NCBI GenBank assembly: GCA_021031555.1 | Contig: GCA_021031555.1_4954.1 | Origin: a phage | Strand: one strand, 5' to 3' | Length of the DNA stretch: 24,434 nucleotides | Shown: piece after piece, positions 1-24,434 of the stretch | How positions within the stretch are numbered: the first letter of the stretch is position 1 | Layout: every line of letters starts with the position of its first letter | Position numbers and translations under genes: made by a program | Notes under the pieces: generated by a model | What the model saw: the letters and a program-made list of their open reading frames with translations, nothing else | The model's database searches: none | What the model was told of the DNA's origin: nothing

Positions 1-97
1 GCAAGTAGAAGAGGTTTAAAAGGTATAGGGAGTCGCATACTTCTCATGAATCTATACGTAAAATAATTCTTGACGGATTACATCGACACAACTACCT

Positions 98-538
98 GTG
101 GTCAAGAAAACAAGAAGGGTTGAAGGTATGGATCCGAACATCAGATTTGCTACAGACGAATTCATTCGTCGCGCCCGTAAAGTTCACGGTGATCGTTACG
201 ACTACTCATTCAGCATTGTTGAAGATAGTTCCAGCACCGTGGTTATTATTGACCGTGAAACTAACACAGTGTTTTTCCAGGTTGTCGCTGAACATCTGGA
301 CGGTGTTGAACCGGTAACGACTGCTGTTGAACCGGTAACGACTGCTGTTGAACCGGTAACGACTGCTGTTGAACCGGTAACGACTGCTGTTGAATCGGTA
401 ACGACTGCTGTTGAATCGATCAAGAATCTTTCTGAGACATTCGGTAACGTTGCAAACAGCGTGTATCACCAGTGCAATTATTCATCCGAAATGTTAGAAT
501 TTAGTCATGTTGAAACAATACGAGGACAATCCCCGTGA
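98..538 (+). CDS. hypothetical protein with five tandem VEPVTTA heptapeptide repeats
   Basis: 146-aa ORF from GTG 98 (alternative ATG 128 preceded by AGAAGGG). In-frame 21-bp tandem repeat. N-terminal HGDRYDYS motif. Stop overlaps the next start (GTGA). Function not recognisable. Confidence 0.55.
   Translation: MVKKTRRVEGMDPNIRFATDEFIRRARKVHGDRYDYSFSIVEDSSSTVVIIDRETNTVFFQVVAEHLDGVEPVTTAVEPVTTAVEPVTTAVEPVTTAVESVTTAVESIKNLSETFGNVANSVYHQCNYSSEMLEFSHVETIRGQSP
305..418 (+). repeat. 21-bp tandem repeat, about 5.4 copies (gttgaaccggtaacgactgct), coding
   Basis: Four perfect copies at 305-388, one copy with C->T (389-409) and a partial copy (410-418). In frame within ORF 98..538. Confidence 0.9.
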
Positions 539-945
539 TTAACGTAAAAGTTAATAAGGTTGACAACTCACTACGTATGGTATTCGGTTGGGGTAGTATC
601 TGTAAAAAACGTAATCAGGAGACAGGCCAGTTAGAAATTTACACAGACACGGACAACGAGCAATTTCCCGAGGATGTCACTCTGAAAGCATGGCTGGACT
701 TTATGAATTCTGACCAGCGCATCATGGACAATATGCACAATGAACAACCTGTTGGGAAAGTTGTGTTTGCGTTCCCGATGACTGAAGACATTGCGGCAAG
801 TTTTGGGCTGGTTGATAAACTGGATCAGACAGGCGTCATTGTTGGTACGTTGATAACTGATGACGAAGTTTTGAAAAAGTTTCAGACTGGTGAATATACT
901 GGATACAGCATCGGTGGAACTGCATATTATGAGGATGTGGAATAA
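535..945 (+). CDS. hypothetical protein, probably head morphogenesis
   Basis: 136-aa ORF; GAGGA 9 nt upstream of GTG 535; translationally coupled to flanking genes (GTGA and TAATG overlaps); sits in the head gene block. Confidence 0.6.
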   Translation: MINVKVNKVDNSLRMVFGWGSICKKRNQETGQLEIYTDTDNEQFPEDVTLKAWLDFMNSDQRIMDNMHNEQPVGKVVFAFPMTEDIAASFGLVDKLDQTGVIVGTLITDDEVLKKFQTGEYTGYSIGGTAYYEDVE

Positions 946-2204
946 TGCGTACAGATGGTACTAATCATTTACGCCGCGCTAAATCGATGAAGATCGGTTT
1001 TCTGTCCGGCGTGACAAAACCTGCTCACGAGGGAGCAAACGCTCTTGTTCTTAAATCACATTCAGAACCGCCTGCTGTTGTTCTTTTAAAGTCAACATTC
1101 AGTGCAGCACTGGCTGAAAAAGAACTTGAACAGAAAGTTCGTGATTTCCTCTCTAATTCGTGGATGTTGAACGATGCGCTTTATGAAGCAGCAGAGGATA
1201 TTGCAAAAGATGATTCTGTTACCGATAAACAAGCAGCATTGCGTGACGCGGTAAATGAATATATTATAACGTTGCAACAGGCCGCTGGTATTTCGATGAA
1301 TAAAGCGAAAGGTGGTAAAACTGAAGACGGTGAAGTTTTCCCGGCATCTGATTATGCATATGTACCAGATCCAGAAAAACCTTCAACCTGGAAACTTCGT
1401 TTAACAGCTACCCCTGGCGGTGAACCTGATGCGCGTATTGTAGGCGCTGCACTTGCTGCATTAGGTCCGGGTTATCGCGGTAACAAAGTTGAAATCCCTG
1501 AAGCCGATTTAGCAGGTGTTAAAAACAAAGTCCGATCCGCGTGGAAAAAATTACACCCGGACCAGGAAGTACCTCAAGTTTTAAAAACGGCAGAGGAAAT
1601 CGAAATGTCCGAACTGGAAAAATACAAAGCCCTGGCTGAGATGAACGACGTCCATAAGGCGTATCATAATTCTCTGCCTGAATCTGATCAGGAAGCATTC
1701 CGTAAAATGGATGCGACTGCTCGCGATGCTCTCGTGACGATGGCTAAACAGGCTGATGAATCGTTTACCACGATTGCTGGTCAGGTTGTTCAGAAATCTG
1801 TAGCTGGTCCGATGTATGACGTTCTGAAATCTCAGGACGAACAACTTCGCAAAGCACAGACTGAAGCGGCACTGGCGAAAGCTAAAGAAACCGTGAACAC
1901 TGATTTCGCACATATTCCGGGTGAAATGGTACAGAAAACCCAGATGGTCATGACTCTTGAGCGTTTACCGGAAGCGGATCGTAACTTCCTGGTTGAAAAA
2001 CTCAAACAGGCCGACGAACTCTGGAAAGCACGTAAAGAGCCAGCCGCGCCGAACGGCAGTGGTAAAGGTTCCAGTGCACTGGAAGACATGATCGACGAAT
2101 GGCTGAAAGCAAATCCGGGTAAAACACGTACCCAGGCTATGCAGGCCATTTCTGCAACTAAAAAAGGTCAGGAAGCAATCGAAGCGATGCGAGGTGACGA
2201 ATAA
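945..2204 (+). CDS. putative scaffolding protein (possibly protease-scaffold fusion)
   Basis: 419-aa Ala/Glu/Lys-rich, predicted helical protein immediately upstream of decoration-like and major capsid genes; TAATG overlap at both ends. Function inferred from position and composition only. Confidence 0.55.
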   Translation: MRTDGTNHLRRAKSMKIGFLSGVTKPAHEGANALVLKSHSEPPAVVLLKSTFSAALAEKELEQKVRDFLSNSWMLNDALYEAAEDIAKDDSVTDKQAALRDAVNEYIITLQQAAGISMNKAKGGKTEDGEVFPASDYAYVPDPEKPSTWKLRLTATPGGEPDARIVGAALAALGPGYRGNKVEIPEADLAGVKNKVRSAWKKLHPDQEVPQVLKTAEEIEMSELEKYKALAEMNDVHKAYHNSLPESDQEAFRKMDATARDALVTMAKQADESFTTIAGQVVQKSVAGPMYDVLKSQDEQLRKAQTEAALAKAKETVNTDFAHIPGEMVQKTQMVMTLERLPEADRNFLVEKLKQADELWKARKEPAAPNGSGKGSSALEDMIDEWLKANPGKTRTQAMQAISATKKGQEAIEAMRGDE

Positions 2205-2614
2205 TGGCTAAGAACAGCAAAATCTACTGGAACTATGAGCGCCCGACCCGTGCCGTTGCATCCGTGGCTATTTCGGCAGGTGTTGGTCTTGTTCTGGATA
2301 CCAGTTTAGGTGACACTAACCAGTGTGTACCTAAATATAAACTCCCAACGGCTGGCGGTCGTATCGACGGTGTAGCTGTTGATGATGTCGCAGCAGGTGT
2401 ATTCTTTGATCTGGTGAATGAAAAAGAAAAATTCATACCAGTAAAAGCCGCTGCAACGTTCGCCACAGGTGTCGAACTTGCTGTTGGTGCTGACGGACGA
2501 TTCCAGACCGCTACTGCTGAACAACTGGTTGTGGCTATTTCTCAAACTGGTGCCACTGCTGAAAACCAGGTAGTTACCGCATTACTTATTGCACCGTATT
2601 CTAAAGGATCATAA
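2204..2614 (+). CDS. putative head decoration / capsid accessory protein
   Basis: 136-aa Gly/Ala/Val-rich ORF directly upstream of the major capsid gene. Assignment is by position and size. Confidence 0.5.
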   Translation: MAKNSKIYWNYERPTRAVASVAISAGVGLVLDTSLGDTNQCVPKYKLPTAGGRIDGVAVDDVAAGVFFDLVNEKEKFIPVKAAATFATGVELAVGADGRFQTATAEQLVVAISQTGATAENQVVTALLIAPYSKGS

Positions 2615-2617
2615 CCG

Positions 2618-3637
2618 ATGAGTTACAAACAGAATTTTCGCGACGTTGGCGCACCAGATACATTCCTGTCTAACTTTTCTGTAAGTTACTGGCAGGATAC
2701 GTCACTGTTTGTCGGTACTCGTTATTTCCCGGTAGTTCCTGTTAACCAGGCTGCTGGTAAATTCCTGACTTACCCGAAAGGTTATTTCGGTCGTCCGGTT
2801 AACTCCAAACGTGCCGAAGATGGTGTTGCTAATACTATTGGTTACAAAACCAAAAACCAGGGTTACACCGTTGATGACGATGCGATCCGTATCTTTATTT
2901 CTGACAAAAAACGTGCAAACGTTCAGAACGGTCAGCAACTGGATATGGAAGCGTCAGCAGTAACCACAGATGCGTTGCTGATCAACAAAGAAGTGGATTT
3001 TGCTGAAAAATTCCTGACCGCTGGTAAATGGGGTCTTGATTTCCAGGGTAAAGATTCATCTCCGTCCACGGGCGAATTCCTGAAATGGTCTAATGCGAAT
3101 GCCGATCCGATTGGTGATATCCTGTCACGTCGTGTTGCGTTCTCTCTGGCATCCGGTGGTCGTCGCTGGAATAAAGCACTGATGACGCTGGACGTGTATG
3201 ACGCACTGACCCGTAACCCGGCTGTTATTGACCGCATTAACGGTGGTTCTACCACTCAGAATCCGGGGATCGTGACTAAACAGGCACTGGCTGCACTGCT
3301 GGAAGTTGACGAACTGGAAATCATGCAGTCTGTGGTCAACATGGCTGCTGATGGCGTTGAAGACAGTGACGGCAATCCGCTGTCAGACTTCCAGTTTGCT
3401 AAAACTGGTGTACTGATGCTCAACTATGTTGAACCGACTGTTGGTAACATGAAACCTGTTGCTGCTGCTGGCTTCGTGTGGAACGAATTCATCGGTCTGG
3501 GTGTTAACAACGGTCCGTCTATCCGCACCTATCCGGGTGTTGAAGGTCGCCGTGGTAATTTCGTTGAAGCGGAATTTGCCATTGATGTTCAGATGGTTGC
3601 ACCTGACCTGGGCGTTCTGTTCTACGACGCGGTTTAA
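2618..3637 (+). CDS. major capsid protein (HK97-fold type, no delta domain)
   Basis: 339-aa ORF of typical major capsid length with no N-terminal delta domain; follows scaffold and decoration-like genes; followed by a strong intrinsic terminator. Confidence 0.75.
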   Translation: MSYKQNFRDVGAPDTFLSNFSVSYWQDTSLFVGTRYFPVVPVNQAAGKFLTYPKGYFGRPVNSKRAEDGVANTIGYKTKNQGYTVDDDAIRIFISDKKRANVQNGQQLDMEASAVTTDALLINKEVDFAEKFLTAGKWGLDFQGKDSSPSTGEFLKWSNANADPIGDILSRRVAFSLASGGRRWNKALMTLDVYDALTRNPAVIDRINGGSTTQNPGIVTKQALAALLEVDELEIMQSVVNMAADGVEDSDGNPLSDFQFAKTGVLMLNYVEPTVGNMKPVAAAGFVWNEFIGLGVNNGPSIRTYPGVEGRRGNFVEAEFAIDVQMVAPDLGVLFYDAV

Positions 3638-3658
3638 TAACAACTGTGGTATCATTAA

Positions 3659-3684
3659 GGGGTGGCTTATGCTGCCCCTTTTTT
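3659..3684 (+). terminator. rho-independent terminator after the major capsid gene
   Basis: Stem GGGGTGGC / GCTGCCCC (8 bp, two G-U pairs), loop TTAT, followed by TTTTTT. Confidence 0.7.
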
Positions 3685-3699
3685 CATGAGGTTAAAATC

Positions 3700-4053
3700 A
3701 TGCGTAATTCATATGATCCGTCACTGAAATATGTTTTCACCCGTCCGATGCTGTGGAACGGTAAACAGATGTCCGCTGGCGATAAAGTATCAACATCAAA
3801 AGCTACCCCGGCTGTTTTAAATGCCCTTGTGCGTATGCGCCACATTGAACCAGCTACTGCGACCGTTGAAGAACCAGTGATTATAGCAAACGAAGAATCG
3901 GCATCAACCACTGCGGCTGAAATCCGACGTGACGCGCCAAAAACCTATAACGTTTATGTTATGGGTATGCCGATGAATTCAGAATCGTTTAGTAGTAAAA
4001 GTGCCGCTGCTGAATGGTGTGAATCTCAAGGCTTGACATATAACTATTCTTGA
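3700..4053 (+). CDS. hypothetical protein
   Basis: ATG 3700 with GAGG 9 nt upstream. The ORF-track start at 3646 would read through the terminator hairpin, so it is rejected. 117 aa. Confidence 0.6.
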   Translation: MRNSYDPSLKYVFTRPMLWNGKQMSAGDKVSTSKATPAVLNALVRMRHIEPATATVEEPVIIANEESASTTAAEIRRDAPKTYNVYVMGMPMNSESFSSKSAAAEWCESQGLTYNYS

Positions 4054-4061
4054 CCTATTGT
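4033..4061 (+). promoter_or_regulatory. candidate sigma70-type promoter
   Basis: -35 TTGACA (4033-4038), 17-bp spacer, -10 TATTGT (4056-4061). Lies at the 3' end of the preceding CDS and points into the non-coding region. Confidence 0.35.
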
Positions 4062-4256
4062 TAGTTGTAGATAGTTTTCGTGGCGACTTTGCGGACTTTT
4101 TAGAAACTGACCACAAAGATAAATGCAAACGAAGAACGTTTTCTGATGGCGGCGTAATAGCCTGTAAGTCAGCAAGGTCTTCCGATTCCTTGTAAATAAA
4201 TTCGGCGCACTGGCCCGGTGTGATTAATAATGGGCACACAACAGGTAAGAGCATTG

Positions 4257-4302
4257 CGCGCCTGACGAGTCCATGAGGGACGAAACGCATTAGCGTCGCG
4301 CG
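4257..4302 (+). ncRNA. type I hammerhead self-cleaving ribozyme motif
   Basis: Read directly from sequence. Stem I 4257-4261 (CGCGC) pairs with 4298-4302 (GCGCG). Core CUGACGA at 4262-4268. Stem II GUCC/GGAC (4269-4272 / 4278-4281), loop AUGAG. GAA at 4282-4284. Stem III ACGC/GCGU (4285-4288 / 4293-4296), loop AUUA. C17 at 4297, giving a GUC cleavage triplet with the predicted cut between 4297 and 4298. Confidence 0.7.
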
Positions 4303-4509
4303 GAGTATCCCCAGCCGGGGAATAACTGGATACCAGGGGAGTCAACCCTAAGCGCATTTACGAGTGTGTTTAGGGCGTGGGTCGGCAATGACTCCCTGTG
4401 CAGCCGACATCTGGCCCGGCAACATACAGTGCTCTTATCGTTGTGGTGAATTGCAGTTCTCAGAAACAACCAGAAGATAAGCGCCTGGCACTGCAACCAA
4501 ACACTCGCT

Positions 4510-4530
4510 GATAAGGAGGTGATCCTTATC
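4510..4530 (+). promoter_or_regulatory. hairpin carrying a 13-nt perfect anti-16S (extended Shine-Dalgarno) sequence
   Basis: TAAGGAGGTGATC (4512-4524) is the exact reverse complement of the 16S rRNA 3' end. It sits in an 8-bp inverted repeat GATAAGGA / TCCTTATC with loop GGTGA. A TTG at 4531 opens a 17-codon ORF. Confidence 0.4.
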
Positions 4531-4698
4531 TTGCTGGCGGGAAAGCCGCAAATCGTGGGTAAAGCATGTTGTGAAACATCCTGAACTGCGTGTCGTTTTA
4601 CATAACTGGTTATTCACGTGTCACGCATAGGGGTATGTTGGGACGTCAGGTGTGGATGACCAGTTATGTAAAACCCTCATTATCACCCAGAGCCATTT

Positions 4699-4724
4699 GC
4701 CGTCTGTTTAAGACGGCTTTTTTT
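4699..4724 (+). terminator. rho-independent terminator
   Basis: Stem GCCGTCT / AGACGGC (7 bp), loop GTTTA, followed by TTTTTTT. Confidence 0.75.
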
Positions 4725-4763
4725 CGTGCTAATATAACGAAAACATTTCTCACAGGTGATCAC

Positions 4764-5174
4764 ATGGCTATTACAGTTGAAGGTATTCGTTATTTGATCA
4801 GTGTCCCTGATGTTACTGATGAACAAATTCAGTGGTACATTGACAACGGTTATACAAATCCTCTCAGTATTTGCGTCGCTCTCTGTGATTATATGGCGTC
4901 TATTGCCAGCAACGATACTGATATTAAAGTAGGTCCGATCTCACTCAGTAGTAGTCAGTCAGCAGACGCCTGGAATAAACTTAAAAAAGATTTTATTTTA
5001 CGTATTAATACTGGCGCTGATTCAGGTGGCGGTTTGTTAGGTAGTTTTATGGGTGTTGGTGGAGCTACTTTAACTGGCGCTGGTATGCAACCTGCTATTC
5101 AACGTGGTCAGTTCGACAACCCACCTGTAACACTTGAAAGCGGTAGTCATGCACTTAATGAGGGTGAACGGTAA
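4764..5174 (+). CDS. putative head-tail joining / head completion protein
   Basis: ATG 4764 with AGGTGA upstream. The ORF-track start at 4590 would read through the terminator, so it is rejected. 136 aa. Function by position only. Confidence 0.6.
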   Translation: MAITVEGIRYLISVPDVTDEQIQWYIDNGYTNPLSICVALCDYMASIASNDTDIKVGPISLSSSQSADAWNKLKKDFILRINTGADSGGGLLGSFMGVGGATLTGAGMQPAIQRGQFDNPPVTLESGSHALNEGER

Positions 5175-5548
5175 TGGCAGACAAACGTCAAAGCGTCCTG
5201 AACGGTGTTACTCGTGCACTTGCTGAAGTAGGTGAGGATTTGACGGTAAAACGTGTGACAACAGTTCCCAACCCTTCTAATCCTACATTACCGGGTACAA
5301 CCGTTACTGAATCACACACCTGTCGTGGTTATATTTACCCATTAGAAAAGTGGGATCCGACTACTATGACCAGAATAACCACAACGATGGTAATTATGGA
5401 TAGTCAGAGTTTTGAACCACGATTCGTTCCCGATCGGGGGGATGTTGTGGTTGATGAACGTGGTAAAGAATATCGCCTTCTTGATTGTCAAAACCCACGA
5501 TTGTTAGGGGATGATATGGCATTTATTCACCCTGTTGGAGCGGCCTGA
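5174..5548 (+). CDS. putative head-tail joining protein
   Basis: 124-aa ORF; TAATG overlap with the upstream gene; position between capsid and tail genes. Confidence 0.6.
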   Translation: MADKRQSVLNGVTRALAEVGEDLTVKRVTTVPNPSNPTLPGTTVTESHTCRGYIYPLEKWDPTTMTRITTTMVIMDSQSFEPRFVPDRGDVVVDERGKEYRLLDCQNPRLLGDDMAFIHPVGAA

Positions 5549-5549
5549 T

Positions 5550-5981
5550 ATGGCTAAGGCTAACGTTAACGATATAAACCGGATAACAGGTGTCTTTAAA
5601 GACATTAAAGCCGACCTGCGAGATTTTACCGATCGTGAAGTCATCCGGTATGTCCTGACGTTACGTAATATTCTTGTCAGTGAACCACCTGACGGTACAC
5701 CTGTGGATACAGGCTGGGCAAGCAACAACTGGTGGTTCGATCAGGGGCAACCCGCTAATAGTCCTGATACACCAACAGGTAATGTTGAAACCAGTAAAGC
5801 ACGTATCGAACAGGATACTGTCACTATCAGCAGTATTAAAGTTAATGGTCAGGAACTGCATATTACTAACAATGTTCCTTACATTGGGGTTCTCAACGGT
5901 GGTAGCAGTACACAGACACCTTCCGGGTTTGTCGAACGTGCTATATTAAAAGCCGGAATAATGGTGAGGTTTAATCAGTGA
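5550..5981 (+). CDS. putative neck / tail completion protein
   Basis: ATG 5550 lies 2 nt after the upstream stop; 143 aa. Function by position only. Confidence 0.6.
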   Translation: MAKANVNDINRITGVFKDIKADLRDFTDREVIRYVLTLRNILVSEPPDGTPVDTGWASNNWWFDQGQPANSPDTPTGNVETSKARIEQDTVTISSIKVNGQELHITNNVPYIGVLNGGSSTQTPSGFVERAILKAGIMVRFNQ

Positions 5982-6403
5982 TGACACTCTCAGATGTTTC
6001 AGGAATTGTTTATAATCGCGTTCTGGCGAATCTCCCCGTGGAAATTACGCCTGACAGATTTACAATCGCTTCTGGTCAACTCCCTGATGACACTACAGAA
6101 AAACCCGGTCTGATTCTGACACACAATCCCGGTCCGTGGACAATAACCACGCTGGGTGGGGAAGGTGTTTGTCGCCGTCGTTTAAGAACAGGAAACGTTT
6201 TTTTACAGGTACGCACACCTGCTCAGTATGGTATGGACACTTTGAGTATTGATATTGCGGATCGGCTTGCAAAATTATTTGAAGGTGTCTGGCAGGACCG
6301 CCCGTTAATTTACACGAGTGTTGATATTCGTCATCAGGGTCGTGATAACGCGTGGTTTTTAACGAACGTCGTACTTAGTTACGAATACGAAGAAATATAT
6401 TAA
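5978..6403 (+). CDS. putative tail terminator / head-tail adaptor protein
   Basis: 141-aa ORF; start (GTG 5978 or ATG 5981) overlaps the upstream stop. Function by position only. Confidence 0.55.
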   Translation: MMTLSDVSGIVYNRVLANLPVEITPDRFTIASGQLPDDTTEKPGLILTHNPGPWTITTLGGEGVCRRRLRTGNVFLQVRTPAQYGMDTLSIDIADRLAKLFEGVWQDRPLIYTSVDIRHQGRDNAWFLTNVVLSYEYEEIY

Positions 6404-6439
6404 ACTACGAATGATTGCAATCAAACGAGGCTTAGAACA

Positions 6440-7897
6440 ATGGCTGAATCAATTTTTAAATGTTCGCAAACACCTGCGGCTGATGTAAACGCAACACGAC
6501 TCAGTGTTGCAAAAGTCTGTGAACCTGTTTCTGGTACACCCTGGACGGTTCAACAACCGAATGAAATCAGTTCTTACAGTGCTGATATTACAAAGACTCA
6601 GCGTACACCGATCAGTACGGACCGATCTGCACGTAAAGGCACGGTAACTAACGTTGAAGTTGCGCCGGGTTTTCAGACAGACCTGACACTTGATACGTTC
6701 CGCTACTGGGGTGACGGATTCCTTTATAGTAAATGGGTCGGTGCTGGTGCAATTGATATTGACGTTACCAGTGTTGGCGGTGACGCTTATAACGTTACTA
6801 CTCTTGATGCGGCATTACCTGAAGGTGCTCTTGTTTATGCGACAGGTTTTACACTGGCTGCAAACAACGGTTTGAAAACTGTAGGCGCTGATAGTACCAC
6901 TACTGCTATCAAAGTGTCAGGGCTTACTGCCGAAGCGTCACCGCCTGCTGAAGCTCGTTTGTATCTCGTGGGGTATGCTGCAGCGTCTGGTGACATCGCT
7001 GTTAACAGTAATGGTCAGTTGACGTCTACCACCCTGGATTTTTCCACACTGGGTTTAGTACCTGGTCAGTATATTTATATTGACGGTCTAACACAGTCGG
7101 TTACCAGTAAAATGGCCCGTGTGACTATGGTTGGTGATCATGTTCTGACTCTCGCTAACAGTGAATTCACCACTGAAGAAGGTGCGGGTAAAACTGTACG
7201 TTTATTTGTTTCCAGTTTTGTTCGAAACGTTCCTGTTGATTCTGCAGAGTTCGTGAAAACTGAATACACGATGGAAGCACGTTACAACACGACACCTGTT
7301 ATTTATGAATACGCGCGTGCTGTAGCTGCAAACCAGATGACAATCAACGCACCATTGACTGAAAAAATGACAATGGATCTGACGTTTGTAGCACAGGATT
7401 TATCAGCACCGTCAGAAACCGCGCTATCGGGTTCCGGGTATATTGAATTCGTGGCTAACGAAGCGTACAACACCGTAACGAACCTGAACCGTGTACGACT
7501 GACCGGGATTGATGATAGTGGCCTCAGTACGTTCCTGAAAGACGTTACTGTCACCGTGAATAACAACGTGTCAGGTGAAAACGTGCTGGGCGTGATGGGT
7601 GCTGCGTTTACCAACATCGGTAACCTGGAAATCACGATGGAAACTGAAACGGTGATGACGGACGGTGCTGTACTGGCTGCGATCCGTAACAACGCAACAG
7701 TCAACTTTGAACTTGCCGGGGTAAACGGTGATGGTGCAATCGTGGTTAACATCCCTGCGATGACACTGGGTGACGGTTCCAAGAACCTTGCGACGGGCGA
7801 AAAAGTGAAAGTCACTGTTAGCGGTAACGCCCACGAAGAAGAGTCGATCGGTTTTATGATTGGGTTTAGCTTGTTCCCGTACTTGCCTACAGCATGA
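6440..7897 (+). CDS. putative major tail (tube) protein, unusually long
   Basis: 485-aa Thr/Val/Gly-rich protein; ACGAGG RBS; located where the tube gene is expected; followed by a strong terminator. Confidence 0.6.
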   Translation: MAESIFKCSQTPAADVNATRLSVAKVCEPVSGTPWTVQQPNEISSYSADITKTQRTPISTDRSARKGTVTNVEVAPGFQTDLTLDTFRYWGDGFLYSKWVGAGAIDIDVTSVGGDAYNVTTLDAALPEGALVYATGFTLAANNGLKTVGADSTTTAIKVSGLTAEASPPAEARLYLVGYAAASGDIAVNSNGQLTSTTLDFSTLGLVPGQYIYIDGLTQSVTSKMARVTMVGDHVLTLANSEFTTEEGAGKTVRLFVSSFVRNVPVDSAEFVKTEYTMEARYNTTPVIYEYARAVAANQMTINAPLTEKMTMDLTFVAQDLSAPSETALSGSGYIEFVANEAYNTVTNLNRVRLTGIDDSGLSTFLKDVTVTVNNNVSGENVLGVMGAAFTNIGNLEITMETETVMTDGAVLAAIRNNATVNFELAGVNGDGAIVVNIPAMTLGDGSKNLATGEKVKVTVSGNAHEEESIGFMIGFSLFPYLPTA

Positions 7898-7917
7898 CAT
7901 GGTGGATGGTAGTGATT

Positions 7918-7944
7918 GCCCCGGAACTGCCCGGGGCTTTTTTT
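7918..7944 (+). terminator. rho-independent terminator after the major tail gene
   Basis: Stem GCCCCGG / CCGGGGC (7 bp), loop AACTGC, followed by TTTTTTT. Confidence 0.75.
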
Positions 7945-8155
7945 ACACGTATTGAATCTGTTTTGGTGAAAAAGGTTTGTCGTATTTTCCATTACCTTTT
8001 AACCATTCAATCAATTGTTCACGTAAACTTTTACGGAATTCAGATCGTAAATTACTGTTGAGAAGTTTAAAGAACACAGGGAACATGTCCGGGTGGTATG
8101 CACGGAAAAGTTTTTCAACTTGTTCACGATTAACGTTATATTCCCGAACTATCAA
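7943..8155 (-). CDS. hypothetical small protein (questionable)
   Basis: 70-aa ORF on the - strand; TTG start with no clear RBS; downstream of the 125-aa moron gene. Confidence 0.3.
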   Translation of the reverse strand: MIVREYNVNREQVEKLFRAYHPDMFPVFFKLLNSNLRSEFRKSLREQLIEWLKGNGKYDKPFSPKQIQYV

Positions 8156-8187
8156 TCTAAACTGTGCATTTAGTTTGCGCTGTTGGT

Positions 8188-8565
8188 TTACTTTTTTATT
8201 TTACAGTAACGTTGCCGTTTTTCCTCTTGCTCTTGTTCATAAACTTTATATGCCTCTAAAACTTCAGGTGTCGCATCTGGTCGGGATCCGTAACATGGGT
8301 AACACCAACCACGAGTAGTTGCAAAGGTGTACCATGATGCTGATTTTGTTTCCGGGTGCCATATCAACATTTCAAAATCAGAATCGTGATAACCATTGCG
8401 TTCACGTTCTTTGATACAGCAACCATGATCAGTTTCATAAAGAAAATAAGACGGCGGGTAATCTCCACCTATGTCATTCCGGTGAATAGGGCTGTAAGCA
8501 CCCTCAAGTAATTTAATATTTCCTTCAAAAACAGAACTATGCCAACCCATGTTAATAATTGCCAT
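8188..8565 (-). CDS. hypothetical Cys/Trp/Tyr-rich protein (moron inside tail module)
   Basis: 125 aa; ATG 8565 with GAGGA 8 nt upstream; own promoter candidate; opposite orientation to the surrounding structural genes; contains HGCC and WCYPCYG motifs. Confidence 0.65.
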   Translation of the reverse strand: MAIINMGWHSSVFEGNIKLLEGAYSPIHRNDIGGDYPPSYFLYETDHGCCIKERERNGYHDSDFEMLIWHPETKSASWYTFATTRGWCYPCYGSRPDATPEVLEAYKVYEQEQEEKRQRYCKIKK

Positions 8566-8597
8566 CGCTCTAATCCTCAGTTCGTTTCGTTGAGTTA

Positions 8598-8626
8598 AAG
8601 ATACCTTACCGTTTGTAGTTCGTCAA
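8598..8626 (-). promoter_or_regulatory. candidate sigma70 promoter for the - strand moron cassette
   Basis: On the - strand: -35 TTGACG (8626-8621), 17-bp spacer, -10 TATCTT (8603-8598). Confidence 0.35.
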
Positions 8627-8643
8627 GAATTATTTTAAATCTC

Positions 8644-8672
8644 TTGCGTAATTTGTACAGAACTATTACTAT
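8644..8672 (+). promoter_or_regulatory. candidate promoter for the chaperone / tape measure genes
   Basis: -35 TTGCGT (8644-8649), 17-bp spacer, -10 TACTAT (8667-8672). Weak match. Confidence 0.25.
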
Positions 8673-8703
8673 CTAATCGTCTACTACATAAAAGGTAAAA
8701 ACC

Positions 8704-9126
8704 ATGTCAAAGTTTGATCATCTGAAAAAAGCACTTTCCCCATTAGTGCTGAAGTCTTCTGCTGAACTGATTTTAAATGAAAATTTCAGTATCACAGTGT
8801 TGAACCTGAACACCGCTAACCAGGTATATAACGTAACAGTCGCGGACTATGTAAAACAGAACGGTGTGTTGTCTGAAAATTTCTTTGAAAAACTGTGGAA
8901 TCAGGAATACACACCAGAAGGTGTTAAGTTTGTGGCCAATGTTCTTATGCTGGACTGGAAACTGATTGGTGAAGATGACAAACCGGAACCATTCAGTGTT
9001 GAAGAAGCTATTGAACTGTTAAGTGATGAACGTTTCGGTCAGGTGATCTACAGTCGTGTTATTCAGTTCGCAATTAATTCCGCATTCTTCAAGGACGAAT
9101 GGGAAAAACAGATTGAAAAAAACTGA
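8704..9126 (+). CDS. tail assembly chaperone (G-like)
   Basis: 140-aa acidic ORF immediately upstream of the tape measure gene; AAAGG RBS; ends at a slippery heptamer. Confidence 0.75.
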   Translation: MSKFDHLKKALSPLVLKSSAELILNENFSITVLNLNTANQVYNVTVADYVKQNGVLSENFFEKLWNQEYTPEGVKFVANVLMLDWKLIGEDDKPEPFSVEEAIELLSDERFGQVIYSRVIQFAINSAFFKDEWEKQIEKN

Positions 9127-9422
9127 TTGACTTCCTCTTGTGGAACGATAAGACAGACGGTGATGACCTGGACTGGGTTACACAAGGGGCGGCTGCACGT
9201 GGTATATCTGTTCCGGTTGTTGTACAGAAACGTCCTGAATTGCGACCTGATGCTATATTTTTTTGGAATGCTTATTTGGACCTGATGGAAGCCGATTGGG
9301 TTGCTTGTGAGCGTTATGCACGGGTGTATAACGTTGATGTACAATTCTTGTGGAAATTATTGATAGCATTGCGGTCTGCACGTGTTGCCGAGATGAAAAA
9401 AAATAAACATAAGCCCGGTTAG
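8704..9422 (+). CDS. tail assembly chaperone frameshift fusion product (G-T-like)
   Basis: A -1 shift at 9117-9123 continues as KKLIDFLLWNDKTDGDD... to the stop at 9420-9422. This is the conserved siphovirus arrangement upstream of the tape measure gene. Confidence 0.6.
9117..9123 (+). promoter_or_regulatory. -1 programmed frameshift slippery site A_AAA_AAC
   Basis: The heptamer sits in the zero frame two codons before the stop. The -1 frame is open from here to 9422. Confidence 0.6.
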
Positions 9423-9435
9423 TTCCGGGCTTTTT
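9413..9435 (+). terminator. possible intrinsic terminator or attenuator between chaperone and tape measure genes
   Basis: Stem GCCCGG / CCGGGC (6 bp), loop TTAGTT (contains the stop codon), followed by TTTTT. Confidence 0.5.
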
Positions 9436-9514
9436 CATATATTATAGTTAATTATTTGTCGCTTTTTACACCCGTGTTAAACTGTGCATATGCTTCACGA
9501 AAAGGTTAACCAAC

Positions 9515-12500
9515 ATGGCACAATATCCTATTGATATTAAGTTTGATACAGGTAATGCAGATCGAAATCTTAACAATCTTAGTGACAGATTAGATCAGAC
9601 CGCGAAGGCGACGATAGCCGCGGCAACAGCTGCGAATAATTTATCAGATGCTGAACAAGCTGTTACCCAGGCCACTATACGTTTAGTACAACAACAAGCA
9701 AATAAAGCAGCAAGTGCTGCTGCTGATGCTCGTGCTACCAGAGAACAAGCACAGGAACAACTACGGTTATTAACTTCTCAAAATAAAATCAACGATAACC
9801 AAAAAAAAGCTATTGAATTAGCGCAAATTGTTGAACGTTCTTTACAGGATGAAAAGAAAGCTCTTGAAGACCTATCTTCATCTCAAAGTAGACTTAGTCA
9901 GTTACAGGAACCGTTCATACAACAAGAGATTGCAAAAAAAACAGCACAAGCACAAGCAGCAGAATCTGCAAAACGTGAGGCTGCTGCTCAACGTGAGGCT
10001 GCGAAAGCAGCGGCTGAAAAAGCAGCATCTGAACAAAAACAAAGACAAGCGTTAGATAATGCTAAAAAATCCAACGATGATTTCATAACATCATTACGAC
10101 AACAAATAGCAGTCTTAAAAACTACGGGTGTCGAGAGTGTAAAACTTCAGAATTCTTTTAAGTTGAATGCGCAAGCTACAGCAGAACAAAGAAAAGAAGT
10201 TGAAAAACTTTCACAAGAATTATACCAGTTACAGCAACCAGCAAAGAAAACATCAGGTACATTAGAAACACTTGTCACTGGTGCAAAAGCGTTTGTTGGT
10301 TTACAGATTGCAGGGTCACTTTACGACTGGGGTAAAGCGTTTGTAGATACTGCAACGAAAGTTGAACTGCTACAGAGTCGCATTAATCTGTACACATCAA
10401 CGTCGGTTGAATCACAACAGATTTTTGCGCAATTAGTACAACAGGCTAACCGTGCTGGTACAGATATTGACGCTGTGGCAAACAGTTTTCAGCGTTTTGC
10501 CGCTGCTGGTAAAGATGCCGGGATTAGTAATCAGGTTATTTTACAGTTTACCGACAACCTGCAAAAAATGGCCCGTGTATCTGGCGCATCCAGTGCTGAA
10601 GCATCTGCGGCTATTTATCAATTATCACAGGCGTTTGCATCTGGTCGTTTGCAGGGGGATGAATTCCGATCTGTGTCAGAACAGTTACCAACTGTTCTTC
10701 AGGTGCTGGCTAAACAGATGGGGGTGACCACGGGGGAACTTAAACAGTTAGGTTCTGATGGTGAAATCACTCGTGATAAACTATTGCTATTAAACAACGC
10801 GACTGATGAAATCAGCGCACAGTTCGATAAACTTCCTCGTTCTGTAGATCAGTCTGCTACTGCGTTACGTAACAACCTGTCCGTGGCTATCGCTGAACTC
10901 GATCAGCAGATTGGCGCATCTAAATTCCTGGCTAAATTCCTGGACCTGTTAGCAGGTGGTGTATCGGGTACAACAGAGTTAATAAAAGCCGCTGCAGGTG
11001 CTGACAAACTGGCACAAGCCACTAACAATCTGAACAGTGTTACCGCAAAACGCGAAGCCAATCTGAAAGAAATTGCAGATCTGGAAGCACAAATTCAGCG
11101 TGGGTATACAACACAGTCAATTGGTGGGTATACAAAATTTGTTGGTGATACAAGCGCTGCACAGAAGAAATTAAACGAACTTAAAAAACTTGATGTTCAG
11201 TTAACAAAACAACAAGCAGAAGCACAACGAGGGGTTGTTCAGGCTACTCCGTTGGGTAAGGGTGTTGCTGAAAATCTTGCAAATCAGGCAAGCACTTTAC
11301 AGGCGAGTATTACGGCTGCTCAGGCTGCCGGACGTCCTGATGCCGAATCTGCAAAACAGATTAAAAACCTGAAAGAACAGATCACTTACACCCAGGCGCT
11401 TGCTGACGGTAACTATGAACTGGCAGCAAGTCAGAAACTGGGTAATAAAGCAACTAAGGAACAGATTGCAGACTATGCTGCATTGTTGAAACAACAGGCA
11501 GAATATAAAGAAAATCAAAAGAACCAGAAGAAATTAGCCAGTGCTGAAGCATCTGCGGCTAAACGTGCACAGAAAGAACTGGAACGTAATCAGGCTGCTA
11601 ACCAGAAATACCTGAAAACGCTTCAGGATAAAATCAATGCTGGTAATTATGATGTTCAGTTAGCCCGCGAACAGGTTCAGATTGCTTTAACACAGGGGTC
11701 GTCTGTTGAACAACTTACAGCAACGTATCAGAAAGAATATCAGGTACGTCAACAGTTAACGCTGGCATCACAACAGGCAGAAGCACAGTCACGACTGAAT
11801 AAAGACGCGACTGATGCTGAACGTGCCGCTGTTGATGCACATGTGGCTGCATTGCAACGACAACAGCAGGCGCAACAGTTAGCTGGTCAGGTTTCACAGG
11901 TACAAACCGATGTACAGGGTGAGTTAAACCCGTATCAATCACAGGTTGATCAGGTTAATCAGCAGGAAGCACAACGTCTTACTGTCATACAACAAGCCCG
12001 TGAACAAGATTTAATCAACGAGCAACAATATCAGGACATGAAAACGCAGATTCAACAGGCCGGGGAACAAGCCCGTACGAATCTTGCGAATGCTAACTAC
12101 AGTCTGTTGCTACAGTCCAGTGCTGATTTTTTGGGTCAAATGGCTGCTGGTCTGGCACAATCTAAAGGTGAACAATCAAACGCGTATAAAGCGATGTTTG
12201 CACTGTCTAAAGCCTTTAGTATCGCACAGGCGAGTATTAACCTGTGGACAGCCGTTAGTCAGGCTATGGCGTTGCCGTTCCCGGCGAATATTCCGTTCAT
12301 TGCACAGGCTTTATCATACGGGACAAGCGTATTAGGTAACATTCAGTCTGTGGCTGCAACAGGTTTTGCAACGGGTGGTTATGTTAAAGGTCCGGGTACA
12401 GGTCAGAGTGACAGTATAAACGCACGTTTGAGTAATGGTGAATTTGTCAGTACCAAACAGGCTACGAGTCGTTATCGTAGCACTCTGGAAGCAATGAATC

Positions 12501-12724
12501 GTGGGACATACACCCCCGGATCTGAAGGTGGTTCATCACCTAATATTCAGGTTCATAACTACGGTGGTGAACGTGTTCAGGTGAAACAAGGATTAACACG
12601 GGATGATGTAGTGCTTATCATAGGTGAAGAATTCCCACGACAATCAGCGGCACAATGGAATGACCCGTACAGTCAGACAAATAAAGCGTTCAGGTCTAAC
12701 TATGATGCGAACAGGAAAATATAA
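9515..12724 (+). CDS. tape measure protein
   Basis: 1069 aa; long Ala/Gln/Glu/Lys-rich coiled-coil segments; position after the chaperones; TAATG coupling to the next gene. Confidence 0.9.
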   Translation: MAQYPIDIKFDTGNADRNLNNLSDRLDQTAKATIAAATAANNLSDAEQAVTQATIRLVQQQANKAASAAADARATREQAQEQLRLLTSQNKINDNQKKAIELAQIVERSLQDEKKALEDLSSSQSRLSQLQEPFIQQEIAKKTAQAQAAESAKREAAAQREAAKAAAEKAASEQKQRQALDNAKKSNDDFITSLRQQIAVLKTTGVESVKLQNSFKLNAQATAEQRKEVEKLSQELYQLQQPAKKTSGTLETLVTGAKAFVGLQIAGSLYDWGKAFVDTATKVELLQSRINLYTSTSVESQQIFAQLVQQANRAGTDIDAVANSFQRFAAAGKDAGISNQVILQFTDNLQKMARVSGASSAEASAAIYQLSQAFASGRLQGDEFRSVSEQLPTVLQVLAKQMGVTTGELKQLGSDGEITRDKLLLLNNATDEISAQFDKLPRSVDQSATALRNNLSVAIAELDQQIGASKFLAKFLDLLAGGVSGTTELIKAAAGADKLAQATNNLNSVTAKREANLKEIADLEAQIQRGYTTQSIGGYTKFVGDTSAAQKKLNELKKLDVQLTKQQAEAQRGVVQATPLGKGVAENLANQASTLQASITAAQAAGRPDAESAKQIKNLKEQITYTQALADGNYELAASQKLGNKATKEQIADYAALLKQQAEYKENQKNQKKLASAEASAAKRAQKELERNQAANQKYLKTLQDKINAGNYDVQLAREQVQIALTQGSSVEQLTATYQKEYQVRQQLTLASQQAEAQSRLNKDATDAERAAVDAHVAALQRQQQAQQLAGQVSQVQTDVQGELNPYQSQVDQVNQQEAQRLTVIQQAREQDLINEQQYQDMKTQIQQAGEQARTNLANANYSLLLQSSADFLGQMAAGLAQSKGEQSNAYKAMFALSKAFSIAQASINLWTAVSQAMALPFPANIPFIAQALSYGTSVLGNIQSVAATGFATGGYVKGPGTGQSDSINARLSNGEFVSTKQATSRYRSTLEAMNRGTYTPGSEGGSSPNIQVHNYGGERVQVKQGLTRDDVVLIIGEEFPRQSAAQWNDPYSQTNKAFRSNYDANRKI

Positions 12725-13227
12725 TGAGCAATACAGATGATTTACCACGGCTTGAGTACGGCGCGAAAATGGTGTTACCTGAGCGTGATAATTACAGTTA
12801 TAATCCACCGTGGGGTGTAACTAAATCTGATATTTCCGGGACGCTATCACGGTTAGGTCGTAGCGCCTTTGGTGGTCCTGCTCAGGTATCGTGTACAATT
12901 CAGTTATATAGTCCTGCAATGCTTCAGTGGTGGGATGATTTTTATAATCTGGAAATAGCTGAAGGTAGTAAGCGGTTTGTGATGCAACTGTTTGTGAATG
13001 GTTTGATTCAGGAACACGTTGTTCAGATTGTCAGTAACCCGTCATCCTCTGTTGTAGGATGGAAAGGATCTGTCGATTTACAGTTGCAAGCTGTTCCGGT
13101 AATCGACCGTTGCGCAATGGCATCACGATTGTTAATCACTAAATGCCAGGGTGATTACGCTGCTTGTTATCTTAAAGAAATTATTGATACTGGCTTACTC
13201 TTAAACAACGCGTGGACACCAGAATGA
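12724..13227 (+). CDS. minor tail protein (distal tail, M-like position)
   Basis: 167 aa; immediately after the tape measure gene with overlapping stop and start. Confidence 0.65.
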   Translation: MSNTDDLPRLEYGAKMVLPERDNYSYNPPWGVTKSDISGTLSRLGRSAFGGPAQVSCTIQLYSPAMLQWWDDFYNLEIAEGSKRFVMQLFVNGLIQEHVVQIVSNPSSSVVGWKGSVDLQLQAVPVIDRCAMASRLLITKCQGDYAACYLKEIIDTGLLLNNAWTPE

Positions 13228-13730
13228 AAGACGAACTACGTGAATTATTAACGGTCGCGACAACAGGTAAAGGTGTTGTTGACGGTGTGAAACTGAACCA
13301 TAGTTCATGGCCCAATCCGCTATACATCACCAGTGTTTATCCGGGATTTATCGCTGTACATGAAGACGGTAATGAATACGAGTATGAATACGTTCCGATG
13401 TCCGTCAAGAAGGCGAATAAACAAAACGATTTATCACAGGATTATTCATTCACCATTCAGGATCTGAATGAAGTTGTCGGTGTATATCTGGACTTAATTC
13501 CGCTTGACAGTAATGAAAAACCATCTGTTGAGTTACGAACGTTTGTTTATCGTGAAGATGGTTCCATGTCTGATATTCAGGATGGACCATATCTTCTGGA
13601 ATCTGGTGACATTACTACCGAACCACAGGGTTGTACGTTCACAGCATCACCACCTATTACAAACTTCGCCGGGACAGGTGAATTATATACGTTCGAACGT
13701 TTTCCTACATTGCTGGCGTATGCAACATGA
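13224..13730 (+). CDS. minor tail protein (L-like position)
   Basis: ATG 13224 overlaps the upstream stop (ATGA); 168 aa. Confidence 0.6.
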   Translation: MKDELRELLTVATTGKGVVDGVKLNHSSWPNPLYITSVYPGFIAVHEDGNEYEYEYVPMSVKKANKQNDLSQDYSFTIQDLNEVVGVYLDLIPLDSNEKPSVELRTFVYREDGSMSDIQDGPYLLESGDITTEPQGCTFTASPPITNFAGTGELYTFERFPTLLAYAT

Positions 13731-14086
13731 TCGGTGATCGCTACGATATTGATAAATGGAATTGTACACACGAGGTCAGTCAGTGGTATCAGGTGCACAA
13801 TTACCCACACGTATTGAAAACTGTTTCAGGTGATGAATGGGATATTGCGTTTGTCAGATGGATGCGAAAACGTTTTTTACCAATCACCGCACCGGAACAA
13901 GGTGCACTCGTACTGATGAAGAACAGATATTCAGGCGGTTTTCATGTCGGCGTGTGGGATTGTGGAATGGTTCATCATTGTTATCAACCACCGGGTGATT
14001 CACCGGGACAGACAATCAGATCACCTTTAAGTATAATCAAGACAGCACATAAAGAAATCACGTTCTGGAGAATGAAAAGTGTCTAA
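13727..14086 (+). CDS. tail assembly protein with NlpC/P60-like Cys-His motif (K-like)
   Basis: 119 aa; WNCTHEV (candidate catalytic Cys) and GGFHVGVW...HH; ATGA overlap with the upstream gene. Confidence 0.6.
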   Translation: MIGDRYDIDKWNCTHEVSQWYQVHNYPHVLKTVSGDEWDIAFVRWMRKRFLPITAPEQGALVLMKNRYSGGFHVGVWDCGMVHHCYQPPGDSPGQTIRSPLSIIKTAHKEITFWRMKSV

Positions 14087-16622
14087 AGTCATCTATCACA
14101 CTAATCCTGTTGAACACGCGGATAACGTTGACTTTGGTGAATGGATGCTGAAACGCTGGCCCGTGGGTACAGTTCGTCCACGTGGGTTACTGATTTATAA
14201 AAACGATGAGAACATCACCCAAAAGTGGGTTACTGATCCCAGCGTATTGACTGATCCTGACGCTGTTTATCACATTTATGAATTACCAAAAGGTGGGGTG
14301 ATTAGTGCAATAACGAAAGTTATTAGCACAATTCTAAACCCCATTTTAAAATTGTTCATGCCGAATACCAGTGCGTCGGCTAAGCTTAAGAACTCACGTT
14401 CAGCGTCGTCTAACAACGCGCTTCAGGGGCGTACCAACGCTTCACGACCCGGTGAACGTATTTCTGATATCCGTGGTCGTGTACTGGCATATCCTGACCT
14501 GTTAATGGACTACCGAATCTTTATTGACCGAAAAGAATATGAAGTTCAGTTCCTGTGTCTGGGCGCTGGTGAATATGAAGTCGAAGACGTTCGTGATGGT
14601 ATTACACCTGCTGTAAATATCAGTGGTGAAAAATTAGACTTTTATAAAAAAGGGAATGCACCTGGGTATGGTTCTCCGTACATGAATATTGGTGGTGCAA
14701 TTGATATTAACACTTTCCCGATCATGGTTGCTAAGTCATCGAATGAAGCAGACGGATCTGAAGTTAAACCGCCAAACTATGCTGATATCAGTAAAGCGAG
14801 TTTTAAAATTTACAGCACTGGTGAAATTGACACTACGATTTCCAGCGACAACAACACTACGATTGACTGGTCGGAACGTGCACCAATCGGTAGTAAAATT
14901 CGTTTATCGCAATTTTATAGCTTTACACCTAACACGTTACCGTTAAACACGTATGTACGTAATGATCTGTCTGGTGAATATGACATTATTTATGCAGGTG
15001 AGAATACGTTAATCATTGATACTACTGGTCGTGAAGGTTGGGATGCTCTGTCTGAAAGTGGTCAGGCTGCATATACACAGGCTTATTTGCGAAACGATGG
15101 TTACTGGGAACTTGAAACCACTGAAGGAAGCGGAAGTATTTTATACAAGTTTTCACCGTCTCTTGACAGTACCACGCCGTATATTGTCGGGCCTTATCTG
15201 ATTGATAGTGCGGATAAGTTGATGATTAATCTTTATGCACAGAATGGCGTGTATAAAACTGATGGCGACATTTATCCGTTTACCTGTGATTTTCAGGTAG
15301 TATTGTCAGACCCGAACGGTGTGAAAGCAAATGTTACACACTCTATGTCTGTCCGCGGTCGTTATACAGAAGCCGTAGGTAATTCGTTAATTGTGGACAA
15401 CCCTTTTGACGGCCCTGTCAACGTGTCTGTAAGACGACTGTCAAATACAGACAAAGACTTCGAAGGGTCTGTTGTTGACAACATCAAGTGGCGCGATTTG
15501 TACGCTATCACGAACGTTTCCCCGCGTTCCTATGGTGATGTGACATTGATCCATACAGTGACGAAAGCAACAAATGCGGCACTGAAACAAAAAGAACGTA
15601 AATTAAACATGATTGCAACCCGTGTGTATAACGGTGATGCAAGTAGTAATTTTGCAGACGTTGTAATGTCAATGCACACAGATCCTTTATTTGGTCGTCG
15701 CACATTGGACACCATTGATCGTGATGCTATATATGCTGTTCAGGCACAACTTCTTGAATATTTTGGTGACCAACGAGCAATTGAAGTTGGCTATACATTT
15801 GATAACAACAGTACGACGTACGAAGAAGGATTGGACACTATCTGTAACACGGTGAATGTTAAACCGTATCAGATCGGTAGTGTATTGTATTTCTGGCCTG
15901 AATTACCGCAGGACCAGTCTGCAATGCAGTTCGGTCATGCATTTAAAATTCCTGACAGTGATAAACGTACGCGCTCTTTTGCGCCACCTAAAGAATATAC
16001 TGGTGTTCAGGTTAAATACTTCGATCACGATGAAAAATCATATTTGTATGTAACCAAAGGTGAAGAAACAAACCTTAATAAGATAGATCTTGTTGCGTGT
16101 CAGTCGCGATATCTTGCAAACATTCGCGCTAATCGTGAGATGAATAAGTTACGTTATCAACGTATCACCCATGAGTGTACAGCGCTTAGTATCGGGTTAC
16201 AGGCTACCCCAGGTATGCGTGTGGATATGATTGATAATACCCGTATGAAACAGCATGAAGGCGTTGTAGTCGATGTTGACGGTTTAATACTTATTCTCAG
16301 CGATCCTGTTACGTTCACCACGGGTAATACATACAGCATAACGTTAACACACCGACTGGGAACACTTGAAAATATTCCTGTAACTGCCGGGGATAATGAA
16401 TTTTCAGTGGTAATGGCTTATCAACCGTCTGACGAAATTTATACAGGATGGTTGCGTGACCGTACAGCATATGTGATTCGTGCTGATGATGAGCGTAGCA
16501 AATTAGCAATGCTTGTTCAGAGGATGGAACCGTCAGGAAGAGATAATAACTATCAGGTAGGTTTAACGTGCATCAATTACGATGCACGTTATTACAAGGA
16601 TGATTTAAAACAAGTTATCTAA
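14079..16622 (+). CDS. tail tip / central fibre protein (J-like host specificity protein)
   Basis: 847 aa; GTG start with GGAGA 7 nt upstream; last large gene of the tail operon. Confidence 0.65.
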   Translation: MSKVIYHTNPVEHADNVDFGEWMLKRWPVGTVRPRGLLIYKNDENITQKWVTDPSVLTDPDAVYHIYELPKGGVISAITKVISTILNPILKLFMPNTSASAKLKNSRSASSNNALQGRTNASRPGERISDIRGRVLAYPDLLMDYRIFIDRKEYEVQFLCLGAGEYEVEDVRDGITPAVNISGEKLDFYKKGNAPGYGSPYMNIGGAIDINTFPIMVAKSSNEADGSEVKPPNYADISKASFKIYSTGEIDTTISSDNNTTIDWSERAPIGSKIRLSQFYSFTPNTLPLNTYVRNDLSGEYDIIYAGENTLIIDTTGREGWDALSESGQAAYTQAYLRNDGYWELETTEGSGSILYKFSPSLDSTTPYIVGPYLIDSADKLMINLYAQNGVYKTDGDIYPFTCDFQVVLSDPNGVKANVTHSMSVRGRYTEAVGNSLIVDNPFDGPVNVSVRRLSNTDKDFEGSVVDNIKWRDLYAITNVSPRSYGDVTLIHTVTKATNAALKQKERKLNMIATRVYNGDASSNFADVVMSMHTDPLFGRRTLDTIDRDAIYAVQAQLLEYFGDQRAIEVGYTFDNNSTTYEEGLDTICNTVNVKPYQIGSVLYFWPELPQDQSAMQFGHAFKIPDSDKRTRSFAPPKEYTGVQVKYFDHDEKSYLYVTKGEETNLNKIDLVACQSRYLANIRANREMNKLRYQRITHECTALSIGLQATPGMRVDMIDNTRMKQHEGVVVDVDGLILILSDPVTFTTGNTYSITLTHRLGTLENIPVTAGDNEFSVVMAYQPSDEIYTGWLRDRTAYVIRADDERSKLAMLVQRMEPSGRDNNYQVGLTCINYDARYYKDDLKQVI

Positions 16623-17027
16623 GCAGTTGGCTTGTTTTTTGTTGCAACATCTGAGCAGTGGAAAGATAAGCAGACAGGAGAAAAGAAAGAGCAGACTGAA
16701 TGGCATCGCGTGGTCATCTTCGGTAAACTTGCTGAAGTTGCAGGAGAATACCTTCGCAAAGGTTCGCAGGTTTATATCGAAGGCCAGCTACGCACTCGTA
16801 AATGGTCTGACAGCAACGGCGTAGACCGATATACCACGGAAATTGTCATTCCACAGATGGGCGGCGTAATGCAGATGCTTGGAAGTAAACGCGAAGATTC
16901 TGGTCAGCAACAACGCCAGCAATCAGGCCAACAACAGCAACGACAGCAACAGCAGCAACAAAAACTACAAAGCCCACAAGGAGGTAATGAGCCAAAGATG
17001 GATTTCGATGACGACATTCCCTTCTGA
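16623..17027 (+). pseudogene. ssb: 5'-truncated ssb (single-stranded DNA-binding protein) remnant
   Basis: The translation closely matches the E. coli SSB sequence as recalled from residue ~55 onward ([35 protein letters not shown]...DRYTTE) and ends in the canonical acidic tip MDFDDDIPF. The N-terminal part of the OB fold is absent. Homology begins 3 codons after the stop of the upstream gene, in the same frame. No RBS. Confidence 0.8.
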
Positions 17028-17031
17028 TGAT

Positions 17032-17059
17032 AAAACCCCGCCGAAGCGGGGTTTTATTT
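17032..17059. terminator. bidirectional intrinsic terminator
   Basis: AAAACCCCGC cgaa GCGGGGTTTT: GC-rich stem flanked by an A-tract and a T-tract, between the convergent ssb remnant and tailspike. Confidence 0.75.
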
Positions 17060-19054
17060 CTAAATAGCTTGCGCGGTAAGGATGATGCCAGATGAGTAAA
17101 GGGTCAGTCCCGTTATTTCACTAGCCAACAGCGCTTTGAACATGTTGCGGTCCTGCCCGAAAACAACGCCAGAGAAGAAAGTCCCAAGATTTCTGTATCC
17201 GCCAGCGGTTGGCATACGGATAAATAGGTAAGACGTACCCTCATACGTGCCGGTAAACCAAGCATCATAATCTGTGAGAGATTGGCTATCGCAGTGAGCA
17301 GCTCTGACTAATTTTGCTCGTGTATCAGTATCACTACCTACGGTATTGAAGTCATATACGCCAGCTATAGGGTTCATGCTTGGCCCACTCCGCAGAGTGA
17401 AAATCGTCCCAAGACAGCCACGCATTCCGTATTGCCCACCAACTATGCGGTAGTAAGGCCCAGCAGACTGGTCCGGGTTGGGTAACACCATATCGCGGCA
17501 CATAGTGGTGCTGAATGTCGGTATTGTCGCCGTTCCACCCATATTACCTAGCGTGGCGAAAGTCGCGGTTGCGGTGTCGTACGAGTTACGTTGAGGCCAC
17601 GACGTTTCAACCTTATTGCTGTACACGATTTCTAACTTAGCACCGTTAGTTAAACGGGCCATCGCTCCATTGAAAGTAGTGGTCGAATTGGTGATTAGTT
17701 GCTTAATGCTTACTTTCGCATAACCGGATAGGTCAAACATGTAGCTACCAGCAGCCTGCGTTTGGTCGTACAGGTGTATATTATCTATCTGTAAGTTAGC
17801 CCCGGTGCCTTTAATAATTGTGCCGTTGTTCTGGCGAGAAGGTTGCTCACAACCTAAAGATGAAACGCTGTACGAGCCTGCGTTAAAAATATACGGAGTC
17901 CCAGCGCAATCATCAGATGCTAACGGACCCACTTCGCAGTATGAGCCTGTCAACTCAAAGGAGCAGTAATTCGATTTATATACATTACATTGAGATAATA
18001 CGTAGCTCGTCCCACCATGTATATGAATACCACCGTATATACCCGTAGCGTCTGAACCTTGGACAACTATTTCGCGGATGGAAACACCAACGAATGTATT
18101 TCCGCCAAAATACATTCCCCATTTTTGCGCAAGGATAAATAGATCACTAAATTCCTGGTATACGGCGGTATTGGGAGTGTAGTACCCGTAGCTATCAGTT
18201 GTCTCGTCAAGGATGCGCAGTCCGCGGATAACATTACCGCGTTTACCTTTGTTATAGAAAACCGCGTTAACATCCTGAGTTCCTACTGCTGTTTTGCGAA
18301 TAATGGATGCACGTCCCTCGCCGACGAATCGGCTTCCCGGTGGCTGATAGTATTTCTCGTTGTAAACATCTTCCAAATCATAGAGAAGAATGGAGTCCGA
18401 TACCTCATATTCGCCAGCGGGCACAAATATAGTTTTTCCCAGTTGCGCGGATATAGTTGACGCGCGATTAAACGCAAGTGTCCAGTCAGGGTCGATGCTC
18501 TGGCGGAAATCAAGAACGGATATCATTTCCGCGTTTTTGTCATGCTGAGTGCGGCTTACCGTGTTGGCATATGGTTGTTTGACTCCAATGAGAGAATCAC
18601 CTTTCCCGCCATCCGTTGAAGCAAGACTGCTGGTTAACTGGTTTACTGCTGCCATTGCAGTGGCGTCACCAACACTAAGCCATGCACCTAAACCAATACC
18701 ACCAGAATTTTCAGGAGTTGAACCTGACGGGATAGTTTTAGGAAACTCGCCGTCCCAGCGATAATACTCACCAGTAGCTTCATGTCGCAAAACCTGATTT
18801 GGCAACGTCAGTGTCGCACCACCCTCAAAGCTATCCATTGTGATGTAACCGACCTGAGATATAGCCTGATTGTACAGGTTTTCTAAACCATCAAGTGTCT
18901 TGTTAGTAACTGATTGACCACGAATCGTATCGGTAACATCCAACGCGTGATTACCGTTTGCATCACGACTTTTTGCAACGTGTTCAATATGTAAAATCGC
19001 TTGTTTGCCTGTTTTCAAATCATCAGCACTGATATAATCGTTACAGTTAGCCAT
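17060..19054 (-). CDS. tailspike / receptor-binding depolymerase (right-handed beta-helix type)
   Basis: 664 aa from ATG 19054 (GGAGA 8 nt upstream). Central region has repetitive Gly/Asn/Thr-rich beta-strand character typical of pectate-lyase-like tailspikes, behind a ~130-aa N-terminal domain. Opposite strand to the tail operon. Confidence 0.75.
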   Translation of the reverse strand: MANCNDYISADDLKTGKQAILHIEHVAKSRDANGNHALDVTDTIRGQSVTNKTLDGLENLYNQAISQVGYITMDSFEGGATLTLPNQVLRHEATGEYYRWDGEFPKTIPSGSTPENSGGIGLGAWLSVGDATAMAAVNQLTSSLASTDGGKGDSLIGVKQPYANTVSRTQHDKNAEMISVLDFRQSIDPDWTLAFNRASTISAQLGKTIFVPAGEYEVSDSILLYDLEDVYNEKYYQPPGSRFVGEGRASIIRKTAVGTQDVNAVFYNKGKRGNVIRGLRILDETTDSYGYYTPNTAVYQEFSDLFILAQKWGMYFGGNTFVGVSIREIVVQGSDATGIYGGIHIHGGTSYVLSQCNVYKSNYCSFELTGSYCEVGPLASDDCAGTPYIFNAGSYSVSSLGCEQPSRQNNGTIIKGTGANLQIDNIHLYDQTQAAGSYMFDLSGYAKVSIKQLITNSTTTFNGAMARLTNGAKLEIVYSNKVETSWPQRNSYDTATATFATLGNMGGTATIPTFSTTMCRDMVLPNPDQSAGPYYRIVGGQYGMRGCLGTIFTLRSGPSMNPIAGVYDFNTVGSDTDTRAKLVRAAHCDSQSLTDYDAWFTGTYEGTSYLFIRMPTAGGYRNLGTFFSGVVFGQDRNMFKALLASEITGLTLYSSGIILTAQAI

Positions 19055-19080
19055 CTTTAAGTCTCCAGGAGTGTAGAACA

Positions 19081-19404
19081 ATGTCTGATAACCCAGTGTT
19101 AAGGTATTGGCCTATAATAGCATTTGTTGCCACGGGGTTGGTAGGTTACGGGGTAACTCAAAACCAAATCAATTCTAATGAAAAAGATATTGCAGATGCA
19201 AAAACCTATGCGCATGAAGCGATTAATCTGGCAAAACGTGTTGAATCCCGTGTGGATGTTCACGACATCAAAATTGAATATCAGGCAACACAGAATGCTG
19301 AAATTCTCACCAGTGTTAAAGAGCTAACACAGTCAACAAATGACCTGAAAGTTGTTATTGAAGGTTTGAAAGCGGAACAACGTAAAACCGGGAGTAAACA
19401 ATGA
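19081..19404 (+). CDS. lysis-associated membrane protein (putative holin or antiholin)
   Basis: 107 aa; one N-terminal transmembrane segment (PIIAFVATGLVGYGV) followed by a coiled-coil region; AGGAG RBS; ATGA overlap with the endolysin start. Confidence 0.55.
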   Translation: MSDNPVLRYWPIIAFVATGLVGYGVTQNQINSNEKDIADAKTYAHEAINLAKRVESRVDVHDIKIEYQATQNAEILTSVKELTQSTNDLKVVIEGLKAEQRKTGSKQ

Positions 19405-19790
19405 GTAACTTTAAATTCAGTCAGAGAAGTGAAAATAATCTGAAAGGGGTTAACCCGGATCTTGTGAAAATCGTGCGTCGGGCACTTCAGTTATCACCCG
19501 TTGATTTCGGTATCACAGAAGGTCTTCGAACTATTGAACGACAACGACAACTGGTTGCTGCAGGTAAAAGTCAGACAATGAACAGTCGTCATATTTCGGG
19601 TCACGCCGTGGATGTATTTGCTTATCCTACATCTGCCGGGTCGTGGGAATGGAAATACTACGAACAGATAGCCACTGCTTTTAAACAGGCTGCTAAAGAA
19701 CTGAATATCCCTGTTGAATGGGGCGGTGACTGGAAAACCCTGAAAGATGGTCCACACTTCCAGTTACCACATGCGAAATATCCCGCGTGA
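19401..19790 (+). CDS. endolysin, peptidase M15 family (L-alanyl-D-glutamate endopeptidase type)
   Basis: 129 aa; Zn-ligand motifs H-x-x-G-H-A-V-D and DGPHFQL; recalled similarity to the phage T5 endolysin. Confidence 0.85.
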   Translation: MSNFKFSQRSENNLKGVNPDLVKIVRRALQLSPVDFGITEGLRTIERQRQLVAAGKSQTMNSRHISGHAVDVFAYPTSAGSWEWKYYEQIATAFKQAAKELNIPVEWGGDWKTLKDGPHFQLPHAKYPA

Positions 19791-19800
19791 GATAACAATC

Positions 19801-20031
19801 ATGGATAAATTCAGCATATTACGTAACACAACCGGGGGGATCTCTTTAAGCCGCGCACAAGCGGCTTTAGGCTTCCTCGTGGTAACAGGCATTCTGATTT
19901 ATCAGGCCGTGGACCGCACACTTGATGATACAGTGCTGTTAACCTATTTCGGTTTCTGTATAGGTCAGTATGTTGGTGCTAAAAAAATCGCTGTAGATAA
20001 ACAACGAGGTACACCAAATGATAACCCGTAG
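19801..20031 (+). CDS. putative holin (two predicted transmembrane segments)
   Basis: 76 aa from ATG 19801; hydrophobic segments ALGFLVVTGILIY and VLLTYFGFCIGQYVGA; between endolysin and spanins. Confidence 0.55.
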   Translation: MDKFSILRNTTGGISLSRAQAALGFLVVTGILIYQAVDRTLDDTVLLTYFGFCIGQYVGAKKIAVDKQRGTPNDNP

Positions 20032-20416
20032 TGTGTTAATCACCGTTGTTGCAACTGTTCTAGTATTAGGCACTGGTGCGTATACGTGTTACCACGCGGG
20101 ATATAAAGCACGGGTAAATGAAGAACGTCAGGAACGTTTAGACGATGCACAACGGGAACAACAACGGTTAAAGGCACAACAGGAACTGGCAGATGATGTA
20201 CTTCGTGGTTTAGCTGACTGGTCGCAGAATACTAAAATCGTGGAAATACGACATGAAAAGACTAATACTGTTTTTCGTAACGAGTGTCTTACTTCTGAAT
20301 ATCAACGCTTGTACAACGAACGAGTTACCGAAGCAGAAGCCCGTTTATCAGGCCGCATTAGTTCAGAAGTGTCAGACCGAAAACCTTCCACGGCTGAACG
20401 GTCTGACAGGAAGTGA
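20018..20416 (+). CDS. i-spanin (Rz-like)
   Basis: 132 aa; N-terminal transmembrane segment then a charged coiled-coil periplasmic domain; start overlaps the holin end. Confidence 0.7.
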   Translation: MITRSVLITVVATVLVLGTGAYTCYHAGYKARVNEERQERLDDAQREQQRLKAQQELADDVLRGLADWSQNTKIVEIRHEKTNTVFRNECLTSEYQRLYNERVTEAEARLSGRISSEVSDRKPSTAERSDRK

Positions 20417-20501
20417 TTCAACAGATGTTAATGACCAGTGGTTAGATATTTATTTCAAATGTGCAACTATTCACAACGCATTAGTAGACAGTCTTCAGTA
20501 A
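20253..20501 (+). CDS. o-spanin (Rz1-like outer membrane lipoprotein)
   Basis: 82 aa in the +1 frame, starting inside the i-spanin and extending 85 nt past its stop. Signal peptide with a lipobox-like LNINA|C; Pro- and Cys-containing mature part. Confidence 0.7.
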   Translation: MKRLILFFVTSVLLLNINACTTNELPKQKPVYQAALVQKCQTENLPRLNGLTGSDSTDVNDQWLDIYFKCATIHNALVDSLQ

Positions 20502-20714
20502 ATCTTCAACCGACACCTCAATCCACGATGCGGGAACCGGATATTCAGTCCGGTACATGAACAAGGATGTTCCTATCAACCCGTGTGGATCTGTTTTAAT
20601 CCCTCGCATGTTCAACAATGGAAAAAACTGTTCGCGTGTTTGTGGCAATCTTGCAAAGCGTCCTGTCGGGCGTTTAGCAGGATCCATAGGGTTGAATTCA
20701 ACGATTGTGGACAT
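20481..20714 (-). CDS. hypothetical protein
   Basis: 77 aa; ATG 20714 with GGAG 9 nt upstream; overlaps the Dam-like gene 3' end and the o-spanin 3' end. Confidence 0.4.
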   Translation of the reverse strand: MSTIVEFNPMDPAKRPTGRFARLPQTREQFFPLLNMRGIKTDPHGLIGTSLFMYRTEYPVPASWIEVSVEDLLKTVY

Positions 20715-21219
20715 AACAATAACTCCTGTACGCTTGTCGTTTTATTTTCTGATAGTCAGAAACTTTTACAGATCTCGTTTTACATTCACCGATGTGAAGT
20801 GGGTCGAAAACAAACATCACCTGTGAACGGTCATTTCCTCCTGCTGGTAACCCGGTGTCAGGATCTACAAACGCTATACGACCTTTAAACATCCATAGTT
20901 CTGAACAATGTGTCAGTGCTTTGTGAAACCAGTCTGCAGACGTCATAGCGTTCACGAGTAATAACGAACCAGTTCCCTGATAAACAGTGGTTATTATTTT
21001 ATTAACCCAGGGAGACGGATCGCTGTACGGTGGGTTACACCAGATGAACCCACCACCATTACTTTGAACAATCGAATGCCAGTCTTTATTCAGACTATCA
21101 GTGATAAACAACGAACATTTAGCGTTAGAACCATCGGTACACACATCAAGAACAAGTGGGAATTCACGAGAAACATTATCAATAAAATCCCACGGTGTTT
21201 CCCAGTTGTCTTTAGCCAT
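20698..21219 (-). CDS. DNA N6-adenine methyltransferase (phage Dam-like)
   Basis: Start taken at ATG 21219 (MAKDNWETPWDF...). Has the WETPxxxF N-terminus, LDVCTDG and a CNPPYS (NPPY) catalytic motif. Confidence 0.8.
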   Translation of the reverse strand: MAKDNWETPWDFIDNVSREFPLVLDVCTDGSNAKCSLFITDSLNKDWHSIVQSNGGGFIWCNPPYSDPSPWVNKIITTVYQGTGSLLLVNAMTSADWFHKALTHCSELWMFKGRIAFVDPDTGLPAGGNDRSQVMFVFDPLHIGECKTRSVKVSDYQKIKRQAYRSYCYVHNR

Positions 21220-21565
21220 GTTCCGGTACGCTCTCCACGCTGTAATACACAGGAATACCCAGACGTTCAGCTTCTGCAATTTCTGCTAGCGTACCAGATG
21301 AACGACGATAATCAGGAAGCACCAGAACAGCGTCACAGCGGCGCATAACTTCTAATGTGCCTGACAGGTAGTATTCAGGTTGTATATTGCGTAAACCGCC
21401 GTCAAAGTCCCACAATTCGGTGTTCTTGTGAGGGATAACCGGGAACCACCCAGGACGTTGTAAAGCAAGTCTTTTACCTGCCTGTTCAGCGCGCGACACG
21501 TTACGGGATGTTTTAAGCGCACAATCAGCACGATAAGGCCCAGCAATGTAACAGAGTTTAATCAT
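21212..21565 (-). CDS. nucleoside 2-deoxyribosyltransferase-like / DUF4406-like protein
   Basis: 117 aa from ATG 21565 (MIKLCYIAGPYR...DAVLVLPDYRRSSGTLAEIAEAERLGIPVYY). Pattern recalled from this small Rossmann-like family; not searched. Confidence 0.45.
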   Translation of the reverse strand: MIKLCYIAGPYRADCALKTSRNVSRAEQAGKRLALQRPGWFPVIPHKNTELWDFDGGLRNIQPEYYLSGTLEVMRRCDAVLVLPDYRRSSGTLAEIAEAERLGIPVYYSVESVPEHG

Positions 21566-21789
21566 GGTTGTTTTCCTGCATCTGTATAATGAGCTATGAT
21601 TTCTTCCAAACAATTTATTGTGAAGAGAAATTTTAAACCAACCCGACATTCCCAAATATGTTCTCTCAAATCTCTTGGGTCGGTGTACCCTCCGACAATA
21701 ATAAAATTTTTAATCTTTTGTTTATATTTATCGGGAACGAAGTTGAAAAAGTCACGTTTAGTCTTAATTTCCAGACTGAATCTACTCAT
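21562..21789 (-). CDS. hypothetical protein
   Basis: 75 aa; translationally coupled to both flanking genes. Confidence 0.5.
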   Translation of the reverse strand: MSRFSLEIKTKRDFFNFVPDKYKQKIKNFIIVGGYTDPRDLREHIWECRVGLKFLFTINCLEEIIAHYTDAGKQP

Positions 21790-22318
21790 GACGATTCATC
21801 CCTTCTAACATGTCCCAGATAAGTGCAACACGACGCGGATCCGTGCTGATAGTGTGTAAAGTTTCACATCCGTAATGCCACCCCCAACGAACGGATAGTT
21901 CTGACAACAGATAGCCACGAGAATTAGCCAGTTCAGCCAGTTCACCGGGTTTAAATGTTGTTGTATTAGGTTCTGTAAGAACACGAGTACCACAGATAGC
22001 GTCACTGATGCGCCACGGTTTCATCAGATCATCAACCTTATACCAGTTACTGATACTGATTTCAGACGTTCCCCAGCGTGCAGCCAGTTTAAGACGTTCC
22101 TGACGGGCCGGGAACATTGGCATCTGTGGTAAACGCAGTTGGATCTGTTCTGCAGGTTCGAACATGTCGTCGTCTGTTAAACGAAATTCACCACGGTCAT
22201 CAATATAAAAACCACGGGAACGACCATCACGGGTGAACCCGTCAACACGGTTGTAAATTTTACCGGGAGTAAAGACACCAATCGGTGAACCAGCTACAAA
22301 TTTGTGTGAAGTATGCAT
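21782..22318 (-). CDS. hypothetical protein
   Basis: 178 aa; immediately downstream of the polymerase gene on the same strand. Confidence 0.6.
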   Translation of the reverse strand: MHTSHKFVAGSPIGVFTPGKIYNRVDGFTRDGRSRGFYIDDRGEFRLTDDDMFEPAEQIQLRLPQMPMFPARQERLKLAARWGTSEISISNWYKVDDLMKPWRISDAICGTRVLTEPNTTTFKPGELAELANSRGYLLSELSVRWGWHYGCETLHTISTDPRRVALIWDMLEGMNRHE

Positions 22319-22357
22319 TGTTATCGCCTCAATAAGTTTTAAATAATTCTATACGGT

Positions 22358-24214
22358 TTACCGAAGTGGTGCAACGAGTTTTTCAGCTTCTTTGATGTAA
22401 AAATCATAATTTAGCGTTGCCCGGTTAAAACGTTTCATGTCGTTGCACTCAGTGGTCAACCAACCTTTACACACTGACATGCGTCGTTCAGGCGCGTCAG
22501 GGTTCAGTTTCAGTGATTTTGCCAGCGGTGGCATGACTTTTGTCAACGGTGCACCATCTGTACTGACGTAATAACGGGTAATGTTCTGAACCTGTTTGTC
22601 ACCCCATAGTAATTTGCTGTTACGCGGTACTTTCGTCACCAACATAAAATCGTGAATGTCTTCGTGTGATGTTATAAAATCACGAATGTCTTTATTGTGT
22701 ACCAGTGCTGCTTCAGCCGCTTTTGCGACAACCTGCATACTGTGGTTTTGATGCCAACCCAGATCAACACTGTGGCAATAAGCACCTTTACGTTTAACTT
22801 TCTTACCACCTTCATAAACAGCGATGTAGTTATTTACATCGCGGATAAACATCACGTCATAAATCGCTTCTTCAAGCTGGAGTCTGGTTAATTTTTCCCA
22901 CGCGTGACGAACCTGTTCCACTTGTCCGGTAAATACTCGTGGTACGTAAACCGTAAGACCATCTGTGTTAGCCTGGATCATGGATAAACCAGGGATTTTC
23001 AGAAGTTCTTCCGCCAACATGCACAAAAGCAATTGTCCGTTAATCGTAATAGCCATTGTGTATGCGGGATCGTAAAACGGGCTGTATACGTTATTACTGT
23101 CACCGTATACACCGTTTAACGCCAGTTTTAACATTGCGTTTTCTGGTGTACCTTTCGGGTAACTGGAACGCATGTCGTAAACATTTTTATAAATGGTGCA
23201 AAATTGTTTTCCCAAATGTGCAGGGTAAAGTTCATTACTAATTGCAAGGTTTGGATAAAAACTGGCAACATCCAGATCGATGATTACATAATTTTCAGTG
23301 GACCTTATAGTTTGAGATTCAATAGACCCGTGGATACCACCCGTACCAAAATCAAACGAGAACCCGTTAATGTCTGCGCTTAAATCAGTAAACACACCTT
23401 TTGTTTCAGTGATGACTTGTTGGCGTAACCAGTTAAGAACACGATTAAATTCAGGCTGTTCAAAATGAACATAAGGGAAAATCACGCTGTTTAATGCGAT
23501 TGATGGTCTGTGCGTCTGCCGTGGTTTTCTGCTACCCGGTTCGAAACATTGAATACCTGATTTTTCAAGTTCCATAATGAAATAGTCTTTACCGATTTTC
23601 GTGTCATTATGATTCATGAAATTACGACCGTATTTAGCAGAAAGTTCACGACGAAAATCTATCAGCTTTTTACTGTGTTTATAAAACATCAAAGTCGCTT
23701 TCAAATCGTGTATCAGGTATTGACGAAGCGTATCAATTTGAGAATCGGTTAAATAAGTCCCTGGTGTAAACGGGAGGTCTTCAATGTTTTCCATTCTCAT
23801 ATTGAATTCAAGTGTTTTCAGACTTGTTCGTTTTGCCTGATTGTCGAAATGATGAATTTTATACAAATCAAGCTGGGGAACTATCCAGTCTTTTTCCCAC
23901 ACCATATGAGCAAAACGATTTTCATCACCAGCGTTAATTATCGAATCACCTTTTTTATAAATGTCTGCGTTGGTGATGTACATGATGTTGTTCAAAATAG
24001 AATGCTGAACAGGATAGTCGTAACCCAGATTGTTATAACCAACTTCTTCAGCGCGATGTTCACGCAAATATTCTGTGAACAGGTAAAAAGCCTGACGATC
24101 ATCGCGACGATGTGAAATCTCAAAAATATAAGGTGTTTCAGTTAACGCGTGAATAGCACCGAACAGAAAAACATTAGGATAGTTTTCAATATCATGAACG
24201 TAAGCATCTGACAT
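22358..24214 (-). CDS. family B DNA polymerase with 3'-5' exonuclease domain (compact)
   Basis: 618 aa. Exo I (HDIEN), Exo II (YNNLGYDY) and Exo III (YLIHD) motifs. Polymerase motif A (DLDVASFYPN), motif B (KLALNGVYG) and motif C (ANTDG). AGGA RBS. Confidence 0.75.
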   Translation of the reverse strand: MSDAYVHDIENYPNVFLFGAIHALTETPYIFEISHRRDDRQAFYLFTEYLREHRAEEVGYNNLGYDYPVQHSILNNIMYITNADIYKKGDSIINAGDENRFAHMVWEKDWIVPQLDLYKIHHFDNQAKRTSLKTLEFNMRMENIEDLPFTPGTYLTDSQIDTLRQYLIHDLKATLMFYKHSKKLIDFRRELSAKYGRNFMNHNDTKIGKDYFIMELEKSGIQCFEPGSRKPRQTHRPSIALNSVIFPYVHFEQPEFNRVLNWLRQQVITETKGVFTDLSADINGFSFDFGTGGIHGSIESQTIRSTENYVIIDLDVASFYPNLAISNELYPAHLGKQFCTIYKNVYDMRSSYPKGTPENAMLKLALNGVYGDSNNVYSPFYDPAYTMAITINGQLLLCMLAEELLKIPGLSMIQANTDGLTVYVPRVFTGQVEQVRHAWEKLTRLQLEEAIYDVMFIRDVNNYIAVYEGGKKVKRKGAYCHSVDLGWHQNHSMQVVAKAAEAALVHNKDIRDFITSHEDIHDFMLVTKVPRNSKLLWGDKQVQNITRYYVSTDGAPLTKVMPPLAKSLKLNPDAPERRMSVCKGWLTTECNDMKRFNRATLNYDFYIKEAEKLVAPLR

Positions 24215-24293
24215 AATAAAATCCTGATAAGTAAATGGGGCACTATGGCCCCATGTCTGTTTAAAGCGGTATGTCGTCCCAGTTCCAGTAACT

Positions 24294-24429
24294 ATCAGTA
24301 ACCGTTACCATTGAGAAAATTCGGGGCCGGGGTGGTCATTACCATATAACCGTTAGCGATCAGTTGTTCATCGTTCCAACCTTGCGCAATAAACTGTTCG
24401 TAAGTTGCACCACCTGCTTTTTCAGTCAT
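24294..24429 (-). CDS. small ORF or 3' end of a gene continuing beyond the window edge
   Basis: Frame open to the window edge; an ATG at 24429 would give 44 aa; followed by a palindromic hairpin at 24235-24254. Confidence 0.2.
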
Positions 24430-24434
24430 TACTT

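Follow-up and report, generated by a model that had tools for sequence, protein, structure and literature searches.

What can a phage be keeping between its head genes in an interval that codes for no recognizable protein? The question is raised by positions 4054-4763 of the window, by which we mean the whole stretch of 24,434 nucleotides of phage DNA that was analysed. In comparisons with PHROG, the upstream CDS (3697-4053) matches phrog_19242 (E = 1e-67) and the downstream CDS (4764-5174) matches phrog_21889 (E = 4e-85), whereas none of the eight ORFs of 37-103 aa found on both strands within the gap has any PHROG match. A preceding sequence-only reading had proposed that no usable ORF lies between the stop at 4053 and the start at 4764, and that the interval between these head genes is a structured non-coding RNA element in its own right, equipped with a promoter and a terminator. 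The former claim held, since the flanking CDSs end as it said and 4054-4763 contains no credible ORF, and the latter is supported. That reading would have been refuted by a protein encoded across the interval in related phages, or by the absence of a discrete transcript and of covariation in the helices; this refutation failed, as relatives hold alternative RNA modules in the same slot and compensatory changes were found. It did miss the tmRNA-like tag template that makes up the first 170 nt, and it misread as one element what is a mosaic of independently mobile modules. We conclude that the interval is very likely a phage non-coding RNA gene built of exchangeable RNA cassettes, a judgement that concerns the identity and architecture of the locus and has no transcript, cleavage or tagging data behind it. 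The explanation as a whole, inclusive of the function of the tag template, we favor only by a modest margin.

Signals delimiting the interval

The unit is bounded by two elements on the plus strand:

4033-4061, + strand: sigma-70-type promoter, with -35 TTGACA (4033-4038), a 17-nt spacer and -10 TATTGT (4056-4061); predicted start at ~4068-4069
4699-4724, + strand: intrinsic terminator GCCGTCT-GTTTA-AGACGGC, with a 7-bp GC-rich stem and 5-nt loop (4699-4717), then T7/U7

The near-consensus -35 TTGACA with its 17-bp spacer, which the sequence-only reading had singled out, is present, and the two hexamers match the consensus in 10 of 12 positions. A scan of 3 kb returned 3 such sites against 5.4 expected, and therefore the promoter match alone is not significant. 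Its placement provides independent support, even if there are no start-site or transcript data: the promoter, whose span includes the upstream stop codon (4051-4053), has the same sequence in Sasha and PJ16, and unrelated phages of the C1 and L030 types have a TTGACA-17-TAGATT promoter with its +1 lying 1-3 nt 5' of the same AUAGUUUUCG motif. The strong terminator claimed at the other end is confirmed, and is annotated as such at this locus also in Sasha. Another terminator is located at 3657-3680, after the capsid gene. The claim that the region is GC-rich held only in part: GC content is 0.52-0.54 over 4150-4600 versus 0.39-0.46 in the flanks, yet the capsid gene also reaches 0.54, and the enrichment is restricted to the central cargo.

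The tag module and its reading frame

Immediately after the predicted start lies the tag module:

4070-4237, + strand: tmRNA-derived mRNA-like-domain (MLD) module without a tRNA-like domain, from Rfam, local alignment and covariation
4072-4081, + strand: 5' motif of the module, UAGUUUUCGU
4087-4091 with 4114-4118, + strand: PK1-like region, CUUUG with CAAAG
4125-4160, + strand: tag frame, GCA AAC GAA GAA CGU UUU CUG AUG GCG GCG, encoding ANEERFLMAA, then UAA UAG
4143-4146 with 4169-4172, + strand: helix 5
4173-4177 with 4188-4192, and 4182-4185 with 4202-4205, + strand: PK2
4208-4210 with 4218-4220, and 4213-4216 with 4232-4235, + strand: PK3

Similarity to tmRNA is weak by database standards. 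Against the Rfam models, the module scores 23.5 bits with beta_tmRNA (E = 3e-5; gathering threshold 84) and 27.8 bits with tmRNA_permuted (gathering threshold 47), hence below threshold in both cases. Its local alignment to Legionella tmRNA nonetheless scores 44, versus 21.8 +/- 3.3 for shuffles, and alignment to bona fide tmRNAs of Legionella and gammaproteobacteria gives a z of ~6.7. The proposed fold has 95.3% of its cells paired and double changes in 12 of 21 pairs, a result equalled by none of 500 shuffles; compensatory changes occur in helix 5, both stems of PK2 and stem 1 of PK3, and the covariation of PK1 is weak (one compensatory pair, 90% of cells paired). As part of the identity and architecture of the locus, we regard it as very likely that 4070-4237 is a fragment of tmRNA spanning PK1, the mRNA-like domain, helix 5, PK2 and PK3.

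The tag frame is that of a tmRNA rather than of an ordinary gene: an Ala resume codon, GCA, takes the place of a start codon, with AUA at -6 to -4, the C-terminus is hydrophobic and Ala-rich, and a stop follows. An in-frame UAG lies upstream (4101-4103), with no AUG, GUG or UUG between it and the frame. We compared 29 distinct nucleotide versions, drawn from 124 copies plus Cba120 and FO1a. All 29 have 10 codons followed by a stop, whereas the other two frames contain internal stops in 28 and 23 of them. The versions encode 18 peptides that fit A-N-[DE]-[DEN]-x-x-[LM]-x-[AV]-A; their variation is greatest at third codon positions, and the synonymous share of codon differences is 25% in the tag frame versus 4% and 12% in the others. 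Copies of Ackermannviridae and Felixounavirus, for example, use the synonyms GCU AAU and GAC. The tag frame is under selection at the peptide level. Whether the tag is actually translated could go either way, in the absence of tagging data.

The module is present in at least 705 phage records, with carriers including P1, Felix O1-like and Vi1-like (CBA120) phages, and in 146 complete genomes of E. coli. It was unannotated in every record inspected, and a search of the literature for phage tmRNA-like RNAs found no description of it. A tag template devoid of a tRNA-like domain is invisible to tmRNA finders and databases, because these key on that domain.

ARAGORN found no tRNA-like domain in the window or 42 related loci, nor in PJ16, whose whole genome of 57.8 kb was scanned, and it found no tRNA in the window; Rfam returned only the MLD match on the PJ16 genome, without a tRNA-like part, and its tmRNA models align over the MLD only. 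There is no tRNA-like domain in cis, nor anywhere in the genome of this sister phage. Two candidates for the missing part were considered and set aside. The X RNA described below would start, after hammerhead cleavage, with GCGCGG, which can pair with CUGUGC-A to give G3-U70 and A73, but this pairing shows no covariation, 5 of the 12 sequences cannot form its fourth pair and a free CCA end is missing. As for a permuted or two-piece tmRNA, an acceptor piece upstream could be imagined in L118 and L011, where a hairpin is followed by an AACUAUC that could pair with GAUAGUU at the 5' end of the module; this is disfavoured by the lack of a T-loop, CCA or Ala identity, and by the promoter that occupies the same position in the window. 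A scan near tag modules for an acceptor plus T-arm plus NCCA with G3-U70 retrieved a plausible case in Felix O1-like phages alone (L283, 1694-1772), the other matches being chance pairings with ordinary tRNAs.

Hammerhead, X RNA, frame hairpin and 3' domain

The remainder of the interval consists of further modules, one of which is inserted in the loop of a long hairpin:

4238-4256, + strand: 5' arm of the frame hairpin, ACAACAGGTAAGAGCATTG, pairing with 4427-4446
4257-4302, + strand: type I hammerhead ribozyme, predicted cut after C4297
4257-4261 with 4298-4302, + strand: hammerhead stem I
4262-4268 (CUGACGA), 4282-4285 (GAAA) and 4296-4297 (UH), + strand: hammerhead core
4269-4272 with 4278-4281, + strand: hammerhead stem II
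4286-4288 with 4293-4295, + strand: hammerhead stem III
4298-4423, + strand: X RNA, a 126-nt double pseudoknot from covariation, its 5' end set by the predicted hammerhead cut
4305-4310 with 4328-4333, + strand: X helix H1
4336-4343 with 4390-4397, + strand: X helix H2
4346-4356 with 4365-4375, + strand: X helix H3
4381-4386 with 4403-4408, + strand: X pseudoknot PKa
4314-4319 with 4415-4420, + strand: X pseudoknot PKb
4427-4446, + strand: 3' arm of the frame hairpin, CAGTGCTCTTATCGTTGTGG, common to Sasha, PJ16, EhYP and P1
4447-4698, + strand: 3' structured domain, in three sub-modules
4447-4499, + strand: sub-module 1, a GGUGAAU...CACUGCAAC stem, organized similarly to the prophage sRNAs STnc100/PasD
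4500-4591, + strand: sub-module 2, hairpins including GNRA loops; common to 9NA
4592-4684, + strand: sub-module 3, a long stem of ~24 bp with a conserved GGGGUAUG motif; missing from 9NA

The hammerhead, too, scores below the Rfam threshold, with 24.7 bits for Hammerhead_1 at 4257-4303 (E = 0.002 in a 1-kb search; gathering 34), the copy in phage EhYP reaching 28.7 bits. It meets the criteria for type I, namely a conserved core, three stems and an open stem I; all 12 sequences have an identical core, and compensatory changes are seen in stems II and III. Self-cleavage after C4297 is a prediction inferred from these features, without cleavage data. The alignment of hammerhead and X RNA (12 sequences from five lineages) has 98.3% of its cells paired, with double changes in 19 of 49 pairs and no shuffle out of 500 as good, whereas slid controls are paired at 34-46%. 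Covariation thus strongly supports the fold of the hammerhead and the X RNA, both pseudoknots included. The inverted repeats GGGAGTC/GACTCCC and CCCTAA/TTAGGG lie where the sequence-only reading had placed them, and correspond to helices H2 and H3 of this fold. The X RNA matches no family of Rfam 15 at E <= 10, and we consider the hammerhead-linked X RNA a well-supported new class of structured RNA, not previously described. The 'drum' motif proved not to be associated with hammerheads.

A 9-bp direct repeat, CTGGCCCGG, had been thought to bracket the ribozyme and the stem-loops. Its two copies are present (4210-4218 and 4411-4419), but the bracketing failed. The former copy lies within pseudoknot 3 of the tag module and the latter is the 3' strand of a pseudoknot in the X RNA, which keeps its own copy in phages lacking the first one (L004, L196 and L241); moreover, the helix holding this second copy covaries in those phages to CCCGCC and CCCTTC. 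We conclude that the repeat is coincidental.

The 3' domain has a minimum free energy of -104 kcal/mol (z = -4.76), and parts of it are common to 47 phage records. Its counterpart in P1 scores 33.4 bits against STnc100, below the gathering value of 47; within 4420-4740 of the window, STnc100 (RF02076) gave no match at E <= 10.

The arms of the frame hairpin, of about 19-20 bp, enclose unrelated cargo in Sasha, PJ16, C1, P1, EC1-UPM and EhYP, and each tag locus has from 1 to 6 frame hairpins, which match no known family in Rfam 15. In Felix O1-like phages the sequences of the arms change while their pairing is kept, a sign that selection acts on the RNA helix. Recombination breakpoints with respect to Sasha, PJ16, 9NA, C1, EhYP, Pappous and EC1-UPM coincide with module borders, and the cassette of a Sashavirus and that of a phage of the Autographiviridae are 95% identical. 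Among phages of the Enterobacterales the modules turn up in different combinations; they were found in Autographiviridae, Schitoviridae, Ackermannviridae, Felixounavirus, P1 and siphophages, in settings as different as the leader of the ban operon of P1, tRNA arrays and the 2-kb non-coding islands of Cba120 and EC1-UPM. The modules are structured RNAs that have been conserved and exchanged horizontally, and their frame hairpins reveal a cassette system for the exchange of RNA genes between unrelated phages.

Possible function and relation to known systems

In functional terms, the puzzle is what a phage would do with half a tmRNA. The module keeps all the features that reading as a template requires, namely AUA at -6 to -4, the GCA resume codon, ten codons and a double stop, and therefore a template for trans-translation is its most likely function. 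In this view, the sigma-70 promoter would start at ~4068 a transcript of ~655 nt ending at the 4699-4724 terminator, and the hammerhead in the loop of the frame hairpin would split it in two by cutting after C4297. The inferred 5' product would carry the tag module and end with a 2',3'-cyclic phosphate, and the 3' product, starting with a 5'-OH, would comprise X and the 3' domain; the halves may remain paired via the frame stem, or RNase III acting on this stem may part them. The tag module would then supply ribosome rescue with the phage-specified ANEERFLMAA in place of the host ANDENYALAA, using in trans the SmpB and the tRNA-like domain of the host and altering the fate of tagged proteins during infection, while X and the 3' domain would be separate stable RNAs with unknown targets. 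To our knowledge, trans-translation with the mRNA-like domain and the tRNA-like domain on different molecules is not known, and without data on tagging, alanylation or SmpB binding we hold this specific in-trans mechanism to be distinctly more doubtful than probable. No convincing tether to host tmRNA was found. The only complementarity is that of UAGUUUUCGU (4072-4081), which can pair over 10 nt without mismatch to nt 97-106 of E. coli tmRNA (tag codons 3-6), a marginal result reached by 5 of 100 shuffles; global prediction of RNA-RNA duplexes with host tmRNA was uninformative, as shuffles gave lower energies. The bolder generalization is that phages and prophages of enterobacteria possess a tmRNA reduced to its template, which would act in trans, together with host SmpB and either the host tRNA-like domain or an unrecognised partner RNA, to put a C-terminal tag of the phage's choice on proteins from rescued ribosomes, the hammerhead releasing template and X in the case of the window; this remains no more than a possibility.

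Other explanations can be envisaged. The region might be cis-acting punctuation of the late operon, in which terminator, ribozyme cut and perhaps an RNase III site set the ratio of capsid to neck/tail mRNA and the RNAs themselves have no function. In its favor, the region directly follows the capsid gene block, with the additional terminator at 3657-3680; the hammerhead-X cassette of Enterobacter phage EhYP lies at a T7 T-phi-like position, between capsid and tail tubular genes; and prophage hammerheads flanking genes have been proposed to process long transcripts (PMC3088659). We consider it unlikely, for the same modules occur in very different settings with their own promoters, and punctuation leaves unexplained the selection on a ten-codon frame and on a pseudoknotted fold of five helices. 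Equally unlikely is that the tag module inhibits or decoys host trans-translation, either by pairing of its 5' motif to the tag codons of tmRNA or by titrating proteins that bind the MLD or pseudoknots. The perfect complementarity just mentioned speaks for it, as does the fact that UAGUUUUCGU is more conserved than the rest of the module and, in the manner of an sRNA seed, lies at the predicted 5' end; there is also a precedent in mycobacteriophage DS6A, whose tmRNA, reduced to the tRNA-like domain, inhibits host tmRNA (PMC11915505). But the complementarity is barely above chance, and UAGUUUUCGU is invariant in phages whose hosts have different tag codons; the Salmonella tag is ANDETYALAA, and its sequence would give one mismatch in the 10-nt pairing. 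Moreover, a decoy leaves unexplained why amino acids are conserved through synonymous changes.

A third possibility, that the arms are terminal inverted repeats of a MITE-like DNA element with incidental RNA features, could account for inverted arms of twenty bp around variable cargo, for the 1-6 hairpins per tag locus and for the 95% identity of a cassette in a Sashavirus and an Autographiviridae phage. It is very unlikely, given that there is no associated transposase and no target-site duplication (the 9-bp CTGGCCCGG repeat being rejected as one), that constant arms with varying cargo are the reverse of a transposon, and that Felix O1-like arms keep their pairing despite sequence change. 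That we are dealing with the decayed remains of other DNA, or with a concealed gene for a small protein, is all but excluded. PJ16_048, a CDS of 145 aa, is annotated on the minus strand across the tag module of PJ16, and the window has a minus-strand ORF of 103 aa (3979-4290); however, the internal ORFs have no PHROG match, module borders interrupt the minus-strand ORF in related phages, and substitutions track the RNA helices and the plus-strand tag frame.

The reading we prefer, a tag template within a mosaic of RNA modules, can be set against known systems. As in one-piece and permuted tmRNA (SsrA), the tag module has a GCA resume codon with AUA at -6 to -4, a 10-codon tag that starts with AN[DE] and ends with A-A or V-A before double stops, and stops lying within a helix-5-like hairpin that is followed by H-type pseudoknots; over PK1 and the tag, its sequence resembles the tmRNAs of Legionella and betaproteobacteria. 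Unlike tmRNA, it has no acceptor stem, T-arm, CCA or helix 2, in cis or elsewhere in the phage genome, it extends for only ~170 nt inside a longer predicted multi-module transcript, and its tags differ systematically from the ...YALAA of the host. Like the CDS-less tmRNAs of mitochondria, plastids and mycobacteriophage DS6A, of which the last interferes with host tmRNA, it is a reduced half tmRNA in a mobile or organellar genome, but as their mirror image: those retain the tRNA-like domain without the template, whereas the phage module has retained the template and lost the tRNA-like domain. Use of the tag would mean that phages rewrite the degradation signal of trans-translation, which bears on the dependence of several phages on host ssrA, and proteins ending with ANEERFLMAA, ANDDLMMVAA and related tags are predicted. 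A split trans-translation in trans would, if true, be a new mode of hijacking ribosome rescue.

The other modules have their own relatives. The hammerhead resembles the type I hammerheads of phages and prophages (RF00163; Perreault et al. 2011) in its full core, open stem I, GUC site and intergenic location, but it differs in being always fused to the 126-nt double-pseudoknot RNA through the invariant junction GUC|GCGCGGAGUAUCC, in lying often inside a frame hairpin or between tRNA genes, and in its sub-threshold Rfam score. The non-coding RNA genes STnc100/PasD, and also AgvB and AsxR, similarly lie in late structural regions of enterobacterial phages and prophages, adjoining phage structural genes (bioRxiv 10.64898/2026.05.13.724894); unlike STnc100/PasD, the 3' domain of the window has no STnc100 match and no known Hfq-type seed or target. 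With respect to phage tRNA arrays containing structured RNAs (GOLLD, ROOL, HDV-like theta ribozymes and T4 stable RNAs), the window differs in having no tRNA and no match to GOLLD, ROOL or a non-hammerhead ribozyme, but elsewhere its modules are likewise interleaved with tRNA genes, as seen in P1, Felix O1-like, C1-like and large IMG/VR phages.

The locus and its mosaic structure

The phage is a 9NA/Sasha-like siphophage (Sashavirus/Nonanavirus), the sequence of which at 3600-5200 is 98% identical to that of Sashavirus BDX09P1, E. coli phage PJ16 and Salmonella phage Sasha, the interval 4054-4763 excepted. For this interval, the sequence-only reading had claimed a promoter-to-terminator non-coding unit of about 650 nt, a claim that has held: the unit is real, and there is more of interest in it than that reading suggested. 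Very likely, it is a phage RNA gene composed of several modules, the first of which is related to tmRNA but consists of the template alone, is widespread and lacks annotation; its central cargo joins a hammerhead to a pseudoknotted RNA that is new. The function of both remains open. Its features and flanking genes are as follows.

3697-4053: conserved hypothetical gene, left flank of the interval (phrog_19242, E = 1e-67)
4033-4061: promoter, TTGACA-17-TATTGT
4070-4237: tag module, a tmRNA-derived mRNA-like domain (MLD)
4238-4256 (ACAACAGGUAAGAGCAUUG) and 4427-4446 (CAGUGCUCUUAUCGUUGUGG): arms of the frame hairpin, recurrent in many phages around unrelated loops
4257-4423: cargo of the frame, a type I hammerhead with complete core fused to X, a 126-nt double-pseudoknot RNA
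4447-4698: 3' domain
4699-4717: terminator, followed by a run of seven T
4764-5174: first head-tail gene, right flank of the interval (phrog_21889, E = 4e-85)

Promoter and terminator both lie where the sequence-only reading had placed them. Taken alone, the promoter match is no rarer than chance; it is supported because at least two unrelated phage backgrounds likewise place a near-consensus promoter, with its predicted start 1-3 nt before the motif AUAGUUUUCG, which also follows the window promoter. The inverted repeats that had been noted are genuine RNA helices, and the claimed GC richness holds in part (GC 0.52-0.54, in the centre of the interval only). The 9-bp direct repeat, said to bracket the ribozyme and stem-loops, fails in that role, being a sequence coincidence between two unrelated pseudoknot strands.

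Blast breakpoints against related phages coincide with the borders of the modules, which are conserved and structured, and we therefore regard the locus as a slot for RNA cassettes, which are reshuffled between phages unrelated to one another.

Sequence in common with the window
Sasha: promoter up to 4063, frame arms, and 4427 onward; first module and cargo differ
PJ16: everything up to 4240; has an additional 160-nt module and other cargo
C1 and EC1-UPM: 4069/4070-4256 only
EhYP: 4238-4444 only
Pappous: 4257-4424 only

A second strong terminator-like hairpin (3657-3680; 10 bp, then T-rich) directly follows the major capsid gene, so the gene at 3697-4053 might be transcribed at a lower level. 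The GTG ORF 4590-5174 of the window reads through the terminator, and the start of 9NA gp42 was probably called at the equivalent upstream position. PJ16_048, an annotated hypothetical CDS of 145 aa (PJ16 locus L001, 3387-3824, minus strand), lies opposite to the tag module and is probably spurious.

A tmRNA-like template without the tRNA-like domain

In a permissive Rfam scan, tmRNA models match 4063-4206 (beta_tmRNA, E = 3e-5; tmRNA_permuted, E = 0.0014), the matches centring on AUAAAU GCA AAC GAA GAA CGU UUU CUG AUG GCG GCG UAA UAG, which is translated as ANEERFLMAA followed by two stops. Local alignment of 4069-4260 with Legionella tmRNA scores 44 (shuffles, 21.8 +/- 3.3) and extends from PK1 through the tag. 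At the resume codon, the module has UAAAUGCAAACGA in common with genuine tmRNAs, those of Legionella and Herbaspirillum. The module is present in 705 phage records, encompassing Ackermannviridae, Felixounavirus, N4-like Gamaleyavirus, P1 and many siphophages of Klebsiella, Salmonella and E. coli. Prophages with the module, unannotated every time, also occur in 146 of 5426 complete genomes of E. coli.

Among 124 copies from IMG/VR and GenBank, plus those of Cba120 and FO1a, the tag frame has 29 nucleotide versions, every one with exactly 10 sense codons before the stop. The 18 peptides encoded follow the pattern A-N-[DE]-[DEN]-x-x-[LM]-x-[AV]-A, and the versions vary mostly in third position (GCA/GCU, AAC/AAU, GAU/GAC, CUG/UUG/CUU, GCG/GCC/GCU/GCA). 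Read in the other two frames, 28 and 23 of the 29 versions, respectively, are interrupted by stops. Selection acts on the tag frame at the peptide level. AUA at -6 to -4 of the tag is invariant in the copies compared; published mutagenesis of E. coli tmRNA has identified these as frame-setting positions (U85, A86). The fold pairs 95.3% of cells, with double changes in 12 of 21 pairs (0 of 500 shuffles as good; slid controls, 38-55%). Compensatory changes are seen in helix 5, which surrounds the stop codons, in PK2 (both stems) and in stem 1 of PK3; covariation support for PK1 is weak.

Could this be an ordinary tmRNA? With ARAGORN, neither tRNA nor tmRNA is found in the window or in the complete 57.8-kb genome of PJ16, which has the same module, and 42 related loci have no tmRNA; with Rfam, the MLD hit is the only one in PJ16. 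The tRNA-like domain is absent from the tag-module RNA. Moreover, since the predicted transcript begins at the first conserved nucleotide of the module, there is no space for a 5' acceptor strand, and for both reasons the module is a tmRNA fragment (PK1 to PK3), not a tmRNA. Published censuses of tmRNA depend on ARAGORN/Rfind hits, and they report tmRNAs consisting only of the tRNA-like domain, among them one of mycobacteriophage DS6A (PMC11915505). Whereas the DS6A type keeps only this domain, the tag module is the opposite reduction, template only, a form for which we found no description in the literature searched.

The frame hairpin, its cargo and the 3' domain

Frame loops vary in length (Sasha, about 40 nt; PJ16, 46 nt; C1, 37 nt) and, by loose criteria, tag loci have one to six frames, the median cargo being 53 nt. 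Felix O1-like phages have a different arm sequence with the pairing kept. We infer that the frame acts at the RNA level, in folding insulation or as an RNase III processing site; its conserved arms also provide homology by which cassettes could be exchanged. In the ban-operon leader of P1 (L006 1380-2700; NC_005856, ~68.9-70.2 kb), downstream of the 'dicF-like region', the tag module ANDDLMMVAA precedes at least three frame hairpins, some with T-arm-like loops (GGGTTCGAATCCC, GGGTTCATATCCC), and the genes for tRNA-Asn and tRNA-Thr sit between successive frames; plp and upl, both annotated as CDSs, are on the strand opposite to this array. Long framing hairpins of a second type, CCCACGAAUGAGAG...CUCUCAUUCGUGGGUAACAACGGGC, have their own variable cargo (PJ16, L001 3640-3800; loci L010, L012 and L039), which in L010 includes a T-arm (CAGGTTCGATTCCTG).

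The hammerhead (4257-4302) is predicted to cut after C4297, with no cleavage data, and X spans 4298-4423. The junction, GUC followed by GCGCGGAGUAUCC, is invariant among homologues that retain the GUC site; two copies of L254/L268 type have GUA there. Homologues come from five lineages (the window type, L241, L263, Pectobacterium phage Pappous, and L254/L268 of large phages). Some sit inside a frame hairpin that follows the tag module, others stand by themselves behind a terminator, where capsid and tail genes meet in an Autographiviridae phage, or among tRNA genes, from which 3-11 nt separate them. In an alignment of 12 sequences, the hammerhead stems and five helices of X (two form pseudoknots) reach 98.3% pairing, with changes on both sides in 19 of 49 pairs (0 of 500 shuffles as good; slid controls, 34-46%). 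Hammerheads in phage intergenic regions are already known (PMC3088659); X, which matches no Rfam family, is probably new as a hammerhead-fused partner.

The heptamer ACGAAAC, confined in the window to the hammerhead core (4280-4286), is complementary, with one bulge, to the 5' motif GUUUUCGU of the tag module. Downstream of many tag modules (33 of 123 tag loci) it forms the loop of a 5-bp hairpin, GCUCC-ACGAAAC-GGAGC, and a long-range closing helix with GUUUUCGU is conceivable.

The 3' domain folds far better than shuffles (z = -4.76) and is composite, 9NA having in common only 4500-4591 and the terminator region. The stem that corresponds in P1 to the first stem of the domain is a partial match to STnc100, a prophage sRNA, to which the window's own copy gives no match; according to a recent study, STnc100 and PasD typically lie next to structural genes of phages (bioRxiv 10.64898/2026.05.13.724894). 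The conserved motif UAGGGGUAUGnnGGGA lies inside a hairpin (window 4615-4650; related loci L003 2870-2900 and L284, of EC1-UPM, 2440-2470), the closing stem of which covaries between phages (CCGUAAU:AUUACGG, CGCAAU:AUUGCG). Often found 5' of a tRNA-Met(CAU) gene, it could be a further small RNA module. Within the domain, GCUGGCGGGA (4533-4542) is a perfect 10-nt complement of E. coli tmRNA nt 347-356 (T-arm 3' strand plus acceptor 3' strand), a length reached by 8 of 100 shuffles.

Possible function and rival readings

The hammerhead would split one primary transcript into a 5' tag RNA ending in 2',3'-cyclic phosphate and a 3' RNA with 5'-OH; in E. coli, such ends are expected to slow RNA degradation. 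Our best guess is that the tag RNA would serve as template in SmpB-dependent ribosome rescue, the host giving an alanyl-tRNA-like function in trans, whereby ...NYALAA would be replaced by ...FLMAA-type tags. We lean against this in-trans mechanism, there being no established tether and no tagging data. The sole candidate tether, a 10-nt complementarity of the tag module 5' motif to codons 3-6 of host tmRNA, is marginal.

Each alternative explains less of the evidence than this best guess. That the tag module is a decoy or antisense RNA, or that the region is operon punctuation, we consider unlikely, and still more so that it is a DNA transposon. A hidden ORF is all but excluded: none of the eight internal ORFs, on both strands, matches any phage protein family.

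Several tag modules of other phages have tRNA-like genes nearby. In Salmonella phage FO1a (L283 1694-1775), one missed by ARAGORN (Rfam tRNA, 31.7 bits) lies directly 3' of the tag module and one frame hairpin; with C1-G72, G2-C71, G3-U70, A73, encoded CCA and a loop resembling a UCU anticodon, it would, judged from sequence alone, combine an alanine identity set with an odd body. CBA120 (L282 825-2996) and EC1-UPM (L284 862-2825) have unannotated islands of about 2 kb, with the tag module inside and several long tRNA-like RNAs, none called by ARAGORN, that have 7-bp acceptor stems, T-arms and encoded CCA.

What the first reader, a model, noticed from the sequence alone, without database searches (positions are those of the whole stretch)
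4257..4302. Complete type I hammerhead ribozyme core in the capsid-to-neck intergenic region
Every invariant hammerhead nucleotide is present in the right order and spacing (C3 U4 G5 A6 N7 G8 A9 as CUGACGA at 4262-4268; G12 A13 A14 at 4282-4284; A15.1-U16.1 closing stem III; C17 at 4297), with three Watson-Crick helices. Stem I is the open helix (CGCGC 4257-4261 with GCGCG 4298-4302), which defines type I topology. Stems II and III are closed 4-bp hairpins. A chance match to about 12 fixed positions plus three complementary helices is very unlikely in 24 kb. Predicted cleavage between 4297 and 4298 would cut the late transcript between the capsid and head-completion genes and release a structured downstream RNA with a 5'-OH end. 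The helices are short, so activity may need higher Mg2+ or unseen tertiary contacts.
Basis: seen in the sequence. Interest (0 to 1): 0.85.

Follow-up and report, generated by a model that had tools for sequence, protein, structure and literature searches.

The report
Hammerhead ribozyme leading a phage RNA
A genuine, evolutionarily conserved self-cutting hammerhead ribozyme lies in this phage's capsid-to-neck gap, fused to an undescribed, tightly folded ~120-base RNA that moves between unrelated phages and phage tRNA gene clusters, which gives a bacterial hammerhead a specific job that can be tested.

Summary
Positions 4257-4302 form a complete type I hammerhead. A hammerhead descriptor finds it once in the window and never in 1000 shuffles. 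Rfam's type I model scores it below its curated cut-off (24.7 vs 34 bits), but comparison with relatives settles the matter. In 20 distinct relatives the core is invariant except N7 (C/A/U) and N17 (C/A), and stems II and III change sequence and length with full compensation.

The hammerhead is not a free-standing mRNA cutter. Its stem I is helix P1 of a conserved ~120-nt double-pseudoknotted RNA (4298-4423) that matches no Rfam family. This composite is 100% identical in E. coli prophages. It also occurs in a T7-like phage, in Pectobacterium phages and inside tRNA arrays of large phages. A circularly permuted form also exists.

In this window the composite sits in the apical loop of a 19-bp hairpin. 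The hairpin belongs to a non-coding island (about 4062-4725) that begins with a tmRNA-tag-like module.

Best reading: cleavage at 4297/4298 creates the 5'-OH end of the structured RNA. The function of that RNA is unknown, and cleavage activity has not been tested.

The parts
4257..4261 (+). Hammerhead stem I, 5' strand (CGCGC). This is also helix P1 of the larger RNA.
   Evidence: Pairs with 4298-4302. 100% of cells paired in 18 W-type homologues.
4262..4268 (+). Catalytic core C3-A9 (CUGACGA, N7=C)
   Evidence: Invariant in 22 aligned homologues except N7.
4269..4281 (+). Stem II hairpin (GUCC / AUGAG / GGAC)
   Evidence: Compensatory changes seen: GUCUU/AAGAC, GUUC/GAAC, GGCU/AGCC, GAG/CUC and others.
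4282..4284 (+). Core G12 A13 A14
   Evidence: Present in all 20 parsed hammerheads, because the parser requires it. MAFFT aligns it in 21 of 22 rows of A2 and misaligns L054. It is invariant in the 14-row alignment A4.
4285..4296 (+). Stem III hairpin (A15.1 CGC / AUUA / GCG U16.1)
   Evidence: A15.1-U16.1 is invariant. Inner pairs covary: ACAC/GUGU, AUAC/GUGU, ACC/GGU, ACCGAC/GUCGGU and others.
4297..4298 (+). C17 and the predicted scissile bond, between 4297 and 4298
   Evidence: Position follows from the hammerhead consensus. N17 is C (14) or A (6), never G, in homologues. Cleavage itself was not tested.
4298..4302 (+). Stem I 3' strand (GCGCG), which is the 5' end of the released RNA
   Evidence: GCGCGGAG is conserved in all family members.
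4303..4423 (+). Conserved double-pseudoknotted RNA body. Helices: Pa 4305-4310/4328-4333; Pb 4314-4319/4415-4420 (pseudoknot); Pc 4336-4344/4389-4397; Pd hairpin 4346-4357/4364-4375; Pe 4381-4386/4403-4408 (pseudoknot).
   Evidence: Covariation: 97.8% of cells paired vs 86.9% in shuffles (0/500). 24 of 52 pairs have changes on both sides. Slid controls give 33-46%. An independent count over 29 distinct helix sets, including permuted members, agrees. No Rfam family matches.
4237..4256 (+). Outer hairpin, 5' strand (CACAAC-A-GGUAAGAGCAUUG)
   Evidence: Pairs with 4427-4445, 19 bp. The same stem encloses other inserts in Sasha, BDX09P1, Klebsiella phage VLCpiS10a, phage C1 and E. coli prophage L001. 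L069 and FelixO1 have the same architecture with a different sequence.
4427..4445 (+). Outer hairpin, 3' strand (CAGUGCUCUUAUCGUUGUG)
4063..4236 (+). Upstream tmRNA-tag-like module (reads GCA AAC GAA GAA CGU UUU CUG AUG GCG GCG UAA UAG = ANEERFLMAA**). It belongs to the same non-coding island but not to the hammerhead.
   Evidence: Rfam sub-threshold matches on the tag region: tmRNA_permuted 27.8 bits, beta_tmRNA 23.5 bits. Homologous in 730 phage records. Tag variants are listed.
4033..4061 (+). Sigma-70-like promoter candidate (TTGACA-17-TATTGT) in front of the non-coding island
   Evidence: Consensus scan only. The homologous unit in phage C1 is on the strand opposite to its neighbouring genes and has its own TTGACA..TAGATT.
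4699..4724 (+). Intrinsic terminator closing the non-coding island (GCCGUCUGUUUAAGACGGC + U7)
   Evidence: The equivalent site is annotated as a terminator in phage Sasha.

Best explanation
Positions 4257-4302 are a functional type I hammerhead ribozyme. It is the 5' module of a portable two-part RNA cassette. Its stem I is formed with the first five bases (GCGCG) of a conserved ~120-nt RNA that folds into two interlocked pseudoknots (4298-4423). After transcription the hammerhead cuts between C4297 and G4298. That leaves a 2',3'-cyclic phosphate on the upstream fragment and defines a 5'-hydroxyl end for the structured RNA, which RNase P cannot process. Where the cassette sits in phage tRNA arrays, RNase P cleavage at the next tRNA would make the 3' end. 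In this window the cassette sits in the apical loop of a 19-bp hairpin inside a non-coding island (about 4062-4725). The hairpin's conserved arms probably serve as homology arms for cassette exchange between phages, and possibly as a double-strand RNase site. Shown here: the motif, its non-randomness, conservation of the core, covariation of all helices, the fixed junction between the hammerhead and GCGCGGAG, and the genomic contexts. Inferred: actual cleavage, the nature of the ends, how the 3' end forms here, and that the released RNA is the functional product. What that RNA does is unknown. My guess is a stable trans-acting RNA that engages the host tRNA or translation machinery or a defence system aimed at it. 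This guess rests only on its company (tRNA arrays, a tmRNA-like module).
For: Motif and chance. Core conservation: in 20 distinct hammerheads CUGANGA varies only at N7 (U11/C7/A2), and N17 is C14/A6 and never G. G12-A14 is required by the parser; independent MAFFT alignments show it invariant (A4) or aligned in 21 of 22 rows (A2). Stem covariation: stem II outer pairs are 98% paired vs 67% when partners are shuffled, and stem III 100% vs 82%. On the 18-sequence alignment 24/52 pairs carry double changes, with 0/500 shuffles as good. Fixed architecture: the cleavage site directly precedes GCGCGGAG in every W-type member (16 of 16 distinct) and in 10 of 14 distinct permuted members. RNA body: Pa, Pb, Pc and Pe are 94-100% paired vs 69-83% when shuffled. 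Fold z=-4.8 for 4236-4452. tRNA-array contexts: tRNA-Thr|cassette|tRNA-Gly in L024/L066/L072/L081, tRNA-Gly|cassette|tRNA-Ser in L050, tRNA-Met|cassette|tRNA-Pro in L080, and directly before tRNA-Met or tRNA-Ser in L003, L013 and L075. Portability: 168/168 identical in E. coli prophages and present in 15 of 5426 genomes. It lies between Q/pR'-tR' and the holin gene in a lambdoid prophage and after the capsid gene in a T7-like phage. It is absent from the closest Sashavirus relatives, which carry other inserts in the same hairpin. Generality of the module: near-identical type I hammerheads sit immediately 5' of start codons, or of a second structured RNA class, in other viral contigs. This matches the prophage hammerhead arrays described in PMC3088659. 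No conserved neighbouring protein gene exists.
Against: There are no experimental data, so cleavage is inferred. Rfam RF00163 scores it below gathering (24.7 vs 34 bits). The 46-mer's folding energy is not unusual (z=-0.8). No stem I/stem II tertiary contact could be identified, and the helices are short. In the permuted form the hammerhead is internal to the RNA, so simple 5'-end trimming does not explain why it is retained there with an intact core. Three permuted members (L048, L051, L057) lack a hammerhead altogether and L052 has a degenerate core, so the RNA body can exist uncut. How the 3' end forms in this window is unknown.
Confidence: 0.7

Rival explanations
1. The hammerhead is an obligatory, possibly regulated, domain of the larger RNA rather than an end-trimming device. 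Self-scission at the top of helix P1 nicks the RNA and is needed for, or controlled by, the folded pseudoknot body. That would make it a natural self-nicking RNA or aptazyme.
For: Stem I is helix P1 of the body, and hammerhead-less members close P1 with a small loop. In at least 8 distinct permuted members the hammerhead is internal, yet it keeps an intact core with covarying stems. The invariant GA (4303-4304) and hairpin Pa lie 5 bp from the core, where type I hammerheads carry the stem I bulge that contacts loop II (inference from the Schistosoma hammerhead architecture). Loop II carries a recurrent UAACGC in permuted members.
Against: Very similar hammerheads precede unrelated sequences such as start codons and a different structured RNA, which argues for a generic processing module. 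Three permuted members work without any hammerhead. No ligand, alternative pairing or switch could be identified.
Confidence: 0.15
2. The ribozyme exists mainly to cut the late polycistronic mRNA between the capsid and head-completion genes, so as to set different stabilities or translation for the two halves. The downstream structure would be incidental.
For: It lies between the major head gene (2618-3637) and the neck genes (5174 onward) on the coding strand. Hammerheads that flank genes in prophages have been proposed to process operon transcripts (PMC3088659; PMC6765202). Such arrays were seen here in the L084 group.
Against: The same cassette occurs in tRNA arrays, in a lambdoid late leader, in a T7-like phage and as stand-alone units. 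It is always joined to the same RNA body, not to particular genes. The closest Sashaviruses lack it. A terminator-like site follows the capsid gene, and a promoter-like site and a strong terminator bracket the non-coding island.
Confidence: 0.1
3. It is a chance or decayed hammerhead-like sequence with no activity.
For: The Rfam score is below the curated threshold. The helices are short, the energy z-score is not significant, and no tertiary contact was identified.
Against: There were 0 hits in 1000 shuffles. The core is invariant and the stems covary across 20 distinct homologues spanning both architectures. Variation is confined to N7, N17, the loops and compensated stem positions, which is the signature of purifying selection on an active hammerhead.
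Confidence: 0.04
4. The conservation reflects a small protein encoded on the minus strand (ORF 4169-4357, 62 aa; or 3979-4290, 103 aa).
For: These ORFs exist, and the 62-aa ORF recurs in near-identical copies.
Against: Variable columns are spread evenly over the codon positions (17/17/18). The start codon is lost, and in-frame stops or frame shifts occur in L013, L038, L040 and the L023 group. The sequence is circularly permuted in other members. Substitutions are base-pair compensatory.
Confidence: 0.01

Closest known systems
Type I hammerhead ribozymes (Rfam RF00163), especially the bacterial and prophage hammerheads of Perreault et al. 2011 (PMC3088659)
   Same: The catalytic core, the three-helix junction, the open stem I and the cleavage 3' of H17 are identical. 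The setting is a phage or prophage intergenic region. [quoted passage not shown]
   Different: It scores below the Rfam gathering threshold. Stem I is shared with, and continues into, a conserved double-pseudoknotted RNA. It occurs in tRNA arrays and in a circularly permuted arrangement where it is internal to the RNA. No pseudoknot or loop-loop tertiary contact of the described kinds could be identified.
Theta ribozymes: minimal HDV-like ribozymes adjacent to phage tRNAs (Kienbeck et al. 2024, PMC10879173)
   Same: Both are small self-cleaving ribozymes in Caudoviricetes placed so that the cleavage site abuts a structured non-coding RNA within tRNA-rich regions. Both are proposed to replace protein RNases in end maturation.
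   Different: The ribozyme class differs (hammerhead vs HDV-like). The end matured differs (5' end of the downstream RNA vs tRNA 3' trailer). The partner here is not a tRNA but an undescribed pseudoknotted RNA. That paper's main text contains no occurrence of the word 'hammerhead' (0 hits in the term count).
Multiple hammerheads flanking single genes in prophages (PMC3088659)
   Same: The same kind of type I hammerhead, with near-identical stem II and core sequence, was found here 5' of start codons. It occurs in arrays of 2-3 in the L084 group of viral contigs.
   Different: In the window the hammerhead precedes a non-coding structured RNA, not an open reading frame, and is single.
Natural ribozyme-aptamer composites (glmS ribozyme; c-di-GMP-II riboswitch with group I ribozyme). 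From my own knowledge.
   Same: A catalytic RNA is physically joined to a conserved ligand-pocket-like fold, with a shared helix between the two.
   Different: There is no evidence here for a ligand or for control of cleavage. This is only the model for the rival or novel reading.

Membership tests
Hammerhead ribozyme, type I | Conserved core C3 U4 G5 A6 N7 G8 A9 / G12 A13 A14 / A15.1-U16.1 / H17, in that order | tested here: met
   The core is conserved in homologues, with variation only at N7 and N17.
Hammerhead ribozyme, type I | Three Watson-Crick helices radiating from the core, supported by covariation | tested here: met
   The MFE fold shows them. Stems II and III have compensatory changes and length variation. 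Stem I varies little: only C-G to U-G changes among W-type members.
Hammerhead ribozyme, type I | Topology: stem I open, stems II and III closed by loops | tested here: met
   The order of strands is the same in all homologues.
Hammerhead ribozyme, type I | Score at or above the curated gathering threshold of Rfam RF00163 | tested here: not met
   24.7 bits vs 34 and no hit at gathering. The alignment inserts a gap in stem I, so the five G-C pairs are not credited. Rfam at gathering reports no hammerhead in the 18 related loci scanned. This is a curated threshold, not a biochemical definition.
Hammerhead ribozyme, type I | Tertiary contact between stems I and II that allows fast cleavage at physiological Mg2+ | tested here: inconclusive
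   No conserved loop II partner was found by eye in alignments A1 and A2. The invariant GA 4303-4304 and hairpin Pa sit where a stem I bulge would be (inference).
Hammerhead ribozyme, type I | Mg2+-dependent self-cleavage giving 2',3'-cyclic phosphate and 5'-OH ends | not testable with these tools
   Needs in vitro transcription and end mapping.
Any described RNA family (Rfam 15), for the downstream RNA 4298-4423 | Covariance-model match | tested here: not met
   No match with E<=10 other than a chance-level tmRNA fragment hit (E=1.9) in the window. There was none at gathering in either the window-type or the permuted loci. The 'drum' motif, which I recalled as ribozyme-associated, is not so according to its paper.
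tmRNA (for the upstream module 4063-4236 only) | Tag reading frame with a resume codon, a C-terminal hydrophobic-Ala-Ala, and stop codon(s) in a hairpin loop | tested here: met
   ANEERFLMAA** in the window. ANDDVVLMAA, ANEEMYLAVA, ANDNVFLAVA and ANDNTFLAVA in homologues. Rfam aligns the tag region.
tmRNA (for the upstream module 4063-4236 only) | tRNA-like domain: acceptor stem with G3:U70, T arm, 3' CCA | tested here: not met
   ARAGORN finds no tmRNA or tRNA in the window. Rfam tmRNA scores are far below gathering. A candidate tRNA-like element exists downstream in FelixO1 only.

The most novel reading that the evidence does not exclude
The hammerhead and the double-pseudoknotted body together form a new class of phage RNA in which self-scission at helix P1 is part of the function. 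Under this reading, cleavage is retained even when the ribozyme is internal (permuted form) and is governed by the folded body or by a bound ligand or protein. The RNA would act on the tRNA, tmRNA or translation machinery, or on host defences that target it. This would be a natural hammerhead-based self-nicking RNA or aptazyme travelling as a cassette between phages.
Probability: 0.2. Interest if true: 0.9.

Novelty: new variant of a known kind. Interest (0 to 1): 0.72.

Why it matters
[quoted passage not shown] In this case the ribozyme has a fixed, covarying partner and a fixed junction. It also has informative contexts: tRNA arrays, a lambdoid late leader, and a tmRNA-like RNA gene. It occurs in cultivable E. 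coli prophages and coliphages, so the hypothesis of ribozyme-made 5' ends for a stable phage RNA can be tested with standard genetics. The partner RNA is a compact, highly conserved double pseudoknot with two natural circular permutations and no Rfam family. That is the profile of an RNA with a demanding biochemical function. The case also shows that curated Rfam thresholds miss a whole group of phage type I hammerheads.

Tried and rejected
(1) Rfam at gathering on the window and on 18 related loci found nothing for the hammerhead or its partner. Relaxed scans gave only the sub-threshold hammerhead and tmRNA-tag hits. (2) I recalled the 'drum' RNA motif as ribozyme-associated. The paper says otherwise, so I dropped it. 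(3) My first 3'-half search pattern was mis-specified and found nothing; I corrected it. (4) The scan of 100,044 species-representative genomes returned only two chance matches that lack the rest of the RNA, so the family is rare outside phages and prophages. (5) A search for a conserved neighbouring protein found only lambdoid backbone genes and a spurious antisense ORF. (6) Minus-strand coding was rejected. (7) I considered training an independent covariance model on divergent homologues. I abandoned it because MAFFT misplaces gaps in the variable stem II, and a homologue-trained model would test only homology. (8) Literature searches for a prior description of this hammerhead+RNA composite found none in the held library. 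This is not proof of absence. (9) I looked for a tRNA-like or tmRNA-like reading of the partner RNA (acceptor pairing of GCGCGGA, a 3' CCA) and found no support.

Full report
**Observation**

The sequence at 4257-4302 reads CGCGC CUGACGA GUCC-AUGAG-GGAC GAA ACGC-AUUA-GCGU C GCGCG.

- The 46-mer's minimum-free-energy structure is exactly the three-way junction.
- The same junction is recovered when 217 nt or 394 nt of context are folded.
- A descriptor requiring stem I >=4 bp, CUGANGA, a stem II hairpin >=3 bp, GAA, an A..U-closed stem III >=3 bp and H17 finds this one site in the 24.4-kb window. It finds none in 1000 dinucleotide-preserving shuffles on both strands.

Two results point the other way.

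- Rfam's Hammerhead_1 model aligns the whole core perfectly but scores 24.7 bits against a gathering score of 34. The E-value is 9.6e-4 in a 471-nt scan, and nothing is reported at gathering.
- The folding energy of the 46-mer alone is unremarkable (z=-0.8).

The Rfam shortfall comes largely from stem I, where the model inserts a gap and marks three pairs as non-standard. At gathering, Rfam also reports no hammerhead in the 18 related loci scanned. The threshold is therefore uninformative for this group.

**Homologues**

BLAST shows that the intergenic region is a mosaic.

- Window 4427-4600 is Sashavirus backbone.
- Window ~4069-4256 is a module present in about 730 phage records.
- Window 4237-4452, which holds the hammerhead and what follows it, is found in few places. 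These are 15 of 5426 complete E. coli genomes (168/168 identical in strains A35 and QML220601), the T7-like Enterobacter phage SDFMU_EhYP (95%), and three Pectobacterium/Dickeya phages (80%).

Pattern scans of viral and metagenomic contigs added more divergent members. Across 20 distinct hammerhead sequences:

- the core varies only at N7 (U 11, C 7, A 2) and N17 (C 14, A 6, never G);
- G12-A14 and A15.1-U16.1 are constant where aligned;
- stems II and III differ in sequence and length with complete compensation. Examples for stem II are GUCC/GGAC, GUCUU/AAGAC, GGCU/AGCC, GAG/CUC and GAUU/AAUC. Examples for stem III are ACGC/GCGU, AUAC/GUGU, ACC/GGU, ACCGAC/GUCGGU and a 9-bp version.

The outer three pairs of stem II are 98% paired against 67% when partners are shuffled. 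For stem III the figures are 100% against 82%. This is the pattern expected of an active hammerhead under purifying selection.

**What the hammerhead is attached to**

In every member the cleavage site is followed by GCGCGGAG and a conserved RNA of about 120 nt (window 4298-4423). Its helices are:

- Pa 4305-4310/4328-4333;
- Pb 4314-4319/4415-4420, a pseudoknot from the Pa loop to the 3' tail;
- Pc 4336-4344/4389-4397;
- Pd, a hairpin at 4346-4357/4364-4375;
- Pe 4381-4386/4403-4408, a second pseudoknot.

On an 18-sequence alignment the whole structure (52 pairs, hammerhead included) is 97.8% paired against 86.9% in column shuffles (0/500). Twenty-four pairs have changes on both sides, and slid controls give 33-46%. 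An independent count over 29 distinct helix sets gives the same answer. No Rfam family matches this RNA in either arrangement. The antisense ORFs over it are not conserved: there is no codon periodicity, start codons are lost, and stops and frame shifts occur.

**A permuted form**

The scan with a 3'-half pattern revealed members in which the DNA order is 3' half, short linker, hammerhead, 5' half. In these, helix Pd is open and serves as the terminal closing stem (L047, L049, L053, L054, L058, L064/78, L068, L070, L080, L082). These are not tandem copies.

- In this form the hammerhead is internal, so cleavage would leave a two-piece RNA held together by Pb, Pc, Pd and Pe.
- Three permuted members have no hammerhead and close P1 with a small loop or linker (L048, L051, L057). 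One has a degenerate core (L052).
- Hammerhead stem I is therefore helix P1 of the larger RNA.

Retention of intact, covarying hammerheads in the permuted form is not explained by simple end trimming. It is the main unexplained point.

**Contexts**

The cassette is repeatedly embedded in phage tRNA arrays in the same orientation:

- between tRNA-Thr and tRNA-Gly in L024, L066, L072 and L081;
- between tRNA-Gly and tRNA-Ser in L050;
- between tRNA-Met and tRNA-Pro in L080;
- directly upstream of tRNA-Met (L003) or tRNA-Ser (L075), and about 230 nt upstream of tRNA-Met in L013.

In these places RNase P cleavage of the following tRNA would create the RNA's 3' end, and the hammerhead supplies the 5' end that RNase P cannot make (inference).

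Elsewhere it lies between the Q antiterminator/pR'-tR' region and the holin gene of a lambdoid prophage, and after the capsid gene of a T7-like phage. No protein gene is consistently adjacent.

Seen from the ribozyme side, near-identical type I hammerheads occur in other viral contigs in three settings:

- immediately 5' of Shine-Dalgarno sites and start codons;
- in arrays of two or three flanking small genes, as described for prophages in PMC3088659;
- 5' of a second, different pseudoknotted RNA (L092, L105, L107, L109).

The hammerhead thus behaves as a generic, portable 5'-processing module.

**The window itself**

- PHROG matches place the head scaffolding protein at 2204-2614 and the major head protein at 2618-3637.
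- An unknown protein follows at 3646-4053, and another unknown protein starts at about 4764.
- Head closure Hc1 is at 5174-5548, followed by Neck1 and the tail terminator.

'Capsid-to-neck intergenic region' is therefore right, and the gap is about 700 nt.

- A terminator-like site follows the capsid gene (3657-3680).
- A promoter-like site (4033-4061) precedes the non-coding island.
- A strong intrinsic terminator (4699-4717 plus a U-run) ends it.
- In phage C1 the homologous island is on the strand opposite to its neighbouring genes and has its own promoter-like site and terminator, so it is an independent RNA gene there.

Within the island, the hammerhead+RNA cassette occupies the apical loop of a 19-bp hairpin (4237-4256 with 4427-4445).

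- The same hairpin carries other, unrelated inserts in Sasha, BDX09P1, Klebsiella phage VLCpiS10a, phage C1 and elsewhere in the E. coli prophage.
- L069 and FelixO1 keep the architecture with different stem sequences.

The closest relatives of this phage lack the hammerhead. The cassette is therefore a recent acquisition, most simply by homologous recombination through the conserved stem arms (inference).

**Mechanism and rivals**

- Best reading (0.7): the hammerhead self-cleaves at 4297/4298 and defines the 5'-OH end of a stable structured RNA. The function of that RNA is unknown. Its company suggests a link with tRNA or translation, or with defences aimed at them.
- Rival 1 (0.15): the ribozyme is an obligatory or regulated domain of the RNA. 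This is supported by the permuted, internal hammerheads and the shared P1. It is weakened by the promiscuity of the hammerhead module and by hammerhead-less members.
- Rival 2 (0.1): it mainly processes the late mRNA.
- Rival 3 (0.04): it is a chance or dead motif.
- Rival 4 (0.01): the conservation reflects antisense coding.

**Comparison with known systems and novelty**

As a ribozyme this is a member of a known class. Core, helices and topology were tested and met. The Rfam threshold was not met, the tertiary contact is inconclusive, and catalysis is untestable here.

The closest functional analogue is the theta (HDV-like) ribozymes that abut phage tRNAs (PMC10879173). The closest structural relatives are the prophage hammerheads of PMC3088659.

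What appears new is the fixed fusion to an undescribed double-pseudoknotted RNA, its two circular permutations, its residence in tRNA arrays and in a tmRNA-like RNA gene, and its presence in E. coli prophages. I found no description of this composite in the held literature. That is not proof that none exists.

I rate it a new variant of a known kind, with interest 0.72.

Noticed in passing
window 4063-4236 (also L001 ~5990-6150, L083 ~1500-1660, L006 ~1500-1660, L111 ~1165-1320, L112 ~985-1150): The module just upstream of the hammerhead hairpin resembles the 5' part and mRNA-like domain of a tmRNA. It reads ...AUAAAU GCA AAC GAA GAA CGU UUU CUG AUG GCG GCG UAA UAG = ANEERFLMAA**. Homologues encode ANDDVVLMAA, ANEEMYLAVA, ANDNVFLAVA and ANDNTFLAVA. 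Rfam aligns the tag region below threshold (tmRNA_permuted 27.8 bits, beta_tmRNA 23.5 bits). ARAGORN calls no tmRNA. The module is in 730 phage records (FelixO1, Kuttervirus, G7C-like, Deseoctovirus, Sashavirus and others) and is almost never annotated. This may be an overlooked phage tmRNA-like RNA.
   Followed up: partly
E. coli plasmids, hits H104-H127: The first ~50-80 nt of the tmRNA-like module also match about 550 E. coli plasmids of ~70-100 kb at 75-85% identity. Phage D6 is hit in the phage collection, so these may be phage-plasmids. They are unannotated.
   Followed up: no
L111 (Salmonella phage FelixO1) 1394-1475: About 70 nt downstream of the tmRNA-tag-like module and its hairpin lies an unannotated tRNA-like element. 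It has a 7-bp acceptor stem CGGGGCG/CGCCUCG with G3:U70, an anticodon-like loop CU-UCU-AA, a T arm GCGGG-UUCGAGU-CCUGC, A73 and CCA, and no D arm. ARAGORN does not call it. The MFE fold reproduces the arms, but the energy z-score is nil (0.04).
   Followed up: partly
window 4237-4256 / 4427-4445; L005 ~1143-1222; L004 ~652-738; L001 5908-5985; L006 ~1664-1782; L083 ~1668-1745; L111 ~1325-1390: A conserved long hairpin (CACAACAGGUAAGAGCAUU...CAGUGCUCUUAUCGUUGUG) acts as a cassette holder. Its apical part differs completely between phages, with inserts of 28-190 nt, some of them recurrent (for example CCCUUAUGGGGCUUGGCUUAAAUGCA in L001 and FelixO1). From memory, phage lambda carries the same hairpin just after tR'. 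It could be an RNase III site and/or a set of recombination arms.
   Followed up: partly
L047, L049, L053, L054, L058, L070, L078, L080, L082 (with hammerhead); L048, L051, L057 (without); L052 (degenerate core): These carry the circularly permuted form of the hammerhead-associated RNA, with Pd open as the closing stem and the ribozyme internal. Some members replace the ribozyme by a short hairpin or linker. Why the internal ribozyme is kept is unexplained.
   Followed up: partly
L092 ~7901-8090 (+), L105, L107/L108, L109: A second, different structured RNA follows a near-identical type I hammerhead (GCGUAGGCC.AUUAG..GUGAAUGGGACAAGGCC...GGAUACGAAGCC...). It has a similar layout: a hairpin loop paired to the 3' tail, a central long hairpin and a further pseudoknot. 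There is no Rfam match and no adjacent tRNA.
   Followed up: partly
L084-L090, L096-L102 (viral contigs from sample 3300045988): Arrays of two or three type I hammerheads about 400 nt apart, each ending a few bases before a ribosome-binding site and start codon of a small gene. This is the prophage 'operon-dicing' arrangement described in 2011.
   Followed up: no
L003 (Pectobacterium phage Pappous) 3992-3999 and 4169-4176: The hammerhead+RNA cassette is flanked by the direct repeat ACAAATTA, immediately before tRNA-Met. This could be a target-site-like duplication or a recombination scar.
   Followed up: no
L050 5089-5209 (-); L013 5537-5601 (+): Rfam gathering-level hits to Betaproteobacteria-1 RNA (102.7 bits) and int-alpA RNA (44.9 bits) occur in two viral contigs that also carry the cassette. 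They are not adjacent to it.
   Followed up: no
window 4446-4698: The 3' part of the non-coding island shares AUAGGGGUAUG..GGGA...UGGAUG with phage C1 and is conserved among Sashaviruses. It has no Rfam match and its role is unknown.
   Followed up: no

Follow-up and report, generated by a model that had tools for sequence, protein, structure and literature searches.

Sequence comparison indicates that the complement to the 16S rRNA 3' end found in the phage DNA analysed here (the window, a stretch of 24,434 nucleotides) is part of a structured, unannotated RNA element that is widespread in phages and prophages of enteric bacteria. We regard it as an even call whether this motif works, as our model has it, through docking to the 16S tail and not through the peptide of the short frame that follows the complement. 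A covariance model (R1), built from 104 sequences with the window phage's own clade left out, aligned along its full 88 positions with 4505-4594 of the window (55.5 bits, E 1.6e-14) and gave no other match there. The matched copy contains the 16S-tail complement, a conserved AUCUUGCUG stretch, a hairpin termed P2 and a long hairpin termed P1/P1b/P3. The features of the region, by position, are:

4033-4061, + strand: sigma-70-like promoter TTGACA-17-TATTGT, by consensus match only, which would start an RNA at about 4068
4069-4256: module resembling the tag region of tmRNA, first in the transcript (Rfam tmRNA_permuted 27.8 bits, beta_tmRNA 23.5 bits, both below threshold)
4257-4303: hammerhead, Rfam type I (24.7 bits against a gathering score of 34)
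4505-4594, + strand: one complete copy of the conserved phage RNA motif (covariance model R1)
4510-4530, + strand: clade-specific masking hairpin with an 8-bp stem and loop GGUGA (predicted fold -10.2 kcal/mol)
4512-4524, + strand: 13-nt perfect complement to the single-stranded 16S 3' tail, TAAGGAGGTGATC (predicted duplex -22.1 kcal/mol)
4531-4584, + strand: TTG-initiated 17-codon frame (MLAGKPQIVGKACCETS) with stop TGA at 4582-4584 (from sequence)
4537-4549, + strand: hairpin P2, GCGG / loop GAAAG / CCGC (RNAalifold on alignment A1)
4554-4590, + strand: long irregular hairpin P1/P1b/P3, about 37 nt (RNAalifold; coordinates via the 9NA model alignment)
4554-4558 with 4586-4590, + strand: helix P1 (RNAalifold)
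4563-4564 with 4581-4582, + strand: helix P1b (RNAalifold)
4566-4570 with 4575-4579, + strand: helix P3, with GNRA loop GUGA at 4571-4574 (RNAalifold)
4699-4724, + strand: intrinsic terminator, the end of the non-coding transcript (from sequence)

Structure, distribution and genomic setting of the motif

The consensus structure was obtained by RNAalifold from a MAFFT alignment of 105 sequences (A1), and both the P2 and the P1/P1b/P3 hairpins are real RNA structure. Compensatory changes were present at 10 of the 13 predicted pairs overall and at 9 of 9 pairs of the P1/P1b/P3 helices, and 93.8% of the alignment cells were paired, compared with 76.9% in shuffles (0 of 500 reached the observed value) and 25-46% when the partners were slid. 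Within the window clade, a compensatory change (AUGUU/AACAU to ACGUU/AACGU) occurs in 9NA. At the outer pair of P2, 83 sequences of A1 have A-U and 17 have G-C; the other three P2 pairs are uninformative, because the search pattern fixed them. One P1 position is occupied by G-U pairs in 73 sequences, and the functional RNA strand is therefore the plus strand. Ahead of the hairpins lie two near-invariant stretches, GGUG[A/G]UC and (A)UCUUGCUG, the latter starting 3-5 nt past the end of the 16S complement; conservation from the UUG to P2 is partly circular, since the search patterns fixed much of that stretch.

From the complement to about 4594 the sequence is near-identical in Sasha, AVIO78A, PJ16, 9NA and SP069, and in Carvaje-like Klebsiella phages the identity is about 90%. 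Through weaker BLAST matches the motif was traced to the Jedunavirus and Peatvirus myophages, which carry it on the strand opposite the baseplate genes in a promoter-to-terminator unit of its own. Searching IMG/VR for an exact pattern from the hairpin region returned at least 120 contigs, almost all of them true copies, and a second scan anchored farther downstream again returned at least 120 contigs, nearly all true copies, while a GTDB scan (596 Gb) with a 17-base pattern, which was too short, gave 1 recognised true copy among the 120 matches listed. In all, more than 130 distinct motif contexts were recovered in Enterobacterales phages and prophages, with GenBank hosts including Klebsiella, Salmonella, Escherichia, Yersinia, Cronobacter, Hafnia, Pectobacterium, Proteus and Citrobacter, and the motif was annotated in none of these records. 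BLAST against 5,426 complete E. coli genomes did not find the window version of the motif; the main-type motif was present in 6 of these genomes, unannotated in all. Rfam 15 had no family over 4505-4594 of the window, at the gathering score or at E up to 10, and no match for the motif in a main-type copy (L024:7500-7760) or in 13 related loci.

Prophage copies typically sit in the late operon, between the lysis genes and the terminase genes, and in 84 of the 132 contexts listed an ORF of at least 40 aa starts about 40 nt or less past the motif. These downstream ORFs belong to unrelated families (phrog_6581, DUF2560, Tad2-like, Rha-like, HNH endonuclease), which suggests that the motif is portable and acts in cis. 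The next Shine-Dalgarno (SD) sequence of the main type (AAGAGGU) is unpaired, about 10 nt past P1.

The window phage is a 9NA-like siphophage and, by sequence comparison, near-identical to Sashavirus BDX09P1 and Escherichia phage PJ16. Around the element, a 711-nt stretch (4054-4764) holds no credible gene; it is flanked by a small gene that follows the major capsid gene and, on the other side, by the first head-tail gene, with its ATG at 4764. Because the putative promoter and terminator bracket this gene-free stretch, it is most simply read as one non-coding plus-strand transcript of about 650 nt. The promoter site carries a promoter annotation in phage AVIO78A, and the terminator is annotated as such in the Sasha record and has an equivalent stem and T-run in AVIO78A. 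The motif forms one module of a promoter-to-terminator array of non-coding RNA in the window phage and its relatives; it comes last before the terminator in 9NA, SP069 and the Carvaje-like phages, and in the window no gene separates motif and terminator.

The sequence-only reading had suggested that the complement could act within a ribozyme-processed RNA, a connection that did not survive comparison. The hammerhead is cargo within a long stem whose arms enclose quite different inserts in relatives, and it was found only in the window, in Sashavirus BDX09P1 and in the T7-like Enterobacter phage EhYP, the last without the motif. No hammerhead is present in PJ16, Sasha, AVIO78A, 9NA, the Carvaje-like phages, the Jedunavirus phages or any of the prophage copies inspected. 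The hammerhead and the motif are not co-inherited and their association is incidental.

Other modules of the array were observed in passing. The tmRNA-like module carries GCA AAC GAA GAA CGT TTT CTG ATG GCG GCG TAA TAG, encoding ANEERFLMAA, and an IMG/VR scan for the tag returned 19 different peptides, nearly all of 10 residues, of the pattern AN[DE][DEN]xx[LA]xAA, a sharing of pattern that implies coding-type constraint. In 13 loci this module shares its strand with the motif and precedes it, and for 7 loci, the window among them, the distance between the two is 355-670 nt. ARAGORN detected no tRNA or tmRNA and no convincing tRNA-like domain in the window, and in the relatives it detected only tRNA-Ser, tRNA-Asn and tRNA-Thr. 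The tmRNA-like module may be the more surprising object of the region. Neighbouring stem-enclosed modules might resemble Y RNA (YrlA), with a GNCGAA(N)G-like string in Sasha and no Rfam match.

Complementarity to the 16S rRNA tail

Positions 4512-4524 complement all 13 of 13 bases of the single-stranded tail of enterobacterial 16S rRNA, which we take to be G1530-A1542 (GAUCACCUCCUUA), and C4525 could presumably form a 14th pair with G1529, a base that closes helix 45. The 13-mer occurs once in the window with 0 mismatches, against a chance expectation for an exact match of about 7e-4 in 2 x 24.4 kb; with up to 2 mismatches allowed, shuffles averaged 0.34 matches. The predicted duplex with the 16S tail, at -22.1 kcal/mol, compares with -1.5 to -13.3 kcal/mol at 15 gene starts in the window and with a 0.1% quantile of -15.2 and a median of -5.0 kcal/mol in random 45-mers (n=3000). 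The two arms of the masking hairpin, GATAAGGA (4510-4517) and TCCTTATC (4523-4530), are complementary at 8 of 8 positions around a 5-nt loop, and in the predicted fold this loop, GGUGA, leaves the middle 5 nt of the complement exposed. The account given by the sequence-only reading, of a perfect match to the whole tail that is far longer than an ordinary 4-6 nt SD and partly masked in a perfect 8-bp hairpin, is thus borne out, with the qualification that the hairpin is specific to the clade.

The length of the match is offset by this masking. After the cost of opening its own structure, the window copy retains a predicted net energy of -6.0 of the -22.1 kcal/mol, a value that falls among those of the window's genes (-0.7 to -8.7 kcal/mol), and the family median is -8.3 kcal/mol among the matches listed; the complement is therefore long but masked, and the predicted net affinity for the 16S tail is ordinary in the window copy and in the family. 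The Klebsiella and Jedunavirus versions lack the 8-bp hairpin, and other clades mask the site otherwise: the partner is the downstream arm in the window, an upstream GCGAAUCAC in the Klebsiella phages and an upstream ACCCC in many prophages.

Conservation of the 13-mer in homologous phages had been put forward as a check on the original observation, and GGAGGTG[A/G]TC is kept in 9NA, SP069, Sashavirus, the Carvaje-like Klebsiella phages and Jedunavirus/Peatvirus, so that this check does not refute the observation. Conservation of the core GGTG[A/G]TC reached at least 90% in both alignments, A1 and A2. Among the matches listed, 83 distinct upstream variants had a median predicted duplex of -18.4 kcal/mol, with true members between -13.2 and -22.1 kcal/mol. 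The subtypes read AAGGA-U-GGUGAUC, UAAGG-C-GGUGAUC, UAAG-U-GAGGUGGUC, GGAGGU-U-GAUC, UAAGGAGGUGAUC and AAGGAG-A-GUGAUC, and across them both halves of the complement are kept and a single bulge or mismatch changes place. Two core substitutions are recurrent and clade-wide, GAUC to GGUC and GAUC to GAUU, and these place G-U wobbles opposite U1532 and G1530; changes that break pairing in the core were confined to isolated sequences or very small subclades (the Sasha-type GACC). Within the motif, no covarying partner of the core was seen. The shifting bulges, the wobbles, the clade-specific masking and the lack of internal covariation would all be accounted for by a fixed outside partner of sequence GAUCACCUCCUUA, and on this sequence evidence the 16S tail is the obvious candidate. 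The gap from the duplex end to the UUG is 3-5 nt in 76 of the 83 variants (among the matches listed), and in the subtype comprising L047, L070 and their relatives a hairpin of about 20 nt lies between the complement and the UUG.

The short reading frame and rival explanations

The frame opening at TTG 4531 runs for 17 codons to the TGA, exactly as the sequence-only reading had described it, and is probably not a functional gene, judging from its variation across the family. Over the 132 contexts listed, the frame has 6 codons in 113, 9 in 4, 12 in 3 and 17 in 12, the last version being seen only in the window phage's clade. The usual frame is TTG CTG ACG GGT AAG CCG TAA (MLTGKP-stop), and the clade has 17 codons instead of 6 because the outer pair of P2 is G-C in place of A-U, and TAA has thereby become CAA. 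Inside the clade, the substitutions are for the most part amino-acid replacements (I/T/S, C/R, S/F, T/I, including codon 8 as ATC/ACC/AGC, codon 13 as TGT/CGT and codon 17 as TCC/TTC), and the silent ones lie either in the loop of P2 or at a P3 position where they re-establish pairing. In a retrieval anchored on P2, which is unbiased for sequence upstream of P2, the start among the 122 matches listed was TTG in 111, TGG in 9, CGG in 1 and TTTG in 1. The earlier proposal had left two options, a gated strong ribosome-binding site for a micro-peptide and a ribosome-binding or sponge element; the variable frame and the loss of TTG in at least 3 sublineages leave the micro-peptide unsupported, and a ribosome-binding element fits best.

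The frame could still be a genuine mini-cistron whose translation is the function, for example a regulatory leader ORF, a Lys-Pro-stop minigene that stalls or drops off, or a coupling device by which ribosomes are loaded for the downstream gene, and we consider this unlikely. An SD-like element at constrained spacing precedes a UUG in most members, the majority of copies lie just 5' of an ORF, and rreB, an alpha-proteobacterial small mRNA, is weakly translated (PMC5711450). The same six codons recur in most of the contexts listed, which would also suit translation, but that sequence was largely set by the search pattern. Proline ahead of a stop codon makes for poor termination, and lambda has bar minigenes. 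Against translation as the function, the start is TGG or CGG in at least 3 sublineages in which the rest of the motif is intact, a change that preserves the stem shifts the stop from codon 7 to codon 18, and substitutions within the clade are mostly amino-acid-altering. The distance from GGAGG to the UUG is 10-11 nt, against an optimum of about 5-9 (the gap past the extended duplex is 3-5 nt), and P2 begins at +7 from the UUG, features that do not favour initiation but leave it possible; moreover, the frame ends about 55 nt ahead of the next start and no upstream ORF stops consistently at the motif. Some initiation may nevertheless matter, because the UUG is kept in most members and its spacing is constrained.

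It is unlikely, in our estimate, that the SD likeness is a by-product and that the purine stretch serves as one strand of an internal helix or as the site of another factor, such as CsrA on A(N)GGA. Potential local pairing partners of the stretch exist in many subtypes, among them a C-rich segment upstream (ACCCC with GG(x)GGU), the net accessibility is modest, and the main type reads CAAGGAUGG, which we take to resemble a CsrA site. Yet the internal partner varies in sequence and register among the subtypes and is sometimes missing, the core GGUGAUC is near-invariant although it lies outside that helix, both halves of the 16S complement are kept around the variable bulges, and there is usually a single GGA per motif. 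Action in trans is very unlikely; in this reading a small RNA ending at a terminator, once freed from the array, would bind to the anti-SD of free 30S subunits, with the result that host translation is damped or redirected or that ribosomes are trapped for rescue. Such action would suit the stand-alone promoter-to-terminator units of the window phage, 9NA, the Carvaje-like phages and Jedunavirus, the position of the motif directly after a tRNA in the Carvaje-like phages, where tRNA processing would release it, and the tmRNA-like tag template 355-670 nt upstream on the same strand at 7 loci including the window. Most copies, however, are leaders of prophage genes and not free RNAs, the phage's own SD-dependent genes would starve as well, and the predicted net affinity is ordinary; overproduction of rreB, moreover, had no growth effect, since ribosomes far outnumber it (PMC5711450). 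A role of the DNA itself, through the Dam site GATC inside the conserved core, or of the minus strand, which reads GATCACCTCCTTA, the 16S tail sequence itself, is almost certainly not the explanation. Whole clades have GGTC or GATT, which destroys the Dam site while wobble pairing of the RNA is kept, and this argues against a DNA-level role; on the minus strand the dominant G-U pairs of P1 (73 sequences) would become A-C mismatches, and the promoter and the terminator both lie on the plus strand.

Several established device types were compared with the motif and set aside. A termination-reinitiation device does not match contexts in which upstream ORF stops are absent (68 of the 119 listed) and scattered in the rest. 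In a leader-peptide attenuator of the erm/cat type the next SD would lie in the hairpin, and here it is outside and unpaired, with no following gene in the window. A ROSE-type thermometer (UUGCU opposite AGGA) would need a helix closing a 13-nt loop, and there was no Rfam ROSE match. Programmed frameshifting (SD, spacer, CUU/UGA) finds no consistent upstream ORF entering the site, and the UGA is lost in the window clade. A boxA/boxB nut-site likeness fails on order and sequence, and the put antiterminator of HK022 has no sequence match, another location and another partner.

Known analogues and proposed role

By analogy, the closest known counterparts of the motif are rreB and rreR, small mRNAs of alpha-proteobacteria whose function is still unknown (Hahn et al. 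2016, PMC5711450). In Bradyrhizobium, rreB has a 17-nt SD lying partly in a hairpin and a GTG start, is weakly translated and co-sediments with 30S subunits (PMC5711450). The two systems have in common a long complement over the whole single-stranded tail, held partly in a hairpin with a seed exposed, and a non-AUG start opening a tiny ORF. No relationship in sequence was found between them, and they differ in location (alpha-proteobacterial chromosomes against Enterobacterales phages and prophages), in the length of the complement (16-17 nt in rreB/rreR, 13 nt in the motif) and in the sORF, which encodes conserved peptides in rreB and in rreR and is not conserved in the motif. Two covarying hairpins and its use as a portable leader or module further set the motif apart. 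Association with the 30S subunit is shown for rreB only, and for the phage motif we infer both the binding and its effect.

An ordinary SD site resembles the motif in its anti-SD complementarity, a possible start codon and an open frame, and differs from it in length (4-6 nt against 13 nt); in the motif GGAGG and the start are 11 nt apart, the UUG is lost in some lineages, and the frame is conserved neither in length nor in sequence. STAB-SD of Bacillus thuringiensis cryIIIA, a 5' mRNA stabiliser in a Gram-positive species, is a short, bare SD-like sequence that does not start the downstream gene and is thought to hold a protective 30S subunit, blocking 5'-to-3' exonuclease. The phage motif differs from it in being a structured RNA of 90 nt, and the analogous threat in enterobacteria would be RNase E scanning. 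In the accessible text on HK022 put, this RNA is an antiterminator that binds RNA polymerase and lies just past the early promoters (PMC9378689). As presented there, put is like the motif a phage RNA of about 70-90 nt with two stem-loops, it acts in cis on a host machine without a phage protein, and, unlike the motif, it comes with no mention of a 16S-tail complement in that text (PMC9378689). BLAST of the motif against HK022 gave no similarity. A literature search for phage RNAs with a long anti-SD complement, or for non-coding RNAs of 9NA or Sasha, found nothing specific.

In the mechanism that we favour, the 30S subunit would dock on the motif through the 16S tail at a site that is partly masked locally, and translation of the short frame would not be the purpose. 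In the window phage, the exposed loop GGUGA would serve as the seed, and strand invasion would then open the 8-bp stem. Once docked, the subunit might act in cis as a roadblock that shields the RNA from 5'-end-dependent scanning by RNase E, it might provide a pool of standby ribosomes for a downstream start, or, as a further option, the ribosome might be trapped. The accessible part of one study reports that bound particles obstruct RNase E scanning (PMC9943677). A roadblock would fit the terminal copies in 9NA, SP069 and the Carvaje-like phages poorly, because nothing downstream of them is left to protect.

An extension that we think unlikely is that the motif is a portable structured RNA domain selected for untranslated tethering to the 16S 3' tail, possibly as part of a phage toolkit that traps ribosomes or redirects their rescue. 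Ahead of accessory or anti-defence genes, or in arrays, such tethering would place an RNA cargo on the ribosome or hold the ribosome itself. The idea of a toolkit may have some merit because the transcripts of Sasha-like, 9NA-like and Carvaje-like phages join the motif to a tmRNA-like tag template and to tRNA-like modules.

In phage records the motif and the neighbouring RNA modules are at present unannotated or overlaid by spurious ORF calls. The host of the motif is genetically tractable, and orthogonal anti-SD ribosomes could probe the mechanism directly. If docking of the 30S subunit is true, the motif would be a second independent example beside the orphan observation of rreB/rreR and would represent a new class of post-transcriptional element, a natural and portable ribosome handle attached to very different cargo and carried by phages of Salmonella, E. 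coli, Klebsiella, Yersinia and their relatives, and it could also serve as a ready-made part where RNA stability or ribosome loading is to be engineered.

A tmRNA-like module and its counterpart in Sasha

The segment common to many of the 239 matched phage records (mainly Salmonella, Klebsiella and Escherichia phages) is a tmRNA-like module, which carries no annotation in most of the records that share it.

Window 4069-4256: tmRNA-like module with sub-threshold Rfam matches; tag frame 4125-4154, stops 4155-4160
Sasha (L001) about 2405-2440: GGTCGAAAG, in the first module of the array, where the window has the tmRNA-like module

Rfam comparison of the module gave matches to tmRNA_permuted and beta_tmRNA, both below threshold; ARAGORN called no tmRNA at 4069-4256, nor did a clear tRNA-like domain emerge. 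After AUAAAU, the module has the tag frame with its stops, GCA AAC GAA GAA CGU UUU CUG AUG GCG GCG UAA UAG, which translates as ANEERFLMAA. An IMG/VR scan recovered 19 different tag peptides, nearly all of 10 residues and of the form AN[DE][DEN]xx[LA]xAA, and the keeping of this form implies that the tag frame is read. At the same place in Sasha, GGTCGAAAG adjoins a stem-enclosed module and agrees with GNCGAA(N)G, a motif that has been reported close to the 5' terminus in bacterial Y RNAs (YrlA); since Rfam gave no YrlA match, the likeness may be coincidence.

Stems, inserts and a long hairpin

Window 4236-4255 with 4428-4447: stem of about 19 bp, enclosing 4257-4426
Window 4428-4490: stretch resembling phage P1
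Window 4596-4673: long near-perfect hairpin, arms TTTTACATAACTGGT / ACCAGTTATGTAAAA

The arms of the enclosing stem, CACAACAGGTAAGAGCATTG / CAGTGCTCTTATCGTTGTG with one A bulged, surround a hammerhead ribozyme (4257-4303) plus a structured region in the window, while the same arms lie around unrelated inserts in Sasha, AVIO78A, PJ16, phage C1, phage P1 (where arms and insert follow trnT), Enterobacter phage EhYP and Carvaje; the inserts of P1 and Carvaje hold a T-arm-like GGGTTCGA(A/G)TCCC. The arrangement resembles a cassette holder that carries RNA cargo. About 62 nt at 4428-4490 share 82-87% identity with a stretch of phages P1, P7, D6 and SJ46, whose P1 counterpart lies in the ban operon, about 70 nt downstream of tRNA-Thr and on the strand opposite plp. 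The stem in this region, GTTGTGGTG / CACCACAAC (window version CACTGCAAC), holds variable cargo in relatives. The hairpin at 4596-4673 contains an internal ATAGGGGTATGTTGGGAC and is absent in 9NA, SP069 and Carvaje-like phages; in Escherichia phage C1, a similar TATAGGGGTATGCAGGGATTAC hairpin is the last element of the RNA array.

Gene calls and neighbouring genes

Database ORF calls over the non-coding region and terminator: window 4590-5174 (+) and 4435-4617 (-); related loci L002 2432-2869 (-), L003 2730-3248 and L004 1572-2117
Klebsiella phage loci L006 1392-1479, L007 1173-1260 and L016 7224-7311: tRNA-Ser(GCU) at the homologous intergenic site

The ORF calls that cross the non-coding region and terminator, namely PJ16_048 on the minus strand and, with extended starts, AVIO78A_052 and 9NA gp42, are probably annotation artefacts; the head-tail gene has a conserved start at ATG 4764 with CAGGTGA in front.

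Directly upstream of the motif, Carvaje-like phages carry the adjoining tRNA-Ser(GCU), which makes the capsid/head-tail intergenic site a general RNA-gene depot of this phage group. Downstream, the ORF that directly follows the motif copy of IMG/VR contig L062 matches a Thoeris anti-defence Tad2-like domain (PF11195, E 3.9e-14), and DUF2560, phrog_6581, Rha-like and HNH genes follow other copies; the motif is thus a marker of accessory-gene slots in prophage late operons.

Follow-up and report, generated by a model that had tools for sequence, protein, structure and literature searches.

The closest described counterparts of the locus analyzed here are the morons of lambdoid and HK97-type phages, which consist of promoter, gene and terminator and are found between conserved late genes. 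A similar arrangement is found in the window, by which we mean the whole stretch of 24,434 nucleotides of phage DNA considered in this work (NCBI GenBank assembly GCA_021031555.1, contig GCA_021031555.1_4954.1). Here, a predicted sigma-70-type promoter and a hairpin delimit a putative independent transcription unit that lies between two genes of tail morphogenesis, is carried only by some relatives, and has a G+C content of 0.38-0.42, as compared to 0.43-0.51 in the neighboring tail tube gene. There are three differences from the lambdoid and HK97-type morons. First, the phage that carries the unit belongs to a virulent type, and therefore neither expression from a prophage nor lysogenic conversion is expected. 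Second, the promoter and the Shine-Dalgarno sequence appear to be fixed in the phage backbone, with only the ORF being exchanged. Third, the copy of the ORF in the window is frameshifted.

The window comes from a siphophage of the 9NA/Sasha type. Sashavirus BDX09P1 and the Escherichia coli phage KarinMuster_Bas82 (Bas82) are 96% identical to it over about 80% of its length, and the identity to the Salmonella phage Sasha is 93.5%. Phages of the 9NA type are virulent (PMC4153490), which removes lysogenic conversion from the roles suggested for this locus in the initial annotation, a reading of the DNA made without database searches. Rfam and tRNA scans across the window gave no match.

The explanation that we consider best, with a probability of about 0.7, is that the locus is a moron-like unit in which a promoter "socket" precedes a single gene of the family phrog_30881, that this gene has been cut by a deletion of one nucleotide in a run of A residues, and that the product is now mostly the N-terminal domain. 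There is nothing surprising in kind about such a locus. The positions of its elements and of the adjacent tail genes are listed in Table 1.

Table 1. Elements of the accessory unit and neighboring tail genes, in window coordinates
Feature	Position	Strand	Remarks
Tail tube gene	ends just before the hairpin 7918-7937	+	485 aa
G+C-rich hairpin GCCCCGG-AACTGC-CCGGGGC	7918..7937	.	intrinsic terminator of the + strand tube gene, T-run 7938-7944
3' part of the split gene	7943..8191	-	82 codons and stop, -1 frame relative to the start codon; basic helical C-domain
70-aa ORF (ORF70), TTG start	7943..8155	-	inside the 3' part of the gene, without a Shine-Dalgarno sequence of its own
125-aa ORF (ORF125), ATG start, 5' part of the gene	8188..8565	-	14.8 kDa; N-domain and first 25 residues of the long helix
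A_AAA_AAG heptamer (A6 run and G), zero frame	8191..8197	-	site of the 1-nt deletion, from alignments with intact alleles and translation
Shine-Dalgarno sequence GAGG	8575..8578	-	9 nt from the ATG; conservation with relatives of different cargo extends up to here
Predicted sigma-70-type promoter	8598..8626	-	TTGACG (8626-8621), 17-nt spacer, TATCTT (8603-8598); A/T-rich stretch upstream
Tail assembly chaperone gene	start 8704		flanks the slot on the other side
Frameshift partner ORF of the chaperone	9138-9422

The slot between the tail genes and its signals

The initial annotation regarded the region as a moron cassette with a promoter of its own, transcribed against the tail genes, and recommended that its presence or absence be checked in related phages. 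Among phages of 78-96% backbone identity the occupancy of the slot, located at the same position between the tube and chaperone genes, was found to vary. Sasha, Sergei, Solent, VLCpiS10a and several metagenome contigs carry a gene of 207 aa, Bas82 a gene of 87 aa (phrog_27467), AVIO78A a gene of 55 aa (phrog_20712), and 9NA an unannotated 36-aa ORF with a GTG start, while PJ16 has no cargo at all. Since only some of the relatives possess the gene found in the window, it does not belong to the core genes for structure or assembly, and a structural or assembly role was rejected in view of the close relatives that do without it. The neighboring slot in relatives is occupied by a genuine T5orf172-type endonuclease.

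The promoter proposed in the initial annotation is present where it was placed; taken by itself, however, the match is no better than chance, as a 2-kb region contains four promoter-like sites, compared to 4.7 expected from shuffled sequence. It is the comparison with relatives that speaks for it. Sasha, VLCpiS10a, Bas82, AVIO78A and 9NA all retain both hexamers at a distance of 17 nt, with the bases of the spacer varying at several positions. The ribosome-binding site that had been noted upstream of the ATG is likewise conserved in relatives with unrelated cargo. Within positions 8575-8626, i.e. from the Shine-Dalgarno sequence to the -35 hexamer, 47 of the 52 nucleotides are identical to the window in Bas82, 46 of 52 in AVIO78A and 43 of 52 in 9NA; in the 36 nt that adjoin on the cargo side, the corresponding numbers are only 11, 11 and 18. 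PJ16 lacks both the promoter and the cargo. At the other end, every relative has a hairpin at the corresponding position, and this is where the homology of the cargo ends. Because homology breaks off just after the Shine-Dalgarno sequence and again at the hairpin, we regard the leftward promoter as probably functional, with good comparative support, and the cargo as probably exchangeable. The promoter would be active, probably early in infection, and could be read by the host RNA polymerase.

The hairpin and T-run behind the tube gene bear out the terminator that had been assigned to this tail gene. The same hairpin directly follows the stop codon of the cargo, but its T-run lies only on the + strand side and a transcript of the minus strand would have no U-tract here, which makes termination of the cargo transcript at this site uncertain.

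Taken together, these comparisons support the view of the region as a moron-like accessory unit with exchangeable cargo, transcribed against the tail genes, and in this respect the initial annotation proved sound: the signals upstream of the gene are conserved, a hairpin bounds the unit, and only a part of the relatives carries the gene. We propose that positions 7918-8626 constitute one such unit, in which a host-type promoter encoded by the backbone, a short leader and the GAGG element would be followed by a swappable cargo ORF, and that the cargo would be transcribed leftward, up to the hairpin behind the tube gene. In this understudied group of virulent phages, the locus may serve as an example of an expression socket, where unrelated small ORFs that can be swapped, stacked or deleted are framed by the hairpin of the tube gene and, at the opposite end, by a promoter and Shine-Dalgarno sequence that stay fixed.

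The split gene and the nature of the break

The coordinates, strands and start codons (ATG and TTG) of the two ORFs in the slot are as first reported, but their interpretation as a cassette of two genes did not survive the comparison with known families. In the PHROG profile search, ORF125 matches positions 1-125 of phrog_30881 (E 7.5e-88), and ORF70 matches positions 138-207 of the same family (E 7e-38), whose profile comprises 207 positions and is annotated as function unknown. No single polypeptide in the window gives the full-length match; it is split over two reading frames and becomes whole when one base is restored. Sasha, Sergei, Solent and the Klebsiella phage VLCpiS10a all possess, at the same position, one intact minus-strand gene of 624 bp that encodes 207 aa, and the DNA of the window can be aligned end to end with the genes of Sasha and VLCpiS10a, the sole difference in length being one base missing from an A-run. 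The frame-restored protein is 91.8% identical to that of Sasha, 90.8% to that of VLCpiS10a and 35% to that of BcepSauron.

Translation of the -1 frame from 8197 to 7943 yields KKVNQQRKLNAQFRLIVREY..., which is the sequence of the orthologues. Read from 8197, this frame gives KKVNQQRKLNAQFRLIVREYNVNREQ...KPFSPKQIQYV and then a stop, matching the C-terminal half of the orthologous proteins; the restored frame runs through KKVNQQRKLN..., and the C-domain encoded by the 3' part terminates in PFSPKQIQYV. The TTG of ORF70 corresponds to an internal Leu codon of the full-length gene.

The alternative of two separate small genes, a Cys/Trp/Tyr-rich metal-binding protein of 125 aa and a basic helical protein of 70 aa, agrees with the fact that both ORFs are open in the window. 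It is contradicted by the single family profile, by the single gene in relatives, by the lack of conservation of the cysteines (see below), and by ORF70 itself, which starts with a TTG devoid of a Shine-Dalgarno sequence and was not predicted by the gene caller on the source contig. We consider it so improbable as to be negligible. The description of the 70-aa ORF as a basic, helical region with a poor start was accurate; it is only its status of a separate gene that must be given up, as it represents the C-domain of the split gene. Since both ORFs match phrog_30881, intact orthologues exist, the alignment gap consists of a single base in an A-run and the -1 frame restores the sequence, the 125-aa and 70-aa ORFs are, as judged from these sequence comparisons, the two halves of one accessory gene that has been divided by the deletion of one A. 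The result removes a trap for annotation. A "hypothetical protein" of 125 aa is listed in the NCBI record HBL4964244.1, and a naive reading of the locus sees two genes in what is really one broken gene.

The missing A belongs to the A-run at 8192-8197, where the window reads ...ATA AAA AAG TAA, with the stop codon (8188-8190) directly after the heptamer. The window sequence TGT AAA ATA AAA AAG TAA ACC can be compared to TGC CAA ATC AAA AAA GTA AAC C in VLCpiS10a and to TGC AAA ATA AAA AGA GTA AAC in Sasha. Going upstream from the GTA codon (8191-8189), the -1 frame is closed by a TAA after only four codons, and therefore the A-run is the only place at which the two halves can be joined.

A break within a homopolymer raises the suspicion of a sequencing or assembly error, in which case the real phage would have an intact gene (A7) and the locus would encode the 207-aa protein. 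This suspicion is fed by the perfect maintenance of the downstream frame and by the IMG/VR contig L009, in which the Sasha-type allele of the same gene shows a different change of an A-run (from A5 to A6) that leaves an ORF of 106 aa. However, the split gene is the only broken one among about 27 genes shared with the relatives, all others being full-length and in a single frame according to tblastn comparison with Bas82 and Sasha. Two assemblies of run ERR5751948, the NCBI third-party (TPA) assembly of E. coli to which the window belongs (protein HBL4964244.1) and that of Logan, agree on the 125-aa product. Illumina reads are the basis of the NCBI pathogen TPA assemblies, and A6/A7 consensus errors are rare in such data, which also counts against an error. 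A further piece of evidence comes from the 90%-identity cluster of the protein, in which nearly all of the 38 members have 207 aa, and which includes a second protein of 125 aa, P0191, encoded on two ENA contigs (the longest of 58,099 bp). P0191 has the same sequence as residues 1-125 of the intact protein P0184 (10 contigs) and is cut at the same residue as the window protein, from which it differs at four residues.

We consider an error unlikely. The absence of other broken genes, the agreement of the two assemblies and the second protein cut at the same residue suggest that the break is real, and the restored C-terminal part, in which there is no further stop or shift and only 2 of the 82 residues differ from P0184, suggests that it is recent; that the deletion is both real and recent thus appears quite likely. 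No copy of the window-type allele was found at the DNA level in IMG/VR, JGI metagenomes, complete E. coli genomes or PLSDB. The A-runs of the gene are either mutational hot spots or prone to miscalling in public assemblies.

If the deletion is genuine, the possibility of regulated use of both frames has to be weighed. The heptamer A_AAA_AAG is the same as in dnaX-type sites, where it also lies in the correct frame over tandem Lys codons (PMC1851650, PMC4066793), and it is among the most efficient heptamers in E. coli when stimulators are present (PMC4066793). According to this alternative, a programmed -1 frameshift would allow both the 125-aa and the 207-aa protein to be made, or a heritable A6/A7 switch would toggle between them as in a contingency locus. 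In the window the heptamer (8197-8191) conforms to the pattern X_XXY_YYZ in the correct zero frame and the stop codon comes next, the -1 product is exactly equal to the ancestral protein, P0191 provides a second allele with the same truncation, and family members consisting of the N-domain only do exist. On the other hand, the protein is read from a single frame in Sasha, VLCpiS10a, L007, L025, L028, L029, L035 and almost every member of the cluster, and therefore nothing has evolved around a shift. Known stimulators are a Shine-Dalgarno-like element at a distance of about 10 nt on the upstream side and a stable structure 5-8 nt downstream, and neither was found at the heptamer: GAGG, the closest element of the first kind, lies 25 nt upstream, and the fold of -13.9 kcal/mol predicted downstream is not significant (z -1.72, with 12 of 200 shuffled sequences folding as well). 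In E. coli, heptamers deprived of stimulators reach only 2-10 times the background of about 0.055% (PMC4066793). The window thus differs from dnaX-type sites in lacking both the upstream element at the proper distance and a significant stem-loop, and also in that a shift leads back to the ancestral frame rather than to an alternative C-terminus and is not conserved in relatives. In view of the absent stimulators and the in-frame relatives, evolved programmed frameshifting was rejected, and we regard this alternative as a whole, including the heritable switch, as very improbable.

Returning to the simple deletion, ordinary translation would stop after residue 125 and produce an N-domain-only protein, whereas the full-length protein of 24.8 kDa could come only from ribosomes that slip by -1 on A_AAA_AAG. 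As no stimulator is evident, the full-length product is expected to be a small minority, at most a trace.

The phrog_30881 family

The family to which the split gene belongs is large. An exhaustive profile search at E<=1e-3 identified at least 1,653 representatives of clusters formed at 50% identity, 258 of them at E<=1e-30. Among the best 150 profile matches nearly all are single ORFs of 190-230 aa, and the 41 close and distant homologues retrieved by a word-index search are all full-length proteins of about 200-215 aa free of Pfam domains. Isolated phages with the family include the Sasha group, VLCpiS10a, the Burkholderia jumbo phages BcepSauron and BcepSaruman, and Caulobacter jumbo phages, and in the Streptomyces phage Yara an N-terminal piece is present. 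The six genomic contexts that we examined are phage genomes or phage-like contigs, some of them resembling jumbo phages. Metagenomic members have no constant neighbor and occur in the vicinity of rIIB, ClpP, sigma factors or Pam3-like replication modules. When 185,579 species genomes were searched with two strict motif patterns, only four loci were found, three of them in metagenome-assembled bins. In the sequence collections covered here, the family is thus shown to occur almost only in phage DNA. Its known members, such as Sasha gp43 (YP_009787817), VLCpiS10a S10a_00089 and BcepSauron gp016, are all hypothetical proteins, and a literature search with the accession numbers of family members found no publication.

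The AlphaFold2 model of the full-length protein (mean pLDDT 86.5) contains a five-stranded beta N-domain, a long helix (residues 100-143) and a helical C-domain (residues 147-206). ORF125 modeled by itself is predicted to adopt the same fold (pLDDT 86.2). The N-terminal part has a pI of 5.4 and the C-terminal part one of 10.1. Family members are predicted to be two-domain proteins of about 205 aa, in which an acidic, beta-rich, strongly conserved N-domain is followed by a basic, helical C-domain. The invariant residues of the family are G48, E55, N57, D61-S62-D63, A82, T84, R85, W87, Y89, P90, D97 and A98, and all of them are retained in ORF125.

On the other hand, none of the cysteines is invariant. 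Only C50 is conserved in at least 90% of the members, and the others are mostly replaced by L, S, A or M; most members show WSYPC in place of the string WCYPC, and YPAM or YPSY also occurs. The HGCC and WCYPCYG strings, in which the initial annotation saw a hint of a small metal-binding fold, are indeed present in the translation, but the family does not maintain the three or four Cys/His ligands that such a fold would need, and a cysteine-based metal site was rejected because the cysteines are not conserved.

The two domains do not always occur together. In P0037 and P0039-41 the N-domain is joined to a different C-terminal region, and P0196 and P0202 consist of the N-domain alone, none of the frames downstream encoding a C-domain. 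A profile search with the N-domain alone, made for domain fusions, returned nothing but short N-only proteins. Given that N-domain-only relatives exist, the truncated product of the window may keep the activity of this domain.

Possible roles of the cargo

The statement of the initial annotation that nothing in the sequence assigns a function was upheld by searches with profiles, domain libraries and structures. Neither the two halves nor the restored protein gave an informative match in Pfam, NCBIfam or PADLOC; among 50 + 10 family members scanned against Pfam, a few showed sub-threshold helix-turn-helix matches only. The best hit of a sequence-profile search of the PDB had an E value of 0.4, and Foldseek against BFVD found family members only. 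No match to curated models or solved structures of known defence or anti-defence proteins was obtained.

The circumstances of the gene nevertheless permit a guess. Slots of this kind tend to hold genes for host interaction and anti-defence. Considering that the gene is dispensable, that it is oriented against the tail genes behind a host-type promoter, and that bacterial genomes hardly contain the family, our best guess is that the gene encodes an accessory protein made early and directed at the host, of which only the N-domain is left here, and which would act in takeover, anti-defence or exclusion rather than in the assembly of the virion. The role may thus be one of those put forward earlier, exclusion or anti-defence.

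A different view would be that the cargo is a selfish, free-standing gene similar to those of homing endonucleases, with a catalytic N-terminal domain and a helix-turn-helix in the C-terminal one, which would explain its sporadic distribution between conserved genes. The patchy occurrence in unrelated phages is compatible with this view, and so are the invariant residues E55, D61, D63 and D97, the sub-threshold helix-turn-helix matches in some C-domains (HTH_IclR, 19.7 bits versus a cut-off of 22) and the endonuclease in the adjoining slot of relatives. We consider this reading very improbable.

The host-directed accessory protein that we prefer belongs to a family with neither a Pfam model nor a structural relative, and the family is therefore a reasonable target for functional screening. 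It is tempting to go further and imagine a new class of early effectors with an unseen fold, in which the N-domain would be the active part and a C-terminal tail of the form Q-x-x-Y-[LIV] would tether the protein to a host hub such as the beta sliding clamp; the A7/A6 change together with ribosomal slippage would then act as a leaky heritable switch between a tethered 207-aa and a free 125-aa form. We regard this scenario as highly improbable. The tail in question, P-[LF]-S-x-[KR]-Q-[LMW]-x-[YCF]-[LIV], was identified in 129 of 153 family members, in 99 of them at the very end of the protein. Its second half, Q-[LMW]-x-[YCF]-[LIV], resembles the consensus of motifs that bind the beta sliding clamp, QL[SD]LF or Q-L-x-L-F (PMC12867686, PMC4549789), which are likewise found at C-termini. 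However, the family has Y at position 4 and L/I/V at position 5, where the consensus has L and F, and AlphaFold2 places residues 201-206 in a confident helix and not in a floppy tail. For these reasons the likeness to the clamp-binding motif, seen at the level of sequence, can be taken only as a lead. In the window, the corresponding residues in the restored frame read QIQYV.

Sequences bordering the cargo gene

The 77 nucleotides immediately upstream of the chaperone gene are near-invariant across all the relatives, including PJ16, with 60 to 76 of the 77 positions identical. They enclose a weak promoter-like site on the plus strand, and the segment is a candidate promoter or leader, which may restart transcription of the tail genes past the tube terminator. 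On the other side of the slot, the gene finder called a 55-aa ORF on the source contig, which spans the terminator hairpin and runs antisense to the cargo gene; this call is almost certainly spurious.

Coordinates of the features discussed in this part
Sequence	Position	Strand	Feature
Window	4054-4634		Gap between two head-module genes
Window	7894-8061	plus	55-aa ORF called on the source contig
Window	8627-8703		Conserved segment upstream of the chaperone gene
Window	8644-8672	plus	TTGCGT-17-TACTAT, weak promoter-like site
Window	9423-9514	minus	Second slot, flanked by the chaperone ORFs and by the tape measure gene
Window	9515-12724		Tape measure protein
Window	16632-19054 and 21565-21785		Exchanged modules
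L005 (Salmonella phage 9NA)	2395-2505	minus	Unannotated 36-aa ORF with GTG start
L009 (IMG/VR contig, IMGVR_UViG_3300045988_038444)	4001-4622		Sasha-type cargo-gene allele
L035 (ENA contig, ERZ8811409 NODE_278)	741-2070		Tandem cargo units; for comparison with window 7890-8703 and 9234-9261

Contents of the two slots

The Sasha-type allele on the IMG/VR contig carries a +1 change (A5 to A6), resulting in a 106-aa ORF; this change lies in a different A-run and is independent of the break in the window. In 9NA, the small ORF directly follows the conserved promoter and Shine-Dalgarno sequence, at a position where the annotation of that phage shows the slot as empty.

The ENA contig is from a relative and carries two cargo units in tandem. 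The end of the tube gene and its hairpin are followed by the 87-aa gene (identical to Bas82_0044) and a copy of the promoter and Shine-Dalgarno sequence, then by a 72-nt piece of the 94-aa chaperone-frameshift ORF and a repeat of the 3' end of the tube gene with its hairpin, and finally by the 207-aa gene, another copy of the promoter and Shine-Dalgarno sequence, and the chaperone gene. This arrangement would be either a true recombinant with stacked cassettes or an artefact of chimeric assembly.

The second slot is empty in the window; a gene for a DUF723/T5orf172-type endonuclease and a superinfection-immunity gene (PF14373) occupy it in Bas82, PJ16 and several metagenome contigs.

Variation elsewhere and the source of the contig

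The head-module gap comprises approximately 580 bp without a convincing ORF, compared to 352 bp in Bas82; the Sasha annotation places a terminator in the corresponding gap, and an Rfam scan of the window interval returned no match. The tape measure protein has 1069 aa, whereas that of Sasha has 971 aa and that of Bas82 has 855 aa; its N-terminal part is diverged or expanded, which implies that the tails of the three phages would differ in length.

Compared to Bas82 and Sasha, the window has exchanged modules: the conservation of the tailspike/tail fibre gene is limited to the first ~142 residues, and a small gene adjoining the methyltransferase genes is replaced. The 393-aa DNA methylase of Sasha has no counterpart in the window.

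The phages of the 9NA type are virulent (PMC4153490), yet the window is a contig within the assembly of an E. coli isolate (NCBI TPA protein HBL4964244.1; run ERR5751948), which suggests that the phage was in a carrier state or had contaminated the culture used for sequencing.

Follow-up and report, generated by a model that had tools for sequence, protein, structure and literature searches.

The window (the whole 24,434-nucleotide stretch of phage DNA analysed here) belongs to a 9NA-like siphovirus (Nonanavirus/Sashavirus), as judged by the DNA identity of its flanks. These flanks, including the tail-tip gene, were 88–95% identical to their counterparts in KarinMuster_Bas82 (hereafter Bas82), BDX09P1 and 536P12 (both Sashavirus, from the OZ0357 genome assemblies), AVIO78A, PJ16 and Sasha. 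The tail-tip gene and the N-terminal part of the tailspike gene, which flank the fragment under study, found matches in Bas82, BDX09P1, 536P12, AVIO78A, Sasha and 9NA. Between them lie most of an ssb gene, lacking its beginning, and a terminator, and the locus reads as follows:

14079–16622, + strand: tail-tip (J-like) gene of 847 codons, 9NA-like backbone (ORF list, FNIII-A_GpJ, DNA identity).
16608–16640, + strand: left junction, about 33 nt of uncertain origin delimited by alignments, with TTG 16632 inside it.
16641–17027, + strand: ssb remnant proper, corresponding to donor SSB residues 34–161 plus the first stop codon (Pfam, PDB, DNA identity, tblastn).
17032–17059, acting on both strands: predicted bidirectional intrinsic terminator, with a hairpin at 17032–17055, a T-tract to 17059 and an A-tract for the opposite strand.
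17060–18662, − strand: receptor-binding part of the tailspike, an exchangeable cassette with no megablast match in the phage collection.
18663–18850, − strand: Tail_spike_N segment, a conserved tailspike N-terminal domain and candidate second homology arm.
18851–19054, − strand: lineage-specific N-terminal anchor of the tailspike (blastp; Bas82 annotation).

The tail-tip ORF gave a weak match to FNIII-A_GpJ in the domain search. On the other side of the fragment, the convergent tailspike gene (17060–19081, − strand) stops directly past the terminator hairpin. The mechanically called tailspike ORF begins at TTG 19081, abutting the start of a divergent holin ORF (19081–19404); the true start is probably ATG 19054, as annotated in Bas82 (MANCNDY…). 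The first ~57 amino acids of the tailspike matched only 9NA-like phages by blastp, and the Tail_spike_N domain (PF18668) was found at amino acids 73–139 with E = 3.9e-21. The best protein match to the receptor-binding part was a hypothetical protein of Salmonella phage SKML-39, with 37% identity over the full length.

The sequence from 16623 to 17027 codes for a bacterial-type SSB of which only the C-terminal ~80% is left. Its translation matched the Pfam SSB profile PF00436 (E = 1e-26, 93.4 bits), with protein residues 2–79 aligned to profile positions 25–101 of 104, and two PDB chains, 7f2n (residues 29–174, E = 5.4e-45) and E. coli 1eqq (residues 31–178, E = 1.1e-42). When the 161-residue SSB of phage ASO78B was used as a tblastn query, residues 28–153 aligned to 16623–17000 with 84% identity (E = 1e-59), and residues 1–27 had no match anywhere in the 24.4-kb window. 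The SSB homology on which the original prediction was built is thus significant in formal searches, but it begins at SSB residue ~28–34 and not at ~55 as had been proposed. At the DNA level, high identity to full-length ssb genes begins at 16641, donor codon 34, and 16623–16640 is a degenerate trace of codons 28–33, in which 10 of 18 nt are identical to the donors; alignment to full-length genes therefore puts the truncation at codon ~28–34.

The remnant retains most of the OB-fold minus its N-terminal strand(s), followed by the Gln-rich linker and the acidic partner-binding tip DFDDDIPF, both of which were correctly read from the translation. The tip lies directly 5′ of the stop at 17025–17027, and the stops TGA TGA TAA follow one another at 17025–17033. 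The fragment consequently shows two features of SSB family members, sequence similarity and the acidic tip, and lacks a third, a complete OB-fold. We searched the window for an upstream in-frame start or an N-terminal ssb exon that would restore the full fold and found none; tblastn with the N-terminal 40 amino acids of donor proteins yielded noise except at 16623–16661. Since the missing N-terminal residues include strand β1, a correctly folded DNA-binding domain would be unlikely even if the fragment were translated, and loss of this strand is expected to block the folding needed for ssDNA binding and tetramer formation. An ORF of 131 codons, from TTG 16632 to TGA 17025–17027, is nevertheless intact in the window, whose copy has three private amino-acid changes (G115S, Q141L and P151K in donor numbering). 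The only other ssDNA-binding protein annotated in Bas82 is Gp2.5-like and encoded beside the DNA polymerase, and no second bacterial-type ssb is annotated in that record; the ssb fragment therefore appears foreign to the replication module of this backbone.

We found the closest full-length counterparts of the remnant in Skatevirus/Macdonaldcampvirus-like siphoviruses (PHA46_2, SeLz-2, ASO78B, ZCEC08, HC8A, Seszw, D10, Vi II-E1 and Bas77–81), which we refer to as donors. Across ten full-length donor ssb genes, DNA identity was 85–92% for the window copy and reached 93% for sister copies. Every annotated donor has the gene order recE – erf/recombinase – ssb → terminator ← tailspike ← J-like tail gene, confirmed in nine genomes (ASO78B, PHA46_2, ZCEC08, Seszw_1, HC8A, D10, Vi II-E1, Bas81 and Bas78). 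In donors, ssb thus lies directly next to the tailspike 3′ end and converges on it, a position that would allow the two to be transferred together. Because the donor ssb converges on the tailspike across the same terminator, the fragment most likely hitch-hiked with a tailspike cassette.

The bidirectional terminator predicted to follow the remnant was supported by folding. The hairpin AAAACCCCGC-CGAA-GCGGGGTTTT at 17032–17055 has a folding energy of −20.1 kcal/mol (z = −5.6), and is followed by TTTTATTT on the + strand and by TTTTATC on the − strand; it is flanked by an A-run and, on the opposite side, a T-run. The hairpin (17031–17054) is 100% identical to that of several donors and appears as a pair of opposed terminators in the ASO78B annotation; it was probably imported together with the ssb fragment. 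A simple consensus scan for terminators did not list the 17032–17055 hairpin, and an Rfam search of 16300–17400 returned only sub-threshold matches, which were caused by it.

On the left, homology to the backbone stops at GATGATT (16607), and the following ~33 nt match neither the backbone nor, convincingly, donor ssb. This stretch (16608–16640) may have been added as filler when the ends were joined illegitimately, or may be an old edge spared by later exchanges. The same left junction, with the shared pattern …GATGATTTA[T/A]AACAAGTTATCT.A.C...TGGCTTG…, was found in seven independent genomes or contigs: the window, Bas82, BDX09P1, 536P12, two IMG/VR contigs and the metagenome contig QZLM01004012.1. 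This identity points to one founding event for all seven copies, and separate acquisition in each phage is ruled out by it. Another metagenomic match to the junction pattern, in Ga0113563, was set aside as due to chance.

In the fragment-free phages AVIO78A, Sasha and 9NA, GATGATTAA is followed by unrelated sequence, and the tail-tip stop leads to the tailspike 3′ end directly or through a short spacer; matches to PJ16, Sergei and Solent also end at the end of the tail-tip gene. The remnant is thus dispensable, given its absence from the close relatives AVIO78A, Sasha and 9NA. We checked related phages for a full-length ssb at this site, as had been suggested, and none carried one. As in a mosaic-junction remnant, the gene is broken at a module boundary, between the tail-tip stop and ssb codon ~28–34. 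The earlier reading of the fragment as a scar left by recombination at the edge of the receptor-binding module is supported and gains detail, with a donor type that can now be named and a junction identical in seven copies.

The fragment had further been described as being in frame with the tail-tip gene, three codons after its stop. This holds for the window, in which the fragment shares the frame of the 847-amino-acid tail-tip ORF and TTG 16632 lies three codons past TAA 16620–16622, but the placement is due to a point change private to the window. At 16608–16610 the window has AAA where each of the six related copies has the TAA that ends the tail-tip gene, and the window protein gains four private last codons, KQVI (16608–16619), before ending at TAA 16620; in every related copy the ORF ends four codons earlier. 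Two in-frame stops lie between the tail gene and the fragment in five of the seven copies, and a single TAA in the window and Bas82.

The distribution of the fragment among backbones is more complex than its single junction. In the 2.9 kb upstream of the junction, the tail-tip gene of 536P12 is ~32% divergent from those of other Sasha-like phages over its first 2.2 kb and 8–10% divergent over its last 700 nt, which adjoin the junction; this implies a recombination boundary within the gene. In the tail-tip tree, phages with and without the fragment are interleaved. Together these patterns suggest that the relic block has passed from one backbone to another, was lost more than once, or both.

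We then considered whether the fragment could be expressed and found few signals for it. Its only start covering the fragment is TTG 16632, which has no Shine-Dalgarno sequence, in agreement with the original prediction; the anti-Shine-Dalgarno duplex was +0.3 kcal/mol, compared with −6.4 to −7.6 kcal/mol for the tail-tip and holin starts. Near the fragment, the promoter search returned one weak site, inside the tail gene and below shuffle expectation. Further downstream, in the 16978–17027 region, the Shine-Dalgarno-like AAGGAGGT (duplex −11.4 kcal/mol) precedes the in-frame ATG 16998 by 13 nt, and translation from that ATG would give MDFDDDIPF. A 13-nt spacing is at the outer limit of functional spacing, and AAGGAGGT codes for Gln-Gly-Gly and is present in all functional donors. 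Since the functional donor genes have the same arrangement, it is probably incidental here.

Three of the seven copies are disrupted by a stop or by frameshifts. The BDX09P1 copy has an in-frame TAG before the acidic tip, which itself reads DDLIPF. That of 536P12 has two 1-nt deletions, one of them inside the OB-fold, and deletions in the linker and the tip, that in the tip being of 3 nt. In QZLM01004012.1, deletions of −1 and −2 scramble 13 codons, including that of the tryptophan in VATSEQW, the first DNA-binding Trp. The ORF remains open in the other four (the window, Bas82 and the two IMG/VR contigs), with tips reading DFDDDIPF or DFSDDIPF. Among changes unique to one sequence in the OB-fold, the ratio of non-synonymous to synonymous was 11:7 in remnants versus 6:19 in donors (Fisher p = 0.026), and pairwise non-synonymous/synonymous codon differences in the OB-fold were 0.31 and 0.13, respectively; when the fast-evolving linker was included and the whole remnant compared, the excess was not significant (17:10 versus 23:30, p = 0.16). 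These comparisons suggest that constraint on the OB-fold is relaxed and that the fragment is decaying. Taken by itself, the window copy would be indistinguishable from a recently acquired, still translatable fragment, because its 131-codon ORF is intact, its tip is canonical and its private changes number only three.

The same truncated fragment has been deposited in the Bas82 record (5633–6025) as a CDS with a TTG start, Bas82_0054, ‘single strand DNA binding protein’; this is probably an over-annotated pseudogene. The available portions of the BASEL completion paper, the APEC phage paper and the 2026 UPEC phage paper, all of which mention these phages, do not discuss the ssb fragment.

Sequence exchange appears to have continued within the relic. 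Over 16641–16840 the window and BDX09P1 differ at 3 positions and both are PHA46_2-like, and beyond ~16845–16883 BDX09P1 becomes ASO78B-like (max-chi-square p = 0.0005–0.004). Bas82 resembles the window and PHA46_2 to the left of ~16838 and Bas81 to the right (max-chi-square p = 0.0005), and its Bas81-like stretch runs through a different terminator and intergenic region to the tailspike stop. The 536P12 copy is ZCEC08-like over 16741–16840. The max-chi-square triplets were picked after inspection of the alignment, which makes these p-values optimistic. A PHI-like test was modestly positive for the remnants (p = 0.027) and not significant for all 17 sequences (p = 0.29). The remnant copies thus appear to combine, as mosaics, stretches from different ssb alleles of the donors, joined near 16838–16883.

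At least four mutually unrelated kinds of receptor-binding domain adjoin the relic on otherwise close backbones: that of BDX09P1 matched large, myovirus-sized phages (95%), that of 536P12 matched Phapecoctavirus/Justusliebigvirus (87%), and that of Bas82 matched the 39.7-kb phage Bas105 (96%). The segment common to both phage groups is Tail_spike_N, which by blastn was 74–82% identical over ~190 nt to all 9 matching donor loci (Vi II-E1 gave no match) and up to 88% identical over 284 nt between Bas82 and Bas81. By blastp this segment of the window tailspike was 59–72% identical to seven Skatevirus-like tailspikes, and longer alignments gave 42–43% for HC8A and ZCEC08 and 37% for Vi II-E1. In the phage collection, megablast found no close relative of the window's receptor-binding domain contiguous with a donor ssb, and none of the receptor-binding domains beside the relic was found to be contiguous with a known Skatevirus-like donor across the terminator.

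Another pair of phages nonetheless documents a transfer of a receptor-binding domain from one group to the other. AVIO78A, which is 9NA-like and carries no fragment, shares 1601 nt of tailspike with ASO78B at 93% identity. From the sequences, this is a recent inter-group swap and direct proof that such domains pass between the groups. The shared receptor-binding stretch lies at 5659–7258 in AVIO78A and 5475–7074 in ASO78B, both of which were isolated on the same E. coli O78 strain. The available text of the paper describing both phages does not point out the swap.

Our combined findings make it very probable that 16608–17059 is a non-functional relic, consisting of the 3′ ~80% of a bacterial-type ssb and a bidirectional terminator, that was imported as flanking DNA together with a Skatevirus/Macdonaldcampvirus-like tailspike cassette. 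This reading draws on direct observations, namely the homology, the donor gene order, the single shared junction, the lack of a ribosome-binding site at the full-length start and the disabling lesions in relatives. A block running from ssb codon ~28/34 to its stop, through the terminator and into the 3′ part of the tailspike gene, would have entered a 9NA-like genome whose tailspike gene was already convergent on the tail-tip gene. The left crossover would have been an illegitimate join of the tail-tip stop codon to about codon 28–34 of ssb, and the right crossover presumably fell in the Tail_spike_N segment common to both phage groups. Since then its only transcription would have been as the untranslated 3′ end of the late tail operon mRNA, which stops at the terminator, and we infer that the relic yields no functional protein.

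Whether the relic, with ~420 nt at 85–93% identity to donors, has since served as a downstream homology arm for exchanges with the donor group is in our view an even call. If it has, both the mosaic ssb alleles and the unrelated receptor-binding domains beside the copies are explained. Because no donor contiguity was found across the terminator, its use for tailspike swaps, as opposed to exchange of ssb and terminator only, is a matter of inference. In a further extension, which we regard as rather doubtful, the relic, the terminator and Tail_spike_N would together form a two-armed exchange site for repeated capture of receptor-binding domains from or via Skatevirus-like phages, and the relic would then persist as its carriers switch hosts more readily. 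A related possibility, of the same low order of likelihood, is that selection keeps the relic as a recombination ‘landing pad’, with carriers capturing Skatevirus-like tailspike cassettes more often than other phages. The mosaic 3′ halves, which point to repeated exchange inside the relic, and the variety of adjoining receptor-binding domains would fit this, as would the fact that the relic offers a longer arm, and one of higher identity, than any sequence 3′ of the tailspike in relic-free phages; the 536P12 junction, on a strongly divergent tail-tip backbone, indicates that the block spreads. Yet the swap between AVIO78A and ASO78B took place without a relic, relic-free phages also have diverse tailspikes, and no receptor-binding domain adjoining the relic is contiguous with that of a Skatevirus-like donor. 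Moreover, with only seven copies, such second-order selection is hard to tell from neutral persistence.

The remaining explanations fare worse. The original prediction had speculatively left room for a decoy, in which a fragment translated by re-initiation at TTG 16632 or from an internal start would compete through its C-terminal tip with host SSB for partners. We consider this improbable. The ORF is open and the tip intact in four copies, TTG 16632 follows the stop of a translated gene by 9 nt, the public Bas82 record lists Bas82_0054 as a protein, and translation from ATG 16998 behind AAGGAGGT could, as a speculative addition, yield a nine-residue SSB-tip peptide, MDFDDDIPF. Against this stand the lack of a Shine-Dalgarno sequence at TTG 16632, the wide spacing and ordinary coding role of AAGGAGGT, and the fact that AVIO78A, Sasha and 9NA manage without the fragment; the lesions in BDX09P1, 536P12 and QZLM01 and the non-synonymous enrichment in the OB-fold also speak against it. 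It is more improbable still that programmed readthrough of the stop codon makes the fragment a C-terminal extension of the tail-tip protein (a J-SSB fusion): the common frame and single TAA in the window and Bas82 would permit it, but five of the seven copies have two intervening stops and the continuity of frame in the window depends on its private TAA→AAA change. Finally, a chimeric contig assembled from 9NA-like and Skatevirus-like reads of a mixed sample would require both phage types to occur together, which they do (for example AVIO78A and ASO78B on E. coli O78, Bas77–82 on O16). We give such an artefact next to no weight, given that the identical junction recurs in seven independently produced sequences, including Bas82 from Switzerland, and that the fragment is bordered by backbone sequence to its left and to its right.

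As a flanking relic of a tailspike transfer, the feature is an ordinary pseudogene scar of a well-known kind that calls for no new biology, and it is more informative than most gene remnants in that its sequence reveals the donor, the neighbour transferred with it and later recombination. It corrects the over-annotation as ‘single strand DNA binding protein’ in Bas82, and it marks, with a date and a direction, the passage of tailspikes between two unrelated siphovirus groups on the same O-antigen-bearing hosts. It also offers a testable example of flanking ‘junk’ from a receptor-binding cassette that is later able to act as a homology arm, which is relevant to predicting or engineering host-range shifts in therapeutic phages.

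Compared with the SSBs of E. coli and Klebsiella (1eqq, 1eyg and 7f2n), the window copy aligns to residues ~29–178, including the terminal DFDDDIPF, and lacks the first ~28–30 residues, which in E. coli SSB structures include strand β1 of the OB-barrel. The sequence counterparts of the ssDNA-stacking aromatics of E. coli SSB are kept (Trp in SEQW, TEWH and RKW; Phe in IFG), and the linker is Gln-rich rather than Gly/Pro-rich. The closest full-length counterparts are the Skatevirus/Macdonaldcampvirus-like genes (Vi II-E1 VIP0041, ASO78B_063, the PHA46_2 gene, Seszw_37 and Bas81_0077). With these the window copy has in common 85–92% DNA identity from codon 34 to the stop, the Gln-rich linker, the acidic tip and the convergent tailspike neighbour, and with most of them the terminator hairpin. 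The donor genes, however, have 161–167 codons and an ATG start and stand at the end of a recE-erf-ssb module, whereas the window copy is without codons 1–27, has degenerate codons 28–33, has no ribosome-binding site and follows a tail gene.

The tailspike itself conforms to the pattern of domain swapping behind a conserved anchor, with the anchor at amino acids 1–57, Tail_spike_N at 58–148 and a variable receptor-binding domain thereafter. The tailspike stands at the receptor-binding protein locus beside the J-like tail-tip gene (PMC11990801). In the window the tailspike converges on the J-like gene, whereas in the donors it lies downstream of it. The window also differs from the swapping pattern in that the 3′ side of the cassette is flanked by donor-group DNA, the ssb relic and terminator, and no such DNA lies 3′ of the tailspike in phages without the relic. 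Gene remnants at the mosaic joints of tailed phages are part of the picture of modular evolution that came from lambdoid phages. The ssb relic resembles them in being a truncated gene at a module boundary, produced by illegitimate recombination, devoid of expression signals and decaying in sister lineages. It differs in that names can be given to its donor lineage, to the tailspike that came with it and to the terminator, and in its later homologous exchange with the donor group.

Follow-up and report, generated by a model that had tools for sequence, protein, structure and literature searches.

Conserved leftward tailspike gene with an exchanged receptor-binding domain and a predicted lysis promoter in a 9NA-like phage

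The tailspike-lysis locus of the phage contig GCA_021031555.1_4954.1 (24,434 nt; the whole stretch of DNA analyzed, hereafter the window) is an ordinary further member of a known architecture. The joint explanation that we consider the best, and very probably the correct one, combines the known 9NA-like gene layout, a modular leftward tailspike gene, a mosaic ssb remnant with a terminator, and a lysis promoter that we infer to lie inside the tailspike gene. The layout leaves current understanding unchanged, having been described for phage 9NA and annotated in several genomes; only the predicted promoter embedded in coding sequence could add new knowledge.

At the nucleotide level, about 80% of the window (78-83%) is 93-96% identical to Sashavirus BDX09P1, Bas82, Sasha, Sergei, and Solent, and the identity to 9NA is approximately 82%. 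The window appears to be a virion-tail, lysis, and replication segment of a 9NA-like siphovirus (Sashavirus/Nonanavirus), the host of which would be Escherichia coli or a close relative. Searches for tRNA genes and Rfam families gave no hits anywhere in the window.

Gene order around the tailspike gene

The features of the locus are the following.

14079..16622, + strand: tail tip (J-like) gene, last of the rightward virion operon (weak Pfam match to FNIII-A_GpJ)
16632..17027, + strand: 5'-truncated ssb, 131 aa; OB fold without its first ~33 residues, acidic C-terminal tip DFDDDIPF kept
17032..17059, both strands: bidirectional intrinsic terminator where the ssb remnant and tailspike gene converge
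17063..18643, - strand: exchangeable receptor-binding/enzymatic beta-helix part of the tailspike, residues ~138-664 (87% amino acid identity to prophage tailspikes)
18662..19054, - strand: tailspike residues 1-131, the conserved N-terminal module for virion attachment, with Tail_spike_N
19030..19038, + strand: candidate extended -10 sigma-70 promoter, TGATATAAT, in tailspike codons 6-9 (D-Y-I-S)
19055..19080, no strand: divergent spacer of 26 bp between the tailspike ATG (19054, - strand) and the holin ATG (19081, + strand)
19081..19404, + strand: first lysis gene, holin-like, one predicted transmembrane segment (phrog_24402 'holin', E 5e-56)
19114..19122, - strand: weaker, speculative candidate extended -10, TGCTATTAT, for the tailspike, in holin codons 12-14
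19401..19790, + strand: endolysin, Peptidase_M15_4, L-alanyl-D-glutamate peptidase type (PF13539, E 7.6e-13; phrog_465, E 3.5e-74)
19747..20501, + strand: rest of the lysis cassette (PHROG matches, Bas82 and Sasha annotations, and ORF coordinates), with the three genes below
19747-20031, + strand: small membrane protein ORF, start uncertain
20018-20416, + strand: i-spanin
20253-20501, + strand: embedded o-spanin

The tailspike ORF (17060-19054, - strand) encodes 664 amino acids, with the ATG at 19054 (CAT at 19052-19054) and a TAG stop codon at 17060-17062. A TTG-extended variant (17060-19081) is possible; ATG 19054 is the annotated start in all relatives. The ORF list and the annotated relatives agree with the statement of the earlier note that this is the sole recognizable virion gene on the - strand within the window. 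For the product of 14079..16622, the aligning proteins in Bas82, 9NA, Sasha, and PJ16 carry the annotation 'tail protein / tail tip protein', and in the same four phages the homolog of the first lysis gene is annotated as a holin. The end of the lysis cassette overlaps a convergent - strand gene (20481-20714) by 21 nt.

We compared 22 loci from Nonanavirus, Sashavirus, Carvajevirus, and metagenomic contigs, of which 16 were aligned and 6 further metagenomic ones were found by a scan with the holin alignment; a high-GC match from that scan (L029) was spurious and was discarded. Junction coordinates were derived for 18 loci, plus the 6 additional metagenomic ones. In all 22 loci, the tailspike gene points leftward, running toward the tail tip gene on one side and away from the holin gene, across a very short spacer, on the other. 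The same order and strands are annotated in seven genomes (Bas82, 9NA, Sasha, PJ16, Carvaje, SP069, and VLCpiS10a), and 8 IMG/VR and 6 metagenomic loci share the junction. Judging from these comparisons, the leftward layout is ancestral to the whole 9NA-like group. The opposite orientation of the tailspike gene was already published for 9NA in 2014 (PMC4153490).

The earlier note called the gene inverted, implying that the phage represented by the window had recently undergone a local inversion or taken up a whole foreign tailspike gene as a cassette. Compatible with such an event, the C-terminal 530 residues of the tailspike are foreign to the 9NA-like group, and the neighboring ssb remnant and terminator are mosaic. 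However, the same orientation and junction (a 26-28 bp head-to-head arrangement) recur in 22/22 loci, down to ~70% nucleotide identity and with Klebsiella and Salmonella phages included; the conserved part is the 5' 393 nt of the gene together with the spacer; and 9NA, Sasha, and PJ16 show the layout without any ssb remnant. Since orientation and junction are common to all the 9NA-like loci compared, the tailspike gene is not a locally inverted insertion, and we regard that scenario, refuted by the comparative data, as having almost no chance of being correct.

What the earlier note described at the 3' end of the tailspike gene, an ssb remnant with a bidirectional terminator, was confirmed by SSB alignment and hairpin folding. 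In the product of 16632-17027, the Pfam SSB match covers profile positions 28-101 only; the first 33 codons are missing, so that this SSB homolog does not have the complete OB fold (~105 N-terminal residues). The closest full-length relative is the 161-aa SSB of phage ASO78B (88% amino acid identity to residues 34-161); DNA homology starts abruptly at GTTGCAACATCTGAGCAG. The region is ~89-92% identical at the nucleotide level to Jersey-like/Kagunavirus-like phages, and the remnant is absent from 9NA, Sasha, and PJ16. The terminator hairpin, CCCCGC-CGAA-GCGGGG (17036-17051), has a 4-nt loop and is flanked by AAAA on the left and TTTTATTT on the right. It was missed by the automatic terminator scan, apparently as the A/T tracts lengthen the stem, and was folded explicitly instead (-20.7 and -21.0 kcal/mol on the + and - strands; z-scores of -4.3 and -4.1, respectively). 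The U-tract is UUUUAUUU on the + strand and only UUUUAU on the - strand; in ASO78B, the annotation of the homologous element gives each strand a terminator of its own. The truncated ssb and the terminator probably are a mosaic fragment from a Kagunavirus/Jersey-like phage, in which the ssb and tailspike genes are also convergent.

Domain exchange on a conserved adaptor

The assignment of the protein as a tailspike, proposed in the earlier note, is supported by a Pfam match, a beta-rich AlphaFold model, and Foldseek best matches to tailspikes and depolymerases. The N-terminal module contains Tail_spike_N (TSP1/gp66-type, PF18668; residues 64-130, E 3.8e-21), and the PDB sequence matches were to CBA120 TSP1, TSP3, and TSP4 (over the PF18668 residues) and to Sf6. 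The AF2 model (pLDDT 78; mostly 85-96 over residues 180-490) is nearly all beta-strand from 208 to 660. All 50 best Foldseek matches were tailspikes, depolymerases, or tailspike-like beta-helix proteins, including CBA120 TSP3, TSP4, and TSP1 and the Sf6 and HK620 tailspikes with a probability of 1.0; the TM-scores were only 0.25-0.38 because the domains of the monomer model are not in the trimer arrangement. For residues 130-664, for which the earlier note had proposed structure prediction, AF2 and Foldseek indicate a right-handed parallel beta-helix body. Residues ~138-664 are, according to this model, a predicted polysaccharide-binding and -cleaving beta-helix domain.

The two parts of the protein differ in their relationships. 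Residues 1-131 are 76-84% identical in amino acid sequence to those of Sasha and 9NA (84% to 9NA gp55), and the identity to Bas82 is 81% over residues 1-149, with no similarity further on; DNA homology with 9NA-like relatives resumes at ~18663. Residues ~138-664 show no similarity to the same region of the 15 other 9NA-like tailspikes. The earlier note suggested a search of related genomes for replacement of the tailspike at this junction; across 16 loci, we found 16 mutually unrelated C-terminal domains, all on a conserved N-terminal anchor. The proposal of a horizontally exchanged receptor-binding cassette accordingly holds for residues ~138-664 and fails for the whole gene, of which the junction and the first 131 residues are conserved.

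Relatives of the exchanged part were found in other phages. In tailspikes from P22-like E. coli prophages, residues 112-639 match residues 138-664 of the tailspike of the window with 87% amino acid and ~87% DNA identity, and the domain is 81% identical to that of a 738-aa protein with a T7-tail-fiber N-terminus. By sequence, the receptor-binding domain of the window is of the type shared by these P22-like prophages and the protein with the T7-like N-terminus. The nearest full-length relative of the tailspike (P0001, 92%) is found in a different phage context, and no record of an identical tailspike protein was present among the indexed contigs. Residues 1-131 would attach the spike to the 9NA-type baseplate as an adaptor specific to this family, and the beta-helix domain, beginning at about residue 138, just past the GAWLSVGDA motif, appears to be swapped by recombination between unrelated phages. 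The locus provides a clean example of a receptor-binding-domain swap on a fixed adaptor, with the recombination junction just past GAWLSVGDA, at ~residues 131-138; this junction could help in engineering the host range of 9NA-like phages and in predicting hosts from prophage tailspikes.

Four complete E. coli genomes encode a full-length tailspike homolog, and their O-antigen clusters give no more than a hint at the glycan specificity: two of them (WL164 and 3CM) carry O160-family wzx/wzy genes, which occur in 16 of 5426 genomes. WL164 carries an O9 cluster besides the O160-family wzx/wzy, and a third genome, CH468, has a different, unnamed cluster.

The divergent spacer and candidate promoters

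As the earlier note stated, the start codons at 19054 and 19081 are 26 bp apart, and GGAGA and AGGAG can be read directly in the shared spacer. The segment TCTCCAGGAG at 19062-19071 holds one Shine-Dalgarno sequence per strand, GGAGA on the - strand (19062-19066, 7 nt from the tailspike ATG) and AGGAG on the + strand (19067-19071, 9 nt from the holin ATG). The two ribosome-binding sites had been described as overlapping; in fact, they abut, share no base, and would sit on different mRNAs. The spacer measures 26-28 bp in the 16 aligned loci, except for one in which 6 extra nt follow the holin ATG, and both ribosome-binding sites are annotated in the GenBank record of Sasha. A Dcm site (CCWGG) in the spacer was dropped from consideration, being not conserved in Sasha or in the Klebsiella phages. 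A CUCC/GGAG hairpin that would hide the ribosome-binding site within one mRNA was rejected as well: it would leave a loop of just 1-2 nt, and shuffled sequences are no less structured than the leaders.

The geometry of the junction bears out the earlier claim that a promoter just upstream of either gene must overlap the coding sequence of the other, and a conserved candidate is present in tailspike codons 6-9. This site, TGATATAAT, is a perfect TGnTATAAT-type motif ~42-43 nt upstream of the holin ATG, essentially without a -35 element. It is one of three perfect TGNTATAAT motifs in the window (1.04 expected); sigma-70-like sites show no overall enrichment in the window. The automatic promoter scan, which requires 4/6 matches in the -35 hexamer, missed the site, which was found by alignment and then scored with a position-weight matrix. 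TGATATAAT is invariant in 16/16 aligned loci and in the 6 further metagenomic loci; in every locus, no other promoter-like site in the 700 nt preceding the holin gene scores as high. The motif needs ATC (32% of Ile codons) and AGY serine codons, and both are fixed. Among the first 60 tailspike codons, invariant ones cluster only modestly in codons 2-18 (6/12 vs 3/21), and the invariance of TGATATAAT could partly reflect amino acid conservation and shared ancestry. We consider it the best candidate for a lysis promoter, from which the host sigma-70 RNA polymerase would transcribe the lysis cassette. In PJ16, a 4-nt overlap between the tail tip and tailspike genes leaves no room for a terminator, so that rightward read-through into the lysis genes is conceivable in some relatives. 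Transcriptome data for Nonanavirus or Sashavirus did not turn up in a literature search.

Transcription of the tailspike gene itself might begin at a promoter within the 5' portion of the holin coding sequence, or polymerases coming from the leftward replication operon might read on into the tailspike gene; in both cases, the transcript would end at the bidirectional terminator. For the former, the candidate is TGCTATTAT. Relatives carry TGTTATGAT or TGTTATAAT at this site, with TG-N-TAT-N-AT kept in all aligned loci and the rare Ile codon ATA (16% usage) invariant at holin codon 13. The site has no -35 element, and the looser leftward motif occurs 7 times in the window, no less often than the 6.8 times expected by chance.

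Under the latter possibility, the tailspike gene would be the last of the leftward replication unit, read from upstream of the DNA polymerase gene, with no promoter of its own; the polymerase would cross the 1.4-kb lysis cassette antisense, enter the tailspike gene, and stop at the bidirectional terminator. The 21-nt overlap of the o-spanin end with the leftward gene at 20481-20714 is consistent with this, there being no intergenic terminator, and so are the lack of a strong or conserved - strand terminator between 20714 and 19054 and the failure of the position-weight scan to find a consistently high-scoring leftward promoter. A -8 kcal/mol hairpin with a T-run at 19988-20007 occurs in the E. 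coli clade only and is absent from 9NA, SP069, and Sasha. Yet, an abundant late structural protein would then rely on 1.4 kb of antisense transcription across late-expressed genes, convergent transcription over such a distance is normally costly, and conserved -10-like elements are present just upstream of the tailspike gene. We rate read-through as possible, with roughly three chances against it for each in its favor.

If both embedded promoters were active, the rightward transcript would start near 19045 (tailspike codons 6-9) and the leftward one near 19107 (holin codons 12-14), so that the two mRNAs would share a complementary 5' leader of ~60 nt spanning both ribosome-binding sites and both start codons. 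Such face-to-face promoters might be a regulatory device that balances or times tailspike synthesis against lysis through interference and/or leader pairing. In all aligned loci, the critical -10 positions and the TG upstream are preserved in both motifs, which vary only where the hexamer matters least; ATC and ATA, neither of them a preferred codon, are fixed; the 26-28 bp spacing is kept over ~70% nucleotide divergence; and the phage Mulvp2 also has a leftward/rightward pair with predicted starts facing each other. Against this, the leftward motif, no rarer than chance and lacking a -35 element, is never among the top-scoring sites of its region, other leftward candidates are present but clade-specific, neither predicted leader is unusually structured, and the conserved YWPII(A/T)F peptide together with the need for two ribosome-binding sites can explain the conservation. 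We therefore consider a regulatory device of this kind unlikely, and a conserved antisense or interference circuit in 9NA-like phages, by which lysis timing and the supply of the last virion component would be coupled, a little more unlikely still; the antisense coupling of host recognition and lysis, suggested in the earlier note, is speculation. Should the embedded promoter be confirmed, it would show a phage compressing divergent late promoters into coding DNA, and synonymous mutations would offer a simple handle on the link between tailspike supply and lysis timing.

Comparison with known systems

Face-to-face promoter pairs are known from coliphage 186 (pR/pL) and IS10 (pIN/pOUT), and the IS10 overlap covers a ribosome-binding site. 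The two predicted promoters of the window, if active, would resemble these pairs in lying ~60-80 bp apart and yielding 5'-overlapping transcripts. Unlike in 186 and IS10, both transcripts would be mRNAs for late proteins, with no switch between alternative states and no dedicated antisense RNA. The distant relative Mulvp2 speaks for the embedded lysis promoter: there, the spacer is 111 bp long, and a classical promoter (TTGTCA-17-TAGAAT) lies 34 nt upstream of the holin-like ATG; the embedded motif is missing despite a similar N-terminal sequence (QYVSA, compared to DYISA in the window).

The closest sequenced genomes are those of Escherichia phage KarinMuster (Bas82) and Sashavirus BDX09P1 (96% nucleotide identity over 81% of the window). 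Both share with the window the same truncated ssb and an identical junction sequence, including TGATATAAT and TCTCCAGGAG. Bas82 differs in the receptor-binding domain past residue ~131-149 and in the terminator downstream of ssb, and its annotated tape measure gene (2,568 nt) is shorter than that of the window (1069 aa). Infection by Bas82 depends on the O16 O-antigen (PMC11990801).

Synteny and strands at the gp55 tailspike/gp56 holin locus of 9NA (Nonanavirus; Casjens et al. 2014) are the same as in the window: tail tip, leftward tailspike, rightward holin, endolysin, membrane protein, and spanins, and leftward replication genes. The 9NA spacer is 28 bp long, the N-terminal 131 tailspike residues are 84% identical, and the holins are 76% identical. 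In 9NA, the tail tip and tailspike genes are not separated by an ssb remnant, and the tailspike carries a P22-type endorhamnosidase domain for the Salmonella O-antigen, whereas the window encodes an unrelated domain of the E. coli prophage type. The 9NA gp55 tailspike was reportedly described by Andres et al. in 2012.

The receptor-binding domain of the window is shared with tailspikes of P22-like E. coli prophages annotated as 'phage head-binding domain-containing protein' (e.g., WP_250663127 from strain WL164). These prophage proteins have the P22 head-binding domain (PF09008) at the N-terminus, in contrast to the 9NA-type adaptor with Tail_spike_N of the window, and, again unlike the window, the WP_250663127-type tailspike belongs to a P22-like prophage beside a gtrA remnant and immI-like genes. 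The presence of one receptor-binding domain in podovirus, siphovirus, and other virion types is also known for P22, 9NA, and Det7.

Gene map and the tailspike-holin junction

The window matched Sashavirus and Nonanavirus genomes (Sashavirus BDX09P1, Escherichia coli phage KarinMuster Bas82, PJ16, and Salmonella phages Sasha, Sergei, and Solent) with 93-96% identity across about 80% of its length, and Salmonella phage 9NA with about 82% identity. The gene map was derived from the Bas82 and 9NA annotations, with which the Pfam and PHROG scans of the window ORFs concur:

up to the J-like tail tip gene (14079-16622), + strand: capsid and tail genes
17060-19054, - strand: tailspike (664 aa), after the tail tip gene
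19081-20501, + strand: holin-endolysin-membrane protein-spanin cassette
3' of the lysis cassette, - strand: replication genes, including DNA polymerase (22358-24214)

ORF 98-538 (+) contains a near-perfect 21-nt tandem repeat (304-415; 5.3 copies, 98% matches) that encodes (VEPVTTA)n in a small protein; six copies are present, the last two slightly variant, compared with two to three in the Bas82 orthologue, so that copy number differs among close relatives. The tape measure protein (9515-12724), at 1069 aa, is longer than the 971-aa protein of 9NA and than the product of the Bas82 gene, annotated at 2,568 nt; the roughly 100 extra residues lie near the N-terminus (around residues 115-220), and this length predicts a tail longer than those of the relatives. 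The leftward ORF 8188-8565 (-), flanked by the major tail gene and the chaperone gene, aligns with no more than positions 1-125 of phrog_30881 (207 positions), the Sasha gp43-like protein family, and looks like another truncated moron-type gene. The DNA methyltransferase ORF 20698-21279 (-) encodes 193 aa, whereas the syntenic gene is 1182 nt long in both 9NA and Sasha and reaches 1521 nt in VLCpiS10a; in the E. coli clade, this gene is shortened or remodelled.

Direct reading of the sequence bore out all coordinates in the earlier note. The 664-aa ORF runs on the - strand from the ATG at 19054 to the TAG at 17060-17062, and the + strand holin ATG lies at 19081, leaving 26 bp (19055-19080) between the start codons. 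Within this spacer, TCTCCAGGAG (19062-19071) provides a Shine-Dalgarno sequence for each gene: GGAGA for the leftward ATG, at a distance of 7 nt, and AGGAG for the rightward ATG, at 9 nt. Described earlier as overlapping, these sequences abut and would sit on separate mRNAs.

A leftward tailspike gene opposite the holin gene is annotated in Bas82, 9NA, Sasha, PJ16, Carvaje, SP069, and VLCpiS10a; its orientation in 9NA was published by Casjens et al. 2014 (PMC4153490), and in the GenBank record of Sasha the spacer bears an annotated ribosome-binding site for each gene. Both start codons were placed in 18 loci and in 6 more metagenomic loci. Loci of the E. coli clade have a 26-bp spacer and those of the Salmonella and Klebsiella clades a 28-bp spacer, and the junction alignment contains a single locus with a 6-nt insertion directly past the holin ATG. 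In the distant Enterobacter phage Mulvp2, the arrangement is kept with a spacer of 111 bp. Because the layout is common to the seven annotated genomes, 9NA as published included, and to the surveyed loci, the tailspike gene is not a local inversion in the window phage, a reading that the earlier note implied. Judged from these genomes, the leftward tailspike facing the holin is a family trait, already known, and the locus is a further example of this architecture.

The tailspike and its exchanged receptor-binding domain

The assignment of the 664-aa leftward protein as a tailspike holds in both sequence and structure comparisons. Pfam identified Tail_spike_N (PF18668) at residues 64-130 (E 3.8e-21), and the PDB sequence search returned matches to the N-terminal modules of CBA120 TSP1/3/4 and others, as well as a match of residues 142-291 to the start of the Sf6 tailspike beta-helix (E ~3e-11). 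In the AlphaFold2 model (27 homologues as input, mean pLDDT 78), residues 1-68 are disordered and the chain is nearly all beta-strand from about residue 208, with pLDDT 85-96 over 180-490. The best 50 Foldseek matches in the PDB were all phage tailspikes, depolymerases, or tailspike-like beta-helix proteins, led by CBA120 TSP3 (E 2.6e-14), TSP4, TSP1, Sf6, and HK620; the modest TM-scores (0.25-0.38) are expected because the model is a monomer of a multi-domain trimer.

The tailspike shares 84% identity with 9NA gp55 over residues 1-131 and 81% with the Bas82 protein over residues 1-149, and the likeness to both ends just past the GAWLSVGDA motif; DNA identity with the family picks up again at about 18663. 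From residue 150 on, all pairs among 16 9NA-like tailspikes showed no BLASTP similarity or only short local similarity. Replacement at the same junction, checked in relatives, is thus seen as 16 loci with differing C-terminal domains on a conserved N-terminus. The window's domain was not found in any of the six extra metagenomic loci. Many E. coli genomes encode 640-aa proteins named "phage head-binding domain-containing protein" (PF09008), whose residues 112-639 share 87% identity with residues 138-664 of the window's tailspike; in DNA comparisons, the domain is matched (~87%) in 5 of 5426 complete genomes. In E. coli WL164, the homologue is part of a P22-like prophage, alongside Arc/antirepressor-type genes, ejection proteins, and a gtrA remnant. 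Two further protein relatives carry the same domain, one fused to a T7-tail-fibre-type N-terminus (P0002, 81% over the full length) and one in a further phage context (P0001, 92%). The nearest full-length relative within the phage collection, SKML-39, is just 38% identical. The proposed exchanged cassette is therefore upheld for the receptor-binding domain and not for the whole gene, since the N-terminal 131 residues are family-conserved. Modular exchange of this kind is known for P22, 9NA, and Det7 tailspikes (PMC4153490); the domain swapped here is of the E. coli type.

Four complete E. coli genomes encode a full-length homologue, and two of them (WL164 and 3CM) carry O160-family wzx/wzy genes, a cluster that just 16 of 5426 genomes contain; an O9 cluster is also present in WL164, and the cluster in CH468 is a different, unnamed one. 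Given the 87% identity, the glycan specificity of the window's domain may differ from that of the homologues. In WL164 (NZ_CP128642.1, 1,774,277-1,798,242), the O160-family Wzx/Wzy cluster lies between galF and gnd, and a complete O9-family ABC-transporter cluster (wzm/wzt/wbdA) lies between wzzB and his, so that one genome holds two O-polysaccharide loci.

On the 3' side of the tailspike gene, the "ssb remnant with bidirectional terminator" of the earlier note was recognized correctly. The + strand ORF 16632-17027 is an SSB homologue (Pfam) with 88% aa identity to ASO78B, a Kagunavirus-like phage whose SSB has 161 residues, of which 34-161 are covered by the alignment. Between AAAA and TTTTATTT lies the hairpin CCCCGC-CGAA-GCGGGG (17036-17051), which has a folding energy of about -21 kcal/mol on both strands, against -10 +/- 2.5 for shuffles. 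Homology to ASO78B DNA starts abruptly at codon 34 and continues through the terminator, on which ssb and the tailspike gene likewise converge in ASO78B, with annotation on both strands. The truncated ssb is common to Bas82 and BDX09P1, and 9NA, Sasha, and PJ16 lack it. The segment is therefore a mosaic fragment and probably a relic of a past exchange, at the tailspike end, with a phage of the Jersey-like or Kagunavirus-like kind. The truncated SSB begins at a TTG 10 nt past the tail tip gene. The first third of its OB fold is missing, but the C-terminal acidic tip DFDDDIPF is retained. In bacterial SSB, this tip recruits partner proteins, and the truncated protein may be a defunct relic or may serve as a decoy for proteins that bind SSB. 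In PJ16 (L004, 16170-16173), unlike in the window and Sasha, the tail tip and convergent tailspike genes overlap by 4 nt, leaving no intergenic space for a terminator.

Candidate promoters inside opposing coding sequences

With 26 bp between the start codons, any promoter immediately 5' of either gene would have to overlap the opposite coding sequence, and the earlier reasoning to this effect is geometrically sound. In the junction alignment, CTGATATAAT is invariant at 19029-19038 (+). It includes TGATATAAT, a perfect extended -10 element (TGnTATAAT) with its 3' end 42-44 nt upstream of the holin ATG. Only three perfect extended -10 motifs were observed on the two strands of the window together, against 1.04 expected; by a rough estimate, one would land by chance within the right 100 nt, and on the right strand, with a probability of about 0.002. 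In a position-weight scan of the 700 nt 5' of the holin gene, this site ranked first in each of the 16 loci. The motif spans tailspike codons 6-9 (GAT TAT ATC AGY), which are fixed, with ATC accounting for only 32% of Ile codons and AGY for 39% of Ser codons in the window phage. Mulvp2, with its roomier spacer, differs: it has a classical TTGTCA-17-TAGAAT promoter 34 nt upstream of the holin-like ATG and lacks the embedded motif despite a similar peptide. The motif count, rank, fixed codons, and contrast with Mulvp2 make it likely that an embedded sigma-70 promoter, as predicted here, drives the lysis cassette. The element has no -35 element, sigma-70-like sites are not enriched overall in the window, and conservation of the motif is confounded by coding constraint and shared ancestry; the promoter is a testable prediction. 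Among classical promoter-like sites in the window, the strongest is TTGATG-16-TATAAT, preceded by a TG (3880-3907, - strand); it points left to the 3' end of the major capsid gene, just past a rightward terminator (3657-3680).

For the tailspike gene, a candidate motif, TG-N-TAT-N-AT, is conserved at 19114-19122 (-), within holin codons 12-14, where a rare ATA codon is invariant in the alignment. This looser motif occurs at chance frequency in the window and scores poorly in the position-weight scan, in which the remaining leftward candidates are clade-specific. Alternatively, the tailspike gene could be reached by read-through from the leftward replication operon across the antisense lysis cassette. 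Between that operon and the tailspike gene, no - strand terminator was found that is strong or conserved, and the o-spanin gene (+) and the first leftward gene (20481-20714) are convergent, overlapping by 21 nt (20481-20501) and lacking an intervening terminator, so that the rightward transcripts of the lysis genes and the leftward ones of the replication genes must collide or overlap. These features leave room for read-through, which we consider a minority prospect.

If both extended -10 elements were active, the rightward start (about 19045) and the leftward start (about 19107) would be directed at each other, making the leaders complementary over about 60 nt. The coupling or antisense interference between host recognition and lysis that the earlier note proposed is speculative. 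That both fire toward each other in this way seems to us improbable; such facing promoters would resemble the known arrangements of pR/pL in coliphage 186 or pIN/pOUT in IS10.

Follow-up and report, generated by a model that had tools for sequence, protein, structure and literature searches.

The closest described counterparts of the locus presented here are the gene clusters of phages 9NA (NC_025443), Sasha, Carvaje, PJ16 and Bas82. The order of genes is identical in all of them: DNA polymerase, a gene for a 178-residue protein, a small variable gene, a gene of the nucleoside 2-deoxyribosyltransferase (NDT) type, a methylase gene and a gene for a 77-residue protein. The start and stop codons overlap as they do here, and the backbone proteins are 84-100% identical. 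The variable positions differ. Phages 9NA and Sasha have a 393-residue methylase of family PF01555 and a NinX gene, whereas the present phage has a 173-residue Dam of family PF05869 and an Arn.1-like protein; in the PJ16 cluster an extra Macro-domain gene is inserted. A second methylase, of the C5 kind, also occurs in PJ16. Basal PolB genes from distinct clades have been described within the 9NA-like clade of phages (PMC11348598). The polymerase upstream of the present cluster, for which there is no Pfam match, has 99% identity to its counterparts in PJ16 and Bas82 and only 57% to that of 9NA.

The stretch of DNA that was analysed, referred to below as the window, is 24,434 nucleotides long. 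Its source is an E. coli 9NA-like siphovirus with 97% identity to vB_EcoS_PJ16 and 95.5% to the BASEL phage Bas82, and it is best read as a virulent member of the 9NA-like (Nonanavirus/Sashavirus) phages. Through DNA similarity, 24 9NA-like phage records were found. The locus is best interpreted as the distal end of a leftward replication operon, in which the helicase, exonuclease, gp2.5-like SSB and polymerase genes are followed by the five genes listed in Table 1. These are best described as three conserved backbone genes, coding for the 178-, 117- and 77-residue proteins, interleaved with two exchange slots, A and B. The five-gene cluster corresponds to gp64-gp60 of 9NA. It has already been annotated, and within a known group of phages it is an ordinary accessory cluster. 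All five reading frames have HMM or homologue support and the gene order is annotated likewise in the relatives; the five are thus real genes and not chance open reading frames.

Table 1. Genes of the cluster and the polymerase gene upstream, in order of transcription (positions in the window).
Feature	Position	Strand	Assignment
DNA polymerase, 618 aa (context; upstream in the same transcription unit)	22358..24214	-	PHROG 1252, E 2e-215
178-aa backbone protein, 9NA gp64 equivalent	21782..22318	-	phrog_19205, function not assigned
75-aa Arn.1-like protein, variable slot A	21562..21789	-	phrog_4452, E 4e-25
117-aa (from ATG) DUF7768/DUF4406 backbone protein, NDT superfamily	21212..21565	-	Pfam
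173-aa (from ATG) Dam-family N6-adenine methyltransferase, variable slot B	20698..21219	-	PF05869, phrog_111
77-aa backbone protein, 9NA gp60 equivalent	20481..20714	-	phrog_25980

A sequence-only reading of the window had proposed five coupled minus-strand genes downstream of the polymerase. The reading frames are found at the coordinates it gave, and the three overlaps that it named are confirmed together with a fourth. Read on the minus strand, the genes for the 178- and 75-residue proteins overlap by ATGAGTAG at 21789-21782, and those for the 75- and 117-residue proteins by ATGA at 21565-21562. The stop codon of the NDT-like gene and the start of the methylase gene have an overlap of 8 nt, ATGGCTAA, at 21219-21212, which is the 5' junction of the methylase cassette. 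The fourth overlap, of 17 nt at 20714-20698, joins the methylase stop to the start of the 77-residue gene and is the 3' junction of the cassette. A GAGG ribosome-binding site is located 8-9 nt 5' of the ATG of the 178-residue gene. Between 20200 and 24434, matches resembling promoters or terminators do not exceed the frequency in shuffled sequence, and the sole minus-strand match of either kind within 20481-22318 is a weak 9-of-12 promoter at 21624-21596. The small number of internal signals fits co-transcription of the five genes with the polymerase gene. The region contains neither Rfam families nor tRNAs, and searches in it for inverted repeats and for meaningful direct repeats were also negative. 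Antisense open reading frames of 54-101 aa are present on the plus strand inside the genes and were regarded as a side effect of the coding sequence on the minus strand.

The methylase of slot B matches the PF05869 Dam profile with an E-value of 9e-31 and 107.3 bits (cut-off 28.1), over positions 8-149 of the 169 in the profile. The catalytic motif IV, NPPY, occupies residues 62-65 of the protein (nt 21036-21025), so that the earlier assignment as an NPPY adenine methyltransferase is upheld. The score against TIGR01712 (phage_N6A_met), 92.4 bits, is just under the equivalog cut-off of 97.05. With the phage Dam family (T1, HP1, VT2/933W) the protein has in common the NPPY motif IV, the small single-domain size and the location in the early region of a phage genome. 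However, no sequence from outside six E. coli 9NA-like phages exceeds 40% identity to it; the identity is 36% to VT2-Sakai/933W Dam, the closest characterised enzyme, and about 30% to the enzymes of T1-like phages. GATC is the target of characterised members of the PF05869/TIGR01712 family (T1 Dam, HP1 Dam, VT2/933W Dam), and it is abundant in the window, with 80 sites. A non-specific adenine methylase like Hia5 was also considered and rejected, because the Hia5 family has its relatives in E. coli Dam, DpnM and T4 Dam and not in PF05869, and because Bas82 is sensitive to restriction-modification systems, as described below.

A methylase gene directly follows the NDT-like gene in all nine fully compared relatives and in IMG/VR loci L012-L018 and L020. 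Across the 9NA-like phages the enzyme in slot B belongs either to PF05869 (173 aa) or to PF01555, with lengths of 259, 393, 443, 476 or 517 aa. The PF01555 versions, to which the Carvaje enzyme also belongs, have common cores and differ in two inserts that lie between the motifs DPPY and FTGSGS. Across the families the slot-B methylases are only 12-19% identical, while the flanking NDT-like and 77-residue proteins retain 90-98% and 88-100% identity. In nine of nine phages the methylase start codon (ATGG) stands right after the conserved 3' end of the NDT-like gene, and the similarity ends exactly there. At the other junction the 17-nt overlap recurs with unrelated methylases in 9NA, Sasha, KP13-27, phi_KPN_H2 and BU9; these enzymes have a common tail, YV(H/N)NR-stop, encoded by the start of the 77-residue gene. 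As judged from these alignments, slot B holds a methylase in every relative examined, its family and target-recognition region vary between phages, and the cassettes are exchanged at base-precise junctions.

Slot A is variable too. The 75-residue protein has 58% identity over 62 residues to the gene of Tequatrovirus G50 in the arn.1 position, and by this homology it is a relative of the T4 early protein Arn.1, itself uncharacterised. The two proteins are similar in length; however, the T4 gene lies in the motA-arn-asiA early region, whereas the present gene belongs to a siphovirus replication operon. To the McrBC inhibitor Arn itself the protein has no relation: one pairwise comparison gave 16% identity with a non-significant E-value of 0.027, and no Arn structure occurs among the PDB matches. 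Its true homologue is the neighbouring gene arn.1 and not arn. The label "anti-restriction nuclease" seems to have passed to this protein from the adjacent arn gene through naming alone, and no functional evidence for it was found. Nothing was found in a literature search on arn.1, and the protein has no Pfam match, including to NinX (PF10765). A tblastn search of the 'phages' collection gave 806 matches, among which PJ16 (97% identity) is the only one of the 24 9NA-like records to appear; all other matches are below 60%. In Bas82, 9NA, Sasha and Carvaje slot A contains NinX or a NinX-annotated gene, and the Bas82 protein matches NinX with 3e-12. Slot A is thus occupied by NinX in most relatives and by a T4 Arn.1-like protein in the present phage.

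The 117-residue protein had been described as of the deoxyribosyltransferase or DUF4406 type, and this description stands, since the protein is not placed in an unrelated family. It matches DUF7768 (PF24963) with 36.4 bits (cut-off 26) and DUF4406 (PF14359) with 30.4 bits (cut-off 22), and its homologues have the same two labels. Against Nuc_deoxyrib_tr (PF05014), the family of true NDTs, it scores 17.7 bits, which is under the cut-off of 28.8. The AF2 model has a pLDDT of 95.2. Its top Foldseek matches are NDTs, DUF1937 (1T1J), MilB, DNPH1, 6EVS, 7M5H and 2A0K, with query-normalised TM values of 0.55-0.69. On the basis of this model the protein is confidently predicted to have the flavodoxin-like fold of the NDT superfamily.

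The putative active site was compared with those of better described members of the superfamily; the definition of the catalytic triad and the logic of the 5'-phosphate pocket are taken from PMC12884076. Among 48 family sequences, residues Glu95, Ser89 and Gly91 are invariant and Tyr6 is conserved in at least 90%. In alignments with BcmB and TbPDT, Glu95 coincides with their catalytic Glu. Tyr6, located in strand 1, aligns with the Tyr of the TbPDT fragment IYIAGP, while the ribonucleotide-specific enzymes MilB and BcmB have Phe in this position. Ser89 precedes the Glu by six residues; its counterpart is Ser in BcmB and Asp in TbPDT, which is nucleoside-specific. Ser in this position makes a pocket for a 5'-phosphate and Asp one for a 5'-OH, a rule that separates nucleotide-type from nucleoside-type enzymes, with Rcl (S87/E93), LlNDT (D92/E98) and MilB (E103) as examples. 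The position of the triad Asp or Asn, 8 residues before the CDAV strand, is occupied by Thr70, which aligns with the Asn of the TbPDT fragment KNIQMIKDCDAV; in the family this residue is T, D, G or A.

With respect to DNPH1/Rcl, MilB/BcmB and the phage enzyme DmtZ, the 117-residue protein therefore has the matching fold, the Glu nucleophile, a phosphate-type Ser and a deoxyribose-type Tyr. However, the third residue of the triad is Thr or variable in this family, whereas it is Asp in DNPH1 and Asn in DmtZ and TbPDT. The protein is also shorter than DNPH1, MilB and DmtZ, falls below the PF05014 threshold and belongs to the separate families DUF7768 and DUF4406. The combination of a Glu nucleophile, a ribose-excluding Tyr and a nucleotide-type Ser leads us to read it as a dNMP N-glycosidase, that is, a putative 2'-deoxynucleotide N-glycosidase-like enzyme. 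With the triad Asp or Asn replaced by Thr, it may be a poor N-glycosidase or may have a different chemistry. No activity of DUF7768, DUF4406 or DUF1937 members is reported in the literature searched, in which DUF7768, DUF1937 and phrog_355 do not occur. The label "nucleoside 2-deoxyribosyltransferase" is better read as a nucleotide-type N-glycosidase-like enzyme minus one triad residue. A role as an S-adenosylhomocysteine nucleosidase, relieving product inhibition of the methylase, was considered and is disfavoured, because the conserved Tyr6 is a mark of deoxyribose-specific members and most homologues are found without a nearby methylase.

The two remaining backbone proteins are narrowly distributed. 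Relatives of the 178-residue protein form only 7 clusters among 5.8 billion proteins and 7 among 1.84 billion representatives, and a full HMMER scan of the 1.84 billion representatives added only six further distant relatives; by these counts the protein is restricted to the 9NA-like lineage. Its helix-turn-helix (HTH) signals (Phage_CI_repr, HTH_23, Homeodomain) are all sub-threshold, with Phage_CI_repr at 7e-4 in three of the 13 family members. A profile search of the PDB aligned residues 65-96 with helices 2-3 of the homeodomain, also sub-threshold, at an E-value of about 0.1. The AF2 model is poor (pLDDT 52, with only 8 sequences in the alignment), and Foldseek with this model gave TM values of about 0.27 to eS4/KOW-like and PetP SH3-like structures, over the N-terminal beta region only. 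PDB sequence searches with the 178-, 75- and 173-residue proteins gave nothing significant. These faint signals hint that the 178-residue protein may bind DNA through an HTH at about residues 65-96. Homologues of the 77-residue gene occur in only 24 phage records, all 9NA-like, with 86-100% identity, and the first 17 nt of this gene also code for the C-terminal tail of the preceding methylase, of whatever family.

Outside the 9NA-like lineage DUF7768 homologues usually lie next to genes for replication and recombination, and in contigs of temperate phages they adjoin RusA, SSB, Lar and methylases. In a survey that used crude ORF calls and no de-replication of loci, methylases make up 11 of 131 immediate neighbours, which is still the commonest annotated one. 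They are chemically diverse (C5, N4/N6, Dam and MT-A70). A methylase is found within about 4 kb in 17 of 71 such loci, and about three quarters are without one. Given the coupled adjacency in 100% of the lineage and the 11 of 131 outside it, there may be a loose functional link between the methylase and the NDT-like protein. The lambdoid nin-region clusters, with NinX, a Dam-type methylase, RusA and small unknowns, resemble the present cluster in gene content: both have small early genes in translational coupling, with NinX or a methylase among them. However, the present cluster belongs to a virulent phage, in which it lies behind a polymerase gene, and its defined exchange slots are set in a fixed backbone.

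On balance we consider it probable that one exchange slot in the tail of this replication operon carries a methylase that is protective and an orphan, and that the nucleotide-acting enzyme beside it is independent. The pattern of methylase swaps suggests that the methylase would act alone as an orphan, sequence-specific protective enzyme, with GATC as candidate target by family precedent, and that its cassette would be replaced through recombination in the conserved flanks when different host restriction systems are met. The DUF7768 protein would have its own role in the nucleotide pool, as an enzyme resembling a 2'-deoxynucleoside 5'-monophosphate N-glycosidase, and the translational coupling would reflect one common operon and not one pathway. 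The sequence-only reading had considered a DNA-modification module. A single pathway in which the methylase, the NDT-like protein and the two other proteins install a non-canonical or hypermodified base, with broad anti-restriction effect, appears highly improbable. The tight translational coupling and the invariable adjacency of methylase and NDT-like genes in 9NA-like phages speak for it, as do precedents of base replacement in phages, namely the NDT-superfamily DmtZ in the pathway of Z-genome phages (PMC12884076) and the NDT in dZ contigs (bioRxiv 10.1101/2025.10.22.683976). However, Bas82, in which no modification locus was recognised by the authors, is markedly sensitive to restriction-modification systems (PMC11990801), and four of its five proteins are nearly the same as here: the methylase and the NDT-like protein are 97% identical, the 178-residue protein 99% and the 77-residue protein 100%. 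The virion DNA of 9NA is also cut by restriction enzymes (PMC4153490), and the abundance of GATC in the window likewise speaks against hypermodification. In addition, the methylase family varies while the NDT-like gene is constant, most DUF7768 homologues have no methylase nearby, and neither an annotated gene nor a Pfam match for base-synthesis enzymes (PurZ, TGT/DpdA, hydroxymethylase) is present in the window and in PJ16 16500-57756. A modification module of methylase and NDT-like protein is thus not supported by the behaviour of Bas82 and 9NA. The two unknowns as parts of it fare no better: neither has an enzyme signature, one being an Arn.1 homologue and the other having weak HTH signals. 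What is retained of the proposed nucleotide-pool or anti-restriction function is a reasonable pool role for the 117-residue protein and protection for the methylase; the coupled module is not, given the swapped methylases and the mostly methylase-free loci of the homologues.

The cluster could also be an anti-defence island, in which the target of the NDT-like protein would be an immune signal or substrate derived from nucleotides (for example of ADP-ribose type or a cyclic nucleotide) that it destroys, and the methylase, the Arn.1-like protein and the PJ16 Macro-domain protein would each counter another defence. The fast turnover of accessory genes in the slots (NinX against Arn.1-like; the Macro-domain gene in PJ16), the Lar restriction-alleviation genes near homologues and the distant relation of the NDT fold to TIR/ThsB, with EcThsB2 as a low-rank Foldseek match, are in agreement with this. 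We regard it as unlikely, however, since the conserved Tyr6, in place of the Phe of MilB and BcmB, excludes ribose and argues against ribose-based signals, Bas82 did not stand out by its resistance in the BASEL defence panel (PMC11990801), the family has no PADLOC match or anti-defence report in the literature searched, and the typical neighbours of the homologues are replication and recombination genes. Slightly less credible still is sanitation of the pool, whereby the DUF7768 protein would be a dNMP N-glycosidase that removes m6dAMP or 5-methyl-dCMP released from degraded methylated DNA, so that random re-incorporation of these bases would not expose the progeny DNA to modification-dependent (type IV) restriction. 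Its active site is of the dNMP type (Tyr6, Ser89, Glu95), and methylases of differing chemistry are the commonest annotated immediate neighbours. There is a precedent in human DNPH1, which, in work attributed to Amiable in 2013, reportedly sanitises hmdUMP and binds N6-substituted AMPs. Against it, about three quarters of the homologues have no methylase within 4 kb, and the adjacency may merely reflect common residence in early or replication modules. If true, it would explain both the methylase neighbours of any chemistry and the fixed coupled pair in 9NA-like phages, and it would be a new functional link from epigenetic protection to nucleotide-pool hygiene.

The orphan methylase beside an independent nucleotide-acting enzyme, which is the reading preferred here, has its main value in correcting what the annotations imply, namely a coupled pathway and the labels of the 75- and 117-residue proteins. 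Slot B offers a clear case from nature of how virulent phages may re-tool protective methylation and keep translational coupling: through its overlap, the downstream gene gives unrelated methylases one and the same tail of five residues. The DUF7768/DUF4406 family occurs widely in the replication modules of phages, and the genetically tractable Bas82 carries a copy that is 97% identical to the protein described here.

Sequence comparison indicates that the locus consists of a conserved backbone of three genes, coding for the 178-aa protein, the DUF7768 protein (117 aa) and the 77-aa protein, and of two exchange slots. Positions 20400-22400 match 24 GenBank phage records by megablast, every one a 9NA-like siphovirus (Nonanavirus, Sashavirus, Carvajevirus). 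At the top of the list stand Escherichia phage vB_EcoS_PJ16, with 96.8% identity and 100% coverage, and the BASEL phage KarinMuster_Bas82, with 95.5% identity. The minus-strand unit of PJ16 runs from helicase through exonuclease, gp2.5-like SSB and DNA polymerase to the cluster genes, and terminates tail to tail with the lysis cassette. The five ORFs and three overlaps of the sequence-only reading were all found, together with a fourth overlap, absent from its list, of 17 nt where the 77-aa gene starts ahead of the methylase stop. GenBank records of relatives already carry annotations of the cluster, and the same order and overlaps are found in 9NA (gp64 to gp60), Sasha, Carvaje, Bas82, PJ16, KP13-27, phi_KPN_H2 and BU9; the five genes are therefore real and conserved.

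Coordinates of the cluster genes, their overlaps and associated features
Feature	Sequence	Coordinates	Strand
DNA polymerase gene (618 aa)	window	22358-24214	-
178-aa gene	window	21782-22318	-
75-aa gene	window	21562-21789	-
117-aa gene (NDT-like)	window	21212-21565	-
Dam-like methylase gene (173 aa)	window	20698-21219	-
77-aa gene	window	20481-20714	-
Overlap, 178-aa/75-aa	window	21782-21789	-
Overlap, 75-aa/117-aa	window	21562-21565	-
Overlap, 117-aa/methylase	window	21212-21219	-
Overlap, methylase/77-aa	window	20698-20714	-
Promoter-like site	window	21624-21596	-
i-spanin ORF	window	20018-20416	
o-spanin ORF	window	20253-20501	+
Overlap, o-spanin/77-aa	window	20481-20501	
Macro-domain gene PJ16_068	PJ16 (L001)	3322-3762	
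Cytosine-specific methylase	PJ16 early region (L092)	51225-51905	
892-aa protein, annotated type I RM	PJ16 early region (L092)	44677-47355	

The window polymerase, for which no Pfam match was obtained at E<=0.1, has 99% identity with its PJ16 and Bas82 counterparts. Its identity to the 9NA polymerase is 57%, versus 84% for the flanking 178-aa protein in the same comparison; this difference agrees with the polymerase replacement described in this phage clade (PMC11348598).

The sole minus-strand promoter-like match within 20481-22318 is a weak 9-of-12 site, and no terminator-like match was found on that strand of the interval; promoter- and terminator-like counts over 20200-24434 do not exceed shuffled expectation. 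RNA families, tRNAs and meaningful repeats were not found in the region. The o-spanin ORF, embedded in the i-spanin ORF, meets the 77-aa gene tail to tail and shares 21 nt with it; no terminator-like hairpin separates these convergent units.

The NDT-like gene (NDT, nucleoside 2-deoxyribosyltransferase) and a methylase gene adjoin in every 9NA-like phage compared, and the methylase is the changing member. A PF05869 (Dam) enzyme is found in the window, PJ16, Bas82 and the IMG/VR locus L020, a PF01555 enzyme of 259-265 aa in Carvaje and L012, with which L013 clusters in a local HMM scan, and larger PF01555 enzymes (393 to 517 aa) in 9NA, Sasha, phi_KPN_H2, KP13-27 and BU9. Across these phages the NDT-like proteins are 90-98% identical and the 77-aa proteins 88-100%, while methylases of different families share 12-19%. 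The junctions of the cassette are base-precise: similarity ends on the 5' side at the ATGG start overlapping the NDT-like stop, and returns on the 3' side shortly ahead of the 77-aa ATG. Unrelated PF05869 and PF01555 methylases (window and the loci L002, L004, L005 and L093-L095) share the five-residue end YV(H/N)NR* because the last 17 nt of the methylase gene double as the beginning of the conserved 77-aa gene. The PF01555 enzymes of 393, 443, 476 and 517 aa (L002, L093, L094, L095) have common catalytic cores and, outside two hypervariable inserts between DPPY and FTGSGS, 85-90% identity with the 9NA enzyme of 393 aa; the inserts are presumably target-recognition regions. The slot behaves like a cassette under diversifying selection, as expected of an orphan protective methylase. 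In PJ16 an additional gene for a 146-aa Macro-domain protein (PF01661, E 9e-20) lies between the Dam and 77-aa genes; it is absent from the window and Bas82, and may be an ADP-ribose-directed counter-defence gene.

The adenine methyltransferase identified earlier by its NPPY motif was confirmed, with NPPY at residues 62-65 and matches to PF05869 (107 bits) and phrog_111, slightly below the TIGR01712 equivalog cut-off (92.4 versus 97.05 bits). Outside six E. coli 9NA-like phages, any match in the phage collection has at most 40% identity; the VT2-Sakai/933W enzyme has 36%. Characterised members of this Dam family are specific for GATC, and GATC as the target here is a precedent from them, not a result of this analysis. 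In the window GATC is mildly low, with 80 sites observed against a Markov-model expectation of 110. Depletion is strong for CTAG (4 observed, 25 expected); AGCT and TCGA are likewise under-represented, and the 24 kb lack 16 six-base palindromes altogether. The early region of PJ16 carries a second, cytosine-specific methylase and a protein annotated as type I restriction-modification (RM); therefore the Dam-like enzyme is not the sole methylase of this phage type.

The 75-aa gene occupies the other slot, which holds NinX in the other 9NA-like phages examined; among the 24 records, only PJ16 shares it with the window. Its product matches phrog_4452, labelled "anti-restriction nuclease". However, its homologues are T4-type arn.1 (58% identity by tblastn), the gene directly upstream of arn, and no similarity to Arn itself was found, so that the label in PHROG and GenBank seems to have passed from arn to arn.1 as a naming spill-over; no functional evidence behind it was found. 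Of the 806 phage records that carry an arn.1-like gene, most are of T4-like phages (compare loci L010 and L011). The 178-aa protein is restricted to the 9NA-like lineage in large protein-collection searches. Its structure model is of too low quality for use, and nothing beyond sub-threshold HTH matches near residues 65-96 was obtained for it. Two similar 'RWG' segments, LAARWGTSEISISNW and ELSVRWGWHYGCETL, may represent internal duplication of an HTH-like unit. The 77-aa protein occurs in 24 phage records only, with 86-100% identity.

The proposed DUF4406-type nature of the 117-aa protein held in HMM and structure searches: DUF7768 and DUF4406 both score above threshold, the true NDT family PF05014 scores under it, and the fold is NDT-like. 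The AlphaFold2 model (pLDDT 95, 48-sequence alignment) is closest to nucleoside 2-deoxyribosyltransferases, DUF1937 (1T1J), MilB/BcmB and DNPH1. The triad of the superfamily is Tyr, Asp/Asn and Glu (PMC12884076). In the alignment, the invariant E95 lies opposite the catalytic Glu of BcmB and TbPDT, and Y6, at least 90% conserved, opposite the triad Tyr, a position occupied by Phe in ribonucleotide-specific BcmB. In place of the triad Asp/Asn the protein has T70, at a position that is variable within the family. S89, six residues ahead of Glu, is an invariant Ser; it is Ser in BcmB and Asp in nucleoside-specific TbPDT. In this superfamily the residue six before Glu distinguishes 5'-phosphate from 5'-OH substrates. 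With Glu, Tyr and Ser retained and Thr in the Asp/Asn position, the protein is best described as a putative 2'-deoxynucleotide N-glycosidase-like enzyme without one canonical triad residue. No reported activity for the DUF7768/DUF4406 family was found in the literature searched. Characterised phage enzymes of the superfamily, such as DmtZ (PMC12884076) and the NDT of dZ phages (bioRxiv 10.1101/2025.10.22.683976), edit nucleotide pools.

Among 5.8 billion proteins 248 homologues of the 117-aa protein were found, many on contigs of tens of kb, typical for phage genomes. Neighbours were scanned outside the lineage in 80 viral loci fetched with the family alignment, a non-de-replicated set with crude ORF calls. 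Methylases account for 8 of 69 downstream neighbours (four N6_N4, two C5, one Dam, one MT-A70) and 3 of 62 upstream ones (all C5), and lie inside the flanks of about 4 kb in 17 of 71 loci by local HMM scan. The other downstream neighbours include dNMP kinase, dATP/dGTP diphosphohydrolase, UDG, RusA, RdgC, 5'-3' exonuclease, PolA and Lar; the remaining upstream ones are primase-polymerase, helicase, ligase, nucleases or unknowns. Individual homologue contexts examined give the same picture. Thus the DUF7768 family is found in modules for replication and recombination. Among its annotated neighbours methylases are the most frequent, yet most loci lack one, and those present are of chemically different kinds; this fits co-residence in a module better than a common pathway.

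The sequence-only reading had suggested that the methylase, the NDT-like protein and the unknowns form a DNA modification or anti-restriction module, or serve nucleotide-pool manipulation. The adjacency it relied on stands throughout the lineage. However, the methylase family swaps and most outside homologues are found without a methylase nearby. In addition, Bas82, whose methylase and NDT-like protein are 97% identical to those of the window (178-aa protein 99%, 77-aa protein 100%), is markedly RM-sensitive with no recognisable modification locus (PMC11990801), and 9NA virion DNA yields restriction fragments (PMC4153490); both count against hypermodification or broad anti-restriction. A loose link, for example sanitation of methylated dNMPs by the DUF7768 enzyme, seems unlikely. 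Most likely, the DUF7768 enzyme would act on deoxynucleotides independently of the methylase. The new elements are points of detail, namely the base-precise junctions of the swap, the tail common to unrelated methylases and the reading of the putative DUF7768 active site.

Follow-up and report, generated by a model that had tools for sequence, protein, structure and literature searches.

A compact family B DNA polymerase of a 9NA-like Escherichia coli siphovirus, probably primer-dependent and related to the crAss-like phage enzymes

How does a family B DNA polymerase (PolB) of 618 aa begin a DNA chain, and does its small size say anything about the way in which it is primed? The question is raised by a gene in a 24.4-kb stretch of phage DNA (24,434 nucleotides, here called the window), which is part of a genome of ~57 kb. 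The first-pass annotation of this stretch described the product as a family B polymerase with motifs ExoI, ExoII and ExoIII and motifs A, B and C, placed it at the small end of the family and, as small enzymes of this kind are often protein-primed or otherwise atypical, considered the priming mode to be open. The description is borne out by the present analysis, with motif C in a variant form, NTDG; the step from small size to unusual priming is not, and the gene very probably encodes the replicative, proofreading, primer-dependent PolB of a virulent 9NA-like (Sashavirus/Nonanavirus) E. coli siphovirus.

The coordinates of the gene, its motifs and its neighbours are collected in Table 1. The chain follows the order 3'-5' exonuclease domain, palm, short fingers, thumb. 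D8 of ExoI is invariant in alignment A2 and E10 nearly invariant in the family alignment A1, and the DEDDy 3'-5' exonuclease site is complete. The polymerase active site reads as intact, with D315, the steric gate Y320, K363/N367/Y370 and D418 all present. Motif A aligns with DFRSLYPS of the archaeal PolBs and with motif A of E. coli Pol II, and motif B with KILANSFYG (archaeal PolBs) and KIIMNAFYG (Pol II). Motif C retains its second Asp (D418) but has Asn (N416) in place of the first. The variant is a property of the family, NTDG being found in 266 of the 267 members examined and invariant also in crAss cr8_1, BRET and AH03, whilst D-V-N-[NSA]-Y is present in 240 of 268 members; the combination of ANTDG and NNY is common to the window protein, 9NA, RHph_Y52, AH03, BRET and cr8_1 in A2. 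As motif C and the KxY position are both non-canonical, we infer activity from this family-wide conservation and not from canonical residues.

Table 1. Positions of the polymerase gene, its motifs and neighbouring features in the window.
Feature	Positions	Strand	Remarks
PolB gene, 618 aa, complete	22358..24214	(-)	ATG start; stop codon 22358-22360
ExoI, D8-I-E10	24185..24193	(-)	motif reading; 7 residues before motif
ExoII, N61-N-L-G-Y-D66	24017..24034	(-)	N61, D66 invariant in A1, A2
ExoIII, Y166-L-I-H-D170	23705..23719	(-)	Y166, D170 invariant in A1, A2
Motif A, D313-L-D315-V-A-S-F-Y320-P(-N)	23252..23278	(-)	D315 catalytic, Y320 steric gate
Motif B, K363-LAL-N367-GV-Y370-G371	23102..23128	(-)	second short finger helix
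Motif C variant, Q414-A-N416-T-D418-G419	22958..22975	(-)	NTDG in place of DTDS
N461-N-Y463 at KxY position, Lys to Asn	22826..22834	(-)	aligned with KKKY, archaeal PolB
Shine-Dalgarno-like AGGA, 7 nt 5' of PolB ATG	24222..24225	(-)	direct sequence reading
GC-rich hairpin, 7 bp stem, between SSB and PolB genes	24235..24254	(-)	
gp2.5-like ssDNA-binding/annealing protein gene, 3' end, cut by window edge	24295..24434	(-)	
178-aa protein gene, phrog_19205, downstream of PolB, co-oriented	21782..22318	(-)	
Bacterial-type OB-fold SSB, second SSB	16632..17027	(+)	phrog_44 E 7.5e-41

Standard model libraries are of little help with this protein. A Pfam scan gave no match, even at E<=1, the sole result of the NCBIfam scan was Pol II at E 0.015, well short of the cut-off, and a single-sequence search of the PDB gave marginal matches (best E 0.013); with hits as marginal as these, structure prediction and a fold search were needed for a firm assignment to family B. 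The predicted structure has the PolB fold (pLDDT 96), with exonuclease, palm, fingers and thumb in a single chain, and every full-length structural match of the model is a PolB (residue numbers of the model and of A1 are those of the protein minus 1, the initiator Met being omitted). A direct homologue search returned 120 near-identical sequences, and diversity was obtained by a second query with the polymerase of Rhizobium phage RHph_Y52 (49-52% identical). When the A1 family profile was run against all PDB sequences the best E value was 7e-4 and only primer-dependent PolBs were matched, among them E. coli Pol II, T4/RB69, archaeal PolBs and Pol epsilon, but not phi29 or PRD1, phi29 being absent even at E<=10. 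The first-pass annotation had named two findings that would overturn it, membership of family A and origin as part of a larger, split gene, and neither applies: all three polymerase motifs are those of family B, the protein aligns over its entire length with phrog_1252 and gp65 of Salmonella phage 9NA, and the gene has its own ribosome-binding site, start and stop between unrelated flanking genes.

The small size, which was correctly noted at the outset (618 aa, compared with 783 in Pol II, 898 in T4, 572 in phi29 and 553 in PRD1), is explained by the absence of an N-terminal domain of ~110-155 residues together with short fingers. This domain is one of three common PolB domains (Kazlauskas 2020, PMC7544198). 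Its absence follows from the position of ExoI, which begins at residue 8 (156 in E. coli Pol II, 112 in T4), and in the model the first exonuclease strand starts from model residue 3; most of the clade to which the enzyme belongs has no such domain either. The spacing from motif A to motif B is 48 residues, as against 74 in Pol II, 149 in T4, 134 in phi29 and 120 in PRD1, and the model has two short finger helices only in this interval. From motif B to motif C the spacing is 53 residues, similar to the 52 of Pol II and shorter than the 73 of phi29 and 88 of PRD1, and this interval is occupied in the model by a single helix and a loop. Compared with Pol II and the archaeal and eukaryotic primer-dependent PolBs (Tgo, 9°N, KOD, Pol alpha, delta and epsilon, RB69/T4 gp43), the window PolB lacks the N-terminal domain and has much shorter fingers, carries NTDG and not DTDS, has lost the KxY lysine and is without the QLGLF-type C-terminal clamp-binding tail. 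The suggestion that the enzyme is "otherwise atypical" holds only in a limited sense: the missing domain, NTDG and NNY do depart from the usual pattern, but they are traits of the entire clade, which has already been described.

The clade in question can be recognised from its closest distant relatives. When A1 was compared by hhalign with the PolB of crAss phage cr8_1 the probability was 100% (E 4e-42, 581 columns), whereas for E. coli Pol II it was 75% (E 2.5e-5), for T4 14%, for PRD1 4% and for phi29 0.3%; a crAss-phage PolB was also found by tblastn (E 1e-28), and crAss-like PolBs are among the structural neighbours in BFVD. The likeness to cr8_1 consists of full-length homology, NTDG, NNY and an ExoI motif at about residue 8; the latter was located in cr8_1 by regular expression (D8-L-E10), as the N-terminus of cr8_1 is misaligned in A2, a MAFFT alignment. 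The two proteins are, however, only ~25% identical, and that of cr8_1, at 757 aa, is longer: it carries insertions in the region from exonuclease to palm and is extended at the C-terminus. The crAss-like PolBs have been described as a divergent part of the EpsilonN-like group, set apart by MotifC and KxY (Kazlauskas 2020, PMC7544198), which matches the NTDG and NNY of the window PolB, and the entry for the 9NA orthologue in Table S2 of the same work bears the label PolBmain. Judged by profile and motif similarity, the window PolB would appear to belong to a large crAss-like branch of the main PolB assemblage.

The phage itself is readily placed. As the first-pass annotation held, the genome is of the siphovirus type, with PHROG matches to major head, tape measure, tail tip, tailspike and a lysis cassette, and at the DNA level the PolB gene shares 96-97% identity with its counterparts in Sashavirus/Nonanavirus phages. 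Identities over the individual phages Sasha, Sergei and Solent and the Escherichia phages PDP46, PJ16, AVIO78A and KarinMuster/Bas82 range from 95.5 to 97.2%, the counterparts at 96-97% in PJ16, PDP46, Bas82 and Sasha are annotated "DNA polymerase", the PDP46 protein is 99.5% identical and 9NA gp65 is 57% identical and syntenic. Most records of 9NA-like phages call the gene a (putative) DNA polymerase, and it is the same gene with nothing of substance to separate it from theirs: already known and ordinary. GenBank and two published polymerase surveys already contain the gene, its family B assignment and the phage group, and as a discovery the locus matters little. In E. coli assemblies at NCBI, however, the same protein is named "hypothetical protein", a label explained by the failure of the Pfam and NCBIfam models to detect it.

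The immediate neighbourhood of the gene is that of a replication module. Directly upstream, in the same orientation, the gp2.5-like gene ends (stop codon 24295-24297; translation end ...PNFLNGNGY*); it is syntenic with Bas82_0067 and PDP46_0072, both annotated "Gp2.5-like", and the Bas82 protein matches phrog_7011 at E 1e-100. The hairpin between the two genes may be a terminator- or attenuator-like element, and a "terminator" feature is annotated under the matching DNA in Sasha and Sergei. The phrog_19205 gene occupies the same place in 9NA, Bas82 and PDP46. For the remainder of the module complete relatives were consulted, and the data on primase, helicase and packaging are from these phages and not from the 24-kb contig. 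In PDP46, Bas82 and 9NA the order is nuclease, gp2.5-like SSB, PolB, with an SF2 helicase, a DEDD exonuclease and a primase on the opposite strand. The last is a 784-aa NrS-1-like primase-polymerase/SF3 helicase encoded 6-8 kb from PolB, and thus outside the window, with the domains NrS-1 HBD, D5_N and DUF5906; among its matches are the NrS-1 Prim/Pol domain and 7OLA, the full-length primase-helicase chain, with E values from 1e-31 to 3e-34. The first-pass annotation had proposed a search of the rest of the genome for a terminal protein or primase; the relatives encode a primase, and neither the annotation of Bas82 nor the examined parts of PDP46 and 9NA include a terminal protein.

These results bear directly on protein priming of the phi29/PRD1 type, in which replication of a linear genome would start at its ends from a terminal protein. 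The window PolB does resemble phi29 gp2, PRD1 P1 and the primer-independent PolBs (piPolBs) in size and in an exonuclease domain that begins at the N-terminus. However, the TPR1 and TPR2 insertions are absent by inter-motif spacing, which leaves no room for them, and by predicted structure; the thumb and C-terminal region is Pol II-like at ~200 residues, compared with ~120 in phi29; and there is no significant profile similarity to these enzymes, the kinship being with primer-dependent PolBs. The genome argues in the same direction. In phi29 and PRD1 the terminal protein gene adjoins that of the polymerase, whereas the neighbours here encode the gp2.5-like SSB and the phrog_19205 protein, and a genome of ~57 kb with a primase and two helicases possesses what is typically absent from protein-primed systems (PMC4889955). 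The first-pass annotation saw neither a terminal protein nor an inverted terminal repeat in the 24.4-kb window, and this holds: no inverted repeat pairs the two ends, and only short scattered inverted matches are found within it. Headful packaging, with a pac fragment and an assembly that is circular, has been described for 9NA (PMC4153490), and Sergei is presumed to be circularly permuted (PMC8273493), the packaging evidence being that of Casjens 2014 and Xie 2021; headful packaging from a pac site implies that there are no fixed genome ends. The Bas82 record is circular, and a 58-kb metagenome contig with a near-identical polymerase starts within the SSB gene, 277 nt ahead of that for the polymerase, which is the sort of arbitrary break that a circular assembly would be expected to give. 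Protein priming is thus extremely improbable for this enzyme.

A de novo start of the DNA chain, as by a piPolB-like enzyme, would be compatible with a compact protein without an N-terminal domain and with a non-canonical motif C and KxY. Nevertheless it appears very improbable. In Kazlauskas 2020 (PMC7544198) piPolBs are placed with protein-primed PolBs and the 9NA orthologue elsewhere, in PolBmain, and the family of the window PolB has no detectable affinity to the cluster formed by the former two. The context, moreover, is a virulent tailed phage with a dedicated primase-polymerase/helicase and not a pipolin-type element.

A different question is whether the polymerase, even if primer-dependent, copies the phage genome at all. 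It could be an accessory enzyme of repair or gap filling, with bulk replication left to host Pol III, recruited via the second, bacterial-type SSB of the phage. The translation of this SSB ends in DFDDDIPF. In E. coli, an SSB tail of the DDDIPF type docks host replisome proteins, and the phage SSB is a possible replisome accessory, with a putative link to PolB, through which the host replisome may be involved. By profile the nearest cellular relative is a repair enzyme, E. coli Pol II, and neither clamp nor clamp loader is annotated in Bas82. Against these points, Bas82 has no other annotated DNA polymerase, and PolB lies within a replication module with the primase-helicase and gp2.5-like SSB, is both conserved and syntenic between 9NA and the Sasha-like phages and has a full proofreading site. 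In addition, the Sashavirus/Nonanavirus PolB has been treated as a phage DNA polymerase that is exchangeable in situ with PolA (Yutin et al. 2024, PMC11348598), and such a swap in related phages is what would be expected of a replicase. An accessory role is accordingly improbable, and a replicative, primer-dependent PolB is the reading that is followed below.

On that reading, the 784-aa primase-polymerase/SF3 helicase would open the fork and synthesise short primers, which PolB would extend and proofread, whilst the gp2.5-like SSB would coat the displaced strand. The same SSB, together with the DUF2800 PD-(D/E)XK nuclease, could then promote strand annealing and so give rise to the concatemers for headful packaging from the pac site. 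Processivity is the weakest step of the scheme. More distant PolB homologues adjoin a beta-clamp gene, but the 9NA-like phage group is without one, so that the polymerase probably owes its processivity to contacts with the SSB or helicase, or is processive by itself. The window protein has no C-terminal beta-clamp-binding motif, a QDLF/GDLF tail being found only in the Rhizobium-phage subgroup. An internal QLLLCM was considered as a clamp-binding motif and rejected, as it lies within a helix (model residues 382-403).

NrS-1 polymerase makes DNA primers in vitro. The clade might accordingly run an RNA-free, clamp-free replisome, in which an NrS-1-like primase-polymerase supplies DNA primers that PolB, with its NTDG and NNY variants and no N-terminal domain, extends processively and RNase H-type primer removal would not be needed, although we regard this as rather unlikely. 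All that speaks for it is the homology of the primase and the lack of annotated clamp, RNase H and ligase genes in Bas82.

A full-text literature search, which was not exhaustive, found no biochemical studies of the 9NA-like/crAss-like PolB clade. The family to which the enzyme belongs, to which Pfam and NCBIfam are blind and whose members are often recorded as "hypothetical protein", comprises no fewer than 4,845 clusters (50% identity) in the searched library, and enzymology of the PolB from an easily grown E. coli phage would inform the replication of the crAss phages too.

The polymerase gene has its own start codon, preceded by 7 nt by an AGGA ribosome-binding site, and is flanked by separate genes; it is therefore a whole, stand-alone gene rather than one part of a split one. 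Every motif claimed in the first-pass annotation, that is, three exonuclease motifs and motifs A, B and C, was located in the protein, and both the proofreading and the polymerase sites are predicted to be intact. The protein departs from the canonical family B motifs in two respects: NTDG replaces DTDS in motif C, and the KxY lysine site is N461-N-Y463. The hairpin ahead of the gene may act as a terminator or attenuator inside an apparent single operon; the Sasha and Sergei annotations carry a 'terminator' at this site.

Features of the window (nucleotide positions) and motifs of the polymerase (residues)
Feature	Position	Strand	Remarks
Polymerase ORF, 618 aa, ATG start	22358-24214	-	
GC-rich hairpin, 7 bp	24235-24254		in 80-nt gap between gp2.5-like SSB and polymerase genes
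gp2.5-like SSB gene, part	24295-24434		
Stop of upstream gene	24295-24297		
Start of downstream gene	22318		
Deoxyribosyltransferase-like/DUF4406 gene	21212-21655	-	
NinX-like ORF	21562-21789	-	
Dam-type methyltransferase	20698-21279	-	
Tailspike/tail fibre gene, 673 aa	17060-19081	-	
Bacterial-type OB-fold SSB, ends DFDDDIPF	16632-17027	+	phrog_44; between tail-tip and tailspike genes
229-aa ORF	7303-7992	-	antisense to tail gene
Tail gene	6440-7897		
ExoI	D8-I-E10		protein sequence motif
ExoII	N61/62...Y65-D66		protein sequence motif
ExoIII	Y166...D170		protein sequence motif
Motif A	D313-L-D315-VAS-F-Y320-P-N		protein sequence motif
Motif B	K363-LAL-N367-GV-Y370-G371		protein sequence motif
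Motif C	Q-A-N416-T-D418-G		protein sequence motif

A Pfam scan of the protein returned nothing at E<=1 and NCBIfam returned Pol II alone (E 0.015; the cut-off is 570 bits), while PHROGs placed it in phrog_1252, 'DNA polymerase' (E 2e-215). Pfam and NCBIfam, both curated HMM libraries, hardly detect the family, which explains why the identical protein goes under the name 'hypothetical protein' in E. coli assemblies at NCBI. An AlphaFold2 model (mean pLDDT 96.3, pTM 0.92) was built from A1, an alignment of 97 diverse homologues with 45-58% identity to the query; its numbering is that of the protein minus 1, the initiator Met being absent from A1 and the model input. In the PDB, Foldseek paired it with PolBs of archaea, with E. 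coli Pol II and Pol alpha, and with the ASFV and HSV polymerases (E about 1e-13, probability 1.00). Membership of family B is secure. Family A is excluded by the motifs and fold matches, and for a complete, stand-alone gene with a PolB fold there is practically no chance that it encodes a family A enzyme or a fragment.

The compactness noted at first pass was likewise borne out. ExoI lies at residue 8 (Pol II, residue 156; T4, residue 112), and the N-terminal domain, one of three common PolB domains (Kazlauskas et al., PMC7544198), is therefore absent; this absence and the much shortened fingers (48 residues from motif A to B) account for the small size. Most of the family is built alike: of the 233 members in which ExoI could be located, 207 have it among their first 20 residues, and members examined span 455 to 950 aa (median 640). 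The family has at least 4,845 cluster representatives at 50% identity (E<=1e-3) in a library of 1.84 billion proteins, and 969 INPHARED phage records contain a match. In the Rheinheimera Barba phages, Pseudomonas phiPMW, Klebsiella RCIP0081 and Flavobacterium FPSV-D5 the homologue appears as two to three separate tblastn pieces over 2.1-2.8 kb, in phiPMW overlapping several 'hypothetical protein' features; these may reflect inteins, introns or homing-endonuclease insertions.

Five lines of evidence on the branch of family B were concordant: profile searches, hhalign, inter-motif spacing, published classification and viral structural neighbours. Searched against all PDB sequences, the A1 profile matched solely primer-dependent PolBs (T4/RB69, archaeal, Pol epsilon, Pol II, Pol alpha), with no match to phi29 at E<=10. 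Protein-primed PolBs are defined by two insertions, TPR1 separating motif A from the fingers and TPR2 separating motif B from motif C (roles summarised in PMC4889955); the spacing in our protein leaves no room for either, and in the model these intervals hold just a pair of short finger helices and a single long helix.

hhalign of the A1 family profile against reference PolBs (all targets run by the same method), and residue spacing between motifs
Protein	Probability	E	Columns	A to B	B to C	C to C-terminus
Window protein				48	53	202
crAss phage cr8_1	100%	4e-42	581			
E. coli Pol II	75%	2.5e-5		74	52	238
T4 gp43	14%	0.0019		149	61	280
PRD1	4%	0.0095		120	88	125
phi29	0.3%	0.19		134	73	119

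The 9NA orthologue (UniRef50_A0A060D1M7, 633 aa) is classed as 'PolBmain', outside the pPolB+piPolB cluster (Supplementary Table S2, Kazlauskas et al., 2020, PMC7544198), which makes a primer-independent PolB very improbable. In BFVD the closest structural neighbours are PolBs of phages, among them crAss-like, Leuconostoc, Lactococcus P087 and Enterococcus enzymes; T4-like and eukaryotic-virus PolBs come next, and the top 50 contain no named phi29- or PRD1-type polymerase. ANTDG and NNY are invariant in the window protein, 9NA, Rhizobium phage RHph_Y52, Erwinia phage AH03, Nonagvirus BRET and crAss cr8_1, and NTDG occurs in 266 of 267 family members examined, fitting the account of Kazlauskas et al. 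(2020, PMC7544198), in which crAss-like PolBs are divergent EpsilonN-like members with deviating MotifC and KxY. Profile and motif evidence would thus assign the protein to this named group.

The phage is one of the 9NA-like siphoviruses (Sashavirus/Nonanavirus). Its window encodes major head, tape measure, tail-tip and tailspike proteins and a lysis cassette, and the polymerase gene shares 95.5-97.2% DNA identity with Escherichia phages PJ16, PDP46 (99.5% at the protein level), KarinMuster/Bas82 and AVIO78A and Salmonella phages Sasha, Sergei and Solent, and 80-84% with FSL SP-062/SP069 and a group of Klebsiella phages. The syntenic gp65 of Salmonella phage 9NA has 57% protein identity. Siphovirus morphology is reported for 9NA (PMC4153490) and Sergei (PMC8273493), and Bas82 was assigned to the group in the BASEL paper (PMC11990801). 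Most of these phage records already label the gene '(putative) DNA polymerase', and the PolB clade to which it belongs has been described before. What remains of some value is that domain databases (Pfam, NCBIfam) miss so large a family, and that a full-text literature search, which was not exhaustive, found no biochemical study of the clade.

The window covers 24.4 kb of a roughly 57-kb genome, and the replication module was therefore read from complete relatives. PDP46, Bas82 and 9NA share it: on the polymerase strand, a gene of unknown function, a DUF2800 PD-(D/E)XK nuclease, a gp2.5-like SSB/annealing protein and PolB; on the opposite strand, an SF2 helicase, an Rv2179c-like DEDD exonuclease, a small nuclease and a 784-aa 'primase'. 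The latter comprises an NrS-1 polymerase helix-bundle domain, D5_N and a DUF5906 SF3-helicase region, and has matches (E 1e-31 to 3e-34) both to Prim/Pol domain structures of NrS-1 and to 7OLA, a full-length primase-helicase chain; NrS-1 polymerase synthesizes primers de novo through its Prim/Pol and HBD domains (PMC7102993, PMC8718748). The Bas82 annotation lists a single DNA polymerase and neither a terminal protein nor a clamp. The 9NA assembly is circular and the only specific end fragment reported is the pac fragment, i.e., pac-site headful packaging (Casjens et al., PMC4153490), and Sergei is presumed permuted and terminally redundant (PMC8273493). No inverted repeat pairs the two window ends.

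The priming mode, left open at first pass, need not have been: the module of the relatives, the lack of TPR1 and TPR2, the profiles and headful packaging in 9NA all bear on it. A conventional primase-dependent replisome making concatemers fits the module and packaging data of the relatives, and end-initiated, protein-primed replication does not; with hhalign probabilities so low for phi29 and PRD1 and no terminal protein annotated in Bas82, a protein-primed PolB is extremely improbable. In the primase-dependent scheme the primase-helicase would open the fork and prime, PolB would elongate and proofread the primers, and the gp2.5-like SSB and DUF2800 nuclease would aid strand annealing and concatemer formation. 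An accessory, non-replicative role for the polymerase is unlikely: Yutin et al. (2024, PMC11348598) treat the Sashavirus/Nonanavirus PolB as the phage DNA polymerase, and the in-situ PolB-to-PolA swap that they document in the same genome clade favours a replicative role.

A 58-kb metagenome contig carrying the polymerase begins inside the SSB gene, an arbitrary break. The start of this independent contig lies 277 nt (contig positions 1-277), and the window end 220 nt, upstream of the polymerase ATG, and both breaks fall within the SSB gene. Many contigs carrying the polymerase span 23.4-24.5 kb, and the SSB product varies from 316 to 343 aa among relatives; together these observations suggest that assemblies repeatedly break here or that the stretch is variable.

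A beta-clamp gene lies immediately upstream of PolB in two distant homologues, BRET (6811-7803) and AH03 (6901-7932), and (L/Q/G)DLF-type C-terminal tails occur in AH03 (...LLDLFD), cr8_1 (...NDLFDNEEEQ) and the Rhizobium-phage subgroup, whereas the 9NA-like phages have neither clamp gene nor such a tail. The short, beta-clamp-binding-like extension with QDLF, HDLF or GDLF is confined to that subgroup (P0121-P0140) and is absent from the window protein. The phage has two SSBs, gp2.5-like and bacterial-type. In E. coli, an SSB tail of the DFDDDIPF type docks host replisome proteins, so some use of host factors by the phage is possible.

The DUF4406 gene is three genes downstream of the polymerase gene, in a minus-strand cluster with the NinX-like ORF and the methyltransferase; in RHph_Y52 its counterpart (9975-10331) is directly downstream. 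The 229-aa ORF has no PHROG match and is probably no real gene. Only the N-terminal part of the tailspike/tail fibre is common to many other tail fibre families; PDP46, the isolate with the most similar polymerase, is reported to be plasmid-dependent and carries a fibre of 808 aa, and the host receptor of the present phage may therefore differ.
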